Virus record (IMG/VR): IMGVR_UViG_3300017963_000068
Span: 1 to 52,419 of that record
Origin: a virus
Lineage: Duplodnaviria > Caudoviricetes
Strand: one strand, 5' to 3'
DNA length: 52,419 nt
Made by a program: the position numbers and the translations under genes. The notes under the pieces are model-generated. The model searched no databases and was not told where the DNA came from. It was given only the letters and a program-made list of their open reading frames with translations. Positions 1-52,419 of this stretch are shown piece by piece; positions within the stretch are counted from its first letter, which is position 1; every line of letters starts with the position of its first letter.

Positions 1-123
1 ATGGGAGGACTCGCCCTCCGGCACGGCCACCACGCCCACGGCCGCCCACAGCTTGCGCGGCCCGGACGCCTCGAGGGCGCGGACCAGGGGGGCGAGGTTC
101 AGGCGCTTGGTAGCGTGGCGCCG
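1..123. repeat. Terminal direct repeat, left copy (circular assembly overlap)
   Basis: Bases 1-123 are identical to 52297-52419, and an ORF reads through the junction. Confidence 0.97.
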
Positions 124-147
124 GCGCTTGGGCTTGCGAATGATCAC
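1..147 (-). CDS. 5' part of baseplate spike protein (gpV-like), continues across the junction to 51862
   Basis: GTG at 147 overlaps the TGA of 144..1715 (GTGA). Reads MIIRKPKRRRHATKRLNLAPLVRALEASGPRKLWAAVGVVAVPEGESSH, in frame with the 51862..52335 ORF. Confidence 0.85.
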   Translation of the reverse strand, partial: MIIRKPKRRRHATKRLNLAPLVRALEASGPRKLWAAVGVVAVPEGESSH

Positions 148-1715
148 CGCCGTGTCCCCTCGAGGTGGTTTGCGGTTTTCGCTCCGGCGATCGTGCCGTC
201 TTTCTTGCGGCGCTTCTCCTGATTCTTGCGCGGCGTTTTCGCGTTCGGATCCCGGAGGCCGTCCACCACAATGAAGTCCAGGAGGCGGCCCTCGATTGAG
301 ATCCCGGTTTCGGAGTCATACTCGTAAGTGATCTCCGAAACCCGCAAGGGCCTGGTGAGGCCGCGTAGCTCCGTGTAGTGATTCGCGATCACCTCGGCCG
401 CGGCGTGGGTGAACCCGCGCGCGAGGAGGTGAGACACCTTTTCAGGCGCGCTCACCTTGTCATCCGACAAAAGCGCGTGATCCCGTGAGAACTCGGAGAA
501 GTTGAGCCGGAGCGCGTCACCGGCGGCGAGGTCCAGGAGGTCCCGGTCCTCCAGATCCTTGAGGTCCCGCGTTCGGAATATCACCTCGCGCTCCTCACGC
601 CCGAGGCGATCATAGCGGGCCTTTGCCATTTGCCGGAGGACGGCGCGATCGGTCACGCCGTACACTGGAACGATCTCGTATTCGTTCGTTTTCTTGATCG
701 AGGTGGACTCGCCTCCGCGTTTCAGCTTGCGGCTTGACTGTTTGACCTTTTGCCACGCCCCTTTCGGGTATTCGACCGTGATCGGCGCTCGATCGCGATC
801 GGAGTAGGCTTGCACGATGATCGAGGGAACGGTTTTCTTGCCGAGGTGGCGGGACAGCTCGAGGCTTTCGAGGTTCTGGCCCCAGCTCATCTCCCTGATC
901 CGTTGCTCGGAATCGTCCGTGAGGTTTTTCGGGTGTGTGATCACCACGTCCAGGCCGCGAACAAAGGCGATGAAACCGTGCCGCCGGACGGTTTTCGAGA
1001 TCACGTCCCAATATGTCGTGTCCTGTTCCACCGGAATGCCGCGGCGCTTGCCGCGCGTTTCGTTCTGGCCCACGCGCGGAAGCGAGGAGGGCTCGAGGTT
1101 CTCCACGCTCACCGTGAGGCGATCATCCGGATCGGCCATGGCCAGGATCTCCTCCACGAACTTGTCCAGGCGCTTGCCGGTTGGGATCCTTCTGGGCTTG
1201 CCTCCGTCCGTGGGCGGCCATTGGCGCCCGTCCAGATAGGCGGTGTAATCCTGGCCGCTGATCGTCACCCACCGGCCGCCGCTGTCATAGTTCGCCGTGA
1301 GGTCATCGAACAGGCCCGCCACCGTGGGCGCGGTTCCCCAGGTAAAGCGATCCTTGCTGTTCTGGAGGCCCACCTCGAGGCCCAGCTCCTCGAGGGGAGT
1401 CCGCTTGCGCCCGGACGTTGGCGCGTCCAGCTCGGAGAATTGCCGATCCATGAGGTTGGGATCGGCGAGCCCGCTTGTTTGGAACAGGTACACCTCCGCG
1501 GCGCCGGCGCGGACGAGCTGGGGGTCGACGGGAAAATCGTCCGCGTCGAATACCAGCTCCCACGAGTCCGGATCGTCGTAAGCGTTCCGGTGTACGGTGG
1601 CGGCCTTGGGGAGGACGGGGAGGATCAGCGGTTCCGTGTCGCGCGCGTCATCGCCGAACCCGTCGAATACCACCTGGAGGATCGCCCGGCATTGCGGATA
1701 ATAGACTCGCGACAC
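144..1715 (-). CDS. Baseplate hub / late control protein D-like
   Basis: 523 aa; lies between the LysM tube-initiator gene and gpV, the canonical hub position; TISGQDYT and TYWDVISKTVRRHGFIAFVRG segments resemble gpD-type hubs. Confidence 0.7.
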   Translation of the reverse strand: MSRVYYPQCRAILQVVFDGFGDDARDTEPLILPVLPKAATVHRNAYDDPDSWELVFDADDFPVDPQLVRAGAAEVYLFQTSGLADPNLMDRQFSELDAPTSGRKRTPLEELGLEVGLQNSKDRFTWGTAPTVAGLFDDLTANYDSGGRWVTISGQDYTAYLDGRQWPPTDGGKPRRIPTGKRLDKFVEEILAMADPDDRLTVSVENLEPSSLPRVGQNETRGKRRGIPVEQDTTYWDVISKTVRRHGFIAFVRGLDVVITHPKNLTDDSEQRIREMSWGQNLESLELSRHLGKKTVPSIIVQAYSDRDRAPITVEYPKGAWQKVKQSSRKLKRGGESTSIKKTNEYEIVPVYGVTDRAVLRQMAKARYDRLGREEREVIFRTRDLKDLEDRDLLDLAAGDALRLNFSEFSRDHALLSDDKVSAPEKVSHLLARGFTHAAAEVIANHYTELRGLTRPLRVSEITYEYDSETGISIEGRLLDFIVVDGLRDPNAKTPRKNQEKRRKKDGTIAGAKTANHLEGTRR

Positions 1716-1716
1716 G

Positions 1717-2826
1717 CTAGCCCGTCCCTCGCTCCGGGATGATCAGAAGCTCGTCCCCGGTCAACGTCATGGAACTGAGGGCGTTCCGCTCGGCGATCAG
1801 GCCCCAACAATGGGGCGTTCCGTAGAAACGCCGGCTGATCTTCATTAGGGATTCGCCGCGGTGTGGCCGGTAGAGGGCGAGCGCCGAGGGCTCCGCGCGC
1901 TCCTCCACGCCGAGGGCCGCGGCCCTCGAGGTCCCCAGCGCCACGCGCGTGCGGAAGCGGATCGAGCGGGACCAGGACTCATAATCCAGGACGGACATCG
2001 CCGTGGTGTGGGCGAGGTCCAGATCGGCCCGATATGCCGTCATGGTATCGAGGATCGAAAGCGCGTCATTCGCGGCTTGGCGGAATTGTGTCGCCATGCG
2101 GGTGAACGCCTCGATCGGACGGCTTTCCGTTTTCAAAAGCTCGCGCTGATCGAGGGTGTCCCCGATCGCGTTGCGATCCGTCACGAGCGAGGCGAGGGCC
2201 GCGTCGACGTCATCCGCGGCCGTGCCGCCCAGCGCCGTGCGCGGGGCGTAGTCCTGGGCGTCCAGAATGGCCGCCACCGTGATGTCCAGCTCATCATAGG
2301 CTTGCTGGGTTGACTTGGGGGACGCCGGCGAGCGGTCCTCCAGGTTGCCCTCGCCGGCCCTGGTGTGCGGATCGAACGTGAACGTGTAGCGGATATAATT
2401 CGAGCGCCGATACTCGAAATTCCAATCCGTGATCTGGCCCTCGAACGCCTGGCCCTGAAACTGGATCCGGACAAGGTTGCCGCGCTCGCACATGGCCTCG
2501 AAGCGGCGCATTTCCGCCGAGGCATACCCGGCGAAGTTGTATCGATCATCCCAGCGCCCGGCGAACTCGCTGGCTTTCTTGCTCGGCCCGAGGACTTGAA
2601 CGCTCGGCGTTCGCGCGCCGGAGTAGTCCGTCCGAACGTGGCGAAGCGTTCCGGCGATTCCCCACGGGGCGAGCGGACACGCTCGAGCGCCGCCCTTGTT
2701 CCCGTCCATGGGCCGCCGGTCGGATGTCCACTCAAAGATCGCGGACGGTCCTCCGTCCGGGCGTCCGCCGGTTTGGCGCCCGATGCGCCCGATCTCCTGG
2801 ATCGTGAATGCCCCAGCGCTCGCCAT
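1717..2826 (-). CDS. Tail tube initiator / baseplate protein with C-terminal LysM-like domain
   Basis: 369 aa; C-terminus YRPHRGESLMKISRRFYGTPHCWGLIAERNALSSMTLTGDELLIIP is LysM/gpX-like; follows the tape measure gene. Confidence 0.75.
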   Translation of the reverse strand: MASAGAFTIQEIGRIGRQTGGRPDGGPSAIFEWTSDRRPMDGNKGGARACPLAPWGIAGTLRHVRTDYSGARTPSVQVLGPSKKASEFAGRWDDRYNFAGYASAEMRRFEAMCERGNLVRIQFQGQAFEGQITDWNFEYRRSNYIRYTFTFDPHTRAGEGNLEDRSPASPKSTQQAYDELDITVAAILDAQDYAPRTALGGTAADDVDAALASLVTDRNAIGDTLDQRELLKTESRPIEAFTRMATQFRQAANDALSILDTMTAYRADLDLAHTTAMSVLDYESWSRSIRFRTRVALGTSRAAALGVEERAEPSALALYRPHRGESLMKISRRFYGTPHCWGLIAERNALSSMTLTGDELLIIPERGTG

Positions 2827-2827
2827 G

Positions 2828-4738
2828 CTACGGGCCTCCCCTGTAGGAGCCCGTCCTGGCGGCCTCCTGGAACGTAGTCACCAGATCGAAAACGAATCGA
2901 TCCGGATCCTCGGACTTGGCCTCGATTCGGTGGATCGTCACGTTGATCTTGGGCGGTTTCTTGAGGCCCTCGAGCTTGGGGAGGCCCTCGCCCTTCGCCG
3001 TGAGTCCGGCGGCCTGGGCGCTTTCGATCACCGCCGGGATGAATTTGCCCTCGAGCATTCGGGCAAAGTCCGCCACGGGATCCTGGGATTGACTGAGGAC
3101 GTAATCCAGGCGCGCGAAACTGGACTCGAGCGCGGCCACCGCGTAGTCCTCACCGGCCAGGCCCTTTTTCGTGGCCACACGCGCCGCCGCGCCGGCAAGC
3201 GCCTGTTGTGTCCAGGCGCCACGGTATCCGGGGAGGAGGTTTTCCTGTTTCGCATAGGTCGCGATCTGTTTGTACATGGCGCGGAGATCGTCCGCCTTGC
3301 TCGTGAGCGCTTCTGTTAGCTCCACCTCGCGGAGGTATGCCGCGGGCTCCTCCGCGCGCCAGGCGGCCATCTTCTCCGTGTAACCCGCGGCCCCCGGCGT
3401 CACGCCCCACTTGGCGCGCTCCTCCTGTAGCTTCGCCAGTTCGTCCATGCGCGCGCCGAAATGGCCCAGTTCCTTTTTCAGCTCGGGGAGGACCACCTCG
3501 CCACGTAGCGCCATGCCTTGCTCGATCCGCTTCCGCTCCTCCGCTCGGCGCTTCTCCTCGGCGCTGTGCCACCACTTGTAAAGGCCATAGAGCGCCGTCC
3601 CGGCGAGCCCGATCGCCGGCCCGAATGAGGCGAGCCTCGCCGTCACGTTGGCGATCCCGGCGCCGAACTTCGCCACGCCCAGGCCGGTTTCATTCATTTT
3701 CGCCATGAGGAGGCCGGCGCCAGCTCGGCGCGTCATGCGTCCGGCGAACCCGCCCACGGATTCGAGCATTCCTCCGGCCATGCCTCCGATCTTCCATGCG
3801 GCCCAGCCCTTGGCCACGGTGAGGAGGAGATCGGCGTGGTTCACGAAAAACGCGGCCACGTCCCGGATCAGGCCGAACACGTCCCGGAGCGTGCCGGCGA
3901 GGTTGCGGGCCATTTCGTCCACGCGATCGGTGTTCGCGGTGATCCACGTGTTCCAGCTTTTGATCTCGCTCGTGAGCGCGCGAAACATCGGCAAGCCCAC
4001 CTTGCCGAGGAAAATCTGGAGGTTGTCCTGGAACGTGGAATAGACGCCGGAAAAGCTGGTTTCCTGGGCCTTGGCCATGTTCGTGATCGCCTCGCTCGTG
4101 AGCGCGGCTTTCAGCGCGGCGGCCCTTTGTTGCTCGCTCATTTCGTTGAACGCGGCGCGGCCCTCCTCGCCGATCACGCCCATGGGCTCGAGGAGCGAGC
4201 GGGCGAAGCGATCGACAGAACGAACGCGGCCCATGAGAACGGACTCAATATCCCGCGCCGCCACCTCGGCCTCGATCCCGAACGCGCGCGCGGCCACCAC
4301 GGAGCCCGCCGTGATGTCCTCCAGATCCTTCATGCTCAGGCCCGCTTGCATGATCGGGCGGACGATGTTCGAGGCCATGGCCACCATGTCCGCCGTGGTC
4401 CCCACCGATCGCTTTGCGCGCTCCTGGAGTTGCCCCACGAGATCCACGGACTGTTCCATGGATTGAGTCCAGCCCTGGCCGGTGGTGAGCGAGATCATAC
4501 CGGCCATCTGGACGCGCGCCTGTTCCATGTTCGCGTTGAAACCCACGAGGGCTTTCCAGCCCGCGCGCGCTCCGAAGTAGGCGCCAGCTCCGGCCGCAAC
4601 CTTGCCCCACGCGGAGGACAGGAGCCCGGAGGACTTCGAGGCTTTCTCCACGTTCTGAGTCATGGTCCGCAAGCCTTTGGAGGCTTTGTCCTCCATGAGG
4701 TAGCGGAGCCGGATATCGTACATGGTAGTTTGGGCCAC
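2828..4738 (-). CDS. Tail tape measure protein
   Basis: 636 aa, helical and Ala/Gly-rich with hydrophobic segments; ETSFSGVYSTFQDNL motif; directly after the chaperone pair. Confidence 0.85.
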   Translation of the reverse strand: MAQTTMYDIRLRYLMEDKASKGLRTMTQNVEKASKSSGLLSSAWGKVAAGAGAYFGARAGWKALVGFNANMEQARVQMAGMISLTTGQGWTQSMEQSVDLVGQLQERAKRSVGTTADMVAMASNIVRPIMQAGLSMKDLEDITAGSVVAARAFGIEAEVAARDIESVLMGRVRSVDRFARSLLEPMGVIGEEGRAAFNEMSEQQRAAALKAALTSEAITNMAKAQETSFSGVYSTFQDNLQIFLGKVGLPMFRALTSEIKSWNTWITANTDRVDEMARNLAGTLRDVFGLIRDVAAFFVNHADLLLTVAKGWAAWKIGGMAGGMLESVGGFAGRMTRRAGAGLLMAKMNETGLGVAKFGAGIANVTARLASFGPAIGLAGTALYGLYKWWHSAEEKRRAEERKRIEQGMALRGEVVLPELKKELGHFGARMDELAKLQEERAKWGVTPGAAGYTEKMAAWRAEEPAAYLREVELTEALTSKADDLRAMYKQIATYAKQENLLPGYRGAWTQQALAGAAARVATKKGLAGEDYAVAALESSFARLDYVLSQSQDPVADFARMLEGKFIPAVIESAQAAGLTAKGEGLPKLEGLKKPPKINVTIHRIEAKSEDPDRFVFDLVTTFQEAARTGSYRGGP

Positions 4739-4745
4739 TCGTGAT

Positions 4746-5024
4746 CTACTTTCGCCAGGCTTTCGGCCTCGCCAAATGGCCCAGGCCCGCGCCGTTGTCC
4801 TCCGTGTCCGTGCGCTCGATCAGATCGTCAATCTCCGCATGTAGCGCCCAGCGTTCGTTCAGGGTGAGGCGCTGATATGCCTCCCAGCTCATGCCGTCCA
4901 CGTGCCACCCCACGCGGGTGAACTCGCGGAGGAGGCGCCGCATCACCCATCGATAGGCTGATCGCCGCTTTCCACCTCCTCGCTTCGCTTGCTGGGGAGA
5001 ACCACGGTTCCCCCCGCGATCGCT
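4746..5024 (-). CDS. Tail assembly chaperone GT extension (reached by -1 frameshift)
   Basis: The -1 frame is open from the A7 run at 5024-5030 to the stop at 4746 and includes the 66-aa ORF 4746..4946. Confidence 0.75.
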   Translation of the reverse strand, partial: SDRGGNRGSPQQAKRGGGKRRSAYRWVMRRLLREFTRVGWHVDGMSWEAYQRLTLNERWALHAEIDDLIERTDTEDNGAGLGHLARPKAWRK

Positions 5025-5365
5025 TTTTTTAGATCACCCGTGTCGACGCCATTCAGATCGTTGAAAAACGCCTCCACGTAGATCAGTGTCCTGTGGCTCC
5101 ACCTGTCCATTCCCATGAACGGGACGCCGTCGACGTTCACGGGCTCGCCGTCCACCTCCACCATGCTCAGGCGGATCGACTCGCGCCGATCGGCCTGGAT
5201 CGCCGCTACGGCGCTCCCCTTGAGCGCGGAGGTTGCGTGGGCGTCCGCCCAGATCGCGGATTGGATATCGTCCGTCGCCTCCAGCTCGCGCATTACCACT
5301 TCCCGGCAATCGCAATAGTCGGGGAGGGTGTAGCGCTTTCGCAGTCGCGGTGGTGCCTTGCTCAT
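4943..5365 (-). CDS. Tail assembly chaperone (gpG-like)
   Basis: 140 aa between tube and tape measure genes; strong RBS GACACAGGAG; contains a slippery site. Confidence 0.8.
   Translation of the reverse strand: MSKAPPRLRKRYTLPDYCDCREVVMRELEATDDIQSAIWADAHATSALKGSAVAAIQADRRESIRLSMVEVDGEPVNVDGVPFMGMDRWSHRTLIYVEAFFNDLNGVDTGDLKKAIAGGTVVLPSKRSEEVESGDQPIDG
4994..5030 (-). promoter_or_regulatory. Programmed -1 ribosomal frameshift signal (slippery heptamer plus hairpin)
   Basis: CTA AAA AAA (A_AAA_AAA) at 5030-5024, then an 8-nt spacer, then the stem-loop GGGGGGAACC-GT-GGTTCTCCCC. Confidence 0.8.
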
Positions 5366-5434
5366 GGTTCGTTCTCCTGTGTCGGTTGTGGGTGGGCCGG
5401 ACTACCCGGCCCGGGCTCGAACTGGTGGCGAGCG

Positions 5435-5878
5435 CTAGGCGCTCATCACCAGGACTTTCTTGCATTTGCCCTCGAACGGCGCGGACACGTATTCCTTGCG
5501 GCCCCCGAAACTGATCTCCGTGGGACGTAGGAACACCTCCTGGAGGACGTGGATCGCCGCGGTTTCGCCGCGCTCGCGGAACGCATAGATCACGGTGATC
5601 GTGATGTTCGGGTGGGCCGTGTGGGCGGCCTCGCGCGCCGTGATCGTTTGCAGGAAATCGATCACCTTGCGGTCCTGGATCTGGACGGTGAACGCCAGAT
5701 CATAGCCGTGGTGTTGATAGTCCAGGTCGGACTCCACCTCCCCAAGGAAATCCTCCTCGAGGAGATCGCCGCGCTCCGTGAGCGTGAACTCGGAGGCTTT
5801 GAAAAAGCTCCCCTCCTGGATCTGGCCGTCCACGGCCACCCGCATGGTGACTTCCTGGCCCCTGATTCGTAGCGACAT
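5435..5878 (-). CDS. Tail tube protein
   Basis: 147 aa, beta-rich, immediately downstream of the sheath gene; RBS TAGGAG. Confidence 0.75.
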   Translation of the reverse strand: MSLRIRGQEVTMRVAVDGQIQEGSFFKASEFTLTERGDLLEEDFLGEVESDLDYQHHGYDLAFTVQIQDRKVIDFLQTITAREAAHTAHPNITITVIYAFRERGETAAIHVLQEVFLRPTEISFGGRKEYVSAPFEGKCKKVLVMSA

Positions 5879-5924
5879 GGTGTGCTCCTATGGTGGTCGG
5901 TTCTGGGTTTCGCCGTGGTGGCTT

Positions 5925-7478
5925 CTATTGCTCCTCGATCGTGACGGTGGTTCCGATCACCGTTTCGAGGATCAGGTGGAGCATGTGGCCGATCAGGCGC
6001 ACGTCCCACCGGATCTTTTCGATTCCCTGGCCGCGGCTTTGCTCCGTGTTCATGGACTGATCGATCGCGAAGTCCGCCACGATCCGCCCGGCATCCTTGA
6101 GGGCGTTCGAGAACGCCACCAGCTCGCCGGCCATCTGGGCGCGGTTCTCGAGGGTGTTTTTCGCCTTGACGTAGAACCGGAGCCGATCGGCCGCGGAAAG
6201 CTGGAGGTAGTCCGCGCAACGCCGGCGGGCGATCTCGGTTTTGCCCGAGGTGAGAAGCGTCACCACCGCCGAACGAAACGAGAAAGCGCCGTCCGGTAGC
6301 TTCTCCAGGGTGGAGATTCCGGCGGCCCGGAGCGCCACCAGATCGCCGCGCGTCATGGTTTCGTTCGCGAGGCGCCGGATCCCGGATAGGTAGTCCGAAT
6401 TCGGACGCGCGCCCGGGTGGACGTCGACATCCGTTTGACTCCAGATCGAGGCCATGAACTCGTGGGGCGGGACTTGGATCTCCAGGCCCGTGTCCGGATC
6501 CAGGGTCCAGGCCGAATTGAAACACCACACGATCCGATCCGAACGGGTTGTGATATCCGTGCCCGCGTTCGTGATCTCGGTGGCCACCGCCTGGGCGTGG
6601 GTGCCGGCCCAGGTCAAGAAAACCTTGTCCGCGAGGAGCGGGGCCAGCGTCACCATTTCGCCATTGAGGGCGTTCTGATCGACGGCGGCGCCGGCGAATA
6701 GGATCCCGTAGGGTCCGGGCGTGTAGGCCAGATCGTCCAGCGCCGCGATCTCCTGGGCGCTCGCGATCGTGCCGTCCGCTCCGTCCTGATCGGTCCAGGC
6801 GGCCCCCACGGCGCCGAGGGCCACCCAATTGTCCGTATCCCGCGCCGCCACGAAATCGGTTTCCGTGATCGTGGACGAATTCGCGGGCCGTCCGCTGGCC
6901 ACCTTTGTGAGATCGATCCAGCGCGCCACGTCATCGCCCACCACCTCGGCGAGGTTGTCATCCGCGGCGGTTTTGATGTTCAGGTTCTCGAACGTGACGA
7001 TCTCCCCGAGGTATTTCACCTCGAGGTTGAAATGATCGGCGTTGCCGTCCGAGGCGTCCACGATCCGCCAGTAGAGGTCACCGCCCCACGCGCCCGCGGA
7101 GCTGGCGGCGATCTTCAGGACTTCCGTTCCGGCGCCGTCCACGCCCTCCTCGGCGGTGAAAAACGCCTCATCGGCATCCGAGGCCACCACGCGCCGAACG
7201 TAGAGGGTTCCGAACGGCTTATTGAGGAGCGCGCGCCACACCTGGCCCACGAGCGGGCCGCCGGAGCCACGATCGCGTCCGCCGTACACCTCGAGGAAAC
7301 GCGAGGTCGACGTGATCATCTGGACGGTGGACGGGCCGCGGACGCACACGCCAGCGATCCCGGTCGCGCCGAGGTTGCGGCCCTGAATGAATCCGGGCGG
7401 ATCTTTCTCCACCACGTAGAGGCCCTCCACCTCCGTGAACTCGGCCGGGTTGCTCGTGAAGTAGACATCTTGCGCCAT
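5925..7478 (-). CDS. Contractile tail sheath protein
   Basis: 517 aa; N-terminal GLYVVEKDPPGFIQG...GIAGVCVRGP and LYVRRV; C-terminal EIARRRCADYLQ typical of sheath proteins. Confidence 0.9.
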   Translation of the reverse strand: MAQDVYFTSNPAEFTEVEGLYVVEKDPPGFIQGRNLGATGIAGVCVRGPSTVQMITSTSRFLEVYGGRDRGSGGPLVGQVWRALLNKPFGTLYVRRVVASDADEAFFTAEEGVDGAGTEVLKIAASSAGAWGGDLYWRIVDASDGNADHFNLEVKYLGEIVTFENLNIKTAADDNLAEVVGDDVARWIDLTKVASGRPANSSTITETDFVAARDTDNWVALGAVGAAWTDQDGADGTIASAQEIAALDDLAYTPGPYGILFAGAAVDQNALNGEMVTLAPLLADKVFLTWAGTHAQAVATEITNAGTDITTRSDRIVWCFNSAWTLDPDTGLEIQVPPHEFMASIWSQTDVDVHPGARPNSDYLSGIRRLANETMTRGDLVALRAAGISTLEKLPDGAFSFRSAVVTLLTSGKTEIARRRCADYLQLSAADRLRFYVKAKNTLENRAQMAGELVAFSNALKDAGRIVADFAIDQSMNTEQSRGQGIEKIRWDVRLIGHMLHLILETVIGTTVTIEEQ

Positions 7479-7494
7479 CGTTTGCTCCTGTGGG

Positions 7495-8103
7495 TTACGG
7501 GGCGGGCGAGATTGTCCCGTCCTCGGCGACTATGACCACCTCCACGCTCGGCGGTCCAAAGGGTGAGGCTCCGAACTCCTCGGTGAGTCCGATCTGAAGT
7601 TGATCGATTGTCCAGGCGCCCAGGCGCGTGACTAGGGCCGGGATGATCCCGTTCACTTGGGTGATCGAATAGTAGGCTTTGTCAAAGGCCGCTTCATTCC
7701 GCCACTCGTCCTCCTGTAGCTCCCAGGAGGCGCGGAACTCGAGCGGACATGCCGCCACGTCCGTGAGGAGAATCCCCGGGTGTAGCGGCGTTGACAGGAA
7801 CAGGTCGATGATCTTTTGCTCGAGCGCGATCCGGGTGTAGATATCCGCGGCGCCGAGGCGAAACTGGACGCGCGCGGTATGCGCCCCCACTTCCATGATC
7901 ACCCGATCGGGCGCCGGTGAGTCCACCTCGCGCGCCTGGTTCGGCTCGTAGGCCCACGTCACCGGAATGATCGCCAGGTGGGGCCATCTGATCTCGCGCG
8001 AGCCCGGCGCCTGGCCGATACAGATCCGATCTTTCAGCTCGGGCACGGCGCACGCGATCTCCTTGCCCAGTTGCTTGAGCGCCTCGAGGCGGACGATCGC
8101 CAT
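7495..8103 (-). CDS. Putative tail terminator / neck protein
   Basis: 202 aa from ATG 8103 (TAATG overlap with the upstream gene); directly before the sheath gene. Confidence 0.55.
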   Translation of the reverse strand: MAIVRLEALKQLGKEIACAVPELKDRICIGQAPGSREIRWPHLAIIPVTWAYEPNQAREVDSPAPDRVIMEVGAHTARVQFRLGAADIYTRIALEQKIIDLFLSTPLHPGILLTDVAACPLEFRASWELQEDEWRNEAAFDKAYYSITQVNGIIPALVTRLGAWTIDQLQIGLTEEFGASPFGPPSVEVVIVAEDGTISPAP

Positions 8104-8735
8104 TACTTGCCCTCCGGACTTTTCGCCGTGGCGAGCTTTTTCAGGAGGCGCACGAATTCGATCGCCACGTAGTCCTGGAGGTGGGGGAGGAGCTTCTGGA
8201 CGAAATAGGTTGGCTTCTGGCCCTCCTCGCGGAGGCGCTTCACGATTCCATACGTGATCGAGGCAAGCTCCGGGTGTTGCTCCCACACCTCGCCACCGCC
8301 GCGGCCGTAGGTTTTCCACCCGCCGGCGTCGACGCGCTTTTTCTTGCCCGATTTCGTAACCATGCCGAAATAGTCACGGTGGCGGTAAACCCACCAGTAG
8401 ATCGCCTCCCAGCCCTCGCGGCTTACGGGGTGAGGGCGCGCGCCGTGTTCCACAATCCCGGCGTGTGGGGCATTGTTCTGGATCACCAGGAGGGTGGCCT
8501 CGCGATCGAACGCGGCGGACACGCCTGCGATCTTGGCGCCGGTGCGTTTCAGCTCCCAGCTCGAGCGGAGTTGCCCGAGGTCGGACGGGCTCGCTCGCCG
8601 TAGGACGCCGAGGCCGCGCGCGCCACCGCGGAGGACGGCGCGCTGGACGGCTTTCCTCGCGGCGTTGTCACGTTGCCGGAGGAGCGCCGCCAGCTTGCCC
8701 GGCGTGGTTTGGATCGCCTTGCTAGAAACGGCCAT
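8103..8735 (-). CDS. HK97 gp10-like tail completion / neck protein
   Basis: SPSDLGQLRSSW and NNAPHAGIVEHGARPH motifs of the HK97-gp10 family; basic protein. Confidence 0.75.
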   Translation of the reverse strand: MAVSSKAIQTTPGKLAALLRQRDNAARKAVQRAVLRGGARGLGVLRRASPSDLGQLRSSWELKRTGAKIAGVSAAFDREATLLVIQNNAPHAGIVEHGARPHPVSREGWEAIYWWVYRHRDYFGMVTKSGKKKRVDAGGWKTYGRGGGEVWEQHPELASITYGIVKRLREEGQKPTYFVQKLLPHLQDYVAIEFVRLLKKLATAKSPEGK

Positions 8736-8736
8736 C

Positions 8737-9219
8737 CTAGCCCGCCTCCGCTACAGCTCGGAGCCAAAGGATCCAGCCCATATCCTTTTCCCGGTCCACG
8801 AACGGGGGCCGGGTGTGCTGATAGTAGCGATCGCGCTGGGCCTGGCCGTGGGCCTCGCTCACGCGGATCAGCCACTCCTGGTTCGGCCGGAGGGCGCCGC
8901 CGCCGTCGATCTCCGCTTGCGTATAGGTGATCGACACCTCGGTGAGCTTGATCTCCCCGGCCTCATCTAGCCCGCATGGTTCCATGGAGTAGCGGAGGCC
9001 GTCCCACACCAGGACTCGAGGTTGCGGGCGAAGCTCGCGAACCACGTCCGTGGCCTGGCCCTGGCCGATCATCGATCCCGACCATGAACGCTCCACCGTG
9101 AACACGCGGTAAGCGCGCACGCCGAACGCCGGGTGGAGATCCTCGCGGAGGCCGTCGATCACGTCCTCCACCAGGCCGTCCACCAGGACATCGGGATCGA
9201 GTATTGCGGCGCCGCCCAT
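8737..9219 (-). CDS. Putative head closure (head-tail adaptor) protein
   Basis: 160 aa, beta-rich; position between connector and gp10-like genes. Confidence 0.5.
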   Translation of the reverse strand: MGGAAILDPDVLVDGLVEDVIDGLREDLHPAFGVRAYRVFTVERSWSGSMIGQGQATDVVRELRPQPRVLVWDGLRYSMEPCGLDEAGEIKLTEVSITYTQAEIDGGGALRPNQEWLIRVSEAHGQAQRDRYYQHTRPPFVDREKDMGWILWLRAVAEAG

Positions 9220-9224
9220 GGTTT

Positions 9225-9518
9225 CTAGTCGCTATCCGCGACACCTCCCACGCGCCACTTGATCGCCCCGCTGGTGAACGCGGTAACGGCCAGGCGGGCC
9301 TTGCGGGCCGCCGGTAGCGCTATGAACTCGGGGGCCGTTTTCCCGGTCGCGAACTTGGAAAAATTCGTCCCGTCGATCGACAGCTCCACGTCATAGGTCC
9401 CCACGAACGTGCCGAACACCTGGATCCCGGAGTTGACACAAAAGCGGTGATACTCCACCGCGTCCGTGTTTCCGGTCCCGGTGGCGTCCACGCCGGCCAC
9501 GTTATCAAATACGCTCAT
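9225..9518 (-). CDS. Small beta-sandwich protein, putative virion decoration (paralog of 17779..18090)
   Basis: 97 aa; RBS CAGGAG; shares GTFV-x-T-x-DVE, TGKTxP and RLxxTAxTSG motifs with 17779..18090. Confidence 0.55.
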   Translation of the reverse strand: MSVFDNVAGVDATGTGNTDAVEYHRFCVNSGIQVFGTFVGTYDVELSIDGTNFSKFATGKTAPEFIALPAARKARLAVTAFTSGAIKWRVGGVADSD

Positions 9519-9634
9519 CGGTCACGCTCCTGAATGACTCGGACGCCCGCCCCCATGGTCGACACTGGAGTAGTAGGCACCATAGGGACGGGCGCCCTTG
9601 TCAAATCGTGGTGTGTGCAACAAAGATCCATGTT

Positions 9635-10048
9635 TCAGCCCTGGGGAAAGTAGTTCCGGGCTCCGAACGCGGAGGCGCGCGAACGCCTCGAGCCCGAGGA
9701 GAACGGATCTCCCCTCACCTCCACGCCGAGGATTCCCGCCAGGCGGCCCACCAGGCGCTTGCCCTCGGAGCGGAGCTGGCGAAGCTCGGCGCGATTGAGC
9801 TGGATCGATCCCACGTTGTCCGCCTTGAGGCGGCCGTGGGCGTTCACCAGCTTGGCGTCGACATCCTTGATCGACACCAGGAGCCCGGGCGGATCGTCAC
9901 CGATCGCGTTCGTGATCAGCGATTCGTCCGCGGGGAAGGTTTCGATCGCGCTCAGGGCGCGCGTAAGCGCGTCATCCACTTGGCCGTAGCGGGGCGTCCA
10001 CCCCAGGAACATGCGGATCTCCGCTTTTTGTGCGTCCGTGAGCGCCAT
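9635..10048 (-). CDS. Putative head-tail connector protein
   Basis: 137 aa, helical (MALTDAQKAEIRMFLGW); downstream of the capsid genes. Confidence 0.55.
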   Translation of the reverse strand: MALTDAQKAEIRMFLGWTPRYGQVDDALTRALSAIETFPADESLITNAIGDDPPGLLVSIKDVDAKLVNAHGRLKADNVGSIQLNRAELRQLRSEGKRLVGRLAGILGVEVRGDPFSSGSRRSRASAFGARNYFPQG

Positions 10049-10051
10049 CGG

Positions 10052-10447
10052 TTAGTCCTCCTCGCCCTCCACGAACTCCTCCAGCTCGGGCTCCTCCTGG
10101 GCCGGTGACGGCGCCGAGGGCTTGCTGGTGGCCGCGGGCCGCGGTTTGGGCTTGCGCCCGGGCTTGGCCCGTGTGGGTTGCTTGGCCTCCCATGCCTTGT
10201 GGGCCGCGGAGCCCACGGGCACCACGGTGGCGATCGCCGGAGCGCTCCCCGAGGCCCGGCGCGCGCTCATGCGTTCGATGATTGACGGGAATAGCTCGCG
10301 CTTGGCGAGCTTGATCGGGCGGCAATAGCCGTCCGGGAACTCGCGCTCCTCGCCTGGGGGCACCACGATCACCGTGGGCTTGCTTCCCGGCATTCCCGCC
10401 AGCTCGAAACGCTGGGGCGCGCTCGAAATGTTGATCATCCTCGCCAT
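10052..10447 (-). CDS. Hypothetical protein downstream of the major capsid gene
   Basis: 131 aa from ATG 10447 with GACACAGGAGGAG RBS; basic/Pro-rich region then acidic tail. Confidence 0.6.
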   Translation of the reverse strand: MARMINISSAPQRFELAGMPGSKPTVIVVPPGEEREFPDGYCRPIKLAKRELFPSIIERMSARRASGSAPAIATVVPVGSAAHKAWEAKQPTRAKPGRKPKPRPAATSKPSAPSPAQEEPELEEFVEGEED

Positions 10448-10548
10448 TGGTTCTCCTCCTGTGTCGTGCGGACGCGCGGCGAGGTAGATCGCGAGCGCCA
10501 CGCCACGCCGCGCGTCCTAGTTCATGGCGTGGCGCCCGTGTCCGGTGC

Positions 10549-11598
10549 CTACAGGTTGGCGTCCAGATCGATGATTCGGCCGTGAGCGTTCGGGCGCCGG
10601 TTCTTGAGCTGGGGATAGAGGATCAGTTGGAACTTGTACTTGTCCCCGGTCCTCCCCAGCGGGTTGATCCTGGCGGTGAGGCGCGTCCGGCCCTCGCCGA
10701 ATTGATCCTCCGGCGAGCCCACGAGGGCGGCCATTGCCATGGATTGATTGACGGCGCTCAGGCCGTCCGGCATCTGGCAAACCTTGAGATATTCGCTGTT
10801 CAGGAACAGCATTTCCCCGGTGGGAACGTCGACGTCACGAACCACGGGCACGCCGTCGAATTCCAGCATGTGGAAACCGGCGTCCAGGGTGATCTTGCCA
10901 CCGCGGAGGCGAACATTGTCCACCCACCGGCGCTCCTGGCCGATCAGCTTGGAATACTTCGCATGAAGCGCCGGCGTGGTGAGGATCAGATCGAACGGCA
11001 TCCCGCACGCCTCGTAAACCTCCGTCCGGATGTCCCGCATGAGATCGAGGGTGAGGGCGCGCGGAGTCCCGCCGTTGTCGTCCACGTTCGAGGCCCATTG
11101 CGGATAGGTCGACCGATCGATCCCCGCGTAGGTGCCGGTGGTGGCCAGCGGGCCGCCGGTGGCGCACAGCCCGAACATGTTATCCGTGGTCCCGTCCCCC
11201 GTGTAGAGGGCGGTCTGGATCCCCTTGGCCAGGCGCTCGATCGCGTCCCCCAGCTCGTCCGCGAACAGGGCGGCCAGCTCGGCCGGGTTTCCGGTGACGA
11301 GGGCGCCCGCCAGGGCCTTGCCCGTCACCGCAAAGGGGGCATGGTAGGTCCCGTAATCCAAGGAGGCCGGGACTTTGGAATCCCGCTTATAGTCCCCGGC
11401 CTGAACGTCCGCGCCATCGGCGATCGACTCGCCCACGTCCGTGCCGAACCGGGCGGACCACTGGAGGTTCTTTCCCTCGCCGGGGCCTACGGGGAGGAGC
11501 TGGAGGGCGACACAGCTCCGGTTGATCTGTGAAGTGATCCGGTCCTCGAACAGGGTGGCGAGGGTTCCGGCTACGGCGGCCAGGGTGGTATCTGCCAT
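10549..11598 (-). CDS. Major capsid protein (HK97 fold)
   Basis: 349 aa; TYAGIDRSTYPQWAS, DLILTTP and GFHMLEFDGVPVVRDVDVP motifs; follows the scaffold gene; RBS AAGGAG. Confidence 0.88.
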   Translation of the reverse strand: MADTTLAAVAGTLATLFEDRITSQINRSCVALQLLPVGPGEGKNLQWSARFGTDVGESIADGADVQAGDYKRDSKVPASLDYGTYHAPFAVTGKALAGALVTGNPAELAALFADELGDAIERLAKGIQTALYTGDGTTDNMFGLCATGGPLATTGTYAGIDRSTYPQWASNVDDNGGTPRALTLDLMRDIRTEVYEACGMPFDLILTTPALHAKYSKLIGQERRWVDNVRLRGGKITLDAGFHMLEFDGVPVVRDVDVPTGEMLFLNSEYLKVCQMPDGLSAVNQSMAMAALVGSPEDQFGEGRTRLTARINPLGRTGDKYKFQLILYPQLKNRRPNAHGRIIDLDANL

Positions 11599-11629
11599 TG
11601 GGATCTCCTTGCTTGCGGAGCGCTAGGGT

Positions 11630-11707
11630 TTAGAGCCTCGCGCTGTCCCGCCCGCGCCCGGCGTGCGTCCCGGTGGAGATCCCCCGGTCGTGGTTAGAGC
11701 CTCGCGC
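11630..11707. repeat. 14-bp direct repeat in the capsid leader
   Basis: TTAGAGCCTCGCGC at 11630-11643 and 11694-11707. Confidence 0.85.
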
Positions 11708-11744
11708 GAAATCTTGCGCGCGTCAACTGGTAACGGTTGCGCCG

Positions 11745-12545
11745 TTACAGTTCCACAGTGCCGGAGTTGAGGAGATCCTTTGTTTGTTCGGCGAGCTTTT
11801 CGAGCGCCTTGGTTTTCTCCTCGCGCTTTGCCGAGGCGGCATCTGGTGGAGTCGGGCCTGGGCGTGGGCCGCCCTTTTTCCCGGGGAGGTTTCCGGATCC
11901 GCTCACGTTCGCCGGCGCCAGGTGGGCCTTGCCGGTGTCCGTTTGGATCCACTCCTTGATCGCGTCCCCGAGGGGGAGATCCTCGTGGTAGCCCTGGCGC
12001 TGCATTCGCCAGGTGGGGCCGGATTCCGTCACGCTCACGTTCGATCGGATCGTCGCCACGGCGCCGTCCAGTAGCTCGGCGCGCACCCCGGCTTTTGAAA
12101 GCTCGCCGCGGAGGCTCGCCTCGAGCTGGGCCTGGGCGTGCTTATCGGCCTCCACCTTGCGCGCCTCCTTTTCATTGTTGATCTGGGCGGTGAGGGCTTT
12201 CACTTGGTTGCGAAGCTCGCCCACCTCGCCGTCCTCGGAGCCCTCGCCCGCGCCCTTGCCCTTGCCCTTGCCGCCGCCACCGCCGCCCGCCATCTTGGCG
12301 AGTTGCTCCTGGAGTGGCGCCAGGGCGATGTCCATGCCCTCCTTGATCGCCTCGGGGAGCTTGCGGCCAAGTTGCGAGGTCACGGCCGCGTTGACGGTTC
12401 GCATGATCAGATCGCGCTGGGCCTGATCGACGGTTCCGCCACCGTCGCCACCGCCGCCTCCTCCTCCGTCGCCTCCGTCATTCTCCGCGCTGCAAACGAG
12501 CGAGCTGGTGGGCTCGCGGGGCGTTGTCCAATTCCTGATCAACAT
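11745..12545 (-). CDS. Capsid scaffolding protein
   Basis: 266 aa, Gly-rich N-terminus and coiled coils; immediately upstream of the capsid gene; GACACAGGAGGAG RBS. Confidence 0.75.
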   Translation of the reverse strand: MLIRNWTTPREPTSSLVCSAENDGGDGGGGGGGDGGGTVDQAQRDLIMRTVNAAVTSQLGRKLPEAIKEGMDIALAPLQEQLAKMAGGGGGGKGKGKGAGEGSEDGEVGELRNQVKALTAQINNEKEARKVEADKHAQAQLEASLRGELSKAGVRAELLDGAVATIRSNVSVTESGPTWRMQRQGYHEDLPLGDAIKEWIQTDTGKAHLAPANVSGSGNLPGKKGGPRPGPTPPDAASAKREEKTKALEKLAEQTKDLLNSGTVEL

Positions 12546-12561
12546 TCGCTCCTCCTGTGTC

Positions 12562-12741
12562 CTATAGTTTGAATTCTGGTTTCTGGACGCGCCAGGCGCG
12601 CGCCATGCGATCGAAGTCCGCCGGATCGTCCTGGAGGAGCCGGAGTATATGCGCCTCCTCGGCGGTGATCTTGCGTCCGCGGGCCTGATAGTAGGCCGCG
12701 CACGCCTTGAGATCGTTCCGTTCTATGTCGCCAATGGTCAT
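12562..12741 (-). CDS. Small hypothetical protein, candidate immunity protein for the MuF C-terminal domain
   Basis: 59 aa starting 4 nt after the MuF stop. Confidence 0.5.
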   Translation of the reverse strand: MTIGDIERNDLKACAAYYQARGRKITAEEAHILRLLQDDPADFDRMARAWRVQKPEFKL

Positions 12742-12745
12742 TGGT

Positions 12746-15268
12746 TCACTTGTACGGCGCAAACTTCACCCCCTCATCAATGGCCAGGGCGAGCTTGTTC
12801 ACCACGCCCGGCGAATCGCTGTTCGGGAACATGTCAATGAACTTGGAAACCACCTCGGTGGGGCCTTTGAGTGAGTCCGCCGGTAGGCGCTTGAAAGCGT
12901 CCGCGGCGTTCTCGAGGATCGTCCAGGCCCGTTTCCGGTCGACTTTGTAGGCGTCCACCACGCCGTCCAGTAGGGCGTCAATGATCCCCTCGTAAGACTT
13001 CACGCGCGGCCCCCAGGTGGCCGGCATCCCGAACCGGCGCATGAACTTTTGCGCCATGATCTCGGTGGTGGCCTCCTCGATCGCGCATCCGGCCCCGCGG
13101 TATTGCATCCGCTCGATCGGGGAGAACGTGTGGAACACCTCATGGGCGATCGTTTTCATATTGTGGGCGTTCTGGGATAGCTCGAACCCGGCGTGATCGC
13201 GCGCCGCTTTCGCGGCCACCTCGCGCTCCGCGTAGGCCGCGCGCTCCCCGGCCCTTGCGGTGTCCATTTTGGGCTTGAGCTTCGCGATCTTTGCCTTGAC
13301 GCGGGCCATTTTGCCCTCGATCTTGACGGCCGCGGACTCGAACTTTTTTCGAGCGCGAATGCTACCGGCCCCGCTCGCCGCGTCCTCGGCGGCCACGAGC
13401 TGGCGTAGTAATTCGCTGTTCTGGCGTTGCAGCTCGGCCATTTCGCCCTCGAGGCGATAGGCTTTTTTCATGGAGTCAACCCACCGTTTGTGGGGCTTGG
13501 CGATCCGCTCGGCCACGCGCTCGTAACTCGCGATCAGCTTTTCGGTTTTCGCCGGAGCTTTGATCATCGCCTGGGCGAACTTCTCCGCTCCGCTCATACA
13601 TTCGGGCGTCACCTCCATGAGGCCGTCCCAGCCCATTTGAGCGTAGGCGTCGGGGAGCTTGCGGATCTCCACGGCGCGAATCTTTCGCCCCTTCTGGTAT
13701 CCGGTGAGCTTGAATTCATGTTCCAGGGCCTCGGCGGCGCCCATGTGATCGCCCTTGGACATGGCCTCCGCAACCTCCACGAGCGGATCGACGCCAGGCG
13801 CGGAGCGTAGCTCCACGATGCGTTCCCTGGTGGCCTCCAGTTCCTTGCGCAACCGATAGGCGCGATCCATGTCCCGCTTTTTCGGTTTCACCAGGCGGGC
13901 GGCCTCGATCTCCTTGTCAAAGGCGAGGAGCTTTTTGTGGCCCGCCTCGATCGCCGGTGAGGCGCTGGGGAACTCCTCCGGGTGGGCCAGCATGTAATCG
14001 CTCCACGCCTTGCGCTTTGCCTCGATCCCGGCCACGTTGCCCGGATCGTCCACGCGCCGGCGGGCCTCGGCGAGCTTGTTCTCCAGGTCCACGCGCTTGG
14101 CGCGCTGTTTTGCAAGCTCGGCCTGGGCCTCGGGCTTTTTCCGCTTGGGCTTGGGCTTGGGCTTGGGCTTGGGCGGCGCCTCGGGCTTGGCCTTGAGCTT
14201 GGCCGTGGGCGCCTTGCCGGTGGCGTAGATCGGTTCCGCCTCCTCGGCGCGCTTCTGGGTTCCCCAGCGCTTGAGCCACGGGGAAACGATACAACGGCAA
14301 TTCGGATGCGCCGGCGGGTGATCATGCTCGCCCAGTTCGGAGTGGAATTTTTCATCGGCGCCCACCACCTGGCGATCGAGCGTTCGGCACACGTCGCAAA
14401 GGCGCTTATCCGCGCTCGCGTCCCACCGGCGCATGAACTCGGGATCGCCGGGATCGCGCGCTTCCCGGTTCAGCTCATCGATCCCATTGTTCGCGTGGAC
14501 GTTATAGGCTTGCTGCATTTCGGTTCGGACGATTCGCTCCCCCCAGTGCCGATAACGCTTGAACAGGCCCTCCGTGATCTCCTCCACGATCGCCCCGGGC
14601 TCGCCCTTGACGCCACGGAGCGCCACCAGGCCGCGAGGCCCTCCGAGGCGCCGGAGGCGGTTTGTCATTTGCGTGTACGTTTCGCCGCGGGCCACGCCCA
14701 CGCCTAGCTGTGCCCGGATGTCCTCGGTGATCCGGCGCCCATAGCGCGCGGCGGACGTGCGGAACCTGGGGATCAGCGTGTGGTCCCCGGAAACCATGAG
14801 GGCCGCGGCATCGATCTGGATCGGTCGGATCGTGTCCCGGAACACGTCCGCGAATCGCGCCAGCTCGAACTCGAGGTGGCCGGCGGCGAGGTGGGCGGCC
14901 AGGACGTTGCCCTCCTCGAGGGCGTGGCGCATGGCGGGATCGAGCTTCGCCATGGTTTTGATCGCGCCCTCGAGGCTCACCAGGGCGCGGCGGTATTGCT
15001 GGGCGGTGAATCGCTCGGCGCCGTCCACGCCCTTGAGCCAGCTCGTGAGGGCGGCGCGTAGCTCGCGCCTCGCCTCCATGAACACGGGAAGGAGCTTTTT
15101 CAGGACGCGAGGCTCGAGGGCCGTTACTTCGCCGGCCACTTGCTCGAGCATTCGCTGGACGCGCTTCTGGTTTGACTTGGCGGGAAAGATCGGGGCGTCC
15201 CGCCCGGGCGGGCGGGTGTAGCCCGGCGGAACGAACGGAGCGCCGGTGGTGTGTGGATCCGGCGCCAT
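12746..15268 (-). CDS. MuF / SPP1 gp7-like minor head protein with C-terminal HExxH metallopeptidase domain
   Basis: ERIVRTEMQQAYN, CDVC and HPPAHPNCRC MuF motifs; PK-repeat linker; C-terminal TIAHEVFH...IEEATTE; follows the portal gene. Confidence 0.85.
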   Translation of the reverse strand: MAPDPHTTGAPFVPPGYTRPPGRDAPIFPAKSNQKRVQRMLEQVAGEVTALEPRVLKKLLPVFMEARRELRAALTSWLKGVDGAERFTAQQYRRALVSLEGAIKTMAKLDPAMRHALEEGNVLAAHLAAGHLEFELARFADVFRDTIRPIQIDAAALMVSGDHTLIPRFRTSAARYGRRITEDIRAQLGVGVARGETYTQMTNRLRRLGGPRGLVALRGVKGEPGAIVEEITEGLFKRYRHWGERIVRTEMQQAYNVHANNGIDELNREARDPGDPEFMRRWDASADKRLCDVCRTLDRQVVGADEKFHSELGEHDHPPAHPNCRCIVSPWLKRWGTQKRAEEAEPIYATGKAPTAKLKAKPEAPPKPKPKPKPKRKKPEAQAELAKQRAKRVDLENKLAEARRRVDDPGNVAGIEAKRKAWSDYMLAHPEEFPSASPAIEAGHKKLLAFDKEIEAARLVKPKKRDMDRAYRLRKELEATRERIVELRSAPGVDPLVEVAEAMSKGDHMGAAEALEHEFKLTGYQKGRKIRAVEIRKLPDAYAQMGWDGLMEVTPECMSGAEKFAQAMIKAPAKTEKLIASYERVAERIAKPHKRWVDSMKKAYRLEGEMAELQRQNSELLRQLVAAEDAASGAGSIRARKKFESAAVKIEGKMARVKAKIAKLKPKMDTARAGERAAYAEREVAAKAARDHAGFELSQNAHNMKTIAHEVFHTFSPIERMQYRGAGCAIEEATTEIMAQKFMRRFGMPATWGPRVKSYEGIIDALLDGVVDAYKVDRKRAWTILENAADAFKRLPADSLKGPTEVVSKFIDMFPNSDSPGVVNKLALAIDEGVKFAPYK

Positions 15269-15271
15269 GGA

Positions 15272-17086
15272 CTACCGGGCCGGATAGCGGACGGGGCGGC
15301 CGTTCCGGGCTCGCCGGCGCGCGTCCTCCTCGGCGCTCGCGCCGCCGTCCTCGCCGTCCTCGCCCTCCTCCTCCTCCTGGTCCTCCTCCTGGTCCCCGCG
15401 GTCCTCGAGCGCCATGGAGTCCTCGAGGAGCGCCTCCTCGGCGCTGATCATGGACTCCAGCTCCTCGCGGATCTTGGCCAGCTCCTCCTCGGTGATCTCG
15501 CCTCCCAGGACCAGCTTGTAAAGGCGGTAGAGGTATGCGCGCTTGAACGTGGCGGACTTGATCGGGATCCCGTTCAGAAGCTCCACGCCCTCCTTGATCG
15601 CCGCGGCCACGTCGACGGAGTCGAAATGGGCGGCGCCGGAAACGCGGAACGCCTGGCCGTCACCTCTGGCGATCGCCACCAGGGACATGAGGAGCTGGGC
15701 GAGGTCGCGAACCAGGCGGCCCAGTTCCTTGAGGATCACGCCGGCCACGGCCTTGTCCTGGGCCTTGGACTCGCCGGAGCGCTTGATCGCGCTCGAGCCC
15801 ATGTCCACGGAAAGCGCCATCGAATACATGACGCGGAACATTTCCCGCATGATTTCTTGACAGGACTCACGCCCGGCAACAAACGGATCGACGGGCGGCC
15901 CCACGAACTCGGCGCGATCCTCGTGGCCGCGCTCCTGGACGTGGCCCGGGCCTCGGATCTGGTTCACGGCGCGATCGGCCTCCTCCTGGGCGGCGCTCGC
16001 CTGGCCGCTGATTCCGTCCTCGGGCGCCAGGAACTCGTAAAGCATGGCGAACAGGCTTTTGAATTCGGCCCAGCTCACGGCGGCCCGTTTGTTGAAATGC
16101 TCGCGCGCCAGGGATTCCAGCTTCCCCATGGCGTGGAGGCCCTCGGGAAGCTCGAACGGGATCAGGGGAACCTTGCCGAACGGGTGGGAGCCCTCGGCCA
16201 GGAACGGGACGGGCTGATCGGGCTTGGGCGGATCCTTCGCCTTGTATTCGATCTGCCAACTGGCCCAGCCCTCGCGGTCGTACCACGTGAACGTCTTTCG
16301 GATCGTGTCGCGCGCGGAGGTGAGGTTCTCGCGGCGCGTTTCCGAATCGCAGATCAGCGCCCACTCCAGCTCCCCGTTTGAGTCCGTTTGCCAGTCGATC
16401 ACGTATTCGGGCTCCACGCCGATCAGGTAGGGATCGAGGAGCCCGGCGCGCTCCTGATCGAGGCGCGAGGCCGGCGCCTCCTCGGCGGGTGGCGCCGAGG
16501 GGAGATCGATCAGGATCCAGGCGCGGCGCGTGATCATCGCCTCGCGGACGGCCTCGAGGAGGAGCTGGAACAAGCCCTGGCGCTTCCCCCCGCTCGGGGA
16601 CACGTCCTCGAGGAAACCGTCCTCCTGGTCCGTGTACCAAGCTGGGAGCTTGGTTTCATCCTCGCCCGCGTCCTGGCCGGTGACGCGGAGCGGATCGGCG
16701 CCGAGGCCGGAAACTAGGTTGTCGATGATCGTCCCCGGGTAGGCCAGGTAAAAGGCGCGGCGCTTGCGCTCCTCATACACGGCCGGATCCTCGGCGTTGT
16801 GGGACGGGAATAGGCGGGCCATGATGTCCGGATCGCGGAGGAGGCGCTTTCCGCCCGCGTACAGGGCGCGGCATTCGGCCCAGTAGTCCGCGTCATAGTC
16901 CGGGTGGCGGCGCTGAAAGTGTTTCCACGCCACGGCGCGCTCCTCGGCCGTGGGCGTGCCCAGGATCTCCTCGAGGACGCCCTGGGCGTTGCGGTTCCGC
17001 TGGGCGGTTAGCTCGTCCGCGTTCTCCGCGATCTTTTTCCAGCTCGAGCCCTGTAGCTCGCGGTCCACCTGTGTTTCGAGCGCCAT
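15272..17086 (-). CDS. Portal protein
   Basis: 604 aa; YEERKRRAFYLAY, RAWILIDLP, VIDWQTD, HPFGKVPLIPF and RSGESKAQD motifs; between TerL and MuF. Confidence 0.85.
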   Translation of the reverse strand: MALETQVDRELQGSSWKKIAENADELTAQRNRNAQGVLEEILGTPTAEERAVAWKHFQRRHPDYDADYWAECRALYAGGKRLLRDPDIMARLFPSHNAEDPAVYEERKRRAFYLAYPGTIIDNLVSGLGADPLRVTGQDAGEDETKLPAWYTDQEDGFLEDVSPSGGKRQGLFQLLLEAVREAMITRRAWILIDLPSAPPAEEAPASRLDQERAGLLDPYLIGVEPEYVIDWQTDSNGELEWALICDSETRRENLTSARDTIRKTFTWYDREGWASWQIEYKAKDPPKPDQPVPFLAEGSHPFGKVPLIPFELPEGLHAMGKLESLAREHFNKRAAVSWAEFKSLFAMLYEFLAPEDGISGQASAAQEEADRAVNQIRGPGHVQERGHEDRAEFVGPPVDPFVAGRESCQEIMREMFRVMYSMALSVDMGSSAIKRSGESKAQDKAVAGVILKELGRLVRDLAQLLMSLVAIARGDGQAFRVSGAAHFDSVDVAAAIKEGVELLNGIPIKSATFKRAYLYRLYKLVLGGEITEEELAKIREELESMISAEEALLEDSMALEDRGDQEEDQEEEEGEDGEDGGASAEEDARRRARNGRPVRYPAR

Positions 17087-17100
17087 CGGTGCCTCCTGGT

Positions 17101-17159
17101 GAGATCCTCGGAGGATCTCGGAGATCCTCCTGGGATCTCCGTGATCGCATAGCGATCAC
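17101..17159. repeat. Array of three adjacent 19-bp palindromes containing six phased GATC sites
   Basis: GAGATCC-TCGGA-GGATCTC (17101-17119), GAGATCC-TCCTG-GGATCTC (17121-17139), GTGATCG-CATAG-CGATCAC (17141-17159). Confidence 0.9.
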
Positions 17160-17266
17160 TTTCGTTTCTTGGGGGGAGCCTTGGGTGGCTTGGGAGCCTT
17201 TGGGGCCCTGGGTGGCTTGCCGCCGCCCTTGCTTGCGCGCTTTCCTCCACGTCCTCCACAGCCCAT
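17156..17266 (-). CDS. 36-aa basic Lys/Pro/Gly-rich peptide (absent from the ORF track)
   Basis: RBS TAGGAGG then ATG 17266; MGCGGRGGKRASKGGGKPPRAPKAPKPPKAPPKKRK, TGA at 17156. Confidence 0.7.
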   Translation of the reverse strand: MGCGGRGGKRASKGGGKPPRAPKAPKPPKAPPKKRK

Positions 17267-17275
17267 GATCGCCTC

Positions 17276-17521
17276 CTACTTGCTCCGCGGCTTTCGCTTG
17301 CGCCGTGGAGCTGGCTTTGCCGGCGCCGTTTCCTCGGGCTCCACGGGCTCCGGTGCCGGCGGCGGTGGAGCTGGGGGAGCTGGGGGAGCTGGGAGCGGTG
17401 GTGGAGTTGCAGGCGGCCCGGCCTCGGGGGGATTCGAGGCCGGCGCCCGCTTGGGTGATTGGACTCGCCGAGGTGGAGGATCAGTTAGGTTGAACACCTC
17501 GATCGGCCGCCGCTTTCCCAT
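17276..17521 (-). CDS. Proline-rich protein with basic termini
   Basis: 81 aa from ATG 17521; PPA repeats; its TAG overlaps the next RBS; preceded by TGTTACGGT 6 nt before the ATG (possible leaderless promoter). Confidence 0.55.
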   Translation of the reverse strand: MGKRRPIEVFNLTDPPPRRVQSPKRAPASNPPEAGPPATPPPLPAPPAPPAPPPPAPEPVEPEETAPAKPAPRRKRKPRSK

Positions 17522-17778
17522 GCCGCAACCGTAACACAAGGCGGCGAATTGTGGGATCGGTGACTTTCCACGGCGCGGCGGGCGGGCCGGGGCATTGAAC
17601 GGGCACGCGGGGCGCGTTCGCCAGGAGGCGTTCGCGCTCGAGCTGGTTCAGGTACACAGCCCGGGCACGCTGGTGGGAGGCCCACCTATCGGCCAGGGGG
17701 TTGCACATTGCGCGGCCCGCGTCATCCCGTGGAGGATGCACACGCGGGCCGCGGAATGCAAGCTCGAGGCGGTGGCCG

Positions 17779-18090
17779 CTAGTCCTGGTCCGGATCCTTG
17801 CCGGAGTAACTTCCCTCGGCGGTCCCGGACGTGTGCGCGGTGGCGTTCAGGCGAATCGCGCGGACGGGGAACCCGATCGTTCCATTGAACGGAACGGTTT
17901 TCCCAGTGAGGGTGGGGTGAACATGCCAGCTCGGCGTCCCCGCCAGATCGTCCATGGTGAATTCCACGTCCAGGGTGGCCACGAACGTGCCGGTGACGGC
18001 CACGTAAGCGTCCTCCAGGTTGGACACGTCGACGGGATCGCTCGCCTCCACGGCGTCGATATCGGTGAACGAACCAAATACGTTGCGCAT
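17779..18090 (-). CDS. Small beta-sandwich protein (paralog of 9225..9518)
   Basis: 103 aa from ATG 18090; RBS TAGGAGGAGG overlapping the terL stop. Confidence 0.65.
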   Translation of the reverse strand: MRNVFGSFTDIDAVEASDPVDVSNLEDAYVAVTGTFVATLDVEFTMDDLAGTPSWHVHPTLTGKTVPFNGTIGFPVRAIRLNATAHTSGTAEGSYSGKDPDQD

Positions 18091-18101
18091 TGTGCCTCCT
18101 C

Positions 18102-19526
18102 CTATCCGAACGGGGCGTGGGTTGCTCGGCGGACTCGGCGCCGCCGCGGTTCCTTGGCCGCGAATAGTACGTTGAACCCGTGGGCGAGGCAATCCACCTG
18201 ATCGTCATGGTCATCTTTCACGCCGGTGAAGTCCTGGCATTCCGCGATCAGGACGCCACCCCATGGGCGATCGGTCGGGACCAGGATCCGGCCCTCATTC
18301 CAGGCGCTCGAGGCCGGTTGCGCCCGCGTGAACTTGTCCCCGATCGGTTTCACCTCGAGGAGCCGGAGCGCCGGATCGTGTTCGCGTAGCATCTGGGGGA
18401 TCCCCTTGAACCCGCCCACGGCCTCCACTCCGATCGGAACGCCGTACCATTGGCGCTGCAACTGGCCGAGGCGCCTCACGAGCTTGGGGACGGTGATCTG
18501 GGCGCGGAAGTGATCAAGAACCCACACGCGCATGTCCGCGCCCCAGCCCTTGGCCGCTAGCACCATGATCACGGAGTAGTCCGCGCGCGTTGATTCGGTG
18601 GCCGCCGGATCGCACACGATCACCAGGCGGTGGCCGTCCAGGGAGAACGTGTCCAGCTCGAACCGGCCCGGTTCGTAGAACAGTTGATCCCCTCGAGGCC
18701 GTGGCCGTTGCTGATACAGGCTCGCCCACCCGTAGGCCCCGAGGAGGCTCCGGATCTCCGCGAGCTTCTCCACCGGGTAGCGCCCAGGCCACAGCGCCTC
18801 GCCCACCTGGCGCCCGAGGAGGTCCCCGGGATCCTCGGCGAGCGCGGGGAGCCGGATATCCTCGAAGCGAACGCCGTCGACGCCGTCGGCCAGGAGCTTG
18901 CCGGCGAGGTCGTGAGGATGCCAGCGGGTTTGAATCACCACCACGGACGCGTCCTCCTCGAGGCGCGTCCACAGGACATCCCGGAACCAGTCCCAGATCC
19001 CCTCCCTGATCGTGGCGGACTCGGCCTCCTTGCGATTCTTGATCGGGTCATCGACTATCGCAACGCCGGTCACGCCCTGGCCGGTGAGCGGGCCGCCCAC
19101 GCCGGTGGCGAGGAAACCGCCTCCCTGAACGGTTCGCCACTCGTGGAGGTTTTGCTGATCGCGCGCGAGGCGGACTCCAGCCCCTCGAGCGAGGCGCCGC
19201 GCGATCCTGGACTTGCTCACGCTCAGGGCGTCCGCATAGGTCGCGTAACAGTGAGTCAACGCCGGATCGAGGGTGAGGCGCCAGGCTAGCCCGTGCATGG
19301 CGGTGGTGGTTTTCGCGTGCCGAGGCGGCATTGACAGGACAGCGCGCACGGGGCCGCGGCGCGTCCGCTCCCACAGGTTGATCGCGGGCTCGAGGTGGCG
19401 CGGTGGTGGCAACCTCGGCGACATGCGCCGAATGAACGGATCGAGTCCCTCCGCGTCGAATTCGAGGCGGATCAGATCGGCCAGTCGCGAATCATCCTCG
19501 GGCGTCCATGGGCCGGAGTCCGTCAC
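18102..19526 (-). CDS. terL: Terminase large subunit
   Basis: Walker A PPRHAKTT, Walker B AIVDDP, QTRWHPHDL, SLYQQRP, nuclease motifs DPAAT-DYS and HDDQVD. Confidence 0.95.
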   Translation of the reverse strand: MTDSGPWTPEDDSRLADLIRLEFDAEGLDPFIRRMSPRLPPPRHLEPAINLWERTRRGPVRAVLSMPPRHAKTTTAMHGLAWRLTLDPALTHCYATYADALSVSKSRIARRLARGAGVRLARDQQNLHEWRTVQGGGFLATGVGGPLTGQGVTGVAIVDDPIKNRKEAESATIREGIWDWFRDVLWTRLEEDASVVVIQTRWHPHDLAGKLLADGVDGVRFEDIRLPALAEDPGDLLGRQVGEALWPGRYPVEKLAEIRSLLGAYGWASLYQQRPRPRGDQLFYEPGRFELDTFSLDGHRLVIVCDPAATESTRADYSVIMVLAAKGWGADMRVWVLDHFRAQITVPKLVRRLGQLQRQWYGVPIGVEAVGGFKGIPQMLREHDPALRLLEVKPIGDKFTRAQPASSAWNEGRILVPTDRPWGGVLIAECQDFTGVKDDHDDQVDCLAHGFNVLFAAKEPRRRRVRRATHAPFG

Positions 19527-19532
19527 GCCAGC

Positions 19533-19787
19533 TCACAACGGCCACCCGTCCGGCCCCACGTTGATCGTGTGGCGCGGGACGCGCTGATCTTTCTTGATCG
19601 GCAAGCCCAGGAGGCACGGGCCGCGGCGTGAGAAAAGCTCGCATCCCGGGGCCGCCAGGACGGCGGCGAGCTTGAGGATCTCCATGTAGCCGTCCGGGTG
19701 AACGGCCACGCGCTCCGCGGTGACTCCATGGAACTCGAGCGAGGCGCGGATATGGATCACGCCCTCGAGGATGTCCTCCGTTGTCAC
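19533..19787 (-). CDS. Hypothetical protein
   Basis: 84 aa from GTG 19787 (GTGA coupling, GAGGAG RBS). Confidence 0.5.
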   Translation of the reverse strand: MTTEDILEGVIHIRASLEFHGVTAERVAVHPDGYMEILKLAAVLAAPGCELFSRRGPCLLGLPIKKDQRVPRHTINVGPDGWPL

Positions 19788-19957
19788 GGGCTCCTCCTCG
19801 GCGTTGCCAGGCCCTCGCCTCGATAGCAGCGGGAACACAGCCACCACGGCCACCCGGAACGCCCCCGGATTCCCGGGGCCATCTCCAGGAGGATCGGCCC
19901 GGTTGCTCCACAGCTTGCGCACACGCGGCGCGGCCCTTTCAGCTTGCGATCTCGCAT
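19784..19957 (-). CDS. Small zinc-ribbon protein
   Basis: 57 aa; CASC and CSRC pairs. Confidence 0.45.
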   Translation of the reverse strand: MRDRKLKGPRRVCASCGATGPILLEMAPGIRGRSGWPWWLCSRCYRGEGLATPRRSP

Positions 19958-20130
19958 TTCTCCACCGTATTGAGGCAATCGATCCACAGCTCCCCGGCGC
20001 CCTCGCCCTCGGTGAGCTTGCACACGCGCGCGCACGATTCGCAAGCGAACAGGCGGAACGTATATTCCTCGCCGAACGCCTCATCCCACAGGAGCACCAG
20101 GGCCATGCGGGCGCCACAGCGACACGTCAC
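19939..20130 (-). CDS. Small Cys-rich protein
   Basis: 63 aa from GTG 20130 (GTGA coupling); CRC and CESC motifs. Confidence 0.45.
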   Translation of the reverse strand: MTCRCGARMALVLLWDEAFGEEYTFRLFACESCARVCKLTEGEGAGELWIDCLNTVEKCEIAS

Positions 20131-20342
20131 GGAACGCTCCTCAAGTGCGGATTGTCCGGCCCGTCCCCCTCGGCCAGGAGCTTGCGCTTTGCCTCCTCCC
20201 ACCTGGCGGCGTGCATGGGCGCCGGCAACCTCGAGGGCCGCGTCCGGCATTCGTGGCCGCGGCGCGCGCCACAGTAGGGACATGGGAGCTGGAGGCCGCG
20301 CTCGAGGATGCGCCCCCCGAAGCTCGAGCGATCGAGGCTCAC
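20127..20342 (-). CDS. Small zinc-finger protein
   Basis: 71 aa; CPYCGA-x5-C-x10-H pattern; GTGA coupling. Confidence 0.55.
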   Translation of the reverse strand: MSLDRSSFGGRILERGLQLPCPYCGARRGHECRTRPSRLPAPMHAARWEEAKRKLLAEGDGPDNPHLRSVP

Positions 20343-20722
20343 GCCACCACCTCGCCCTCGAGCTTCACCTCCTCGAACTGGGCGGGGAGCGTGCGGTCCA
20401 CCTTGAACCCGGCGAGGCGCTCCTCCTTGCCCAGGGTTGCCAGGTATGCGGCGCGGCGCCGTGCGCGCTTCTGGGCGCCCGTGGTGCGCCTCCGCTGGCT
20501 CGCGCGTTGACTCATGCCCTCGGCCGTTTGTAGTTCGAGCGCGCGCGTGTGGCGGTCCTCGCCCCCCCTGGTGGCCCGGCGGATCCTCCGCTCGAGCTTG
20601 CCGCCAGGATATCGCCTCTCACGCGGGTGGACGGACTTCGCCGGCGCCGCGCGCCTCGGCGTTTTTCCAGTCGGGCGCAACGTGTCGCCGGCGCCCTTTC
20701 TCCTGTGTCTCACGATCGCCAT
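20339..20722 (-). CDS. Highly basic Arg/Lys-rich protein
   Basis: 127 aa from ATG 20722 with GACACAGGAGGAG RBS. Confidence 0.6.
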   Translation of the reverse strand: MAIVRHRRKGAGDTLRPTGKTPRRAAPAKSVHPRERRYPGGKLERRIRRATRGGEDRHTRALELQTAEGMSQRASQRRRTTGAQKRARRRAAYLATLGKEERLAGFKVDRTLPAQFEEVKLEGEVVA

Positions 20723-20742
20723 GTTCTCCTCCTGTGTCGTGT

Positions 20743-21096
20743 TCAGTCGATCCCGGCAAGGTTCCGAATGCGATCCCAGCTCGGAGGCCAGGCCCTCCCC
20801 GGGCATGAATTCGCCACGGCCTCGAGCGATTGAGCTACGGCCGCGAGGCCCTCCTGGCAACGGCGCACGTCACCACGGAGCCCGTCAAGCTCGCGGACGT
20901 GTGCGGCCACCTGGGCGCCGCTGGCGAGGAGCGCGGAGGATGCGTCCGCCTCCACCTCGGCCAGGCGCTCCTCGAGGACGAGCTGGCGATCGGCCATCGC
21001 CGCAAGTTGGTAACGCTGGGCCACGATCGCAAGTAGGAGGGCCAGGACGGCCGCAACGCCGAGGCCCGCGGTTAATTTTTTCGCTTTCTCGCTCAA
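20743..21096 (-). CDS. Membrane-anchored coiled-coil protein
   Basis: N-terminal basic residues plus a hydrophobic helix, then a coiled coil; TTG start is uncertain. Confidence 0.5.
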   Translation of the reverse strand: MSEKAKKLTAGLGVAAVLALLLAIVAQRYQLAAMADRQLVLEERLAEVEADASSALLASGAQVAAHVRELDGLRGDVRRCQEGLAAVAQSLEAVANSCPGRAWPPSWDRIRNLAGID

Positions 21097-21155
21097 GTGT
21101 AGGCCCCGATCTTGACAGCTCCCAGGAGCGGGCTCGATTCTCGCGCGCGGTGTGT

Positions 21156-21668
21156 TCAGGCGCCGTGCCCGTTTCCGTTCCCTCGCCCGTTGCCGTTTCC
21201 TCGAGCCCTCGGTGGTGCGAGTAGAGGCGGCCCGGCGGCCGTCCCGTCCAGCGCCTCGGCCCGCTTGGCGATCAGGCGCTCGATCTCCTGGCGGCGCTCC
21301 GAGGGCGTGAGCGCCAGGACATCGACGTGGCCAGCCACCGCCACTTGAACCTGGGCGGGGGCCTCGAGCCCGTCAAACTTCGCCAGGACGCGCGCGAGCT
21401 GGGCGAGGGCCACGCCTTGCTTGTTCCGCCTCGCGAGCCTCCAGGCGTCCATGATCAGCGCCCGGAACTCGGCCCGGCGCTGGGGCCGTAGCTCCTCCTC
21501 CTCGCGCGTCCAGCGCTGGCGGATCTCGGAGCAATATCTGGCCACGGTCGCCTCACACACGCCCCACTTTGCCCGGCACGCTCCCACGATCTCGCGGAAC
21601 GGGACACCCTGGGCCATGGCGCGCTCCACGGCGTCCAGCATTTCGGGATTCTTGCTAGGGCCTGGCAT
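21156..21668 (-). CDS. Putative terminase small subunit
   Basis: 170 aa; N-terminal HTH-like region, AKFDGLEAPAQVQV and LTPSERRQEIERL pattern typical of TerS; upstream of terL. Confidence 0.6.
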   Translation of the reverse strand: MPGPSKNPEMLDAVERAMAQGVPFREIVGACRAKWGVCEATVARYCSEIRQRWTREEEELRPQRRAEFRALIMDAWRLARRNKQGVALAQLARVLAKFDGLEAPAQVQVAVAGHVDVLALTPSERRQEIERLIAKRAEALDGTAAGPPLLAPPRARGNGNGRGNGNGHGA

Positions 21669-21717
21669 GAGGTCGCAGGATCTTGCAGGTTGGAAACACG
21701 TTACCACGTTGCCGGCG

Positions 21718-22245
21718 TTACACGTCCGCCTGATTTCTCCAGGCCCTCAGTTCGCCCAGGAGGCGCGAGTGTTCGGCCCGTAGAATCAGGTCCGAATAGT
21801 CCGCGCTCGCCTTGCCGAGGACCAGGAGGGCCTCCGTTGCGATCCTGTGGGCCTCCTCGAGGAGCTGGCGCTTTGTGGAGTCCCGCTTTCGCTTGCGCGG
21901 CAACGGCAAGGGCTCCGCGCGTCCGGTCACGTCGTACAGGATCGCCCGGTTGCCGGTCACGCGGCACGTGACGATCCCCAGCTCGGCGATCAGGCCCATG
22001 TCTCGCAACTCGGTGAAGCGCGCGCGGCTTTGCGTGAGGGCGCGCTGTGGGTGCGTCCGGATGTCCTCCTCGAGGATCTCCGCGGACGTTCCCGGCCCCC
22101 GGTGCCACACCAGATCGAACACGTGCCAGCGCCCGGCGGCGAGCCCCCCGAAGTCCCGGAGCTTGTGATACGCCTGGAGGGTGGTAAGGCGTGGCGTTTC
22201 CCGGAGCGCGAGGTCCCGCGCCTCCTGGTCCTCGGTGGCGTCCAT
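21718..22245 (-). CDS. Winged-HTH-like DNA-binding protein
   Basis: 175 aa from ATG 22245 (TAATG coupling); GPGTSAEI...SRARFTELRDMGLI...CRVTGNRA. Confidence 0.55.
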   Translation of the reverse strand: MDATEDQEARDLALRETPRLTTLQAYHKLRDFGGLAAGRWHVFDLVWHRGPGTSAEILEEDIRTHPQRALTQSRARFTELRDMGLIAELGIVTCRVTGNRAILYDVTGRAEPLPLPRKRKRDSTKRQLLEEAHRIATEALLVLGKASADYSDLILRAEHSRLLGELRAWRNQADV

Positions 22246-22868
22246 TACCGGCCCTCGAGGATGTCCGTCACCGCCTCCACGATCGTGCGCTTCTCCGGCG
22301 AGTAGGGCGCGAACTCGCGGATCTTGATCACCGCCTTGTGAATTCGGACCACCAGATCGGAGTGGCTCCGCTCGAGCGCGCGGACTCGCGAATCCGCCGC
22401 GGCCAGCGGGTTGACGCGCACGGATGATCCACACCTCGCGCACGTTGTTTCGATCGGCTCGATCGAGGGCTCCACGTCCTGGCGAAACACGGGGGACGTG
22501 ACGGCGAGGGCCTCCTCCCAGCCGAGGCTCGCCAGCTCCCCGGCCATCATGGCGTCCGCGTAGTTCCACGCGCGCTCCGCGAGGGCCTGGACGTTGTGAT
22601 CCATTTCCGGATCGGCCAGCATGGCGCCGAGGGCGTGGGCGGCGAACATGGCGCGTGTGTTCCGGCGCCCGGCGTGTTCGGCGCTCTTGCGTTCCTGGTT
22701 CTGGTTCTCCATGGGTTGCTCCTGTGTCGTGTAGCCTGGGCACGCCCTATTGTTGCCGTGCGTCGGATGGCCGTGGAACACGCAAGCGCCGTATGTCCTC
22801 GGCCCTCCGAACCGATGATCGCGCGCGAAGTGCGAACACTTGCGGCACGATTTCACCGGATGCCCCAC
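22245..22868 (-). CDS. Hypothetical protein with two possible in-frame starts (22868 and 22712)
   Basis: Cys-rich N-terminal 52 aa; internal ATG 22712 has a GACACAGGAG RBS; FAAHALGAMLA...AWNYADAMM motif of small phage proteins. Confidence 0.55.
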   Translation of the reverse strand: MGHPVKSCRKCSHFARDHRFGGPRTYGACVFHGHPTHGNNRACPGYTTQEQPMENQNQERKSAEHAGRRNTRAMFAAHALGAMLADPEMDHNVQALAERAWNYADAMMAGELASLGWEEALAVTSPVFRQDVEPSIEPIETTCARCGSSVRVNPLAAADSRVRALERSHSDLVVRIHKAVIKIREFAPYSPEKRTIVEAVTDILEGR

Positions 22869-23114
22869 CTATTCGTCCTCCTGGCCGGCGATCTCCAGGA
22901 GGATCAATTGCTGGTATAGGAAAGCGCGCTCCGCGGCGGTGGTGCCGCCGGTCCCGAACGCTTCCCAGCCACCCACGCCGTCCGGCCCGGAGCCCTCCGG
23001 GTAGGCAATGATCAGGATCGCCTCCGTGGCGCCGCGCGCGATCCCTTGATCCAGGATCGCGTGAAGCTCGGAGGGCGTTCCGGGCGCGGAACGTATGGCG
23101 CGGACTTCGCCCAT
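22869..23114 (-). CDS. Hypothetical protein
   Basis: 81 aa from ATG 23114, tightly packed in the operon. Confidence 0.5.
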   Translation of the reverse strand: MGEVRAIRSAPGTPSELHAILDQGIARGATEAILIIAYPEGSGPDGVGGWEAFGTGGTTAAERAFLYQQLILLEIAGQEDE

Positions 23115-23115
23115 G

Positions 23116-24012
23116 CTAGAACGGCGGCGAATCGTCCGGATCCAGCGCCTTGCGGGATTCGGGCACGCCCCAGAACACGGGAACGTCCTCGCACGCGCCA
23201 TCGATCATCCCCACGGCCTCGGCGAAAGCGTCCAGGACGATCTCCTCCTGGCGGTGGAGGGTGAACTCGAACAGCGCGGCGCCGCTTGCGAGCCGAAAGC
23301 GGATTCGGCATTCCACCCGATAGGCCGTGCCGCCGCGGAACACGGGGATCCCAAGCGCGAACGCGCGCGGGATATTCGTGGAGTCTTGCGTGTGCTCGGT
23401 TTTGCACACCAGCTCGGACTCGCCAGTGGTGGGATTGAGCGATCGCCGGAACGTGCCTTGGGTGTGGATCCGGAGGCTCCGGGACATCTCCAGCAATTCG
23501 GTCGGGGCCGGGAATCCGTCTTTTCCGGTCCCGGTGAGATCCTCCATACGGGACTCGATCAGATCGGCGAACTCCTCCTGGCGATAGGTGCGGCCCGCGG
23601 CCTCCGTCCAGAATTTCCAAGCGTCGGACGTGGGCATGGAATAGGTGGCGCGAAAGTCCGCCCAGCCCGGCCCGCCGGCGGCGTCCCCGGCCTCGGCGCC
23701 GTGATAGTTGTAGATCGCGATCACCTCGGTTTCGTCCACGTTCGCCCACAGCGCCGAGGCCGCCGTTTTGTTGCGGTTCACGTGCGCCGTGAAGCTATCG
23801 AGCTGGTGGTGGACGGACGTTCCGCGCTTGCGGTTCGGGGCGGCGCCGCGCGCATAGATGGCGCGGAGCAAGTCCTGGGGAACCTTCGCGGCCTGATCGC
23901 CGTTCGTGAGAATGAGCGGGACGCCCTCGATCGTCACCATGCGATCGGCGAGCTTCGCCGCCTGGGCTCCGGCGATGATCGCCGCTTTCGTTTCCGTGTA
24001 GTCCTGGGGCAC
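23116..24012 (-). CDS. DUF2303 / YfdQ-like phage protein
   Basis: 298 aa; SFTAHVNR, AIYNYH, QEEFADLIE and FALGIPVFRGG motifs; paired with the upstream YfdP-like gene. Confidence 0.75.
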   Translation of the reverse strand: MPQDYTETKAAIIAGAQAAKLADRMVTIEGVPLILTNGDQAAKVPQDLLRAIYARGAAPNRKRGTSVHHQLDSFTAHVNRNKTAASALWANVDETEVIAIYNYHGAEAGDAAGGPGWADFRATYSMPTSDAWKFWTEAAGRTYRQEEFADLIESRMEDLTGTGKDGFPAPTELLEMSRSLRIHTQGTFRRSLNPTTGESELVCKTEHTQDSTNIPRAFALGIPVFRGGTAYRVECRIRFRLASGAALFEFTLHRQEEIVLDAFAEAVGMIDGACEDVPVFWGVPESRKALDPDDSPPF

Positions 24013-24014
24013 GA

Positions 24015-24383
24015 TTACTCCTCCTGTGTCGGTTCGGGTTCTGGTTCATGCTTCCCGCCTCCGATCGCGCGGAGCGGGGCGGGTTTCGCGGGCTCGAGGT
24101 TGCGGAGGGAAAGCTGGCGCGGATCCTCGCGGTGGAGTGTTCCCTCGCCCTTTTCCCCGAAGTAGAACAGGGACGCGGGGAGCCCATGCTGGGGAACCTT
24201 CGAGGACACCTCGCCCGAAAGCAGGGCCATCCCGTTTTCCCACTTGATCGTGATCTTCACGGCCACCGATCCCGGTTTCGTGGTTTCGGCCACCGCCTCG
24301 ATCACCTTCGCCAGCTCGGAGTCCGCGCGCGCCAGGACTTTGCCCTGGCCGATGTCCTCGAGCGTTACTGTGAAATCTGCCAC
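24015..24383 (-). CDS. YfdP-like phage protein (partner of DUF2303)
   Basis: 122 aa; VIEAVAETTKPGSVAVKITIK and GTLHREDPRQLSL motifs. Confidence 0.7.
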   Translation of the reverse strand: MADFTVTLEDIGQGKVLARADSELAKVIEAVAETTKPGSVAVKITIKWENGMALLSGEVSSKVPQHGLPASLFYFGEKGEGTLHREDPRQLSLRNLEPAKPAPLRAIGGGKHEPEPEPTQEE

Positions 24384-24392
24384 GTGATCCTC

Positions 24393-24713
24393 CTATTCGG
24401 TTTCTGTTTCGGCCTCGAGGAGGGCCACCTGTTCCCGCGCGGAGTCCAGATCGCCCTCCAGTTCGTCCCGTTCGGCCTCCAGCGCCTCGATCCTACGCTG
24501 GGCCTCCGTCATCCGGATCTTGACTTGGATCGCCACCAGCTCCGGCGAGGGCGTGAAGCAAGGCGGCGGCGCCGTCCCCTCCAGGGCCTCGAGGATCTGG
24601 CGGAACGCGCCCTCCTGGCGCGCGAGCTTCTCCTCCAGCTCGCGGACGGCCTCGAGGAGATCCGTTCTCTCCTGGCGGCGCTCCTCCTCATACATTGCCT
24701 GTAACTGATCCAC
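24393..24713 (-). CDS. Coiled-coil acidic hypothetical protein
   Basis: 106 aa from GTG 24713 with GACACAGGAGG RBS. Confidence 0.55.
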   Translation of the reverse strand: MDQLQAMYEEERRQERTDLLEAVRELEEKLARQEGAFRQILEALEGTAPPPCFTPSPELVAIQVKIRMTEAQRRIEALEAERDELEGDLDSAREQVALLEAETETE

Positions 24714-24727
24714 GCTGTCCTCCTGTG

Positions 24728-25222
24728 TCACGATCCCCACGCCCCCGGGCGCTTGCCCTCGGCGAATTCGTGATCGATTCGGTATGCCTGGCGCTCCCAG
24801 CAAATGGCCGCGTAGGCTCGCCACCACAAGGGCTCCGGGTTGCCGTGTCGATCCCTCATGGGAAGGTAGTCCGGGTAATCCTCTGGCTTGGGGCGAACGA
24901 TCATCACGTTGACGGCCCAATGTAGGAGCCACGCGGGCGCGAACGCGAACGGGCTCCACAGCATTGACTGGATCACGTGGACGCGCTCATGGACGCGGAG
25001 GCGCGGCCGATCGCGCTCCTCCGGATCCGTGTAGAACATGATCAGCCCGATCGTTTGCGCCCCCGGCGATCCGATGATCCACAGGGTCCGGATCTCCAGG
25101 AGCCCGTCCGACCACCTAACGCCGATCGGCACGTAGATCAAGGCGAGGACGGCGCCGGCGAGCGTGAGCGGAAGGATCCACAGCGCGCCCAGGAGGTAGA
25201 GGATCAGCGGTGGCCGCTTCAT
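24728..25222 (-). CDS. Membrane protein with zincin-like HExxH motif
   Basis: N-terminal TM segment; AQTIG, HERVHVIQ and WERQAY motifs. Confidence 0.6.
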   Translation of the reverse strand: MKRPPLILYLLGALWILPLTLAGAVLALIYVPIGVRWSDGLLEIRTLWIIGSPGAQTIGLIMFYTDPEERDRPRLRVHERVHVIQSMLWSPFAFAPAWLLHWAVNVMIVRPKPEDYPDYLPMRDRHGNPEPLWWRAYAAICWERQAYRIDHEFAEGKRPGAWGS

Positions 25223-25491
25223 GCTTTCGCCCCCTGTTCCAGCTCGCGCGCCAGGCGCTTGCGCGCGCTCACGCGATCGGCCGGTGATAGCTTCTCAAAC
25301 CACGCCACCAGCTTGCGGTGGCCGTCCGATTCGATCGCGATCTTGGCCTGGGAATCGAGCCAGTCCTTTTTCGGCCGCGGGGCGATCAGGAGGTTGGACT
25401 CCTCGGCGATTCGCTCGGCGCGCTCCACCAGGGCGCGCTCGAACATATATCGAGCGTAACGCCGGAGGAGCTTTGCATCCTTGGAATTCAT
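25219..25491 (-). CDS. Hypothetical protein
   Basis: 90 aa from ATG 25491, ATGA-coupled at both ends. Confidence 0.5.
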   Translation of the reverse strand: MNSKDAKLLRRYARYMFERALVERAERIAEESNLLIAPRPKKDWLDSQAKIAIESDGHRKLVAWFEKLSPADRVSARKRLARELEQGAKA

Positions 25492-25769
25492 GATCGGCCC
25501 CCCGGGTTCGCGTTGAACGCGGCCACGAACCAGTCCGGATCGGTCGTGGCGATCGTGAGCCACATTGTCCCCTGTGGGGGCCGTCCGGGTGTCTGGATCG
25601 CGTTCGCCTCGAACATGTTTCCCAGCTTGAACCAGTCGGGGATCTTGGACGTGTCCCCGATCGTCATCTTGCCAAGCGCGAGGATCGCCTCCGTGTCCAG
25701 GCAAACAACGCACAGCAATTTCCCGTTCCACACGCCATGGGCGCCGTTCAGGAACTTCTCCGCTTTCAT
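25488..25769 (-). CDS. Hypothetical protein
   Basis: 93 aa from ATG 25769; GAGGAG RBS; ATGA coupling. Confidence 0.5.
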   Translation of the reverse strand: MKAEKFLNGAHGVWNGKLLCVVCLDTEAILALGKMTIGDTSKIPDWFKLGNMFEANAIQTPGRPPQGTMWLTIATTDPDWFVAAFNANPGGRS

Positions 25770-26155
25770 TTCGTTCTCCTCATTGCCTGGCCGAGGCGGT
25801 GGCCGCACGGTTTCGCGTAAACACAGCGCCCCACCTTCACGCGCGCCTCAATCGCCCGATCGCAGATCGGGCAAATGTTCGCGCGGAGCTTCGCCACGAA
25901 CTCCTCCGCGGCCTTGAGATTCGCACGATCGCGCTCCTCGGCCTCCTCGGGTGTCAATGGATCGTATTTCTCGCACGTATCCACGCGCTCGCAATACCCG
26001 ATGATCGCGAGGCACGGAAGCGCGCGAGGCGTTCCGGGCTCCGGTTCCGCCCACACGTCCGCGTAACGGACGCCGGCGGCGCATGTCGACTTCCGAATGC
26101 CGCGGAAGTGTCGACACTCCCCGCGGATCTTTTGCCCTCGCGTGGAATCGCTCAT
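25766..26155 (-). CDS. Cys-rich hypothetical protein
   Basis: 129 aa; CRHFRG, CAAGV, CPIC and PCGHRL motifs. Confidence 0.6.
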   Translation of the reverse strand: MSDSTRGQKIRGECRHFRGIRKSTCAAGVRYADVWAEPEPGTPRALPCLAIIGYCERVDTCEKYDPLTPEEAEERDRANLKAAEEFVAKLRANICPICDRAIEARVKVGRCVYAKPCGHRLGQAMRRTK

Positions 26156-26529
26156 CGCTTGCGCTTCTCCCCTCGGTTGCTATGCGGAACGCCCGGTGGC
26201 CGGATCAGCTTTTCGCACGCGGCCAGGTGGCGCTCGAGGTTCGCATTGATCCGATCGAGCTTTTCGCACGCGGCCTCGAGGAGCTGGAGGACTCGCTCGG
26301 CGTCCCGGTGGTGCCACGCCTGGGGAATGAACAAGCGAACGCCGGCGGCCTGGGCGGCCTCCTCCGCGCGCCGAACACACCCACAGTGATACATGGGGCC
26401 TAGTGTCCGGCCGAATCCGTCCCCGGTTACGCCGGGGATCGATTGCCAGGCGGCCCACTCCTTGGCCGGCATGGGCTCGCCGCAATCCTCACAACGCGGC
26501 GGCGGCCTGGTGGTGCTTTCCTCGCTCAT
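26152..26529 (-). CDS. Hypothetical protein with zinc ribbon
   Basis: 125 aa from ATG 26529; CEDC and HCGC motifs. Confidence 0.5.
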   Translation of the reverse strand: MSEESTTRPPPRCEDCGEPMPAKEWAAWQSIPGVTGDGFGRTLGPMYHCGCVRRAEEAAQAAGVRLFIPQAWHHRDAERVLQLLEAACEKLDRINANLERHLAACEKLIRPPGVPHSNRGEKRKR

Positions 26530-26927
26530 GGTTTGAACTCCGGATCGTCCGGTTCCTGTCCCGGCGGGACGGTTGCGAGGGGAACCAGCGGAGGCTCCGC
26601 TCCCAGCGCCGTGAGGTCCAGGACGCGGACTCCGTGGGCCTTGGCGTGTTCCGCCTCGAGCGCCATTCCGCCGGACACGCGGCCACCCACAAGCCACACG
26701 GCGTCGACGCGCTCGAGGATCGCAAGGTCGTGGGCGAGGCCCATTTGACGATCGGCCGGGTTGCTATCGTCCAGGATTTCGCAGTCCAGGATCCAGTTTG
26801 CCACCACGGCCGTGCCGGGTTTCGTCCGGTAGATCCACAGGAGCCAGCGCCGCGCGCGGGCGAGGTTCGCCTCCACGTCACCGGATACCGGGTGGGCCAT
26901 GTAGATCACGCGCTCCGAGGCTTTCAC
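26526..26927 (-). CDS. Nucleoside 2-deoxyribosyltransferase-like (DUF4406-type) protein
   Basis: IYMAHPVSG...DLAILERVDAVWLVGGRVSGGMALEAEHA matches the NDT/DUF4406 pattern with a conserved Glu. Confidence 0.65.
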   Translation of the reverse strand: MKASERVIYMAHPVSGDVEANLARARRWLLWIYRTKPGTAVVANWILDCEILDDSNPADRQMGLAHDLAILERVDAVWLVGGRVSGGMALEAEHAKAHGVRVLDLTALGAEPPLVPLATVPPGQEPDDPEFKP

Positions 26928-27184
26928 CGTGGCCTCCTATGCTGGGCCGCGTTCGGGCACGTGGAAAAGTGCGAAGTGTACAGGCGGCGCCCCTTGCGCT
27001 CGCCCTTGGGAACCACGCGCCCATAGTAGGCATCGGAAACCTTGCCGCGCTTGCGCTCGATCGAGCCCTCGAACGTGGGCACGGGATCGAGCGGGTGGGG
27101 CTTGCCTTGCGGGTTCCGTTCGCTCACGAGCTTGCACCACACGATCATGGCGCCACAGCTCCGGCATTTTGCCTCCTCGGCCAT
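26924..27184 (-). CDS. Zinc-ribbon phage protein
   Basis: 86 aa; CRSCGAMIVW and SHFSTCPNA motifs. Confidence 0.6.
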   Translation of the reverse strand: MAEEAKCRSCGAMIVWCKLVSERNPQGKPHPLDPVPTFEGSIERKRGKVSDAYYGRVVPKGERKGRRLYTSHFSTCPNAAQHRRPR

Positions 27185-27465
27185 CACTTGCTCCTCACGC
27201 CGAGGAAACGGCAACGCTGGGTTGCCTTCACCTGGCGTAGAAACGGAGCGCGGAGATCGATCCGGCCTCGCTCCGGGTTCCACACGTGGGCCATGGCGTC
27301 CCCGCTTTTCAGCGGCCACGCGATCTCCAGCCACGCGAACCGTTCGCCGTCCTGGGATTCGGCGCACACGAGATCGCCGCCCAGGCAATTGGCGATCGTT
27401 CCCAGCTCGCCGGCGATCGCCTCCTTGCCCTCCGGCGCCGTGCGCTTGTGTGTCCAGTTAGCCAC
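27184..27465 (-). CDS. Hypothetical protein
   Basis: 93 aa, coupled in the operon. Confidence 0.45.
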   Translation of the reverse strand: MANWTHKRTAPEGKEAIAGELGTIANCLGGDLVCAESQDGERFAWLEIAWPLKSGDAMAHVWNPERGRIDLRAPFLRQVKATQRCRFLGVRSK

Positions 27466-27979
27466 CGGAGCCTCCGTCCCAGGACAGGATCACCACCTCC
27501 ACGCCCACGGCGATCGCGCTGGGCGTGTAGCCCTTGAGGATTCTCCGATACTCGGCCACGCGCGAATCATCGCGCCACACCTTCGCGTCCGTGATCGCAT
27601 CCTCGAGCGCGCGGACGAGCTTCGAGAGATCGGGCGGATCCTGTTTCGTCACCGGCGCCCCCTTGCGGAGCCCGCCGCGCTTTTTCAGGTGGGACGGCGG
27701 GCGCGGGAACCAGAAGCGCGCGCCGAGGATCACGGGCGCGTCGATCGGTGGCCGCCCGGCCCACACGTCCGCCGCAACCTCCGTCACCGCCTTGCGCCAC
27801 TTGCGGAGCTTCGCGTCCGCGTGTTCCACTAGGACGGTGCGCGAGCGCTTGCACACGGGACACGGCTTGCCCACGGGGAGCGCGCGCTTTGATCCCTGGG
27901 GACGCGGTGGCATGTTCACGGCGAAAGCCAATAGGACGCCACCAGGAGGACAGCGATCAGGATCCCGCGCCACACCCAC
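27458..27979 (-). CDS. rusA: RusA-family Holliday junction resolvase
   Basis: PRPQGSKR, FPRPPSH and PDLSKLVRALEDAIT...WRDDSRV motifs. Confidence 0.9.
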   Translation of the reverse strand: MGVARDPDRCPPGGVLLAFAVNMPPRPQGSKRALPVGKPCPVCKRSRTVLVEHADAKLRKWRKAVTEVAADVWAGRPPIDAPVILGARFWFPRPPSHLKKRGGLRKGAPVTKQDPPDLSKLVRALEDAITDAKVWRDDSRVAEYRRILKGYTPSAIAVGVEVVILSWDGGSGG

Positions 27980-27982
27980 CGC

Positions 27983-28846
27983 CTAGTCCTCCTCCGGCGC
28001 TCGAGCTTCCCCAGCTCCTCGAGGTTCCCATCCGCGAGCTGGTGGCGCTGTGCCGATGTCAAGGGTGAGCTGATCGGCGCGCGGCGCCGGCGCCCTCGAG
28101 GGAAACAGCTCGGGCTGATAACGCGCCTCCTCGAATCGCTTTCGTGCGATCTCCGCATAGGTCGGATCCACCTCGAATCCCATGGAATGGCGGCCCAGGC
28201 GCTTCGCGGCCACGCTCGTGGTGCCGGAGCCCGCGAACGGATCGAGAATCGATTCCTCGGGATCGGTGAAGTCCCGGACTAAATTCTCGAGGAGGGCGAG
28301 CGGTTTCTGGGTTGTATGCAAGCGGGCGCCGTTGTGGCCGCGGTCCAGAACGATCGGGTGAGTCCAAACGGCGTGCCGCCCTCCACCGTTCCAGTGCAAC
28401 CGGCCCCCGTTTGGCCGCGGAGCGTGAGCGATCACGATCACCTCATGGCCTACGGCGGGACGATCGCCGGAAAATTGCGGCGTGGCGCCCAGCTTGATCC
28501 ACACGCCGAACCGGACGAACTCGGCGCCGGCGGCCTCGAGCGCTTCGCGCCATGCCTGGCCGCCCTCGTGATCGCAGAACACCAGGATCCAGCGCCGGCA
28601 CACGCGCGCCAGCTCGAGCGCCACGCGCGATCGAAGCTCGTCCGTGAGGGGAGCGAAACCTAGATCGCGGACTCGGTGAAACTGGGCTCCGGTGGCGTTC
28701 GGCCTCGAGGGCTCGCGATACCCGGTGCAACCTCGGCGCCCGGCCTCATGGACGTGGGGCGAATACGGCGGATCGGTGATCGCGTGATCAATGCAGCGAT
28801 CGCGGAGCTGGTGGAGGAGCGCCAGGCATTCTCCGCATAGGATCAT
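27983..28846 (-). CDS. Site-specific DNA methyltransferase (N6-adenine/N4-cytosine, beta class)
   Basis: ITDPPY (motif IV) precedes HTTQKP and ILDPFAGSGTT (motif I). Confidence 0.92.
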   Translation of the reverse strand: MILCGECLALLHQLRDRCIDHAITDPPYSPHVHEAGRRGCTGYREPSRPNATGAQFHRVRDLGFAPLTDELRSRVALELARVCRRWILVFCDHEGGQAWREALEAAGAEFVRFGVWIKLGATPQFSGDRPAVGHEVIVIAHAPRPNGGRLHWNGGGRHAVWTHPIVLDRGHNGARLHTTQKPLALLENLVRDFTDPEESILDPFAGSGTTSVAAKRLGRHSMGFEVDPTYAEIARKRFEEARYQPELFPSRAPAPRADQLTLDIGTAPPARGWEPRGAGEARAPEED

Positions 28847-29487
28847 CGGCGCCTCCTCCGGTCCTCGCCTCGAATGTTTCGCCAGTTGCCGAACTTGACG
28901 ATCCTCGAGGCCACGCGCTCGCCGTAGCGTTCGCGGAACTTCGAGGCGTCCAAATTCGTGGTGATCACCAGGCCGGCGTGGCCGCCCGTGTAGAGGTCCA
29001 CCAGCTCGTCCAGGAGCGCCGCGAAGTTGCCGCGCGCGTCCGTGTATTCAACGCCCAGATCGTCCAGGACAAAGCCCGTCGACCGTTCCCATGCTTGCCT
29101 GGTGTCGTGATCGTAGCGGCCTCGCGCCTCGAACGCGCTGGCGCGCATGAAAAGCGGGCGGCGCCCGCCGTTCGCTTGTAACCACAGGACGGCCGCGATT
29201 GTTTTGCCCACGCCGATCGGCCCGGCGATCACGAGAATGTTCCGATCCTCGCTCCACGAGTCCAGCGCTTTGATCGCCGGCGCCTCGAGGTCGACGTCCG
29301 CCGCCAGGGCCTCCTCGAGGCGGCGGCCAGGAACGCCAGCCCGGATCATGTTCTCATTCCACCGGACGCGCGCCTCCGCGGCCAGCTTGCGCTCGCGCTC
29401 CTCGCGCTCCTCGGCGATCTCGCGATCGCGCTCCTCCCAGGACTTCGCCACGGCATCGAACACGGGCACGAAATCGGCCGCCGTCAT
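28843..29487 (-). CDS. DnaC/IstB-like ATPase (helicase loader)
   Basis: 214 aa from ATG 29487; Walker A GPIGVGKT, VLDDLG, ITTNL and YGERVASRI. Confidence 0.88.
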   Translation of the reverse strand: MTAADFVPVFDAVAKSWEERDREIAEEREERERKLAAEARVRWNENMIRAGVPGRRLEEALAADVDLEAPAIKALDSWSEDRNILVIAGPIGVGKTIAAVLWLQANGGRRPLFMRASAFEARGRYDHDTRQAWERSTGFVLDDLGVEYTDARGNFAALLDELVDLYTGGHAGLVITTNLDASKFRERYGERVASRIVKFGNWRNIRGEDRRRRR

Positions 29488-30464
29488 ATCTGGCCCTCCT
29501 CGGGTTCGTTCTCCCACGCCTCGCGTGGTGTGGGCTCCGCTTGGCCCACGCGAACGTCCCGCGGCTTGCCATTGTCGCCTCGGCGGGGCCGCCCGCGCTG
29601 GCCCAGCATGGTGTCCCAATTCTTGCGGAGCGCCTCGGCGCTTTGCACGTTCGCCCGCCAGAATTCGCTCCGCTGGGACCACTCGATCATGTCCTGGATC
29701 TCGCCCCACTCGTGGCCGTCGATCACGCGCATCCGGCGGATCACGTCCGCCCACGCCAGGACGCGCGCGGCGCGCTTCGCCGGCGCGAGCCTCGCGAACG
29801 TCCCCCGTGGCACGTTCTCCGCGGTCCAGTCCGCGAGGAGCTGGGCGAGGGTGTGGGCCTGTTCCGGGATCCTGTCCGGATCCGGGCCTCGCTTCCCTTT
29901 GGCCTTGCCCTTGCCGGATCCCGGACGTGCGTCCGGATCCGTAGGATCCGGACTTCTACTCTCCTCTACTCTACTCTCCTCTACTCTAGGCGTTTCACCG
30001 TTACCTGAAACGTGTAACGGTTTCACCGTTTCATGCTTGGGTAAAGTGTTTTCGCTTGCTTCCGTGGTGGCCTCGGCCTTTTTCTTGGCCCTCCAGCGCC
30101 TCACGCGCTCCGTGGAGGACTCCCCGAGGCGCCCCCACTCCTCGCTCCACCCCACGATCAGGACGCCCTCGGGCGTCACCTCGATCAGCTTGGCGAGGGC
30201 CGCGGCCCGGAGCCCCAACCGGATCAGATCGTGAGGCGGTTCGGCGAGGCCCGGGGCGTTGTCCAGGTGGCACAGCGCGGCCAGGTATTCCGGCGCCGCG
30301 TAGCCCGCCGGGATCTCGCCCTCGAGGCGGTTCTGGCGATTCACCAGGAGGAGGAGCTGGAACACGGTTCCAGCCCAGAAGCGATCCCCCGGCGCTTGCC
30401 GGAGGAGTTTCGGAGTCGACCACAGTAGCGCGTCGACCTTCGCCCAATTGCTCGCCGCGGACAT
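29484..30464 (-). CDS. Phage replication initiator (replisome organizer type)
   Basis: N-terminal WAKVD, STERVRRWR, RVEESRVEESR linker and FWRANVQSAEALRKNWD C-terminal domain; coupled to the DnaC-like gene. Confidence 0.8.
   Translation of the reverse strand: MSAASNWAKVDALLWSTPKLLRQAPGDRFWAGTVFQLLLLVNRQNRLEGEIPAGYAAPEYLAALCHLDNAPGLAEPPHDLIRLGLRAAALAKLIEVTPEGVLIVGWSEEWGRLGESSTERVRRWRAKKKAEATTEASENTLPKHETVKPLHVSGNGETPRVEESRVEESRSPDPTDPDARPGSGKGKAKGKRGPDPDRIPEQAHTLAQLLADWTAENVPRGTFARLAPAKRAARVLAWADVIRRMRVIDGHEWGEIQDMIEWSQRSEFWRANVQSAEALRKNWDTMLGQRGRPRRGDNGKPRDVRVGQAEPTPREAWENEPEEGQI
29875..30033. repeat. Putative replication origin (iteron-like repeats inside the initiator gene)
   Basis: TCCGGATCC at 29875 and 29932 (inverted at 29944); CTACTCTCCTCTACT tandem at 29956-29985; GTTTCACCGTT at 29992 and 30020. 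Confidence 0.6.
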
Positions 30465-30482
30465 GTCCCCCTCCTTGGCGAG

Positions 30483-30749
30483 CTAGGCGATCCAGGACTT
30501 CGCCGCTACCTCGCCGCCGGACGCCTCCTCGATTGCAAGCGCGAGTTTGAGGCCCGGCGGAAAATACCCGTTCCGGAGATTGTAGATCGTGGACGGGCTG
30601 ATCCCGAGGGTGGCGGCCAGATCGTGGATCGTGTGGCCGTCCACCTCGAGCCAGCGCGCGAGCCAGTCCGCGAACGCCGAGGAGGGTGGAGGATACTTGC
30701 GAGGCCGCCCGCCGTTGCGGGGGCCGTGGTGTCCACCTTTGCCGCCCAT
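30483..30749 (-). CDS. XRE/Cro-like HTH transcriptional regulator
   Basis: 88 aa from ATG 30749; TIHDLAATLGISPSTIYNLRNG...PGLKLALAIEEASGGEV. Confidence 0.85.
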   Translation of the reverse strand: MGGKGGHHGPRNGGRPRKYPPPSSAFADWLARWLEVDGHTIHDLAATLGISPSTIYNLRNGYFPPGLKLALAIEEASGGEVAAKSWIA

Positions 30750-30763
30750 GGTTTGCCGTGTTA

Positions 30764-31270
30764 CTACAGGTCCGGATCCGGTTGCAAGTTTTCCGGATCG
30801 GAATTCGGCGCCGTCGCTGTGGACAAGTCCACAGGGTCGCGAACCACAACGCAAATCACGTCAAGGCGTTCGCCCTCGGCGCACAGCGCCCGCGTGTAGA
30901 CTCGCGCCGTGAATCCGGCCTGGCGCCAATCCTCGGCCTCGGAGTCCGCGAGCTGGCGCGGCGTGCGGTTCGGCGGTGTTCTCATGTCCGTTCGGAACGT
31001 GAGGAAAGCCCTCAAGTCCCCCTTGCGTTCGGGTGTCATCGATCCATCCAGTGTCAAGAAAGCGGCCAGGGCGTCCTCGAGCGCCACCAGCTCGGCCGCG
31101 GTGAGCTGGTGGCGCTTGTGTTCCAGGCGAACGATTGCCGGCGCCACGCGCGCGGCGATCTCGTTTCGCGCCTCGGCGATCGTGCGCTCCACGGCCGCGG
31201 CATACGTGCGCGGCATGGGGAGGCCCTCCTCGCGGTAGAAGTCCGCGCCATCCGGATCGTCACTCCTCAT
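30764..31270 (-). CDS. Hypothetical protein
   Basis: 168 aa from ATG 31270, overlapping the upstream ORF end. Confidence 0.45.
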   Translation of the reverse strand: MRSDDPDGADFYREEGLPMPRTYAAAVERTIAEARNEIAARVAPAIVRLEHKRHQLTAAELVALEDALAAFLTLDGSMTPERKGDLRAFLTFRTDMRTPPNRTPRQLADSEAEDWRQAGFTARVYTRALCAEGERLDVICVVVRDPVDLSTATAPNSDPENLQPDPDL

Positions 31271-31634
31271 CGGGCGGATCAACCTCCGGCGAACAGTCGC
31301 GGTGAACGAACAGATCGAAACCGTGCTCCTCGCAAAACTCCACGCGGAACAGGCGCGCGCCGATCACCTCGCCGCAAGCGTAGCAAAGCGAGTCCGCGGC
31401 GCGGAGGTAGAGGGGATCGCCGGTGCGATCGTCAACGTGGAACGCCTGGGGGTTGCGCGTCACCGTCGCGGTAGCGGCCTCCTCCTGGCGCCCGGAGGTG
31501 AACAGCGCGCCGAGGGCGCCCTCCAGCGCCTCGAGCTGGCCCTCCGTGAGCTTCGCCAGGTTCGGGAACGTGGGCGCGTTGTGGCGCATGAGGCGGCGCC
31601 GTAGCGCCTTGACGCGAGCTTGCTTATCCGACAC
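31260..31634 (-). CDS. Hypothetical protein with zinc ribbon
   Basis: 124 aa from GTG 31634 (GAGGAGG RBS); CYAC and HRDC motifs. Confidence 0.5.
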   Translation of the reverse strand: MSDKQARVKALRRRLMRHNAPTFPNLAKLTEGQLEALEGALGALFTSGRQEEAATATVTRNPQAFHVDDRTGDPLYLRAADSLCYACGEVIGARLFRVEFCEEHGFDLFVHRDCSPEVDPPDEE

Positions 31635-31636
31635 AG

Positions 31637-31963
31637 CTAATCCTCCTCGATCGGCTCGAACGGTGCCCCCATTGTCCACGCTCGGAGTGACACGTCCCAG
31701 ATGAGCCAATGGGAGGCGAGGTTCGGGCGGGTTTCCGCAACGCTACCGTCGACGGCGCGCGCCGTCACGATCCGCTTGCGGCCCTTGCGGGATCCGTTTC
31801 GCGTCACCTCGAACACGCGCGCGATCGGCTGATCGCCCCTCGGGGTGGCGCCGGTCAATACGGCGTCGATTTGAATGTGGCGCGCTGGGAGCCCGCCTCC
31901 GCGGCGCACGCGGAACACCTGGCCGCGCTTGACGGCGATCCGGATCGCTTCGCGGCGAGCCAT
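31637..31963 (-). CDS. Basic hypothetical protein
   Basis: 108 aa from ATG 31963 (TAATG coupling). Confidence 0.5.
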   Translation of the reverse strand: MARREAIRIAVKRGQVFRVRRGGGLPARHIQIDAVLTGATPRGDQPIARVFEVTRNGSRKGRKRIVTARAVDGSVAETRPNLASHWLIWDVSLRAWTMGAPFEPIEED

Positions 31964-33915
31964 TAGCGCTCCCCCTCGCGACTTTCCGCGTCCTCCCAGT
32001 GAGCGGCTCCGAGGCCCACGGCTTGCTCGAGCTTGCCCAGCTCGTCCGCGAAATGGTGAGCGCAACGCGGCCCGATCGGATAGAAACCGACATCCGCCGG
32101 ATCGTTCTCCGGCCCCTCGTATCCGGCGGGCGCGAACGCGGCGCCGCCGTCGATCACGTGGAGGTAGATCGTATCCGCGCGCTCCTCCACGTTCGTGCCG
32201 CAAAAGCAACATTCCATTCCCTGGCCCTCGAACTTGCGACAACGCGGCCCGCCGGTGGCCTCATGCTGGCCGTTGAACGGAACCAGGCCCAGGCGGCCCT
32301 CCGGCGTGTATTCGCTCGCGAAGTAGATCGCCGCGGCGGCGCATTCCATGGCCTCCTTGCGCGCGCGGTTCTCGTGGCACGTGATCCCGCCGTCGCAGTC
32401 CTCGCCGTTCGGGTGGCACAGCCACTCGTGGCATTCGGTCACGGTATCCAGCGGGGATCCCTTGAGGAGGATTTCCAGGGCCTCCTCCGCGAGCTTGCGG
32501 ATCGCGTCCACGTAGAAACGAACCTGGGATCCGAGGGCGTGGCCAGGCCTGCGCGGCCCGGGCTCCGGTTCCTGGGAGCGAATCCACTCCAGGCCCTCGC
32601 GCATGGTGTCGAAGCTCCGGCCGGAGCTTGAGGCCATGCCGCGCCCTGTGGTGCCGAAAGGTCCCCACCGGCGCTCCCCCCACATGGGATTCGTTTCGGC
32701 GTTTTTTCCGAACAGGTGGCCGTGGTAGTAATAATCGGCGTCCGACACGTCATCCTCCCCGGGCGTTGCTATGCGGAGGGCGCCGTGAACCATGCGGGCC
32801 GTGTCGCCGGCGGCCACGCGCTCGCGGACGCCCTGGAGGAGCCTCGGCGGGACGTGTTCGAGGATCTGAATCACGGAGGCGCCGCGCTTGCGGGTGTCGA
32901 ATCCGTAAGCGTTGATCGCGTTCGCGATGTTCGCGCACACGCGCGGCGTGCGCGGCCCAGGGCGGCGCGTGTCCGCCTGGACGATCACGGGCTCCACCGG
33001 AGGCTCCGGCCGCTTGTGGCCGTTGTCCGCGTTCCGGAGCGCCAGGATCACGCCGGCGGCCTTGCGGGTTTGAGTGTCGCCGGCAAGCTCGCCACGCTCC
33101 ACCATGCCATTGACGATCGTTGCGGCGGCGGTGAGGTGACGGGGGCCGCCGTTCGGCCCGTTGGTTTTCCCCGCCAGGCGCGCGACCACACACGAGTCCA
33201 TTTGAACCATGGTGATAGGGCAAGCGGAGGCGATTCGGGACAGGATCTCCTTGGCTTTGCGCCCTCGAGGTCCTAGGCCCAGCAAGTGAAGCACAACGGG
33301 CTGAACGGTGGCCACGAACTCCTCGGCCTCCTTGGGTGAGGTGGCCGCGGCTTGACACGGAAGCGCCGGGATCGGCGCGAATCCCAGAACGTCGACACAG
33401 CGCTTGAAAAAGCTCGCTTGCTTGAACGCGCCACGTTGAACCGGCATGAGAACGCGCACGCCCATGGCGTCCAGCTCGCGCATGTCCTCGGCGTAGCGCT
33501 CGAGGCGCGCGAGCGTTTCCGCCTGATCGCCGATCTTGTCCGGCGCTACCACGTGGAGCTGATCGCCCAGGGCGCGGCCCAGGCGCTTGTAAAGATCGAT
33601 CACGCGGGGCCAGTCGACCGGCTTGGACTTCCCTTTCAGTTCCGCCTGGAACTCGGGAAACGCGCCGCTGTCCACGAACACCTGAACGTCAGTCCCCACA
33701 AGCTCGAGGATCTCCGCTTCGATGTCCGCGTTGACGTTCGCCGCGGTCACGCCCACGTCATGGCCGATCGCGCCGAACCCGCGGACTTCGCCGCGCTGGC
33801 ATCCGCTCGCGAAGTAGGCGATCGGATCCAGCGGAAGCTCCGGCGCCGGTTGCGCCGGGATCGGGAAGTCCACGCCCTCGAGCAATTCCACCAGCTCGTA
33901 AGCGGGGCGAGTCAT
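31963..33915 (-). CDS. TGT/DpdA-like base-exchange (transglycosylase) protein with long multi-domain C-terminal extension
   Basis: 650 aa from ATG 33915; ordered motifs VFVDSGAF, VAPDKIGD, MPVQRG, HLLGLG and QMDSC match the TGT TIM-barrel catalytic layout. Confidence 0.65.
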   Translation of the reverse strand: MTRPAYELVELLEGVDFPIPAQPAPELPLDPIAYFASGCQRGEVRGFGAIGHDVGVTAANVNADIEAEILELVGTDVQVFVDSGAFPEFQAELKGKSKPVDWPRVIDLYKRLGRALGDQLHVVAPDKIGDQAETLARLERYAEDMRELDAMGVRVLMPVQRGAFKQASFFKRCVDVLGFAPIPALPCQAAATSPKEAEEFVATVQPVVLHLLGLGPRGRKAKEILSRIASACPITMVQMDSCVVARLAGKTNGPNGGPRHLTAAATIVNGMVERGELAGDTQTRKAAGVILALRNADNGHKRPEPPVEPVIVQADTRRPGPRTPRVCANIANAINAYGFDTRKRGASVIQILEHVPPRLLQGVRERVAAGDTARMVHGALRIATPGEDDVSDADYYYHGHLFGKNAETNPMWGERRWGPFGTTGRGMASSSGRSFDTMREGLEWIRSQEPEPGPRRPGHALGSQVRFYVDAIRKLAEEALEILLKGSPLDTVTECHEWLCHPNGEDCDGGITCHENRARKEAMECAAAAIYFASEYTPEGRLGLVPFNGQHEATGGPRCRKFEGQGMECCFCGTNVEERADTIYLHVIDGGAAFAPAGYEGPENDPADVGFYPIGPRCAHHFADELGKLEQAVGLGAAHWEDAESREGER

Positions 33916-34181
33916 CGGCTCACCACCTTGAAACCGAGGGCGTGGAGAACGCGGACGGTGTGGGCGGCGCCGCCGGAGAACTCGCGCGCGCTCAGGCCGC
34001 ACGCCACGCCGAGGATCGCCTTGGACGGGTAGAGGTTCCCGCCGAACGCGAGCTGGTATCGAAGCGAGGGCCGGTAACCGTGGGCGGCCAGGAACCCGTC
34101 CTGGCCCAGTGCATCGCACATGCCGATCGCCCTGATCACGTCCTCGCGGGTTGCTTCGCTGGTTCTTTTCTTGGTTTCCAT
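33912..34181 (-). CDS. Stand-alone ScoMcrA N-terminal head-domain-like protein
   Basis: 89 aa; TREDVIRAI..CDALG.DGFL..HGY...RYQL...GNLYPSKAILGVA...FSGG.AHTVRVLHALGF closely follows the ScoMcrA/HNH-associated N-terminal domain as recalled. Confidence 0.75.
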   Translation of the reverse strand: METKKRTSEATREDVIRAIGMCDALGQDGFLAAHGYRPSLRYQLAFGGNLYPSKAILGVACGLSAREFSGGAAHTVRVLHALGFKVVSR

Positions 34182-34221
34182 TTTTGCCTCCTGTGTCGCG
34201 GTTAGATCCTGTCCGCCTATT

Positions 34222-34250
34222 ATTGTAGGAACACGGTAAACCGGAGGCAA
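34222..34250 (-). promoter_or_regulatory. Sigma70-type promoter
   Basis: TTGCCT (34250-34245), 17-nt spacer, TACAAT (34227-34222), in a locally AT-rich intergenic region. Confidence 0.8.
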
Positions 34251-34274
34251 GCGAAAAAGGCCACGAGCTTGCAC

Positions 34275-34309
34275 AAAAAAACGCCCCCCGCGGTTAGCGA
34301 CGGGGGGCG
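34275..34309 (-). terminator. Rho-independent terminator
   Basis: CGCCCCCCG-loop-CGGGGGGCG followed by T7 on the minus strand, after the recombination genes. Confidence 0.85.
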
Positions 34310-34352
34310 CCATGTGGGCGGCCCGGGTGGGACCAGAAGCCCGGATCCTAGC

Positions 34353-35783
34353 CTAGAACGCCTCGCCCTTGGGTGGCTTTTTGCCGCGTTGCGGCGGGGC
34401 CTCGGGGGCGCGCATCCATTCGGGCTCCTGGAACTCGTCCTCCTCGCCGGGCTCCTCGGCCTCGGCCTCGGCCTCCTCCTCGAACACCTCGCCGGTGTCC
34501 GGATCGTAGTCCTCGCCCTCCACCAGCTCGGCGTCCACGGCGTCCGCCGGATCCAGATCGAACTCGCCCTGGGGCTCCTCGGGCTCCTCCTCGGGCTCCT
34601 GGGCTTGCTGGGCCTCGATTGCGGCCATTCTCCGCTCATCCTCGGGGATTTCCTCCGGTGGTGGCTCCGGCGCCTTGGCGGGCGCCTGGCGGCGCCTGGG
34701 CGCCCCCTTGGCGGCCTGGGGCTTGGGCCGGCGGGCTCGAGCTGGCGGCGCGGCGGACACCTCGGGCTCCGCGGGCGGGGGCTCCTCCTCCGCGGGCTCC
34801 TGGGGCGCCGGAGCGGGCGCTGGACGGGCGCTCCGGATGGCCGCCTTGGCGGCGGCGGCGCCGCGCTTGGGCGCCTCCTGGGAGGGCTTGGGCGCCTCCT
34901 GGTCCCCGGCCTGGCCGGCGGACTTCTCCCCGCGCTGGGCGAGGCGGTGATCGAGGATGTCCGACCATGACGCCTGGCCGTCCCGGATCGTGGCGTACAC
35001 CTGGCGAAGCTCGGCCAGCTCGCCCGGACTCACCTTGCCGAGGTCGTGGCCCAGGTAGCGGGACAGCTCCGCGGGTTGGACGTTGATCGAGGCGAAAGCG
35101 TCCGCCACCTTGCGGCGCTCCGCGTCCGGATCGCGCGCGGCCTGATCTTTCTGCGTTCGGATCACCGCGCCCATGGCCTCCTCCACAAGCCACCCGGGAA
35201 TGATCCGGAGGCCGCATGTTCGGATCGCCTTGCTCACCAGGGCGGCCTCCTTGTTCAGGAGATCGTCATCCGAGGCGGACACGAGATAGACGGTATCGCC
35301 GCGCGAATTCGTGCGCGAGGCGAGGGCGGTTTGATTCTTGCGGAGGTAGCGGCGCTCCACCACCTTCGAGATCGTGATCTGTTTCCGGTGCGTCACGTTT
35401 TTCTCGAAATCGATCACGCTCACCTCCACGATCCGCTTTTCCGCGTCATCGTAGATCGTGATCGCTTGGGTGTCGCAATTGCCGAGGGCCTGGAGGGCGG
35501 CCTCCACGAACCGGATCGATGGCCCCTCCACGCCCTCGCCGATCGGTTTCAAGTAGCGCGCCACCTCGGCGAACGCGGGGCGCTTGCATTCGCGGAGGAC
35601 ATCGGCGCGAACCTGATCCATGTCGCGCGGGCATTTCATGGCGACGATCCAGCGCGCCTCGATCGCGGCTTTTGCCTGGGCGGCGATCGCGAGCGCGGCG
35701 GTTTCGCCCACGCCTTGGGTGAGGGCGCCGGCGAATTGATCCTGGCGAACGGCCAGGGCGGTATTTCCGTTTCCGTTTGTCAT
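34353..35783 (-). CDS. Probable single-strand annealing recombinase partnering YqaJ
   Basis: 476 aa; AIEARWIVAMKCPRD, GPSIRFVEAALQALGN and SKAIRTCGLRIIPG motifs; long acidic disordered tail; directly after the exonuclease. Confidence 0.55.
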   Translation of the reverse strand: MTNGNGNTALAVRQDQFAGALTQGVGETAALAIAAQAKAAIEARWIVAMKCPRDMDQVRADVLRECKRPAFAEVARYLKPIGEGVEGPSIRFVEAALQALGNCDTQAITIYDDAEKRIVEVSVIDFEKNVTHRKQITISKVVERRYLRKNQTALASRTNSRGDTVYLVSASDDDLLNKEAALVSKAIRTCGLRIIPGWLVEEAMGAVIRTQKDQAARDPDAERRKVADAFASINVQPAELSRYLGHDLGKVSPGELAELRQVYATIRDGQASWSDILDHRLAQRGEKSAGQAGDQEAPKPSQEAPKRGAAAAKAAIRSARPAPAPAPQEPAEEEPPPAEPEVSAAPPARARRPKPQAAKGAPRRRQAPAKAPEPPPEEIPEDERRMAAIEAQQAQEPEEEPEEPQGEFDLDPADAVDAELVEGEDYDPDTGEVFEEEAEAEAEEPGEEDEFQEPEWMRAPEAPPQRGKKPPKGEAF

Positions 35784-35798
35784 CGGTTGCTCCTGTGT

Positions 35799-36896
35799 CT
35801 AGCTGTTCCAGTTGCGCGGGACGTTGAACCTACGCGATCCGGGCTTGGGCCGCGTGTGCGTTTTGATCGCGGCGTCCAGGGCCTCCACCAGGCGCTTGCC
35901 GCTATCGGGATCGATCTGTAGCTCATCGGCCAGGATCAGGATGTCCTGGCGGTATGACGCCACCACGTCCGCCCAGGAGGTGGTGGTGGAATCCTTGCTC
36001 CGTTTCCAGGTGATCCGCTGGCGCTTTCCGCCCCCGGTGATCGCCGGAAATTCGAGGCCCGCACGATCGCCGATCGCCTCCTTGACGATCTGAACCAGGC
36101 GGCTTTCCTCGCGCTCGAGTCCGGCGATCTCGGTGCGCGTTGCATGGAGCGCCTGGACGGCCTCGAGGACTTCCCCGGCGGCCTCCACGTAGTCCTCGGA
36201 CGTGTTCCGGGGCCAGCGGTTCGCCTGGTGGTCCGTGTAGCTTTGCGTCCCGTCCGGGGCCACCGGGACGCCACCGATCACGTGCTCGTCCCAGAACGCG
36301 CGGCACGTAGCGATCAGCATTTCCTCCAGCTCGGGATCGCGCGTCACCCGGTAGTCCTGGGGAAGGTTGTCCATGAACGCCGTAAGGTCCCACACCTCGA
36401 AGTCCCCAGCGGTGAACACAGCGGAGGCGATCCACTGGTTCCAGGCGCATTGAACCAGCTCCCAGGGCGGTACCTCATCGGTCCCGGGCTCGCCGTATCG
36501 GTGCGCTTGCCAGGTGGTGTGTGTCTTGATCTCGTGGCCACCGATCGGCGCCACGTTCTCCGGGCCATGGGAGAAAAGCGATCCGTGGGTGATTCGCGTC
36601 CCGCCGGGATACAGGATCCCGTCCGGCGTGGCGGCGGCCCACTCCTCGAGCGGGTGAACCAGCGTTCCGGGAACGGCAATCTTGATTCCGCGCCGCTTCG
36701 CAAAGTCGCGCCGGATCGGATCCTCGAGAATGTTTCCCCACTTCATGCGATCGCTGTCAACGTCCGCGGCCTTGCCCTCTTTCTCGAGCTGAACGTCCAG
36801 CGGTCCTCCCCACGGATACACGCCGCACACCTTCGCGGCGTCCGTGGCGGTGATCTTGGTTCGCCGGAGCGCCAATTGTTCGGGCGTCAATGCCAT
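35799..36896 (-). CDS. YqaJ / lambda-exonuclease family recombination nuclease
   Basis: RRTKITATDAAKVCG, WGNILED, AATPDG, HEIKT and VQCAWN motifs. Confidence 0.9.
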   Translation of the reverse strand: MALTPEQLALRRTKITATDAAKVCGVYPWGGPLDVQLEKEGKAADVDSDRMKWGNILEDPIRRDFAKRRGIKIAVPGTLVHPLEEWAAATPDGILYPGGTRITHGSLFSHGPENVAPIGGHEIKTHTTWQAHRYGEPGTDEVPPWELVQCAWNQWIASAVFTAGDFEVWDLTAFMDNLPQDYRVTRDPELEEMLIATCRAFWDEHVIGGVPVAPDGTQSYTDHQANRWPRNTSEDYVEAAGEVLEAVQALHATRTEIAGLEREESRLVQIVKEAIGDRAGLEFPAITGGGKRQRITWKRSKDSTTTSWADVVASYRQDILILADELQIDPDSGKRLVEALDAAIKTHTRPKPGSRRFNVPRNWNS

Positions 36897-37060
36897 GTCT
36901 GATCCTCCTGGTGGCCTCACGTGGGGCACGCGGACGCCGAGGAGGAGAAGTCCGGCCGTCGACGTCCAGGTGGCACCCACTTGGGCCGGGTTATGAGTCC
37001 CGGCGAACCTACCACAGGAGGGTGACGGTGGCTACTGTGGCGCCACGGTAAAGGTATGGA

Positions 37061-37795
37061 CTAGGCGGCCAGCTCGGCGCGGCCCTCGAGGAGGGCGGCG
37101 GACGCCAGCCAAAGGCGCGGATTCGTGGGCGCGTAGCGGTCCACCGGGCTGATCTCGAAATGGAGGTGGAGGGCGTCATGGCCTCGCGGACTATCCCCGC
37201 ACAGCCCGATCGATTGCCCCAGCTCCACCTCCTGGCCCTTGGCCACGTAAAGCTCGGCCAAGTGCATGTAACCGGAGCGCTGGCCGTTGCCGTGATCGAT
37301 CCACGCGTGGAGGCCCGTCCCGATCTTGCTGGCGTCCTGGACGATCCCGGCGTGGGCGGCCACCGCGTCCCGGGCCTGGTGGAACGCGGCGCGCGGCGGA
37401 TACCACCACCGGCGCTTTCCGTTGCGCGTAATCGCGCCACCGTCGCCCACGGGCACGTCCGGATCGTCCTCGAGCCAGCGATAGAACAAGTCGACGCCCT
37501 TGTGGGTGGGGCGCTCCGGGTTCTCCGTGTAGAACCTGGACGTGATCACCGGCGCCCGGCCGTCCGGCAATAGAACCAGCGGCCAGGCCCGCGCGTCCGG
37601 CCCGTGCCGGAGGCGCTCGAGCGTGTGAGGTCCCAGGTAGGAGTCCTCCACCAGGCCGGTGGCCGCCTGGAACGTCGCCACCGCGTCCTCGAGCGCTCCG
37701 GGTTGCGCCGTGAACCAGTCCCACAGCGACTCCAGATCGTCCGTGGTGATCTGGCCCTCGGCGACTCGGCGCCGGTTGTAATCGCCGGCGCTCAT
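37061..37795 (-). CDS. Endolysin: peptidoglycan-binding domain plus M23 metallopeptidase
   Basis: 244 aa from ATG 37795; AVATFQAATGLVEDSYLGPHT (PG-binding), HKGVD, YMHL and HLHFE (M23). Confidence 0.85.
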   Translation of the reverse strand: MSAGDYNRRRVAEGQITTDDLESLWDWFTAQPGALEDAVATFQAATGLVEDSYLGPHTLERLRHGPDARAWPLVLLPDGRAPVITSRFYTENPERPTHKGVDLFYRWLEDDPDVPVGDGGAITRNGKRRWWYPPRAAFHQARDAVAAHAGIVQDASKIGTGLHAWIDHGNGQRSGYMHLAELYVAKGQEVELGQSIGLCGDSPRGHDALHLHFEISPVDRYAPTNPRLWLASAALLEGRAELAA

Positions 37796-38295
37796 GCTGG
37801 ATCCTTTGGCCAGATCAGGCGCTTGAACCACGTAAATCCGCCGGCGGCGGTCCACGCCACGCCCACGGCGCCAAGGAACAGGCGCCAGTCCACGGCGGCG
37901 TCCGTCGCAAGCGCGGCGCTCAAGGCGCCCCCGAGGGCGAGGAGCATTACCAGGACGGCGCCTCCTCGATCGCCCTTGAACCAGCGGATCCGATCGCGCA
38001 CCTTCGCGAGCGCCAGCATTACGAACGCGAGAATCAGCGCGGCCACCATGCGCCATTCGCCGGCGCGCACGTGTCCGATCAGGCGCTCCACGGCGCCCAT
38101 TGGATCCTCCTCCACGGTCGGGGGCGCTGGCGTTTCCACGGAGGCCGTGGTGGTGGCCGTGTCCTCCGCTTCGCCCACCCAAGCGGGAACGGGGCCTGTT
38201 CCGGTTCCGGCGTCCTCGGCGCCGCTGGCGGCGCCCACGGCGGCGAGCGTGATTCCCGTTGCAAGGATCAGGCTAATCAGGATCGTTTGTCTCAT
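37792..38295 (-). CDS. Holin-like membrane protein
   Basis: 167 aa, N-terminal signal/TM plus about three TM helices; ATGA-coupled to the endolysin. Confidence 0.55.
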   Translation of the reverse strand: MRQTILISLILATGITLAAVGAASGAEDAGTGTGPVPAWVGEAEDTATTTASVETPAPPTVEEDPMGAVERLIGHVRAGEWRMVAALILAFVMLALAKVRDRIRWFKGDRGGAVLVMLLALGGALSAALATDAAVDWRLFLGAVGVAWTAAGGFTWFKRLIWPKDPA

Positions 38296-38605
38296 GGTCG
38301 GTTCCCTCCTCCGTTGGTTGCGCGCATAGGATCACGGCCTGGCGGATCCAGGCTTGGGATTGTCGGACGTATCGCTCGAGCTTGCCGGCGGCCTCGAAGT
38401 CCGCGCACAGCTCCCATTTCTCCGGGCATTCTGGATCGGTGGTGTGATCATCCGTGCCCAGTTCGTCCGGGATTTCCGGCACGGGGGGCGCATCCCGGAG
38501 GCACCCCACGTTGACGTGTTCAACCTTGAGCGTTTTTCGCTTTGGACAACAGGCGCTCAAGGCGAGCGCGGCGCATACCGCTACACTCGCAACCTTCCAG
38601 GTCAT
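38273..38605 (-). CDS. o-spanin-like lipoprotein
   Basis: Lipobox LSAC; overlaps the 3' end of the upstream i-spanin-like gene; additional Cys residues. Confidence 0.65.
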   Translation of the reverse strand: MTWKVASVAVCAALALSACCPKRKTLKVEHVNVGCLRDAPPVPEIPDELGTDDHTTDPECPEKWELCADFEAAGKLERYVRQSQAWIRQAVILCAQPTEEGTDHETNDPD

Positions 38606-38834
38606 GTTCCAGTTCTCCGATCTCGCGCCGGATCTCCTCGAGCTGGGAGGCGTGGCGCGTCCGCGCGTCCTCGAGGGCGTCCGCGGCCTCCTGGGAGGCT
38701 TTCTCCGCGGCCTCGCGCTTGTGGTCCGCGTCCTGGGCGTCCGTCCGGATTCCGCTCATGCGGAGGGCGAGGGCCACCGCCGTGCCGGCGGCGCCGGCCA
38801 GGAGGATCGCGAGGGTGACAACGGCGGCCGTCAT
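38520..38834 (-). CDS. i-spanin-like protein
   Basis: N-terminal TM helix, coiled coil, C-terminal CEC. Confidence 0.6.
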   Translation of the reverse strand: MTAAVVTLAILLAGAAGTAVALALRMSGIRTDAQDADHKREAAEKASQEAADALEDARTRHASQLEEIRREIGELEHDLEGCECSGMRRARLERLLSKAKNAQG

Positions 38835-39211
38835 GCCTGGTTCACCACCACGCGGAAATCGAAGTCCGAGGGCGGGATCACTTTCTTGCGCTTCCCGCTG
38901 GCGAGGAGCGTTGTCACGTCATAGCGGAGAATCCTCGAGCCCCCGGCTTGCAATGGCGCAAGGTCCGAGGGCGCCAGATCGATCAGCGCTTCGCCCTCGG
39001 TGTCACCCACCTGGGGCTCGAGCGTGATTCCGCTTCCGATCTCCAGGTGGATCAGCGCCGGATCGGAGGCGCCGTCCGCGTGCTTCACCTCCAGCTCGAG
39101 CGTGGCCCCGCCGAGGTTCACGCGGGATCCGTCCGATTCGTTGGTAACGCGGAGGCGGAACGTCCGGTGTTCGCCGTCCCAGATGATCAAGGGCTGTTCA
39201 ACGCATGGCAT
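38831..39211 (-). CDS. Ig-like virion protein (BppU N-terminal-like)
   Basis: GEHRTFRLRVT, VNLGGATLELEVK and LRYDV beta-strand pattern. Confidence 0.5.
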   Translation of the reverse strand: MPCVEQPLIIWDGEHRTFRLRVTNESDGSRVNLGGATLELEVKHADGASDPALIHLEIGSGITLEPQVGDTEGEALIDLAPSDLAPLQAGGSRILRYDVTTLLASGKRKKVIPPSDFDFRVVVNQA

Positions 39212-39213
39212 AG

Positions 39214-39666
39214 CTAACACTCCTCCAGGATCCCGATCAGGATCTCCTCATCTCCCACGGTGCCGGCGAGGGCGTCCTCCTCGGCCACCAGGCCCTCGAG
39301 GCGGTCCTCCTCGGCCACGATCGCCACCAGCTCCTCCTCGGCCTCCACCACGCCCACCAGGCGATCCTCGGCATCGTGGATCGTTGCCACCAGATCCTCG
39401 ATCACCACCTGATTCGGATCGGTCGTGGTGTCCAGGTAGAACGCGGCGATCTCATCGCCCACGCGCGGAACTAGGCCCGCGTCCGTGACGGTGATCTGTC
39501 CCGCGTTCGGATCGGTTTCCGTCCACGGATTGCCCGTTCGGTTCAGGAGGAGCTGGCCGTTAAGGTACACGGCCACGGAGCCCGGCGAGTAGGCCCTGGA
39601 CGTGTAGAAATCAGGGTTCGCCCCGTCGATCGTTCCGGTCAATAGCTCGAATTGTGGCTGGGGCAT
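39214..39666 (-). CDS. Virion accessory protein with VYLNGQ domain and acidic 10-aa repeats
   Basis: GTIDGAN..F, VYLNGQLL; C-terminal L-x-x-x-V-x-E-E-D-x repeats. Confidence 0.55.
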   Translation of the reverse strand: MPQPQFELLTGTIDGANPDFYTSRAYSPGSVAVYLNGQLLLNRTGNPWTETDPNAGQITVTDAGLVPRVGDEIAAFYLDTTTDPNQVVIEDLVATIHDAEDRLVGVVEAEEELVAIVAEEDRLEGLVAEEDALAGTVGDEEILIGILEEC

Positions 39667-39670
39667 TCGA

Positions 39671-39889
39671 TCACACGGCCTCGTAATAGAGGGCCACAGT
39701 ATCGCCCAGGACGGGCGCGTGTTCGAGCTGGAACGTCCGGGCGCCCGTTGCCGTTGCGCGGCCTGGGAGCGCTTGTCCGTTCACGAACGGGACGATCGCG
39801 CGGCCAGGGTGCATGTCACTGGAAACGGAGAACTCGCGATTGAGTCCGTCGATCGTCCCGGAGGCGTCCTCCTTGGTTGGCCGCCCCAT
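39671..39889 (-). CDS. Virion accessory protein (paralog of the 39214..39666 N-domain)
   Basis: GTIDGLNREF, FVNGQAL and PVLGDTVALYY. Confidence 0.55.
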   Translation of the reverse strand: MGRPTKEDASGTIDGLNREFSVSSDMHPGRAIVPFVNGQALPGRATATGARTFQLEHAPVLGDTVALYYEAV

Positions 39890-39892
39890 GGA

Positions 39893-40228
39893 TCACGCCC
39901 GCTTGAACGCCTCGAGCCACGCCACCATTTGCTGGGAGGCGGTGTGGAGGTTCTGGCGGACGATTCGGAACCTGATCGTTCCGTTCCCGGTGAAGTCCCG
40001 ATCGATCAGGAAATCGTCCCCCTGGCCAGGCCCGGCGGTGGCGCGAACGGTTTTCCATTCGGTCCCCGCGTACACCTGAAACGCGATAATCCCGGAGTAG
40101 GCCGCGGCGCCCCCGAAGTGCATGATCCGCCACACCTGGCCGTTCGGAACCACGTTCAGAAGCTCCACGCTCGGCGAGCCCGGCGCCACGGTATCGTCCA
40201 GGTAAAGATCGATCCGTTCGCGTGCCAC
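39893..40228 (-). CDS. Small beta protein (paralog of 40229..40546)
   Basis: VVPNGQVWRIMHFGGAAAY and FTGNG motifs. Confidence 0.55.
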   Translation of the reverse strand: MARERIDLYLDDTVAPGSPSVELLNVVPNGQVWRIMHFGGAAAYSGIIAFQVYAGTEWKTVRATAGPGQGDDFLIDRDFTGNGTIRFRIVRQNLHTASQQMVAWLEAFKRA

Positions 40229-40546
40229 CTAGAAGCCCTCCCAGGCGCCGCCCAGGGTGTGGGCGGAGTCCGTGTCATTCGTGAGAACAAGCGCCAGGAT
40301 TTTTGATCCGTTCCCCACCAGCTCGGCGAGTAGCTCCACCTGGGCGTCCCCGTGCGTTGCCGCGAGAATCTGGGGCGAGGCCCCGCCGTAGTCCCACACC
40401 AGGGAAACGGTCGTATCGTCCAGGTAGGCGCCGGCGCCGGTGAAGCGCCGGATCGTCCAGGATTCGCCGTCCGGGATCACCGCGTCGGCGTGCTCCTCGG
40501 ACAGGGCGCCCACCTCCATGTAAAGCGATCCATTGCGAGGTCCCAC
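40229..40546 (-). CDS. Small beta protein (paralog of 39893..40228)
   Basis: VIPDGESWTIRRFTGAGAY and LVGNG motifs. Confidence 0.55.
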   Translation of the reverse strand: MGPRNGSLYMEVGALSEEHADAVIPDGESWTIRRFTGAGAYLDDTTVSLVWDYGGASPQILAATHGDAQVELLAELVGNGSKILALVLTNDTDSAHTLGGAWEGF

Positions 40547-40548
40547 GC

Positions 40549-41115
40549 CTACACCTCCAGGCCATTGAGCAGGGCGCTTTGATGAGTCAGCCCGGTGAGG
40601 TCATCCCGAATCGTCACCCGCACATAATCCGCAACGGGGTAGGTTCCGGACTTGGCGAACACAAGTCCCTCCAGTCCAAGGCTCGCGCGGCAACAGTCGG
40701 GCGTGGCCGAATAGAGCGAAAAGCCTCCTGGTAGGCAAAGCTGGAACAGCTCGCGCGTTAGCCTCACGTTGGCGAGCGTATAAATTTCGTCCTGGGCCTT
40801 GGCCTCGATCAGGACGCCATTCGCGAGGCCATCGATCCCGGCGTATTTCTCGCCAAAGTAGATCGTTGCGTCCTCGAGAATTAGGGACAGCGCCATCCCC
40901 TGGATATCGTGATCGGGGCCTGGGCTCCACGCGAAAATGACGCCGGCGCCGCCGTTGATTGCCATCTCCGCGGAGCTTCCGTTCAGGAGATAGGAGGCCA
41001 CCACGCCGGCGCCCGCGGAGGCCACACGCGCGTCCACCTGGAGGCGGTAGTCCGCCGTCACGTTCAGGGGCGTTCCGTCCAGGGCGTGGAGTATTGCGAT
41101 CGGTGCCTTGCTCAT
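40549..41115 (-). CDS. Putative virion structural protein
   Basis: 188 aa from ATG 41115 (TAATG coupling), beta-rich. Confidence 0.5.
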   Translation of the reverse strand: MSKAPIAILHALDGTPLNVTADYRLQVDARVASAGAGVVASYLLNGSSAEMAINGGAGVIFAWSPGPDHDIQGMALSLILEDATIYFGEKYAGIDGLANGVLIEAKAQDEIYTLANVRLTRELFQLCLPGGFSLYSATPDCCRASLGLEGLVFAKSGTYPVADYVRVTIRDDLTGLTHQSALLNGLEV

Positions 41116-41585
41116 TAGCTCACCGTGATCGTTCGTGTGCGGGTTTGCTCGAACAGGCCGGAGTAAGTGATCGCGTCCGACACCTGGCCGATCACGGTCA
41201 CGCCGTCCGTGGCGTATACGCTCCACGCCTCGGAAGTGAGGTTCGCGCCCGTCCAGCCCATGGAATGCTCCACGATCTTTTTGAGCTTCGAGGAGGACTC
41301 CCACCACACCTCAAGCGTGGGGAACGGGCCGGACCAGGAGGTTTCACAGTAGGCGCCGGAAGCGAATCCCTCCGCTGGCCCGTCATCGATAAAGTGGATC
41401 AGTTGCCGGAGAATCCTGTGTTGAGCTTCCGTGAGGCCGGCGCCCGATCGAAGGTTGAACACGCCGGATCCGTCGACGGCCTTGATGTCCGTCCCGTTCC
41501 GCCCGATCTGGCCCACCTCGGTGGGGTCCTCCCCGAGGTCGGGAAGATCGAGCGTTCCCTGGAGTGGATCAGGCGTTCTCGCCAT
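41115..41585 (-). CDS. Putative virion structural protein
   Basis: 156 aa in the tail accessory cluster. Confidence 0.5.
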   Translation of the reverse strand: MARTPDPLQGTLDLPDLGEDPTEVGQIGRNGTDIKAVDGSGVFNLRSGAGLTEAQHRILRQLIHFIDDGPAEGFASGAYCETSWSGPFPTLEVWWESSSKLKKIVEHSMGWTGANLTSEAWSVYATDGVTVIGQVSDAITYSGLFEQTRTRTITVS

Positions 41586-42222
41586 TCTTGGGTTTGGCCT
41601 CCCTGGGCTTGCTGGGCGCCTTGCGCTTGCGCGTGGCGGCCTTGCGGCCCTTTCGCGCCTTGGGCTTGCCGTTGGACTTCCCGGCGTCCTGGGCGGCGCT
41701 GGCGGCCTCCTCGGCCTTGCGCTGGGCGGCGATCGACGGGCCGGGCCTCGCGCCGGACGGCGCCCCGTCCTCCTCGAGCTGGATCGCGCCCTCGGCGATC
41801 GCCCGGTTGAACGCCTCGAGCTTGGCGGCCTCGAGCGTGTGGCGCTTCTGGATCAGGGCCACCACGGACTTGAGCGCGGCCACCTCGCCCTGGGCCATGA
41901 TCTCGCGGTTCCGCTCGCTTTGCGAGGCGATGTCCAGGCCGTCCACCACGCGGGTGATCTGTAGCTTGGCATACTTCGCCACCAGGACGGGATCGAGCGG
42001 TCCCTCCCCGTCCTCGGCGCAACGCTCGGCGAGCTTCCCGGACTTCAGTTCCGCGTCGACCACCTCGGCGATCGCCTGGGCGTTTTTCGCGGCGAGCCTG
42101 AGCGCCCCGCGCGCTCCGGTGTGGCCGTTCGCGCGCTTGGTTGCCTCCTCGAGGGTATCGTCCAGATCGCACCCCAGCTCGTGGAGGATCGCCTGTTTCA
42201 GCTCGGACTTTTGCGGGTTCAT
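41569..42222 (-). CDS. Helical hypothetical protein with Lys/Arg-rich C-terminal tail
   Basis: 217 aa from ATG 42222 with variant RBS GACACTGGAG. Confidence 0.55.
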   Translation of the reverse strand: MNPQKSELKQAILHELGCDLDDTLEEATKRANGHTGARGALRLAAKNAQAIAEVVDAELKSGKLAERCAEDGEGPLDPVLVAKYAKLQITRVVDGLDIASQSERNREIMAQGEVAALKSVVALIQKRHTLEAAKLEAFNRAIAEGAIQLEEDGAPSGARPGPSIAAQRKAEEAASAAQDAGKSNGKPKARKGRKAATRKRKAPSKPREAKPKNGENA

Positions 42223-42246
42223 GCTGTTCTCCAGTGTCGGTTCGGC

Positions 42247-42276
42247 GCCCGGCGCCGCTTTCACACGGCGCCGGGC
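42247..42276. terminator. GC-rich hairpin, possible terminator or RNA-stabilising stem
   Basis: GCCCGGCGCCG-N8-CGGCGCCGGGC; no U tract. Confidence 0.4.
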
Positions 42277-42300
42277 ATGGTTCGGCCCACGGCCAGGCTA

Positions 42301-43878
42301 TTAGGCCCGGCTGATAACGCAGATCACGTCATTGACTCGGGCGGTGAACTCGAATTTGAGCTGGCCGTTTGGCAAGCTCGTCCCCGGATACACGTCATGG
42401 TTCGCGGCGGCGTCCGCGCCGGATCGGAGAAGTTGCCCGTTCAGGTAGACATCGTGATCCGTGATGAAATCGCCTCCGCTGAGATCGTGGATCTGGGCGT
42501 CCAGGTTCGTACCGCCTCCCACGCCTCCCACGTCCGTGTCCGCCACCGTAGTAACGGTCACGGCCGCGTAGGTTTTCGCGAAGTCCGCGCCGGAGTAGGC
42601 GGCCAGGATCGCGTCCATGAGGCCCACCTCGCCGAAAGCGGCCTCGAAGTCCGTCCAGGTTTGCGCGGAGTCCGAAAGCTGGATCCCGTCCTCGCTCCAC
42701 CCGGCTGGTTCGTACTGATCGGTGAATCGGAGATCGCCCGCGGAGCTGGCCAGTTTGAGGTTTCCGGCGGCCGTGACGGTGAGCGCGCCGGTGGTGTCGA
42801 TCTGATTCGCCGTCACGCCAATGTTGATCGTGGTGCCGGCGGCGCCGGTGTCCACCTTGATCCCGTTCAGGAAATCGGACACCACGGCGTCGACGTCGAA
42901 TTCGTCCACGTCATCCTCGATCGCCACCTTCGAGGTTCCGCCCGCGGAGCCCTCGATCACGCGGAATAGGATCGCCTCCAGATCGTCCCGGATCTGCCAC
43001 TCGAGCCCGGCCCCCTCGAGGTCCAGATAGCTCGTGGTGGTGACGTCGACCGGCGTGGTGCCCTGGTTATCGTAGGACACCTGGCGGGTGGGGGTGATCG
43101 CGCCGGCGCCCACGTCGATCACGGCGCCACTGAGGAAATCGGCCTCCGTGAGATCCTCGAGGCGGACGCGCTCGCGGGTGGAGTAGTTGATCGTGGTGGA
43201 CTCGATATCCGCCACCGGGCACGCCTCGAGGTCATCGCCGGTTGAATTGAGGCGAACGAACGAAATCTGGGCGCGGTTCGGCGTGGTTCCGGTGAGGGTT
43301 TGCCCGTCCGTGTTCGTCTCACACTGGAAAAGGCCGTACACCTTTCGGCCCGAGGACAGGATCGGATCGCGCGTCGATCCGTCCACGATCTCCATGAGGT
43401 TTTTCGGGTTGATCGCGTGCGGTCCCGTCACCCCGTCCAGGGCGTGGGTTCCGAACGTCCCGGAGTGGAACGCCACCACGGTGCCCAGCGTGGTGACGGC
43501 GCCCACGGCGGCCGTGGTGTTCGCCGGAAGCTCGCCGGATCCGAGGACCACGTAATTCTGGGAGGCCGGCACGGCCACGTCCGTGAGGTTGAACACGTCC
43601 CGGAGAACGCGCTTTTTCTCCACGGCATGGAGATCGGCGTTGAGATCGTTCACGCCCCGCTGTTCCCCAGCTTCGAGCGCGGAGGGGACGTTCAGATCGT
43701 CCCACCAGTTGCCGGCCTGATCGTTCAGGAGGTTGTGGAGCTGGGATCGGATCGCGTTGAGATCGTCCTCCAGGCTCACAGGGTTGGTTTCGTAGTTCGC
43801 CTCCGAGGGCGCCACGGCGTCCCCATAGGTTGACGATTTCCGGATCTGCGTGTCTTGACGTAGGAAAGTGCGGCCCAT
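42301..43878 (-). CDS. Large acidic virion / fibre-like protein with C-terminal VYLNGQ domain
   Basis: 525 aa, Thr/Gly/Asp-rich; C-terminal HDVYLNGQLL; RBS TAGGAGG. Confidence 0.6.
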   Translation of the reverse strand: MGRTFLRQDTQIRKSSTYGDAVAPSEANYETNPVSLEDDLNAIRSQLHNLLNDQAGNWWDDLNVPSALEAGEQRGVNDLNADLHAVEKKRVLRDVFNLTDVAVPASQNYVVLGSGELPANTTAAVGAVTTLGTVVAFHSGTFGTHALDGVTGPHAINPKNLMEIVDGSTRDPILSSGRKVYGLFQCETNTDGQTLTGTTPNRAQISFVRLNSTGDDLEACPVADIESTTINYSTRERVRLEDLTEADFLSGAVIDVGAGAITPTRQVSYDNQGTTPVDVTTTSYLDLEGAGLEWQIRDDLEAILFRVIEGSAGGTSKVAIEDDVDEFDVDAVVSDFLNGIKVDTGAAGTTINIGVTANQIDTTGALTVTAAGNLKLASSAGDLRFTDQYEPAGWSEDGIQLSDSAQTWTDFEAAFGEVGLMDAILAAYSGADFAKTYAAVTVTTVADTDVGGVGGGTNLDAQIHDLSGGDFITDHDVYLNGQLLRSGADAAANHDVYPGTSLPNGQLKFEFTARVNDVICVISRA

Positions 43879-43964
43879 GCTTCTGTCCTCCTATTGGTTA
43901 GCTCGCGGCCATGGTTCCGATCTCTCCTGTGTCGGTTCCCGGGGATGCCCCCGGGTGAAGTCTA

Positions 43965-44531
43965 TCACCGCCCCCGCTGGCGTCGTAAGACTTTCACGTC
44001 CTCGGCGATCGATTCAAGCGCCAGGGATTGTTTGCCGTCGATCCCCTCCTGGCGGATCTGGGAGTCCCGGATTGTGCGTTGCTGGACTTCGATCCCCTCG
44101 AGGCGCTTCTGGATTGGCGGGTGGGCCTCGGAGTCCCGATCGTGGTGCGCCTCGGCCTCTATAATCGCCCGGTGAACGTCCGGGCCGGTGGTTCGATTCG
44201 CCAGCTCGTCCCGAACCGTGAGCCACCAGGCCGCAAGCGCCACCGCGCCGGCGAGGATCATCGACGCGAGGAGCTTTGTCCAGCCCCCCAGCTCGAGGCC
44301 GAGGAAACGCCGGTGGCCGTTCCCGCCGCCGCCGTTGCCCACGCGCGCGGCGAGCTTCTCCGCGAGGCGGTCCAGGAACTCCTCGGGCGTGGGCGTTCCA
44401 AGTGGAGGCGTCACCGCCGAGGCGGCGCCCACCTGGCCGGCGAGGCGCGCGTGGAGGCGCGCGGAGATTCGCCCGGTGTCCTCATCGGACAGGGGGCGAT
44501 CCGGCGTTCCGTTGTCGCTTGGTACTGCCAC
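43965..44531 (-). CDS. Single-pass membrane protein with coiled coil
   Basis: 188 aa; TM segment LLASMILAGAVALAAWWL. Confidence 0.55.
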   Translation of the reverse strand: MAVPSDNGTPDRPLSDEDTGRISARLHARLAGQVGAASAVTPPLGTPTPEEFLDRLAEKLAARVGNGGGGNGHRRFLGLELGGWTKLLASMILAGAVALAAWWLTVRDELANRTTGPDVHRAIIEAEAHHDRDSEAHPPIQKRLEGIEVQQRTIRDSQIRQEGIDGKQSLALESIAEDVKVLRRQRGR

Positions 44532-44540
44532 GGCCGCCTC

Positions 44541-45698
44541 CTATCCGCACGCGAACCAGAAATCGACGGCGGCCACCTTGTCCGCGCCGGTGGCCTGGCA
44601 CGTGAGCATTGCCACCACGGAGCCCGTTTGGCCGCCACCACCGGAGCCCCACGCGGACGGCCCGCAATAGTAGCCGTTACCCCAGATCGGCGTGGTGTTG
44701 CTCCCAATGGTCTGATCATAGAGGGTGGTTTCCCCGGCGCCCGTGGGGTAGTCCTGAAACGGACCGATCGCCGCGCTGAACACCTCGGAGATCGGGTTTT
44801 GCGCCGGGTTCCAGCGCGCCGTTTCGATCTTGAGGGAATTCAGCTCCCCGGCACAGCCCACGGCCATGAGGCGCGCGTTTGCGTTGCCACCGCACGCCGG
44901 AGGATGCCAGTAGCCCACCTCCGCGCCGGAGCCCGCGTCCGCCACCCACGGAAGCGTCCCCCCGATCATCCAGCTCGATCCGGACTTCGCGAACACGTCT
45001 TTTCCGAGGGCGCGGCAATGGATCCACTGACCCATGGGGACGCGGAAATCCCGAATCTGCGTTTTCGGATCGTAGTCCGTGGACTGGCCAACGGTTGTTT
45101 GAATCGCGGCCCAGCGGACATAGCCGGAGTCCGGCGCCGGAATTGATCCGCCCTCGGCGCCCTCCTTGCGACTCCAGGTCATCTGAACTTTGCGGCGCTT
45201 GTTCGGTGTGGTGGTGGACTTGGCGCGCGTGGTGGCGTCCTCGAAGTCCCGCGTTTCCGAATCGCCGTCGACCACCTCGAGCTTGTATTGGATCAGGTCC
45301 CAGCGCGCGGAGGTGGTGGGCGCTGTGATCACCTCGGCGAACGTGTCCGCCGGGACGTAGCACGCGAGGAGCTGGGGATCCTCGCCGTCGATCGTGGAGC
45401 CAACCCACTGGGCGAACACGCCGGCCATGTTCGTGTAACCGCGGGGCGTACCGTTCTGGTAGTCCACCCACGCGCCGCCGCGGCCGGTAAACGCTGTCCC
45501 GGTCCAGTCACCGATCAGCGTGGAAATCGTGCCAGGGCGCACCGCGGCCGTGGATCGATTGTCCCGCGCGCTGAGGATCTGGAGGTCGCCCAGCATGGAG
45601 TGGACGAACGCCTGGAGGTCGTTCCAGTCCGCCGGGTTGACGCCCTCGCCGTCATTGAACAGCAAGCGCTTGGGGGAGCTTCCGATAACCGTTGCCAC
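44541..45698 (-). CDS. Tail fibre-like protein
   Basis: 385 aa after the baseplate wedge genes; RWDLI and PAPDSGYVRWA baseplate-attachment-like motifs. Confidence 0.55.
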   Translation of the reverse strand: MATVIGSSPKRLLFNDGEGVNPADWNDLQAFVHSMLGDLQILSARDNRSTAAVRPGTISTLIGDWTGTAFTGRGGAWVDYQNGTPRGYTNMAGVFAQWVGSTIDGEDPQLLACYVPADTFAEVITAPTTSARWDLIQYKLEVVDGDSETRDFEDATTRAKSTTTPNKRRKVQMTWSRKEGAEGGSIPAPDSGYVRWAAIQTTVGQSTDYDPKTQIRDFRVPMGQWIHCRALGKDVFAKSGSSWMIGGTLPWVADAGSGAEVGYWHPPACGGNANARLMAVGCAGELNSLKIETARWNPAQNPISEVFSAAIGPFQDYPTGAGETTLYDQTIGSNTTPIWGNGYYCGPSAWGSGGGGQTGSVVAMLTCQATGADKVAAVDFWFACG

Positions 45699-45707
45699 GT
45701 GTGCCTC

Positions 45708-46601
45708 CTATGGGGATTGACGATACTCCACCAGGACGCGGATCCCCGCGCCCTTTTTCTGGCGAAGTGCCTCCGTCACGGCCGCGGCGGTGGCCGCCGT
45801 TGGGTGAATGGCCCCGGTCCCGTAGGGAATGATCACCACGATCGTGGGATACTGTGTCCCCATTCGGTAGCCTCGGCCGTAGAACGCGCGGGCGTAGCCG
45901 TCCGCCAGGTTGAGATCCTGATCGAGCTTCTGGGCGGTCCAGCTCACGCCCGGATCGGTGGAGCTTGCGCCCGGTGTATTCACGTATGCGGCGGCGTTGC
46001 CCTCGATCCCCTTCACCTCGAACGTGCCATCATTGGCCGGATTCGAGGCCCCGGAGAACACCAGTTGCCACCCGTAGCCCGGAAAATCGATCTCGAACGG
46101 AGGGCGATCCCACGGAAGCGTGTCCGGTAGGAACGTCATCGCATGGGCGCCGGACTTTGTGAACACGCCACCCGTTCCGCTCATGCTCGTGAACGTGCCG
46201 AGGAAACCGCGATCGCGTTTCAGCTCCACCATGGCCACGCCCCCGAGGATGCCCTCGGCGTCGACCGTGGCCTGGGCCACGGCGATCAGTTCGTCCCGCG
46301 TCACCGCGTCCTCATACGATTGCAAGCGCGCGCGGAGGGCCGCGTCCGATTCCCCGGACACGCGGGACGTTCCCCGATCCCTCGCGTGCTGATCGAGCCA
46401 GTCCGGATCGCTCCCCACCGGCCCGGTGGCGTCCCCGATCAGCGTGTGGGTGAACCAATCCTCTAGCTGGGCACGCGCGGCGCCGATCATCTTGGCGAGC
46501 ATTCCCAGATCCTCGAGCTGGCGCGCGTCATCGTGAAACCACGTTGGCAACGCGGCCAGGGCGAAGTCTAGGAACTCTTGCTCCTCGGCGGTGAGCGCCA
46601 C
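45708..46601 (-). CDS. Baseplate wedge protein (gpI / tail-P2-I-like)
   Basis: ATG..DWLDQHARDRGTSRVSGESDAALRARL motif; follows baseplate J. Confidence 0.7.
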   Translation of the reverse strand: MALTAEEQEFLDFALAALPTWFHDDARQLEDLGMLAKMIGAARAQLEDWFTHTLIGDATGPVGSDPDWLDQHARDRGTSRVSGESDAALRARLQSYEDAVTRDELIAVAQATVDAEGILGGVAMVELKRDRGFLGTFTSMSGTGGVFTKSGAHAMTFLPDTLPWDRPPFEIDFPGYGWQLVFSGASNPANDGTFEVKGIEGNAAAYVNTPGASSTDPGVSWTAQKLDQDLNLADGYARAFYGRGYRMGTQYPTIVVIIPYGTGAIHPTAATAAAVTEALRQKKGAGIRVLVEYRQSP

Positions 46602-46603
46602 GG

Positions 46604-47722
46604 TTATGCCTCCACGATCGTAAGTGTACCAGCCCGGATCACCTCATCGGCCGCCGGAACGATGTCCGCGATCGACGCCGGCGAGCCCCCGACCGTGATC
46701 GCCGTGAACGTCACCTCCCAGATGTCATCCGGGTAAACGCCGATGATCGCGGCCGTGATCATGTCCAGGTAGCAGGTTTCCCCGGCCTTGAGCTTGGCCA
46801 TGCGGGCCGCCGCGGCGTCCTCCAGCTCCGTGGCGTGTGCCACCACGTCAAATCCGGCCCGGACGATCAGCTCCGCGGTGAATTCAACCTCCAGCGGATC
46901 GCCCCCGAGGACGGTAACCACCACGCCGGCACAGCGCCAGTTCTCCAGCTCCTCCTCCACGTCCGCGATCATCTCCGCGGTGGAGTTGCCGTCCTGATCC
47001 GTCACGCGCACCGTGACAAGCCCCTGGCCGTCCTCGGTGGCCGAGGCCACCCGCACGGAGTCAACCTGGAGGGCGCCATACTCGAGCGCGGCGAGGGTTC
47101 CACGCCGGAGCGTGCTCCAAAAGTCGCGCGCGCGGCGCCGTAGCTCCTCGTCCGATTCCTCATCGTTGCCGCCGCCGGCGCTCGCGGCATTCGTGACCGT
47201 GAACGTGGAATCGAAGCTCGGAACGTCAATGATCCGGATGATCGTGGCCGCGGCCACGTTGCCGTCCGTGCCGGGATCCACGGCGGTGGCCGATACCGTG
47301 AGCGGTCCCAGGACGCCGAGGCCGAAAACCAGATTCGTGTCCGTGAGAAATTGGATCTCGTTTCCCTCGGCGTCGAATTGCGTGGCAACCGTGGTCCCGG
47401 AGGGAATGGTCCCGGCGGGCTCCCCGCCCCCCTGGGAGGGCCTGGCAAAGCTCAAGGTGACTTGCGCGGGCGTTGCGGGTTGGCGCTGGATCCCCAGGTG
47501 ATCGTCCACCAGGGCCGTGAGCGCGTCCCCTCGCGCGCCGTCGATAAAGGTTTCCTTGAACGCCTGGGCGGCCATTCGGATGCAAGCGTCCGCCATGGCG
47601 GCGCCGCCGTGGAGCTGGGCCAGCGACACGTCCCCGTCATAGAACATGAGATCGGCGCGGCGCGCTTGCGCCTCGGCGAGGCCCTGGGCCAGGAGATCAT
47701 CGAAGCTCGGAGCGGTTGGCAT
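46604..47722 (-). CDS. Baseplate J-like protein
   Basis: ARGDALTALV, GIQRQPATPA, GNVAAATI and GGNDEESDEELRRR motifs. Confidence 0.92.
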   Translation of the reverse strand: MPTAPSFDDLLAQGLAEAQARRADLMFYDGDVSLAQLHGGAAMADACIRMAAQAFKETFIDGARGDALTALVDDHLGIQRQPATPAQVTLSFARPSQGGGEPAGTIPSGTTVATQFDAEGNEIQFLTDTNLVFGLGVLGPLTVSATAVDPGTDGNVAAATIIRIIDVPSFDSTFTVTNAASAGGGNDEESDEELRRRARDFWSTLRRGTLAALEYGALQVDSVRVASATEDGQGLVTVRVTDQDGNSTAEMIADVEEELENWRCAGVVVTVLGGDPLEVEFTAELIVRAGFDVVAHATELEDAAAARMAKLKAGETCYLDMITAAIIGVYPDDIWEVTFTAITVGGSPASIADIVPAADEVIRAGTLTIVEA

Positions 47723-47724
47723 GG

Positions 47725-48204
47725 TTAGGACACCTCCACGGACGCGCGCACCATTTCAGTTTGACGCGATCGCCCCTTGGCAAGGATCCACACACTGATC
47801 GTGAGCTGATCGGGTGTGGCGTCATCGATCACAACGCCGGCCACGTCCTCCACGCGCGGATCCTGGACGAGCTGGCCGCGGATTCGCTCGATCAGTTCGT
47901 CCATGGCCGCGCGCGTGCGCCGTGCCTTCACGAATGAGCGAGCGCCCACGCCGTAGTTCGGCAACGTGGCCCACTCGCCCGGATCGGTGAGGATCCTCCG
48001 GTTGATCGCCTGGCGAAGCGCCACAGCGCCGGAGGCCAGGAGCCAGTCCCCGGAGGGCGTCACCTCGAGGTTCGCGGCACCGTCGCGCACGTCAAGCCAA
48101 ATATCTTTCCCCCAAAGGCGATCGTATTGCGAGGCCCGCTCGGCCGCCCCAATTCCTTGGGAGCCGAGGGTGACGCCTGGGAGTGTCCAGCTATATCCGC
48201 TCAT
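47725..48204 (-). CDS. gp25 / gpW-like baseplate wedge protein
   Basis: LRQAINRRILTDPGEWATLPNYGVG and QDPRVEDV motifs. Confidence 0.85.
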   Translation of the reverse strand: MSGYSWTLPGVTLGSQGIGAAERASQYDRLWGKDIWLDVRDGAANLEVTPSGDWLLASGAVALRQAINRRILTDPGEWATLPNYGVGARSFVKARRTRAAMDELIERIRGQLVQDPRVEDVAGVVIDDATPDQLTISVWILAKGRSRQTEMVRASVEVS

Positions 48205-48216
48205 GGGGTCCGCCTA

Positions 48217-49425
48217 TCAGGATGGTACGGGAAAACCGTTCTCGAGGTTGCCGTGGGCGTCCACCGCGTAACACCACAGCTCGGCGAGGTGGTTAGGCCA
48301 CCCGGTCCTGGGGAGGATCTTGAAATGCCACCCGTCCGTGATCGTGGTCCGCTCGGACTCCGTGGAATCAAACGGGTAGCGAAAATTCGCGCCATCGTGG
48401 ACAACATACACGCGATCGTCCGCGTAGTAACGGAGCGTGATGATCACGAGCTTGAGGCCCGGCCCGAGGTCCGTCACGTCGAATTCGATCGGCGTGTGGA
48501 CGGCCGTTTCCCGATCCCCGGGGATCTGTCCCGGTGTGGGCGTAAGATTCGAGATCACCGGCGGAACGTCATCTCTCGAGGCGCCGATCAGAACCACGTC
48601 ACCCGCGAACGCTCGGAACTTCGAGCCCTCGGCGGTGAACCAGTCCGCCCAGTCCTCGGCCGTGATCCGCACGTCCGAAAAGCTCGCATAGGGGGAGTGA
48701 GTCGCCGGCGACACCTGATAGTTGCCCAGATCGTATTCGTTGGCGCTCCAATCCGTCCCGTAGTCCGAGGGCGGTTCCATGGGCCAATAGGCGGCCATCC
48801 CCTCGCGGCCCCCGGCCATGGTTGCACGCCACGCCTCGAGCGAGGTGGAGGACAGCGCCTCGCCCCAAAAGTGAACGTCATCGATGTTTCCGTCGAAATT
48901 CTCCCCGGAAAATCCGTTGTCCTCGATCCCCCCCATGCGAACCTGGGCCGTGTTCGCCTGGAGGTTGTTCACGTCCGCCACGCTGATCGTGGAGCCAAGC
49001 GCGGTTCCGTCCACCAGGAGATCGATATCCCGGTTCGCCCCGTTGATCGCGAGGGTGGCGGCGATCCGATACCACGTGCCGGTCCCCGGGCTCCACGCCT
49101 GGGAGCTTTTGTGCTCCGCGCTCGTGGTGCGCCACCACAAGGATAGATAGTTCGCGCCGGAGATTCGCTCCACCACCAGGCCCCAGCTTTTCGCCGGGCC
49201 AGCGCCTCCCCAGCGCGTGAGGATCGGCCACACCTGGCCGTCCGAGGTGGGCACGCTCGCGAATCGCGCCGAGGCAATGATCGACAGATCGGCAACCGGC
49301 GCCAGGTTCGGCGCGCTGGCAATGTAGAAGTAGCTCCCCGAGGAGCGATAGAAGCGCGCGGAGCCCCGGTTCAACTCCGTGCCGCCCGGAATGGTCTGGA
49401 TCGCCTCGCCAGCATAGGCCGTCAT
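48217..49425 (-). CDS. LamG / concanavalin A-like domain virion protein
   Basis: WYRIAAT, LLVDG and FDGNIDDVHFWGEALS LamG pattern, plus a C-terminal Ig-like region. Confidence 0.75.
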   Translation of the reverse strand: MTAYAGEAIQTIPGGTELNRGSARFYRSSGSYFYIASAPNLAPVADLSIIASARFASVPTSDGQVWPILTRWGGAGPAKSWGLVVERISGANYLSLWWRTTSAEHKSSQAWSPGTGTWYRIAATLAINGANRDIDLLVDGTALGSTISVADVNNLQANTAQVRMGGIEDNGFSGENFDGNIDDVHFWGEALSSTSLEAWRATMAGGREGMAAYWPMEPPSDYGTDWSANEYDLGNYQVSPATHSPYASFSDVRITAEDWADWFTAEGSKFRAFAGDVVLIGASRDDVPPVISNLTPTPGQIPGDRETAVHTPIEFDVTDLGPGLKLVIITLRYYADDRVYVVHDGANFRYPFDSTESERTTITDGWHFKILPRTGWPNHLAELWCYAVDAHGNLENGFPVPS

Positions 49426-49434
49426 CGCTCCACC

Positions 49435-50415
49435 TCACTCCGCGGTCACGAGTAGCGGGTTTCCGGTCCACGGGAAAGCGTAGTTCCCGAATACCATCCA
49501 TGTGTAGCCCGGATTCGTGGGATCCAGCTCGATACTATCCCCGGTCACGAATCCGCTGGAAACCTGATAGACATCGGGGAGGCGTCCGAACACGCCGTAA
49601 CCGCCCACGGTATTGCCGATCGCGGCGAGCGGGAACATTTGCCAGCGCCCGGAGATTTCGTTGACGGATATGGCGTTTTCCATGGCCATGTAGGAGTCCC
49701 ACACGTCACAGCCGATCACCGCTGAGAATGGGGAGTCCCCGCCGCTGGCCTTGAACCCTTGCCAGTTCTCCGTTTCCTGCCAGTTGAAACCGTAGCCATC
49801 TTCCGCGCGCGGCCATCCGTATCCGGTTCCATTGGCCGGGTTGCAGTAGCCCAGCCACGGAAGCGCCCACCCGCTCGCGGCGTCCTCGAACTTGTTAACC
49901 GCGATGCACCATTCACACTTGTTCGATCCCGTGCGGAGGGGGAGGAAAATATCGAACTTGCCATCGGTCGAATGGATCGCGTTGACGCGGCAATCCAGGC
50001 CGGAGCTACTGTTCCAGTACGAATAACCGCTATTCAAAAGCGTGGAATAGTTCGCGCCCGTGAGCGGTGGCGAGCCCACGGCGCCACCGGAGAATGATCC
50101 GTCCGGCGAAAGGTAAACAGTCGCATCGCTGGCGGCGTCGTACCAATAACAGAGCTGGACGCCGAACACGTTTTCCGCTACGAACCAGGACTCCGGATAG
50201 TCGACGTCAAGGTAGCTACTCCAGCCCGGCCCTGGCCAGCCCGCGGAGGACGTGTTCGCGCTTGCGACGATCGCCCATGGGTTGGAAGTCCAGCCCGTGA
50301 GGAGGCTATAGAGCGCGAACGCCAGGCGCTTGCGATCGGTCACGCCGGATCCGCTGGTGGGATACCATGCGTTCTCGATCCATTCGTAGGAGCGCTCCAA
50401 TTCGGGGAGTGGCAT
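49435..50415 (-). CDS. Aromatic-rich putative receptor-binding / tail protein (paralog of 50425..51369)
   Basis: 326 aa, Trp/Tyr/Gly/Ser-rich; shared N- and C-terminal motifs. Confidence 0.55.
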   Translation of the reverse strand: MPLPELERSYEWIENAWYPTSGSGVTDRKRLAFALYSLLTGWTSNPWAIVASANTSSAGWPGPGWSSYLDVDYPESWFVAENVFGVQLCYWYDAASDATVYLSPDGSFSGGAVGSPPLTGANYSTLLNSGYSYWNSSSGLDCRVNAIHSTDGKFDIFLPLRTGSNKCEWCIAVNKFEDAASGWALPWLGYCNPANGTGYGWPRAEDGYGFNWQETENWQGFKASGGDSPFSAVIGCDVWDSYMAMENAISVNEISGRWQMFPLAAIGNTVGGYGVFGRLPDVYQVSSGFVTGDSIELDPTNPGYTWMVFGNYAFPWTGNPLLVTAE

Positions 50416-50424
50416 CGGTTCACC

Positions 50425-51369
50425 TCAGATCGTGACTAGCTCGGTTTCCACGCCGTCCCACGGTAGGGCAAGCGCCTGGATTTGGATCCACTTGAACTCG
50501 GGATGATCCACGTCCTCCTCGAGAAAAGCACCGGTCGGATAGGCTTGATTATTCGCCCAGAACACGTCGACAAGTCGCCCATGCCACCCGCGCGCGCCGG
50601 CATCCTTCGAGGCGAGCCCGATCCGCGGGAACGGAGAACGGCCGGAGAACGAATTGACGGCCTGATTATTGTAGGCGGACACCACGGAGCGATTGATCCC
50701 CAGGCCGGTGCCGTGCGCCGTGTACCACGTTCCGCCGTAGGAGAACCGGAACGGGGAGCCCACGTTCAGCGTGCTATAGGTCAAATTGTTGTTCACGCCA
50801 TTGTAGAGATAGAAACGCCCGCCCTCCCAGTTCTCCACGGCGTTCGCCAGGCGCCCGAACATTAGGATCCCGTATTGGTTGTTTCCGAGATACGGGATCA
50901 TGATTTCGCAGTCACCATCGATCGAATGCCAGTATTGCATGACGCAATCGACGGCCCAGGTTTGCGTCCCGAAAAGATAGGTATCCCAGATCGTCCGCTG
51001 ATCGGTTGCCGTTGGCGGCGTGTTCAGGCCGCCGCCGGTGAACAGTCCGCCAGGTGAGAAGTAGAGGCGGGACACGTAGGAGGTCGTGGTCCTGGTGATC
51101 ATCACCTGGCCGCCACCGTTCAGGTTGAGAACGATCCATGGATTGTTGTTCGAGGGGAACGTGGGCGATGTCCAGTAGTCCGTCCCCCAGCCCCAGCTCG
51201 CGGAGGCGTCACTCGAGCCGGCCACCGTGGCGCCGCCAACGGTCCAGCCCTTCCACGTTTCTTTCCAGTCGTAAAGCGTTGCGTTATACATTTCGGCCGA
51301 TCCGCCCGGATAGGTGATCCGGTGGTTCAGCTCGAATTCCCAGGACTTCTCCAGTACGGGCAACGCCAT
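50425..51369 (-). CDS. Aromatic-rich putative receptor-binding / tail protein (paralog of 49435..50415)
   Basis: 314 aa from ATG 51369 (GAGGA RBS). Confidence 0.55.
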   Translation of the reverse strand: MALPVLEKSWEFELNHRITYPGGSAEMYNATLYDWKETWKGWTVGGATVAGSSDASASWGWGTDYWTSPTFPSNNNPWIVLNLNGGGQVMITRTTTSYVSRLYFSPGGLFTGGGLNTPPTATDQRTIWDTYLFGTQTWAVDCVMQYWHSIDGDCEIMIPYLGNNQYGILMFGRLANAVENWEGGRFYLYNGVNNNLTYSTLNVGSPFRFSYGGTWYTAHGTGLGINRSVVSAYNNQAVNSFSGRSPFPRIGLASKDAGARGWHGRLVDVFWANNQAYPTGAFLEEDVDHPEFKWIQIQALALPWDGVETELVTI

Positions 51370-51376
51370 GGTGTCC

Positions 51377-51862
51377 TCACGTGATCGCGTAGGGTGTCGC
51401 GCCGATCGTCGCGGTCCCTTGGTTGTCGGTTGCAGGGTGGAGAACGTCCGCCAGCTCGGCCGCGGCCTCCTCGAGGGTGGCGAACGCGGCCGTGTTCGCA
51501 TCGAACGCGGCGGCCAGCGCCGTAGGGACGGCCACGAAGCTGGGGGGTGTAATCGCCGTGGCCCCGGCAAAAAAGAGCGCTGGCGCGGCAACCATGGCGC
51601 CCCAGAACGCTAGGAGCCCGGTTTTCACAACGGTGGCGCCGGCGCTCGAGCTGGCGCCCGGCGTGAACGTCATCGCCGCGGCCATTGCCGGGACGGCGAG
51701 CGCGTCCACCTGGGCGGTGACGATCAGGACGGCGCCGGCCTGGGCGCGATCTTTCATATAAGCGCCATAGGCCGCCGCCAGGGCCGCCTCGCCCTCGCCC
51801 GCCGTGAGGGTGGGCGTCATGCTTTCCAGCGCCGTGGCCAGCTTGGACTTGCTCAGGCTCAT
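51377..51862 (-). CDS. Ala-rich protein downstream of the spike gene
   Basis: 161 aa, TAATG-coupled to gpV. Confidence 0.55.
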   Translation of the reverse strand: MSLSKSKLATALESMTPTLTAGEGEAALAAAYGAYMKDRAQAGAVLIVTAQVDALAVPAMAAAMTFTPGASSSAGATVVKTGLLAFWGAMVAAPALFFAGATAITPPSFVAVPTALAAAFDANTAAFATLEEAAAELADVLHPATDNQGTATIGATPYAIT

Positions 51863-52419
51863 TATTTCACCTTCACCACCTGAGAATAGCTCGAGGCCAG
51901 CGCGGCGTTATCCGCCACGGTCGACGGCCCGGTGCCGGTGCCATGCTTGTGGGCCTCGTAAGCGGACTTGAGGACCACCTGATCTGTGCCCCCGGAGCCG
52001 TCATGGATCAACACCTCCTGATCCACGATGATCGTTCGCCCGGCCGCCGGCCCCTCGCCTCCTCCGTTCGGGATGTCACCCGAGGACAGGACGGCCACGA
52101 TCGACGGCATGAACGCCAGCTCCCCGCCGGGGAGAACCACGATCACCTCGGAGCCCACCTCCGGCACGCTCCACAGCCCTCGAGCTGGTCCGCCGAATGG
52201 GGAGCCGAGGCGGCACGTCACGTCGACGCCCTCCGGTTGGAATTCCACGTCCACCAGGATGTCCACCAGCTTGCCGTCCTCCTCCACCAGCTCGTGATGG
52301 GAGGACTCGCCCTCCGGCACGGCCACCACGCCCACGGCCGCCCACAGCTTGCGCGGCCCGGACGCCTCGAGGGCGCGGACCAGGGGGGCGAGGTTCAGGC
52401 GCTTGGTAGCGTGGCGCCG
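51862..52419 (-). CDS. Baseplate spike protein (gpV-like), 3' part; about 193 aa in total with the start at 147
   Basis: GLWSVPEVGSEVIV OB-fold motif and C-terminal HKH (HxH metal-binding apex) motif. Confidence 0.85.
   Translation of the reverse strand, partial: RRHATKRLNLAPLVRALEASGPRKLWAAVGVVAVPEGESSHHELVEEDGKLVDILVDVEFQPEGVDVTCRLGSPFGGPARGLWSVPEVGSEVIVVLPGGELAFMPSIVAVLSSGDIPNGGGEGPAAGRTIIVDQEVLIHDGSGGTDQVVLKSAYEAHKHGTGTGPSTVADNAALASSYSQVVKVK
52297..52419. repeat. Terminal direct repeat, right copy
   Basis: Identical to bases 1-123. Confidence 0.97.

Follow-up and report, generated by a model that had tools for sequence, protein, structure and literature searches.

The window analysed here, i.e., the whole stretch of 52,419 nucleotides, is a complete 52-kb phage genome (direct terminal repeats, 100% estimated completeness) with a DNA G+C content of 66%. 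Its recombination/replication module contains the gene P0001, whose ATG at 33915 overlaps the stop codon of the upstream ORF as ATGA. The features of the locus are the following.

33912..34181, minus strand: upstream ORF, stand-alone ScoMcrA-type head domain (89 aa plus stop)
31963..33915, minus strand: P0001, whole ORF (650 aa plus stop; ORF listing, translation), comprising a DpdA-like barrel, then an orphan middle region, then a small Cys domain
33028..33915, minus strand: predicted TGT/DpdA-superfamily (beta/alpha)8 barrel, residues 1–296 (AF2, Foldseek, VIA-align, hhalign)
33670..33672, minus strand: Asp82 of DSGAF, predicted general acid/base (77/77; aligned to D72 of 9g DpdA)
33538..33540, minus strand: Asp126 of APD, predicted base binding (77/77; aligned to D114 of 9g DpdA)
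33196..33198, minus strand: Asp240 of MDS, predicted nucleophile (77/77; aligned to D215 of 9g DpdA)
32302..33027, minus strand: orphan region, residues 297–538 (no detectable relative, save for the Cys/His cluster)
32746..32760, minus strand: internal GGGGAGG, five bases, and GTG, a candidate start at in-frame codon 390 (read from the sequence)
32338–32445, minus strand: Cys/His cluster, residues 491–526 (found only in the sister phage: P0002, 42% identity, BLASTP)
32026..32301, minus strand: small CxxC...C domain, residues 539–630 (phmmer, alignment, AF2)

P0001 is coding over its entire length. Third-position GC is 0.72–0.90 and second-position GC 0.33–0.58 in every 60-codon window of the ORF and, since this composition is coding-like in all windows, the C-terminal ~350 residues are translated in the P0001 frame as well. 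The motifs quoted in the first-pass annotation are all present in the translation in the order given there, namely, DSGAF (residues 82–86), APD (124–126), PVQRG (158–162), HLLGLG (210–215), and MDS (239–241), with CCFCG...YPIGPRCAHH at the terminus. Judging from the family alignment, these motifs are not due to chance, because residues in each of the five barrel motifs are invariant in 77 of 77 aligned sequences.

By sequence comparison, the 89-aa upstream ORF is a split-off domain that most relatives carry at the N-terminus, in fusion with the barrel. It is 40–63% identical to the fused head domains of the relatives and matches the PADLOC model mREase_IV PDLC03662 at positions 3–89 (E 1.8e-7); via the fused relatives, the family profile matches residues 5–97 of ScoMcrA (5zmm_A, E 1.4e-14), and precomputed PF26345 matches are present in 61 out of 80 homologues. 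In ScoMcrA, the same head domain forms the N-terminus of an HNH nuclease, whereas in the P0001 phage it is a free 89-aa protein adjoining the transglycosylase. The probable binding site of the head protein is the bottom (N-terminal) barrel face: in the model of the complex of the head ORF and the barrel (ipSAE 0.89, compared to 0.09 for the best control), the head domain is placed on the barrel face opposite the active site.

Barrel fold and predicted active site

DpdA-type enzymes exchange guanine in DNA for 7-deazaguanine. Four approaches (AF2, Foldseek, VIA-align, and hhalign) agree on a TGT/DpdA fold with catalytic elements in residues 1–296 of P0001, as had been proposed from the order of the motifs. 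These residues form a TIM barrel in the AF2 model (pLDDT 93.5, pTM 0.90). The Foldseek comparison suggested by the first-pass annotation, with a non-TGT fold for residues 1–300 as the contrary outcome, retrieved TGT from Z. mobilis as all of the best 50 PDB matches (E 2.7e-7 to 1.6e-6, TMq 0.46–0.51). VIA-align against 48,161 chains gave the DNA preQ0 insertase DpdA (7ui4_A) as the best match (Z 14.4, rmsd 5.0, 234 aligned residues), with TGT 3unt and arcTGT 1iq8 at Z 12.8 and Cap10 at Z 12.2; aldolase barrels reach Z 13.1 and 12.9, and thus, with the Foldseek TM of ~0.5, the fold scores of the modelled barrel only slightly exceed those of generic TIM barrels, which speaks against our preferred assignment. 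The BFVD fold matches include phage “queuine tRNA-ribosyltransferases” and R9TGF0 from Vibrio phage nt-1 (E 1.4e-6).

At the profile level, the family aligns with the 9g-type DpdA over 156 columns (hhalign, Prob 79.8, E 1.5e-5); this probability is 80% rather than >95%, and the template profile of the 9g-type DpdA is shallow (Neff 1.85). The alignment pairs D82/D72, D126/D114, Q160/H141, H210/H196, and D240/D215 of P0001 and 9g DpdA, respectively. The direct match of P0001 to phrog_887, the family of 9g DpdA, is weak (E 0.019 for the full-length protein, 0.0063 for the barrel alone), and the model matches just three out of 77 family members at E≤0.01; 9g DpdA itself scores 2.5e-100.

The family alignment comprises P0001 and 76 homologues. 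Invariant in all 77 sequences are F80, D82, S83, G84, A85, F86, E88, D126, Q131, and Q160, and further G162, P186, H210, L211, G213, G215, and D240. Viral copies (70 distinct ones) retain Asp at position 82 in 68 out of 68 aligned cases, at position 126 in 67 out of 67, and at position 240 in 66 out of 66, with no substitution of these Asp residues in any aligned sequence. The predicted gate, Phe86, is Phe in 67 viral copies and Tyr in one, and position 160, the predicted base-edge reader, is Gln in 63, His in three, and Pro in one. DpdA and TGT have been defined by an Asp triad and a Phe four residues past the first Asp (PMC10164549), and Asp82 and Phe86 may by analogy play the roles of Asp95 and Phe99 of bacterial DpdA (PMC10164549).

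The first-pass annotation had read HLLGLG as the Gly loop of TGT, and this part of the assignment probably needs correction: in the hhalign comparison, HLLGLG falls on the “HGFG” strand of 9g DpdA. This suggests that HLLGLG differs from the O6-binding Gly–Gly loop implied there; the strand bearing the Gly–Gly loop in 9g DpdA reads PALPCKKAAT in the P0001 family. The Cys triad CxCxxC, which forms the structural Zn site that pins a C-terminal insertion in bacterial DpdA and TGT, has no conserved equivalent in the family core as read from the 77-sequence alignment, which contains no invariant or near-invariant Cys. This counts against the preferred assignment, and the Cys/His cluster of P0001 itself is located in the lineage-specific extension, outside the family core.

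Relation to known enzymes and distribution of the family

Comparison with known systems shows both common and distinct features. Phage DpdA1 (Enterobacteria phage 9g gp03; phrog_887) is likewise a TIM barrel, with DSGAF, xDxIGD, HG(F/L)G, and DS in the same order as in the P0001 family (hhalign E 1.5e-5), and its gene ends a preQ0 operon, as do the genes of some P0001 relatives. However, there is no similarity at the BLAST or HMMER level, the family profile finding nothing in the 9g record; the base-binding residue is His rather than the Gln of most P0001-family members; and, unlike 9g DpdA1, the P0001 family has the ScoMcrA head as a partner or fusion, and the P0001 phage lacks synthesis genes. 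Bacterial DpdA (S. Montevideo, 7ui4), the best structural match, shares the catalytic triad and the Phe at position +4 from the first Asp, but its CxCx2Cx22H zinc site and large Ins8 insertion have no conserved counterpart in the core alignment of the P0001 family, and no equivalent of its partner, the DpdB ATPase, is recognisable in the P0001 window. Bacterial and archaeal TGTs (PF01702) have the fold and the predicted double-displacement chemistry in common with P0001, but the identity is 13–16% and the context of the P0001 family points to DNA. DpdA2, DpdA3, and DpdA4 (from Vibrio phage nt-1, Campylobacter phage CP220, and Halovirus HVTV-1, respectively) are also distant TGT-like phage enzymes, some of which were found only by HHpred (10.1101/2023.04.13.536721); their genomes give no match to the family profile at the sequence level, nt-1 R9TGF0 being a neighbour in fold.

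The sequence models searched place P0001 in none of these groups. The Pfam scan of P0001 yielded no families at E≤1, PF01702 (TGT) and PF20314 (DUF6610, the DpdA4 signature) gave no matches at E≤10, and the NCBIfam and PADLOC DpdA models NF041059 and PDLC02807 did not match P0001 at E≤1. The lack of any curated-model match counts against the preferred reading, with the caveat that PF01702 likewise fails to detect 9g DpdA, a validated enzyme, for which the DpdA models give no better than E ~0.02. The family profile had no matches in the reference phages of DpdA1–4, including the whole records of nt-1, CP220, and HVTV-1 at E≤10; tblastn of P0001 and the family members of loci L050 and L012 against 50,697 GenBank phage records found no match; and phmmer of P0001 against PDB produced a chance hit alone (E 1.8). 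The TGT/DpdA-like call of the first-pass annotation stands with respect to the superfamily fold and the active site, but at the sequence level extends neither to a named DpdA subfamily nor to a Pfam TGT match.

Family members were found on no fewer than 76 viral contigs of IMG/VR and in 80 protein clusters. According to the profile and model comparisons, the family appears to be a separate, unnamed TGT/DpdA branch, detectable only via profile–profile and fold comparison and known so far from metagenomes only; in the literature searched, neither a “DpdA5” nor any other account of it was found. DpdA has been put forward as the signature protein of viral 7-deazaguanine DNA (10.1101/2023.04.13.536721), and DpdA/TGT HMMs have been used in genome mining to assign deazapurine pathways to nucleic-acid modification (10.64898/2026.04.15.718813). 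The P0001 family would escape such screens, as none of the models applied here (Pfam, NCBIfam, PADLOC, and the PHROG of DpdA1) detects it. Since it is missed by these models and absent from the 50,697 phage records, yet present in at least 76 viral contigs, base exchange involving 7-deazaguanine or related bases is probably more widespread in environmental phages than current estimates suggest.

The C-terminal extension

The C-terminal half of P0001 had no homologue in a word-indexed search. In particular, residues 297–538 had no relative in phmmer over 1.84 billion representatives, and the Atlas search with residues 301–545 gave no usable match. The 26 phmmer hits obtained over the same representatives (E 3.9e-10 to 9.8e-4) all lie within residues ~539–630. 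These relatives of the small domain are mostly free-standing proteins of 81–124 aa, two being 170 and 190 aa long, and their alignment contains three invariant Cys (a CxxC pair and a distal Cys) and one invariant Gly. The full-length alignment with the small-domain proteins was excluded, as it misplaced the small proteins onto the barrel. AF2 blocks over the small domain have pLDDT 80–94. For the model of residues 511–650, VIA-align retrieved ZZ-type zinc fingers at Z 3.1 at best, Foldseek gave no match at E≤0.001, and Pfam searches with ten small-domain relatives revealed no family beyond one sub-threshold DUF7445 match. With Z≤3.1, these weak zinc-finger-like matches do not suffice to assign a fold.

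Thus, the fused ~350-aa extra region reported in the first-pass annotation is real in that it is coding, in frame, and contains Cys/His clusters, but, judging from the homologues, it is lineage-specific rather than a family trait of the enzyme. None of the 80 homologues contains it, apart from the brief Cys/His segment of the sister phage, which at this site has other DNA, a short Cys-rich tail fused to the barrel, and a C5 methylase. Because the extension is absent in homologues and replaced in the sister phage, the suggestion that the appended domains direct the enzyme is unsupported, and any role of these 350 residues would be conjectural; the domain travelling with the enzyme is the ScoMcrA head, not the extension.

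Probable source of the incoming base and competing interpretations

The phage lacks the genes for preQ0 synthesis, as noticed at first pass. QueC (PF06508), GTP_cyclohydroI (PF01227), PTPS (PF01242), and Radical_SAM (PF04055) each had no match at E≤1 in the complete 52-kb genome, so that folE, queD, queC, and the radical-SAM gene are absent from it, while the same models were positive in 10 to 14 of 14 control genomes. QueC is found in three out of 50 related virus records and in two out of 28 of those that are at least 90% complete, and adjoins the family member in two of the three. At locus L050, the family member ends a queD–queC–folE–queE operon (PTPS, QueC, GTP cyclohydrolase I, and radical SAM, respectively), and at L012 it is directly adjacent to radical SAM and QueC genes, this record (97% complete) having no other phrog_887 or PF01702 match. 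The preQ0 genes are the only biosynthetic genes found adjoining family members. Because family members sit in or beside preQ0 operons of other phages, scavenging of host 7-deazaguanine, as put forward in the first-pass annotation, is the best available reading; phages with dpdA alone, relying on host precursors, are described (PMC6884629).

Some family members are fused to C5 DNA methylase, to a domain with a weak Mom match, to DUF6884 (frequently), and to InPase, and in the sister phage a C5 methylase lies directly downstream of the family gene. In 34 out of 75 viral loci with a barrel match, the barrel is inside polyvalent-protein-like ORFs of at least 1,000 aa, the largest proteins being ~5,700 aa long. 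All-against-all BLAST of the ORFs of 77 loci (76 viral ones and that of P0001) revealed no gene travelling generally with the family, and hence a fixed multi-gene system, which we had considered, was dropped. The family offers new architectures, namely, the split or fused head domain common with modification-dependent nucleases and the embedding in giant proteins, from which one could learn how base-exchange enzymes are guided to DNA when no DpdB-type ATPase is available.

With moderate confidence, we interpret P0001 as a DNA guanine transglycosylase representing a new DpdA subfamily and using host-made 7-deazaguanine, which is assumed to be the donor for most of the family, including the P0001 phage. 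By analogy with TGT and DpdA, the target deoxyguanosine would be flipped into the C-terminal pocket of the barrel, where Asp240 would attack C1' and Asp82 would aid the departure of guanine, yielding a covalent enzyme–DNA intermediate. The incoming 7-deazaguanine would be bound by Asp126 and Gln160, stacked on Phe86, and deprotonated by Asp82, and would then resolve the intermediate. With no synthesis genes in the phage, the base to be inserted would have to come from the queuosine pathway of the host, preQ0 and preQ1 being the most likely candidates. Modified in this way, the phage DNA would withstand restriction, and the 89-aa head protein would act as the detached N-terminal domain of the enzyme.

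The same chemistry might instead serve another incoming or outgoing base, or P0001 might simply be a DNA glycosylase, the covalent intermediate being resolved by water; we regard this as doubtful. QueC is missing in 47 out of 50 related virus records, which also counts against the preferred reading, at the sequence level the family is divergent from every named DpdA subfamily, and PALPCKKAAT replaces the strand with the Gly–Gly loop; that members are frequently fused to DUF6884, which is predicted to bind DNA lesions by base flipping (PMC11701544), fits a wider role in DNA-base processing. However, Asp126 and Gln/His160 are retained as in guanine/7-deazaguanine enzymes, and preQ0 genes are the sole biosynthetic neighbours. 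That P0001 acts on host or phage tRNA as a tRNA-guanine transglycosylase seems quite unlikely: the structural neighbours TGT and arcTGT act on tRNA, but the phage encodes no tRNA, the partners are DNA-modifying or DNA-binding (C5 methylase, Mom-like, DUF6884, ScoMcrA head), the best fold match is the DNA enzyme DpdA, and phage TGT homologues are treated as DNA enzymes (10.1101/2023.04.13.536721).

Two further explanations concern the architecture rather than the substrate. P0001 could represent two products of unrelated functions, the barrel enzyme and a separate C-terminal protein starting from the GTG at codon 390. The internal GGGGAGG-N5-GTG seen at first pass is indeed present (GGGGAGG at 32754–32760, in-frame GTG at 32746–32748, five bases past it), the C-terminal part has, by comparison with the sister phage, been swapped in as a cassette, and its last domain is elsewhere mostly free-standing. 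On the other hand, no stop codon separates the parts, the codon bias is continuous, the sister phage likewise has a Cys-rich tail fused to the barrel, and a purine-rich stretch ahead of GTG is unremarkable at 66% G+C, making this explanation unlikely. Still less probable, by our estimate the least of all, is an injected or early counter-defence effector, guided by the nuclease-derived head domain, that strips or overwrites a host mark, such as the Dpd-type dPreQ0/dADG self-mark or a Cap10-type deazaguanine conjugate. It would agree with the polyvalent-like setting of the barrel at 34 out of 75 loci, polyvalent proteins having been proposed as early-phase effectors (PMC5512222; TGT, queuine, and TIM barrel are not mentioned in the main text of that paper), with the derivation of the head domain from a Type IV enzyme, and with Cap10 as a structural neighbour. 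However, P0001, at 650 aa, is encoded in the replication/recombination module and is no giant virion protein, has no link to Dpd or CBASS, and its modelled head sits opposite the active-site face; the head domain has no known function even in ScoMcrA (PMC6224610).

Returning from P0001, interpreted as a host-dependent DNA guanine transglycosylase, to the family as a whole, one may tentatively speculate that it is a sixth, unrecognised clade of DNA base-exchange enzymes that is normally found outside preQ0 operons and in most carriers handles a base other than preQ0/preQ1 or is an injected counter-defence enzyme. The settings would then be the ScoMcrA-head fusion, or giant proteins with methylase, Mom-like, DUF6884, and InPase modules; the base would be installed or removed, and the injected variant would act at DNA entry.

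Fold and active site of the P0001 barrel

The virus record encoding P0001 is complete at 52,419 bp, carries direct terminal repeats, and has ~66% G+C; the minus strand holds nearly all of its genes. The features considered here are as follows.

31963..33915, minus strand: 650-aa ORF of P0001 (barrel, residues 1-296)
33915-34181 plus stop, minus strand: separate 89-aa ORF immediately upstream of P0001 (head ORF)
32026-32301, minus strand: small Cys domain of P0001, with relatives P0202-P0227 of 81-190 aa

The ATG of P0001 and the stop of the upstream ORF overlap as ATGA, and the motifs quoted for P0001 in the first-pass annotation are all found in the translation, in the order given there. The coding pattern of GC content (0.72-0.90 at third, 0.33-0.58 at second codon positions) holds across the whole ORF in all 60-codon windows, and therefore the long C-terminal part is translated in the same frame as the barrel.

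Among 5.8 billion proteins, 80 homologues were found, covering only residues ~1-300 of P0001. Residues F80, D82, S83, G84, A85, F86, E88, D126, Q131, Q160, G162, P186, H210, L211, G213, G215, and D240 are invariant in the family alignment A1 (77 sequences). AlphaFold2 on A1 predicted an eight-fold beta/alpha barrel for residues 1-296 (pLDDT 93.5, pTM 0.90), and the TGT-like fold proposed earlier for the N-terminus was recovered by two structure comparisons. In Foldseek against PDB, the best 50 matches listed are all Zymomonas TGT (E 2.7e-7 to 1.6e-6, TMq 0.46-0.51, identity 13-16%). An independent structure aligner, applied to 48,161 chains, placed the DNA preQ0 insertase DpdA (7ui4_A) at the top (Z 14.4, rmsd 5.0, 234 aligned), with TGT and archaeosine TGT at Z 12.8 and Cap10 at Z 12.2; since class II aldolase barrels (Z 13.1 and 12.9) rank between DpdA and TGT, the fold alone is suggestive of the TGT/DpdA assignment, not decisive. 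Behind one family member, the BFVD matches are led by R9TGF0 of Vibrio phage nt-1, with several phage and archaeal-virus "queuine tRNA-ribosyltransferases" further down.

An hhalign comparison of the family profile with a 9g-type DpdA profile (built from phage 9g DpdA, which has been studied experimentally, and 22 of its homologues) covered 156 columns at 79.8% probability (E 1.5e-5), pairing, for P0001 and 9g DpdA, respectively, D82/D72 (both in DSGAF), D126/D114, Q160/H141, H210/H196, and D240/D215. In bacterial DpdA, Asp95 is the general acid/base, Phe99 the gate, and Asp256 the nucleophile, Asp130 and His181 read the base edge, and the three Asp are invariant across DpdA and TGT (PMC10164549). 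The D-x3-F spacing is the same in the P0001 family. For the zinc site CxCx2Cx22H, described in bacterial DpdA (PMC10164549), the family core apparently has no conserved counterpart; the A1 summary of 77 sequences contains no invariant or nearly invariant Cys.

When 70 distinct viral-contig copies were aligned to an HMM of the barrel, the three Asp were unsubstituted (68/68, 67/67, and 66/66 aligned), and position 160 was Gln in 63, His in three, and Pro in one. The His, as in bacterial DpdA and 9g DpdA, occurs in the related viral loci L008, L012, and L013, and the L012 member adjoins QueC and a radical-SAM gene; His versus Gln at this position may mark a difference in specificity.

Relation to named DpdA and TGT families

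Direct searches of Pfam, PDB sequences, and GenBank phages with P0001 yielded no match, and PHROGs only a weak one (phrog_887, "queuine tRNA-ribosyltransferase," E 0.019, compared to 2.5e-100 for 9g DpdA); at E<=0.01, phrog_887 matches three out of 77 family members. P0001 is not matched by PF01702 (TGT) or PF20314 (DUF6610, the DpdA4 signature) at E<=10, nor by the NCBIfam and PADLOC DpdA models at E<=1, negatives to be read against the control, 9g DpdA, itself unmatched by PF01702 and scoring no better than E ~0.02 with the DpdA models. The family profile has no match in the complete records of phage 9g (DpdA1), Vibrio phage nt-1 (DpdA2), Campylobacter phage CP220 (DpdA3), Halovirus HVTV-1 (DpdA4), and Mycobacterium phage Rosebush, and tblastn with three family members found nothing in 50,697 phage records. 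Judging by these searches, P0001 appears to lie outside the named families compared. No description of the clade was found in the literature searched. The novelty lies in the clade and its architectures rather than in the chemistry.

Head domain and C-terminal part

Precomputed PF26345 assignments are N-terminal in 61 out of 80 homologues, and in ScoMcrA the family profile hits residues 5-97, the "head" domain (E 1.4e-14), for which no function is known even in that protein, according to PMC6224610. The head ORF is 40-63% identical to fused head domains, and its match to the PADLOC model for Type IV restriction enzymes (E 1.8e-7) falls at the N-terminus of that model; in the sister phage L002, the head domain is likewise a separate upstream ORF.

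Complex prediction for the barrel and the head ORF reached a median ipSAE of 0.89 over three runs, the best control scoring 0.09. This signal may simply reflect intramolecular packing of fused forms, because the family alignments supplied for the prediction include fused relatives. A value of 0.89 is reached by 58 out of 80 solved complexes and two out of 110 mismatched pairs; the runs had at least 75% of contacts in common, with partner pLDDT of at least 92. Binding is predicted, the model supporting but not showing it. The predicted contacts of the head are with the N-terminal ends of the eight barrel strands, on the face opposite the active site, and therefore the head in this model resembles a cap more than a reader sited at the catalytic pocket.

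The 52,628-bp contig of L002 has a barrel 76% identical to that of P0001 and is collinear on both sides, with window positions 31942-33019 replaced by other DNA; its barrel carries a ~130-aa Cys-rich tail, and a C5 cytosine methylase gene follows immediately (11281-12192, PF00145, E 2.1e-44). The site after the barrel, where P0001 has its 350-aa extension in place of the methylase gene, appears to be a point at which DNA-modification cassettes are exchanged.

No relative of residues 297-538 of P0001 turned up in the searches, save for a 36-residue Cys/His stretch that L002 shares. Most relatives of residues ~539-630 are free-standing proteins (81-124 aa in 24 out of 26); this family has three invariant Cys (a CxxC pair and a distal Cys), a conserved DGG...GDMG...PxGxxC pattern, and no Pfam assignment. 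The model of this domain is confident (pLDDT 80-94 per ten-residue block), and its fold matches are zinc fingers only, all weak (Z<=3.1). Upstream of this domain, at codon 390, an in-frame GTG is preceded by GGGGAGG and, from these sequence features, could start a separate product. Between them lies an out-of-frame ATG (32751-32753, minus strand) opening a 104-aa ORF (32439..32753), probably not a gene, because the coding GC pattern of the main frame continues through the stretch.

Genomic setting and possible activity

The surroundings of P0001 are an early recombination/replication module: upstream are a RecE-like exonuclease and a phrog_3657 protein, and downstream small ORFs, an HTH repressor-like protein, an O-like/DnaD-like initiator, and a DnaC-like loader. 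In phage 9g, dpdA likewise lies in such a module, adjoining the polymerase. The exonuclease (phrog_434, E 5.7e-50) and the 476-aa phrog_3657 protein, whose tail is acidic and Pro-rich, occupy 34353-36980 (minus strand), just upstream of the head ORF, and are probably a phage recombination module.

The earlier remark that que/fol genes are lacking held for the complete genome, in which no QueC, GTP cyclohydrolase I, PTPS/QueD, or radical-SAM enzyme was found, the same searches being positive in 10 to 14 of 14 control genomes. QueC occurs in three out of 50 related viral records searched (of 76), or two out of 28 among those at least 90% complete, and adjoins a family member in two clear cases. 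In L050, PTPS, QueC, GTP cyclohydrolase I, radical SAM, and the family member follow one another on one strand, overlapping or abutting. This compact preQ0 operon lies at 7751-12429 of a viral contig of 43% G+C, with an Eco57I-type methylase domain gene two genes downstream. In L012, the family member abuts the radical-SAM gene and QueC; it is the sole phrog_887 signal in the record (97% complete), which has no PF01702 match, and there it holds the DpdA position of a classical phage preQ0 cluster.

On balance, we favour, with some reserve, the reading of P0001 as a DNA guanine transglycosylase that belongs to a new DpdA subfamily, would insert a host-supplied 7-deazaguanine, and would work with the detached head-domain protein. 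According to PMC6884629, some phages carry only dpdA, with hosts that for the most part synthesize the precursors. Insertion of another base, or plain glycosylase chemistry, is an unlikely alternative. Two products from one frame, as the GTG would allow, are improbable, and would be compatible with the transglycosylase reading. We consider tRNA a still less probable substrate; the complete 52,419-bp record encodes no tRNA genes. A counter-defence role for P0001 appears the least probable of these.

All-against-all BLAST of 77 loci revealed no other gene generally travelling with the family. ORF size varies: among 75 viral loci at which the barrel was matched, it is part of ORFs spanning 1,000 to about 5,770 aa at 34, the others being of 600-1,000 aa (four), 350-600 aa (24), and <350 aa (13). 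Barrels of the giant ORFs retain the catalytic Asp (e.g., L073:2848-20155, L072:3101-20260, and L060:8-16882, among loci L020-L077). Among seven long ORFs scanned for Pfam domains, DUF6884, predicted to bind DNA lesions by base flipping (PMC11701544), occurs in three, InPase in one, and a C5 DNA methylase together with a weak Mom match in another; the remaining two have none. The main text of the polyvalent-protein paper makes no mention of a TGT-like module (PMC5512222). The family is uncommon among bacterial genomes, where one stringent pattern matched 14 loci, mainly in Myxococcota MAGs, Microvirga, Massilia, and Salinibacterium.

What the first reader, a model, noticed from the sequence alone, without database searches (positions are those of the whole stretch)
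33912..34309. Insulated early cassette led by a stand-alone ScoMcrA-head-domain protein coupled to the DpdA-like gene
Seen: terminator (34275-34309), the clearest sigma70 promoter noticed in the genome (34222-34250), a GACACAGGAG RBS, then an 89-aa ORF overlapping the DpdA-like start by ATGA. Known (from recall): this sequence pattern is the N-terminal domain of the modification-dependent Type IV nuclease ScoMcrA and related HNH nucleases, normally fused to a nuclease. Inference: a two-gene modify-and-shield module, where the free domain is a decoy or dominant-negative inhibitor of modification-dependent nucleases, or a DNA reader guiding the transglycosylase.
Basis: partly seen in the sequence, partly recalled or inferred. 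Interest (0 to 1): 0.75.

Follow-up and report, generated by a model that had tools for sequence, protein, structure and literature searches.

The report
Split head subunit of TGT-like enzyme
This small phage gene is the detached front domain of a two-piece enzyme that looks like the enzymes that swap bases in DNA; it is most likely a subunit of that enzyme rather than a free decoy against bacterial restriction nucleases, and the enzyme family itself has not been studied.

Summary
An 89-aa ORF (33912-34181, minus strand) follows a strong terminator, the only sense-strand sigma70-like site in the genome and a GACACAGGAG leader. It overlaps the next gene by ATGA. It is a true homologue of the ScoMcrA head domain (PDB 5zmm residues 4-90, E 4.9e-7; model Z 10.6; PF26345 ScoMcrA_N).

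The downstream protein's first 300 residues fold as a TIM barrel. Its best structural matches are DpdA and the tRNA-guanine transglycosylases, but no TGT or DpdA sequence model matches it.

In most relatives head and barrel are one protein of about 390 aa (84 of the 120 best barrel homologues). The window belongs to one nested clade (12 of 12, support 0.94) in which the gene has split. All four split junctions examined keep translational coupling. A controlled complex prediction supports binding (0.72 against 0.02).

So I read the ORF as a subunit of a two-piece TGT-fold enzyme. Nothing supports the decoy reading. The enzyme's chemistry is unknown: the three complete phage genomes examined lack QueC and QueD, and none shows a preQ0 pathway.

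The cassette is not a closed two-gene unit, because a third gene overlaps the barrel gene's stop. This scan noted the fusion before on other genomes.

The parts
34270..34311 (-). Intrinsic terminator ending the upstream RecE-like / phrog_3657 unit: 12-pair stem at 34311-34280, then a T run
   Evidence: 12 pairs, 9 G-C, loop 8. A stem of the same size but different sequence sits at the same place in L001.
34222..34250 (-). Sigma70-like promoter, TTGCCT-17-TACAAT
   Evidence: It is the only coding-strand site with 9 of 12 matches in the whole window. Both hexamers are invariant in L001. Activity was not tested.
34188..34197 (-). GACACAGGAG leader and Shine-Dalgarno, 6 nt before the ATG
   Evidence: It is one of 11 identical copies on this strand and is invariant in L001.
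33912..34181 (-). 89-aa ScoMcrA_N (head-domain) protein, P0001; read here as the small subunit of the split enzyme
   Evidence: PDB 5zmm_A residues 4-90, E 4.9e-7. PF26345.1 is precomputed for it and for all 18 short homologues. PADLOC mREase_IV positions 3-90 of 560, E 5.3e-8. Model pLDDT 92.3. Z 10.6 and rmsd 1.6 A over 69 residues to the ScoMcrA head, next best Z 3.2.
33912..33915 (-). ATGA stop/start overlap at the fission junction (translational coupling)
   Evidence: L001 has the same ATGA, L051 has TGAcATG and L083 has GTGA.
33016..33915 (-). TGT/DpdA-fold TIM-barrel domain, residues 1-300 of the 650-aa P0002; read here as the catalytic subunit
   Evidence: AF2 pLDDT 95.7. The Foldseek top 50 PDB hits are all TGT, E about 1e-7. 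VIA-align: DpdA 7ui4 Z 14.8, ArcTGT 13.7, TGT 13.3, then aldolases at 13.2 or lower. Invariant D82, D126, Q160, H210, G213, G215 and D240 lie at or just after strand ends.
31963..33015 (-). Lineage-specific C-terminal extension of P0002 (residues 301-650) with Cys/His clusters
   Evidence: Most split-clade homologues are 301-318 aa and lack it; P0021 and P0022 carry a shorter one. No Pfam, PHROG or NCBIfam hit. The Atlas gave only weak structural leads.
31637..31963 (-). 108-aa ORF whose ATG overlaps the TAA stop of P0002 (TAATG); third gene of the same transcription unit
   Evidence: sequence. tblastn gives 62% identity over 108 aa in L001 and L050. Function unknown.

Best explanation
The 89-aa protein is the small subunit of a two-piece enzyme. 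Its ancestor was a single phage protein of about 390 aa: an N-terminal ScoMcrA_N head, a linker, and a minimal TGT/DpdA-fold TIM barrel. In the lineage of this phage the gene split in the linker. The two halves stayed adjacent and translationally coupled (ATGA). They are made together from a promoter that follows the terminator of the recombination genes.

Shown: the homology, the fusion in relatives, the single nested fission, and the conserved coupling.

Predicted: the head binds the barrel and caps its narrow (N-terminal) face.

Inferred: the complex acts on DNA, in N-glycosidic (base-exchange or base-removal) chemistry, using three conserved aspartates. It does so without a phage-encoded preQ0 pathway.
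For: Head homology:
- 5zmm E 4.9e-7.
- A profile of the barrel homologues, most of which carry the head, hits 5zmm residues 5-97 at E 1.3e-14.
- Fold Z 10.6.
- The Atlas names PF26345 'ScoMcrA_N'.

Fusion:
- Of the 120 best homologues of P0002[1-300], 84 carry head and barrel in one protein and 36 carry the barrel only.
- Of 10 viral loci, 8 are fused, 1 is split and 1 is cut by the contig end.
- Of 80 metagenome loci found with the head, 25 are fused and 3 are split but adjacent.

Fission:
- In a tree of 138 barrel domains, the 12 split-clade sequences form one clade (support 0.94). It is nested among fused ones (sister fused, 0.96).
- Nine short head proteins share a longest-contig length with nine split-clade barrels.
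- All 4 split junctions examined are coupled: ATGA, ATGA, TGAcATG, GTGA.

Binding:
- Complex prediction gave 0.72 against a best of 3 controls of 0.02.
- That mark was reached by 58 of 80 solved complexes and by 2 of 110 mismatched pairs. The counts hold only roughly, because my own alignments were used.
- The runs agree in at least 79% of contacts, and the partner's pLDDT is at least 87.
- The barrel contacts (29-34, 51-53, 73-78, 117-121, 152-154, 182, 207-208, 233-238) are the N-terminal ends of the strands of the model.
- Head residues at that interface are partner-specific. H74 is His in 61 of 109 fused heads and in 16 of 17 short kin. In heads with other partners it is Thr in 76 of 117 and His in 11 of 117. 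S39 behaves alike.

Barrel: the best structural matches are DpdA, ArcTGT and TGT. The invariant D, D, Q and D residues sit at strand ends.

Context: the gene lies in a recombination and replication module here (RecE-like exonuclease, loader-like ATPase, DNA methylase). In Acidobacteriaceae elements its relatives lie beside an AEP primase, a PLD nuclease, SSB and Rad52.
Against: - Binding is only predicted. The two alignments were not paired. Halves of a split gene tend to pass this test.
- K54 and G71 are invariant in all 243 heads, whatever the partner, and F68, S53 and G70 are nearly so. They lie in or beside the predicted interface. The head therefore has an intrinsic function that docking on the barrel does not explain.
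- In ScoMcrA the head is flexibly attached and of unknown function.
- Stand-alone heads without a barrel gene downstream exist: 19 of 80 loci, 10 of them with at least 1.4 kb of downstream sequence.
- The TGT assignment is fold-level only, with a small margin (Z 14.8 against 13.2 for an aldolase).
- No match to PF01702, PF23859 or PF14350 at E <= 10. hhalign against 5 bacterial TGTs gave probability 0.6%.
- No conserved CxCxxC...H zinc site.
- No QueC or QueD in this genome or in 10 related virus records. No radical SAM or FolE in this genome. One unrelated 505-aa radical SAM protein in 1 of the 10 related records, where FolE was not searched.
Confidence: 0.72

Rival explanations
1. Free decoy or dominant-negative inhibitor. 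The head protein binds host ScoMcrA-type Type IV nucleases, or competes for their DNA sites, and shields modified phage DNA.
For: The domain is otherwise found at the N-terminus of defence nucleases. Among 99 head proteins with other partners, Pfam finds HNH in 16, HNH_2 in 11, NOV_C in 10, AAA_5 in 6, MrcB_N in 5 and EVE in 3. It is a separate small protein here, and stand-alone heads without a barrel gene exist elsewhere.
Against: It derives from a fused enzyme by one fission and keeps translational coupling. It carries the residues typical of barrel-associated heads, not of nuclease heads. It is predicted to bind the barrel. The ScoMcrA head is outside the dimer contacts. Fused relatives cannot act as free decoys.
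Confidence: 0.07
2. Independent DNA-binding factor. After the split the head works on its own, for example as a site or lesion reader or a regulator that recruits the barrel only transiently, or not at all.
For: The head is flexibly tethered in ScoMcrA. Its universally invariant K54, S53, G70 and G71 point to an intrinsic ligand or DNA function. Weak fold echoes of HTH and winged-helix domains appear at Z 2.4-3.0. I count a net charge of about +5 from the sequence.
Against: Z values of 2-3 are within noise. The complex prediction is confident and reproducible, with clean controls. Partner-specific residues sit at the predicted interface.
Confidence: 0.13
3. The barrel is not a DNA base-exchange enzyme. 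It is a TGT-fold enzyme acting on another substrate (a protein, as in Cap10; tRNA; or a small molecule, as proposed for TIM-B), or a TIM barrel with unrelated chemistry. The head is then its adaptor for that substrate.
For: No preQ0 genes. No TGT or DpdA sequence model matches. Aldolases score within 1.6 Z units of DpdA, and Cap10 (9ntn_B) scores Z 11.7. A nearly invariant K189 lies after a strand. A 2026 preprint describes another TGT-related barrel, TIM-B, with a proposed regulatory role (section 33 read).
Against: The head's other partners are mostly DNA-targeting nucleases and modified-base readers. The gene sits in DNA replication and recombination modules. All top 50 Foldseek PDB hits are TGT, and DpdA ranks first in both VIA-align runs.
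Confidence: 0.25
4. Assembly or sequencing artefact. A frameshift error splits what is really one fused gene.
For: The halves meet in different frames with a 4-nt overlap.
Against: The same split recurs in 12 barrel sequences down to 54% identity, and their N-termini align. Matching head proteins of about 82-94 aa come from separate contigs. L001 has the same ATGA in diverged sequence.
Confidence: 0.02

Closest known systems
ScoMcrA head domain (Pfam PF26345 ScoMcrA_N; PDB 5ZMM residues about 1-95)
   Same: Sequence (32-33% identity in the fold alignments; E 4.9e-7) and fold (Z 10.6, rmsd 1.6 A over 69 residues). The motifs Y-x-S-K-A-I and F-S-G-G are shared.
   Different: It is a free 89-aa protein, not the N-terminus of an SBD-SRA-HNH nuclease. 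It carries residues typical of barrel-associated heads (H74, S39). Its partner is a TIM barrel. The head's function in ScoMcrA is unknown.
DpdA, the DNA preQ0 insertase (S. Montevideo, PDB 7UI4), and phage DpdA1-4
   Same: TIM barrel. It is the best structural match (Z 14.8, rmsd 3.3-3.4 A over 193-195 residues). Aspartates and a Gln (His in DpdA) sit after successive strands, including a D-S-G-x-F motif with the same D to F spacing as D95 to F99 of DpdA (passages of PMC10164549 read).
   Different: No match to PF23859, PF01702 or any other Pfam model. No CXCX2CX22H zinc site. Only about 60 residues follow the last Asp, where DpdA has the 128-residue Ins8. No DpdB-like partner was looked for. 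It has a head-domain partner instead.
Phages that encode DpdA but no preQ0 genes (third group of Hutinet et al. 2019, PMC6884629)
   Same: An orphan TGT-fold gene in a phage without FolE, QueC, QueD or QueE. The paper counts 76 of 182 viruses of this kind and calls their modification status hard to predict (passages read).
   Different: Those proteins are recognisable DpdA homologues. This family gave no tblastn match in 50,697 GenBank phage records, while a control protein found 202 records.
Other TGT-fold offshoots: Cap10 of type IV CBASS (PDB 9ntn) and the TIM-B domain (bioRxiv 10.64898/2026.10.19.760177)
   Same: Divergent TGT-related barrels recruited to phage-host conflict (section 33 read). 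Cap10 scores Z 11.7.
   Different: They are host defence components with other partners. PF14350 Beta_protein does not match this genome. I could not test identity with TIM-B because no sequences were at hand.

Membership tests
ScoMcrA_N (PF26345) | Significant sequence similarity to the N-terminal ~90 residues of ScoMcrA | tested here: met
   phmmer against PDB: 5zmm_A residues 4-90, E 4.9e-7. Profile E 1.3e-14. PADLOC mREase_IV positions 3-90, E 5.3e-8.
ScoMcrA_N (PF26345) | Match to the Pfam model itself | tested here: met
   PF26345.1 is the precomputed domain for P0001 and all 18 short homologues. The Atlas names it ScoMcrA_N. The local Pfam copy lacks the model, so I could not rerun the scan myself.
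ScoMcrA_N (PF26345) | Same fold as the crystal-structure head | tested here: met
   Model pLDDT 92.3. 5zmm_A Z 10.6, rmsd 1.6 A over 69 residues; the next chain scores Z 3.2 among 48,161.
Type IV modification-dependent nuclease (ScoMcrA type) | Nuclease (HNH) and modification-reader (SBD, SRA) domains in the same protein | tested here: not met
   The ORF ends after 89 aa. Neither P0001 nor P0002 has an HNH, SRA or SBD hit.
TGT / DpdA superfamily | (beta/alpha)8 barrel most similar to TGT or DpdA | tested here: met
   The Foldseek top 50 are all TGT, E about 1e-7. VIA-align ranks 7ui4, 1iq8 and 3unt first at Z 14.8, 13.7 and 13.3, but aldolases follow at 13.2.
TGT / DpdA superfamily | Match to the family sequence models (PF01702 TGT, PF23859 DpdA) | tested here: not met
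   No Pfam family for P0002 at E <= 10. No match in the genome at E <= 10. hhalign against 5 bacterial TGTs: probability 0.6%.
TGT / DpdA superfamily | Three invariant active-site aspartates: general acid/base, base-recognising, nucleophile (D95, D130, D256 in DpdA) | tested here: inconclusive
   D82, D126 and D240 are invariant in 118 sequences and follow strands 79-82, 120-123 and 236-241. Equivalence to the DpdA residues rests on order and position only. No residue-level superposition was available.
TGT / DpdA superfamily | Structural zinc site CXCX2CX22H pinning the Ins8 insertion | tested here: not met
   No invariant or nearly invariant Cys in the 300-residue core. Only about 60 residues follow D240. 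The feature is as described in PMC10164549. The Cys/His clusters of residues 301-650 are lineage-specific.
Phage 7-deazaguanine DNA modification system | Co-occurrence with preQ0 synthesis genes (FolE, QueD, QueE, QueC) | tested here: not met
   None of the 4 families is in this complete genome. QueC and QueD are in 0 of 10 related virus records. A radical SAM protein is in 1 of 10, is 505 aa long and lies far from the locus. FolE was not searched in the related records. The feature is not strictly defining: 76 of 182 phages have DpdA alone.
Phage 7-deazaguanine DNA modification system | Guanine-exchange activity, or a modified base in virion DNA | not testable with these tools
   This needs LC-MS/MS of DNA or an exchange assay.

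The most novel reading that the evidence does not exclude
The head-plus-barrel pair is a new kind of phage DNA base-exchange or base-removal enzyme that works without the preQ0 pathway. It would install or remove a base other than the known 7-deazaguanines, or scavenge a host metabolite. ScoMcrA_N would be a general plug-in module, with its invariant Lys and Gly-Gly site, that docks on effector domains and gives them their nucleic-acid target. That would also give the first function to the head domain of Type IV restriction enzymes.
Probability: 0.25. Interest if true: 0.8.

Novelty: new variant of a known kind. Interest (0 to 1): 0.5.

Why it matters
The head domain of ScoMcrA-type restriction enzymes has had no known function since its structure was solved in 2018. 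Here the head profile finds 2915 cluster representatives at E <= 0.001. The same domain is a fixed partner, fused or split, of a TGT-fold barrel in many uncultured phages.

A natural gene fission that keeps coupling, together with a confident predicted interface, gives a directly testable hypothesis: the head is a docking subunit.

The barrel family is outside all current TGT and DpdA sequence models. It has no match in 50,697 GenBank phage records. It occurs in complete phage genomes without QueC or QueD. It may therefore mark a DNA modification or repair-evasion chemistry that has not been described.

I found no paper naming ScoMcrA_N or PF26345. None of the DpdA papers I read in part describes a head-fused DpdA. 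Supplementary tables of those papers were not open to me and could list such proteins.

Tried and rejected
- Local Pfam, PHROGs and NCBIfam gave nothing for P0001 or P0002. For P0001 the reason is that the local Pfam copy lacks PF26345.
- The PDB sequence search with P0002 gave only a chance hit, E 1.8.
- blastn and tblastn against GenBank phages gave no match. This was so for the 5-kb region, for P0001, for P0002[1-300] even at E <= 10, and for the fused homologue P0073. A control with the RecE-like protein found 202 records, so the negatives are real at tblastn sensitivity.
- An earlier scan note points to SEA-PHAGES 'DpdA-like tRNA-guanine transglycosylase' proteins as the closest relatives of the fusion. 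I could not confirm this by sequence. By fold, actinophage 'queuine tRNA-ribosyltransferase' models match only weakly (E 1e-5 to 1e-3, TM about 0.5).
- hhalign of the barrel alignment against 5 bacterial TGTs gave probability 0.6%.
- I fetched part of the Mycobacterium phage Orion record to obtain a named orphan DpdA. The stretch fetched shows no such annotation, and I dropped that line.
- I suspected from their sizes that the conserved genes next to the Acidobacteriaceae homologues were queCDEF. Pfam showed an AEP primase, a PLD nuclease, SSB and Rad52 instead.
- Rfam found nothing in 30000-36000 at E <= 1.
- The Atlas search of P0002 residues 301-650 gave no usable feature hit and only weak structural rows.
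- The head model has no convincing fold relative apart from ScoMcrA. HTH and winged-helix rows at Z 2.4-3.0 are noise-level.
- I did not try RNA or read evidence for the promoter; the look-up of sequencing runs and read laying were not used.
- The viral and metagenome locus sets overlap. Contig lengths show L003=L058, L004=L059, L008=L065 and L009=L090, and L006-L008 are near-identical. Counts are therefore not independent.
- In the tree I dropped proteins whose barrel envelope was under 200 residues.
Full report
WHAT IS THERE

On the minus strand an 89-aa ORF runs from the ATG at 34181 to the TGA at 33914-33912. The next ORF (P0002, 650 aa, 31963-33915) starts at the ATG at 33915-33913, so the two overlap as ATGA.

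Upstream lie three elements:
- GACACAGGAG at 34197-34188;
- a sigma70-like site, TTGCCT-17-TACAAT, at 34250-34222;
- a 12-pair, 9 G-C stem at 34311-34280 followed by a T run.

One promoter-like site in 12 kb is what shuffled sequence gives (mean 0.9). My scan of all 52,419 bases found only three sites with 9 of 12 matches, and only this one is on the coding strand.

In L001, a complete phage genome whose head protein is 78% identical, both hexamers and the RBS are invariant while their surroundings diverge. The terminator is kept as a 12-pair stem of different sequence. The GACACAGGAG leader occurs 11 times on this strand, so it is a general feature of the genome.

The window is a complete virus record with direct terminal repeats. 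Its G+C content is 66%.

THE CASSETTE IS OPEN DOWNSTREAM

No terminator follows P0002. A 108-aa ORF (31637-31963) begins with an ATG that overlaps the TAA stop of P0002 (TAATG). It is 62% identical over 108 residues to an ORF in L001 and L050.

Upstream of the terminator are a phrog_3657 protein and a YqaJ/RecE-like exonuclease. Downstream are an IstB-like ATPase (weak match, below the curated cut-off) and an N6/N4 DNA methylase. The genes thus lie in the replication and recombination module. Expression timing was not tested.

THE SMALL PROTEIN

- P0001 matches ScoMcrA (5zmm_A residues 4-90) at E 4.9e-7.
- It matches the first 90 positions of PADLOC's Type IV enzyme model at E 5.3e-8.
- It and its 18 short homologues (82-156 aa) carry the precomputed label PF26345.1, which the Atlas names ScoMcrA_N. 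The local Pfam copy lacks that model, which explains the empty scans.
- An AF2 model (pLDDT 92.3) aligns to the ScoMcrA head at Z 10.6, rmsd 1.6 A over 69 residues. Nothing else among 48,161 chains exceeds Z 3.2.

The paper that solved ScoMcrA calls the head small, of unknown function and flexibly attached. It states that the other three domains make the dimer contacts (PMC6224610, passages read). A second paper adds no function (PMC7461809, passages read).

THE LARGE PROTEIN

P0002 has no hit in Pfam, PHROGs, NCBIfam, PADLOC or PDB sequences. Only its first 300 residues or so are conserved.

Modelled with 118 homologues, those residues give a (beta/alpha)8 barrel with pLDDT 95.7.
- Foldseek's top 50 PDB hits are all tRNA-guanine transglycosylase, E about 1e-7, TM about 0.5.
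- VIA-align puts DpdA (7ui4) first at Z 14.8 in two runs: a re-ranking and a Foldseek-independent scan of 48,161 chains. In that scan ArcTGT (13.7) and TGT (13.3) follow, then unrelated aldolases from 13.2 down.

The margin is small. No sequence model supports the link:
- PF01702, PF23859 (DpdA) and PF14350 (Beta_protein) find nothing in the genome at E <= 10.
- hhalign against five bacterial TGTs gives probability 0.6%.
- Five bacterial genomes that carry a barrel homologue show only their ordinary TGT with PF01702.

The invariant residues D82 (in D-S-G-A-F), D126, Q160, H210, G213, G215 and D240 each sit at or just after a strand end. This is the order and placement of the general acid/base Asp, the base-binding Asp, the His or Gln, and the nucleophile Asp described for DpdA and TGT (PMC10164549, passages read). 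I could not make a residue-level superposition.

The conserved CXCX2CX22H zinc site and the large Ins8 of DpdA are absent from the conserved core.

This genome has no QueC, QueD, radical SAM or FolE. QueC and QueD are absent from all 10 related virus records, two of them complete. One record has a 505-aa radical SAM protein away from the locus. FolE was not searched in those records.

Orphan DpdA genes are common and unexplained: 76 of 182 viruses in PMC6884629 (passages read).

THE DECISIVE CONTEXT: A SPLIT GENE

Of the 120 best homologues of P0002[1-300], 84 contain both head and barrel in one protein of about 380-450 aa, and 36 contain the barrel only.

Of 10 viral loci found with the head profile, 8 are fused (405-466 aa by my longest-start ORF calls), one (L001) is split as here, and one is cut by the contig end.

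Of 80 metagenome loci:
- 25 are fused;
- 3 are split and adjacent;
- 27 have the head joined to something else;
- 19 have a stand-alone head with no barrel gene in the sequence held;
- 6 are cut by the contig end.

The two locus sets partly overlap.

A FastTree tree of 138 barrel domains places P0002 and its 11 closest relatives (54-76% identity, all without a head) in one clade. Its support is 0.94. It is nested within fused sequences, with a fused sister at 0.96 (midpoint root).

Nine of those 11 relatives share a longest-contig length with a short head protein.

The four split junctions I could read are all coupled: ATGA (window), ATGA (L001), TGAcATG (L051) and GTGA (L083, a distant and perhaps independent split).

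DO THE HALVES BIND?

Complex prediction with the two alignments gave a median score of 0.72 against a best control of 0.02.
- That mark was reached by 58 of 80 solved complexes and by 2 of 110 mismatched pairs. The counts hold only roughly, because my own alignments were used.
- The runs share at least 79% of their contacts, and the partner's pLDDT is at least 87.
- Halves of split genes tend to pass this test. I know of no solved complex of this kind, and ScoMcrA has no barrel.

The barrel residues in contact are the N-terminal ends of its strands. The head is therefore placed on the narrow face. TGTs carry an N-terminal beta-sheet lid on that face and DpdA has none.

Head positions in the interface differ by partner. 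H74 is His in 61 of 109 fused heads and in 16 of 17 short kin. In heads with other partners it is Thr in 76 of 117 and His in 11 of 117. S39 and T75 behave alike.

K54 and G71 are invariant in all 243 heads, and S53, F68 and G70 nearly so. This points to an intrinsic function that docking does not explain.

THE WIDER HEAD FAMILY

The head profile finds 2915 cluster representatives at E <= 0.001. Among the best 150:
- 34 also have the barrel;
- 17 are short and stand alone;
- 99 have other partners.

Among those 99, Pfam finds HNH (16), HNH_2 (11), NOV_C (10), AAA_5 (6), MrcB_N (5), EVE (3), and SRA, PUA-like and Shedu nuclease domains (1 each). About 20 have two heads in tandem. The head is thus a mobile module of DNA-directed conflict proteins.

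READING

The simplest account is that P0001 is the small subunit of a two-piece TGT-fold enzyme acting on DNA (confidence 0.72 for the subunit claim).

The decoy idea has no support (0.07). A looser, independent DNA-reader role cannot be excluded (0.13).

What the enzyme does is open. I put about 0.5 on DNA base exchange or removal, and 0.25 on another substrate or chemistry.

Earlier notes of this scan describe the same fusion on other genomes and likewise found it undescribed. My searches found no paper naming ScoMcrA_N or PF26345. I also found no head-fused DpdA in the DpdA papers I read in part. Supplements were closed.

Noticed in passing
window 31637-31963 (-): An unlisted 108-aa ORF whose ATG overlaps the TAA stop of the TGT-like gene (TAATG). 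It is 62% identical in L001 and L050, where it lies about 1.2 kb further from the barrel gene. Function unknown.
   Followed up: partly
window 5383, 10465, 12561, 20709, 20738, 22728, 24030, 24729, 34197, 35799, 43933 (- strand, first base): Eleven exact copies of GACACAGGAG, all on the coding strand and none on the other strand: a genome-wide translation leader longer than a Shine-Dalgarno.
   Followed up: partly
whole window: GATC occurs 856 times, against 162 expected from base composition and 623 from a trinucleotide Markov model. TCGA occurs 443 times, against 162 and 286. CTAG (33) and GTAC (32) are strongly avoided. The phage encodes an N6/N4 DNA methylase at 27983-28846.
   Followed up: partly
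window 31963-33015 (-), P0002 residues 301-650: A 350-residue C-terminal extension with Cys/His clusters, unique to this phage; P0021 and P0022 have a shorter version. No family hit. The Atlas's own model shows small viral hypothetical proteins resembling residues 539-635 (TM 0.54-0.60 by the row).
   Followed up: partly
proteins P0001-P0280 (head alignment of 243 sequences): K54 and G71 of the head are invariant in all 243 heads whatever the partner, and S53, F68 and G70 nearly so. This looks like a ligand- or phosphate-binding site that nobody has assigned.
   Followed up: partly
L016, L019, L023, L025, L033, L036, L037 (Acidobacteriaceae genomes): Head-less homologues of the barrel (about 365-375 aa, with a C-terminal extension). 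Pfam on L016 shows the genes downstream are an AEP primase, a PLD-like nuclease, SSB and a Rad52-like annealase: a replication and recombination block of a mobile element. blastp shows the same block conserved in the other six loci.
   Followed up: partly
L012 370-4965; protein P0174; BFVD A0A6J5LU57: The barrel also occurs inside giant proteins. Examples are a 1531-aa ORF in L012 (barrel at residues 1142-1416), a 3378-aa protein with the head at 2024-2103 that also carries the barrel, and an 877-aa 'ART-PolyVal-like' phage protein (29% identity, TMq 0.72).
   Followed up: no
L082, L084, L095, L096, L097, L099, L102, L104, L120, L128: Stand-alone head-domain genes with at least 1.4 kb of downstream sequence and no barrel gene. 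The head also exists as a free protein in other, unexamined contexts.
   Followed up: no
L083 about 3346: A distant relative (44% identity) is also split, with a GTGA overlap and almost no linker; possibly an independent fission.
   Followed up: no
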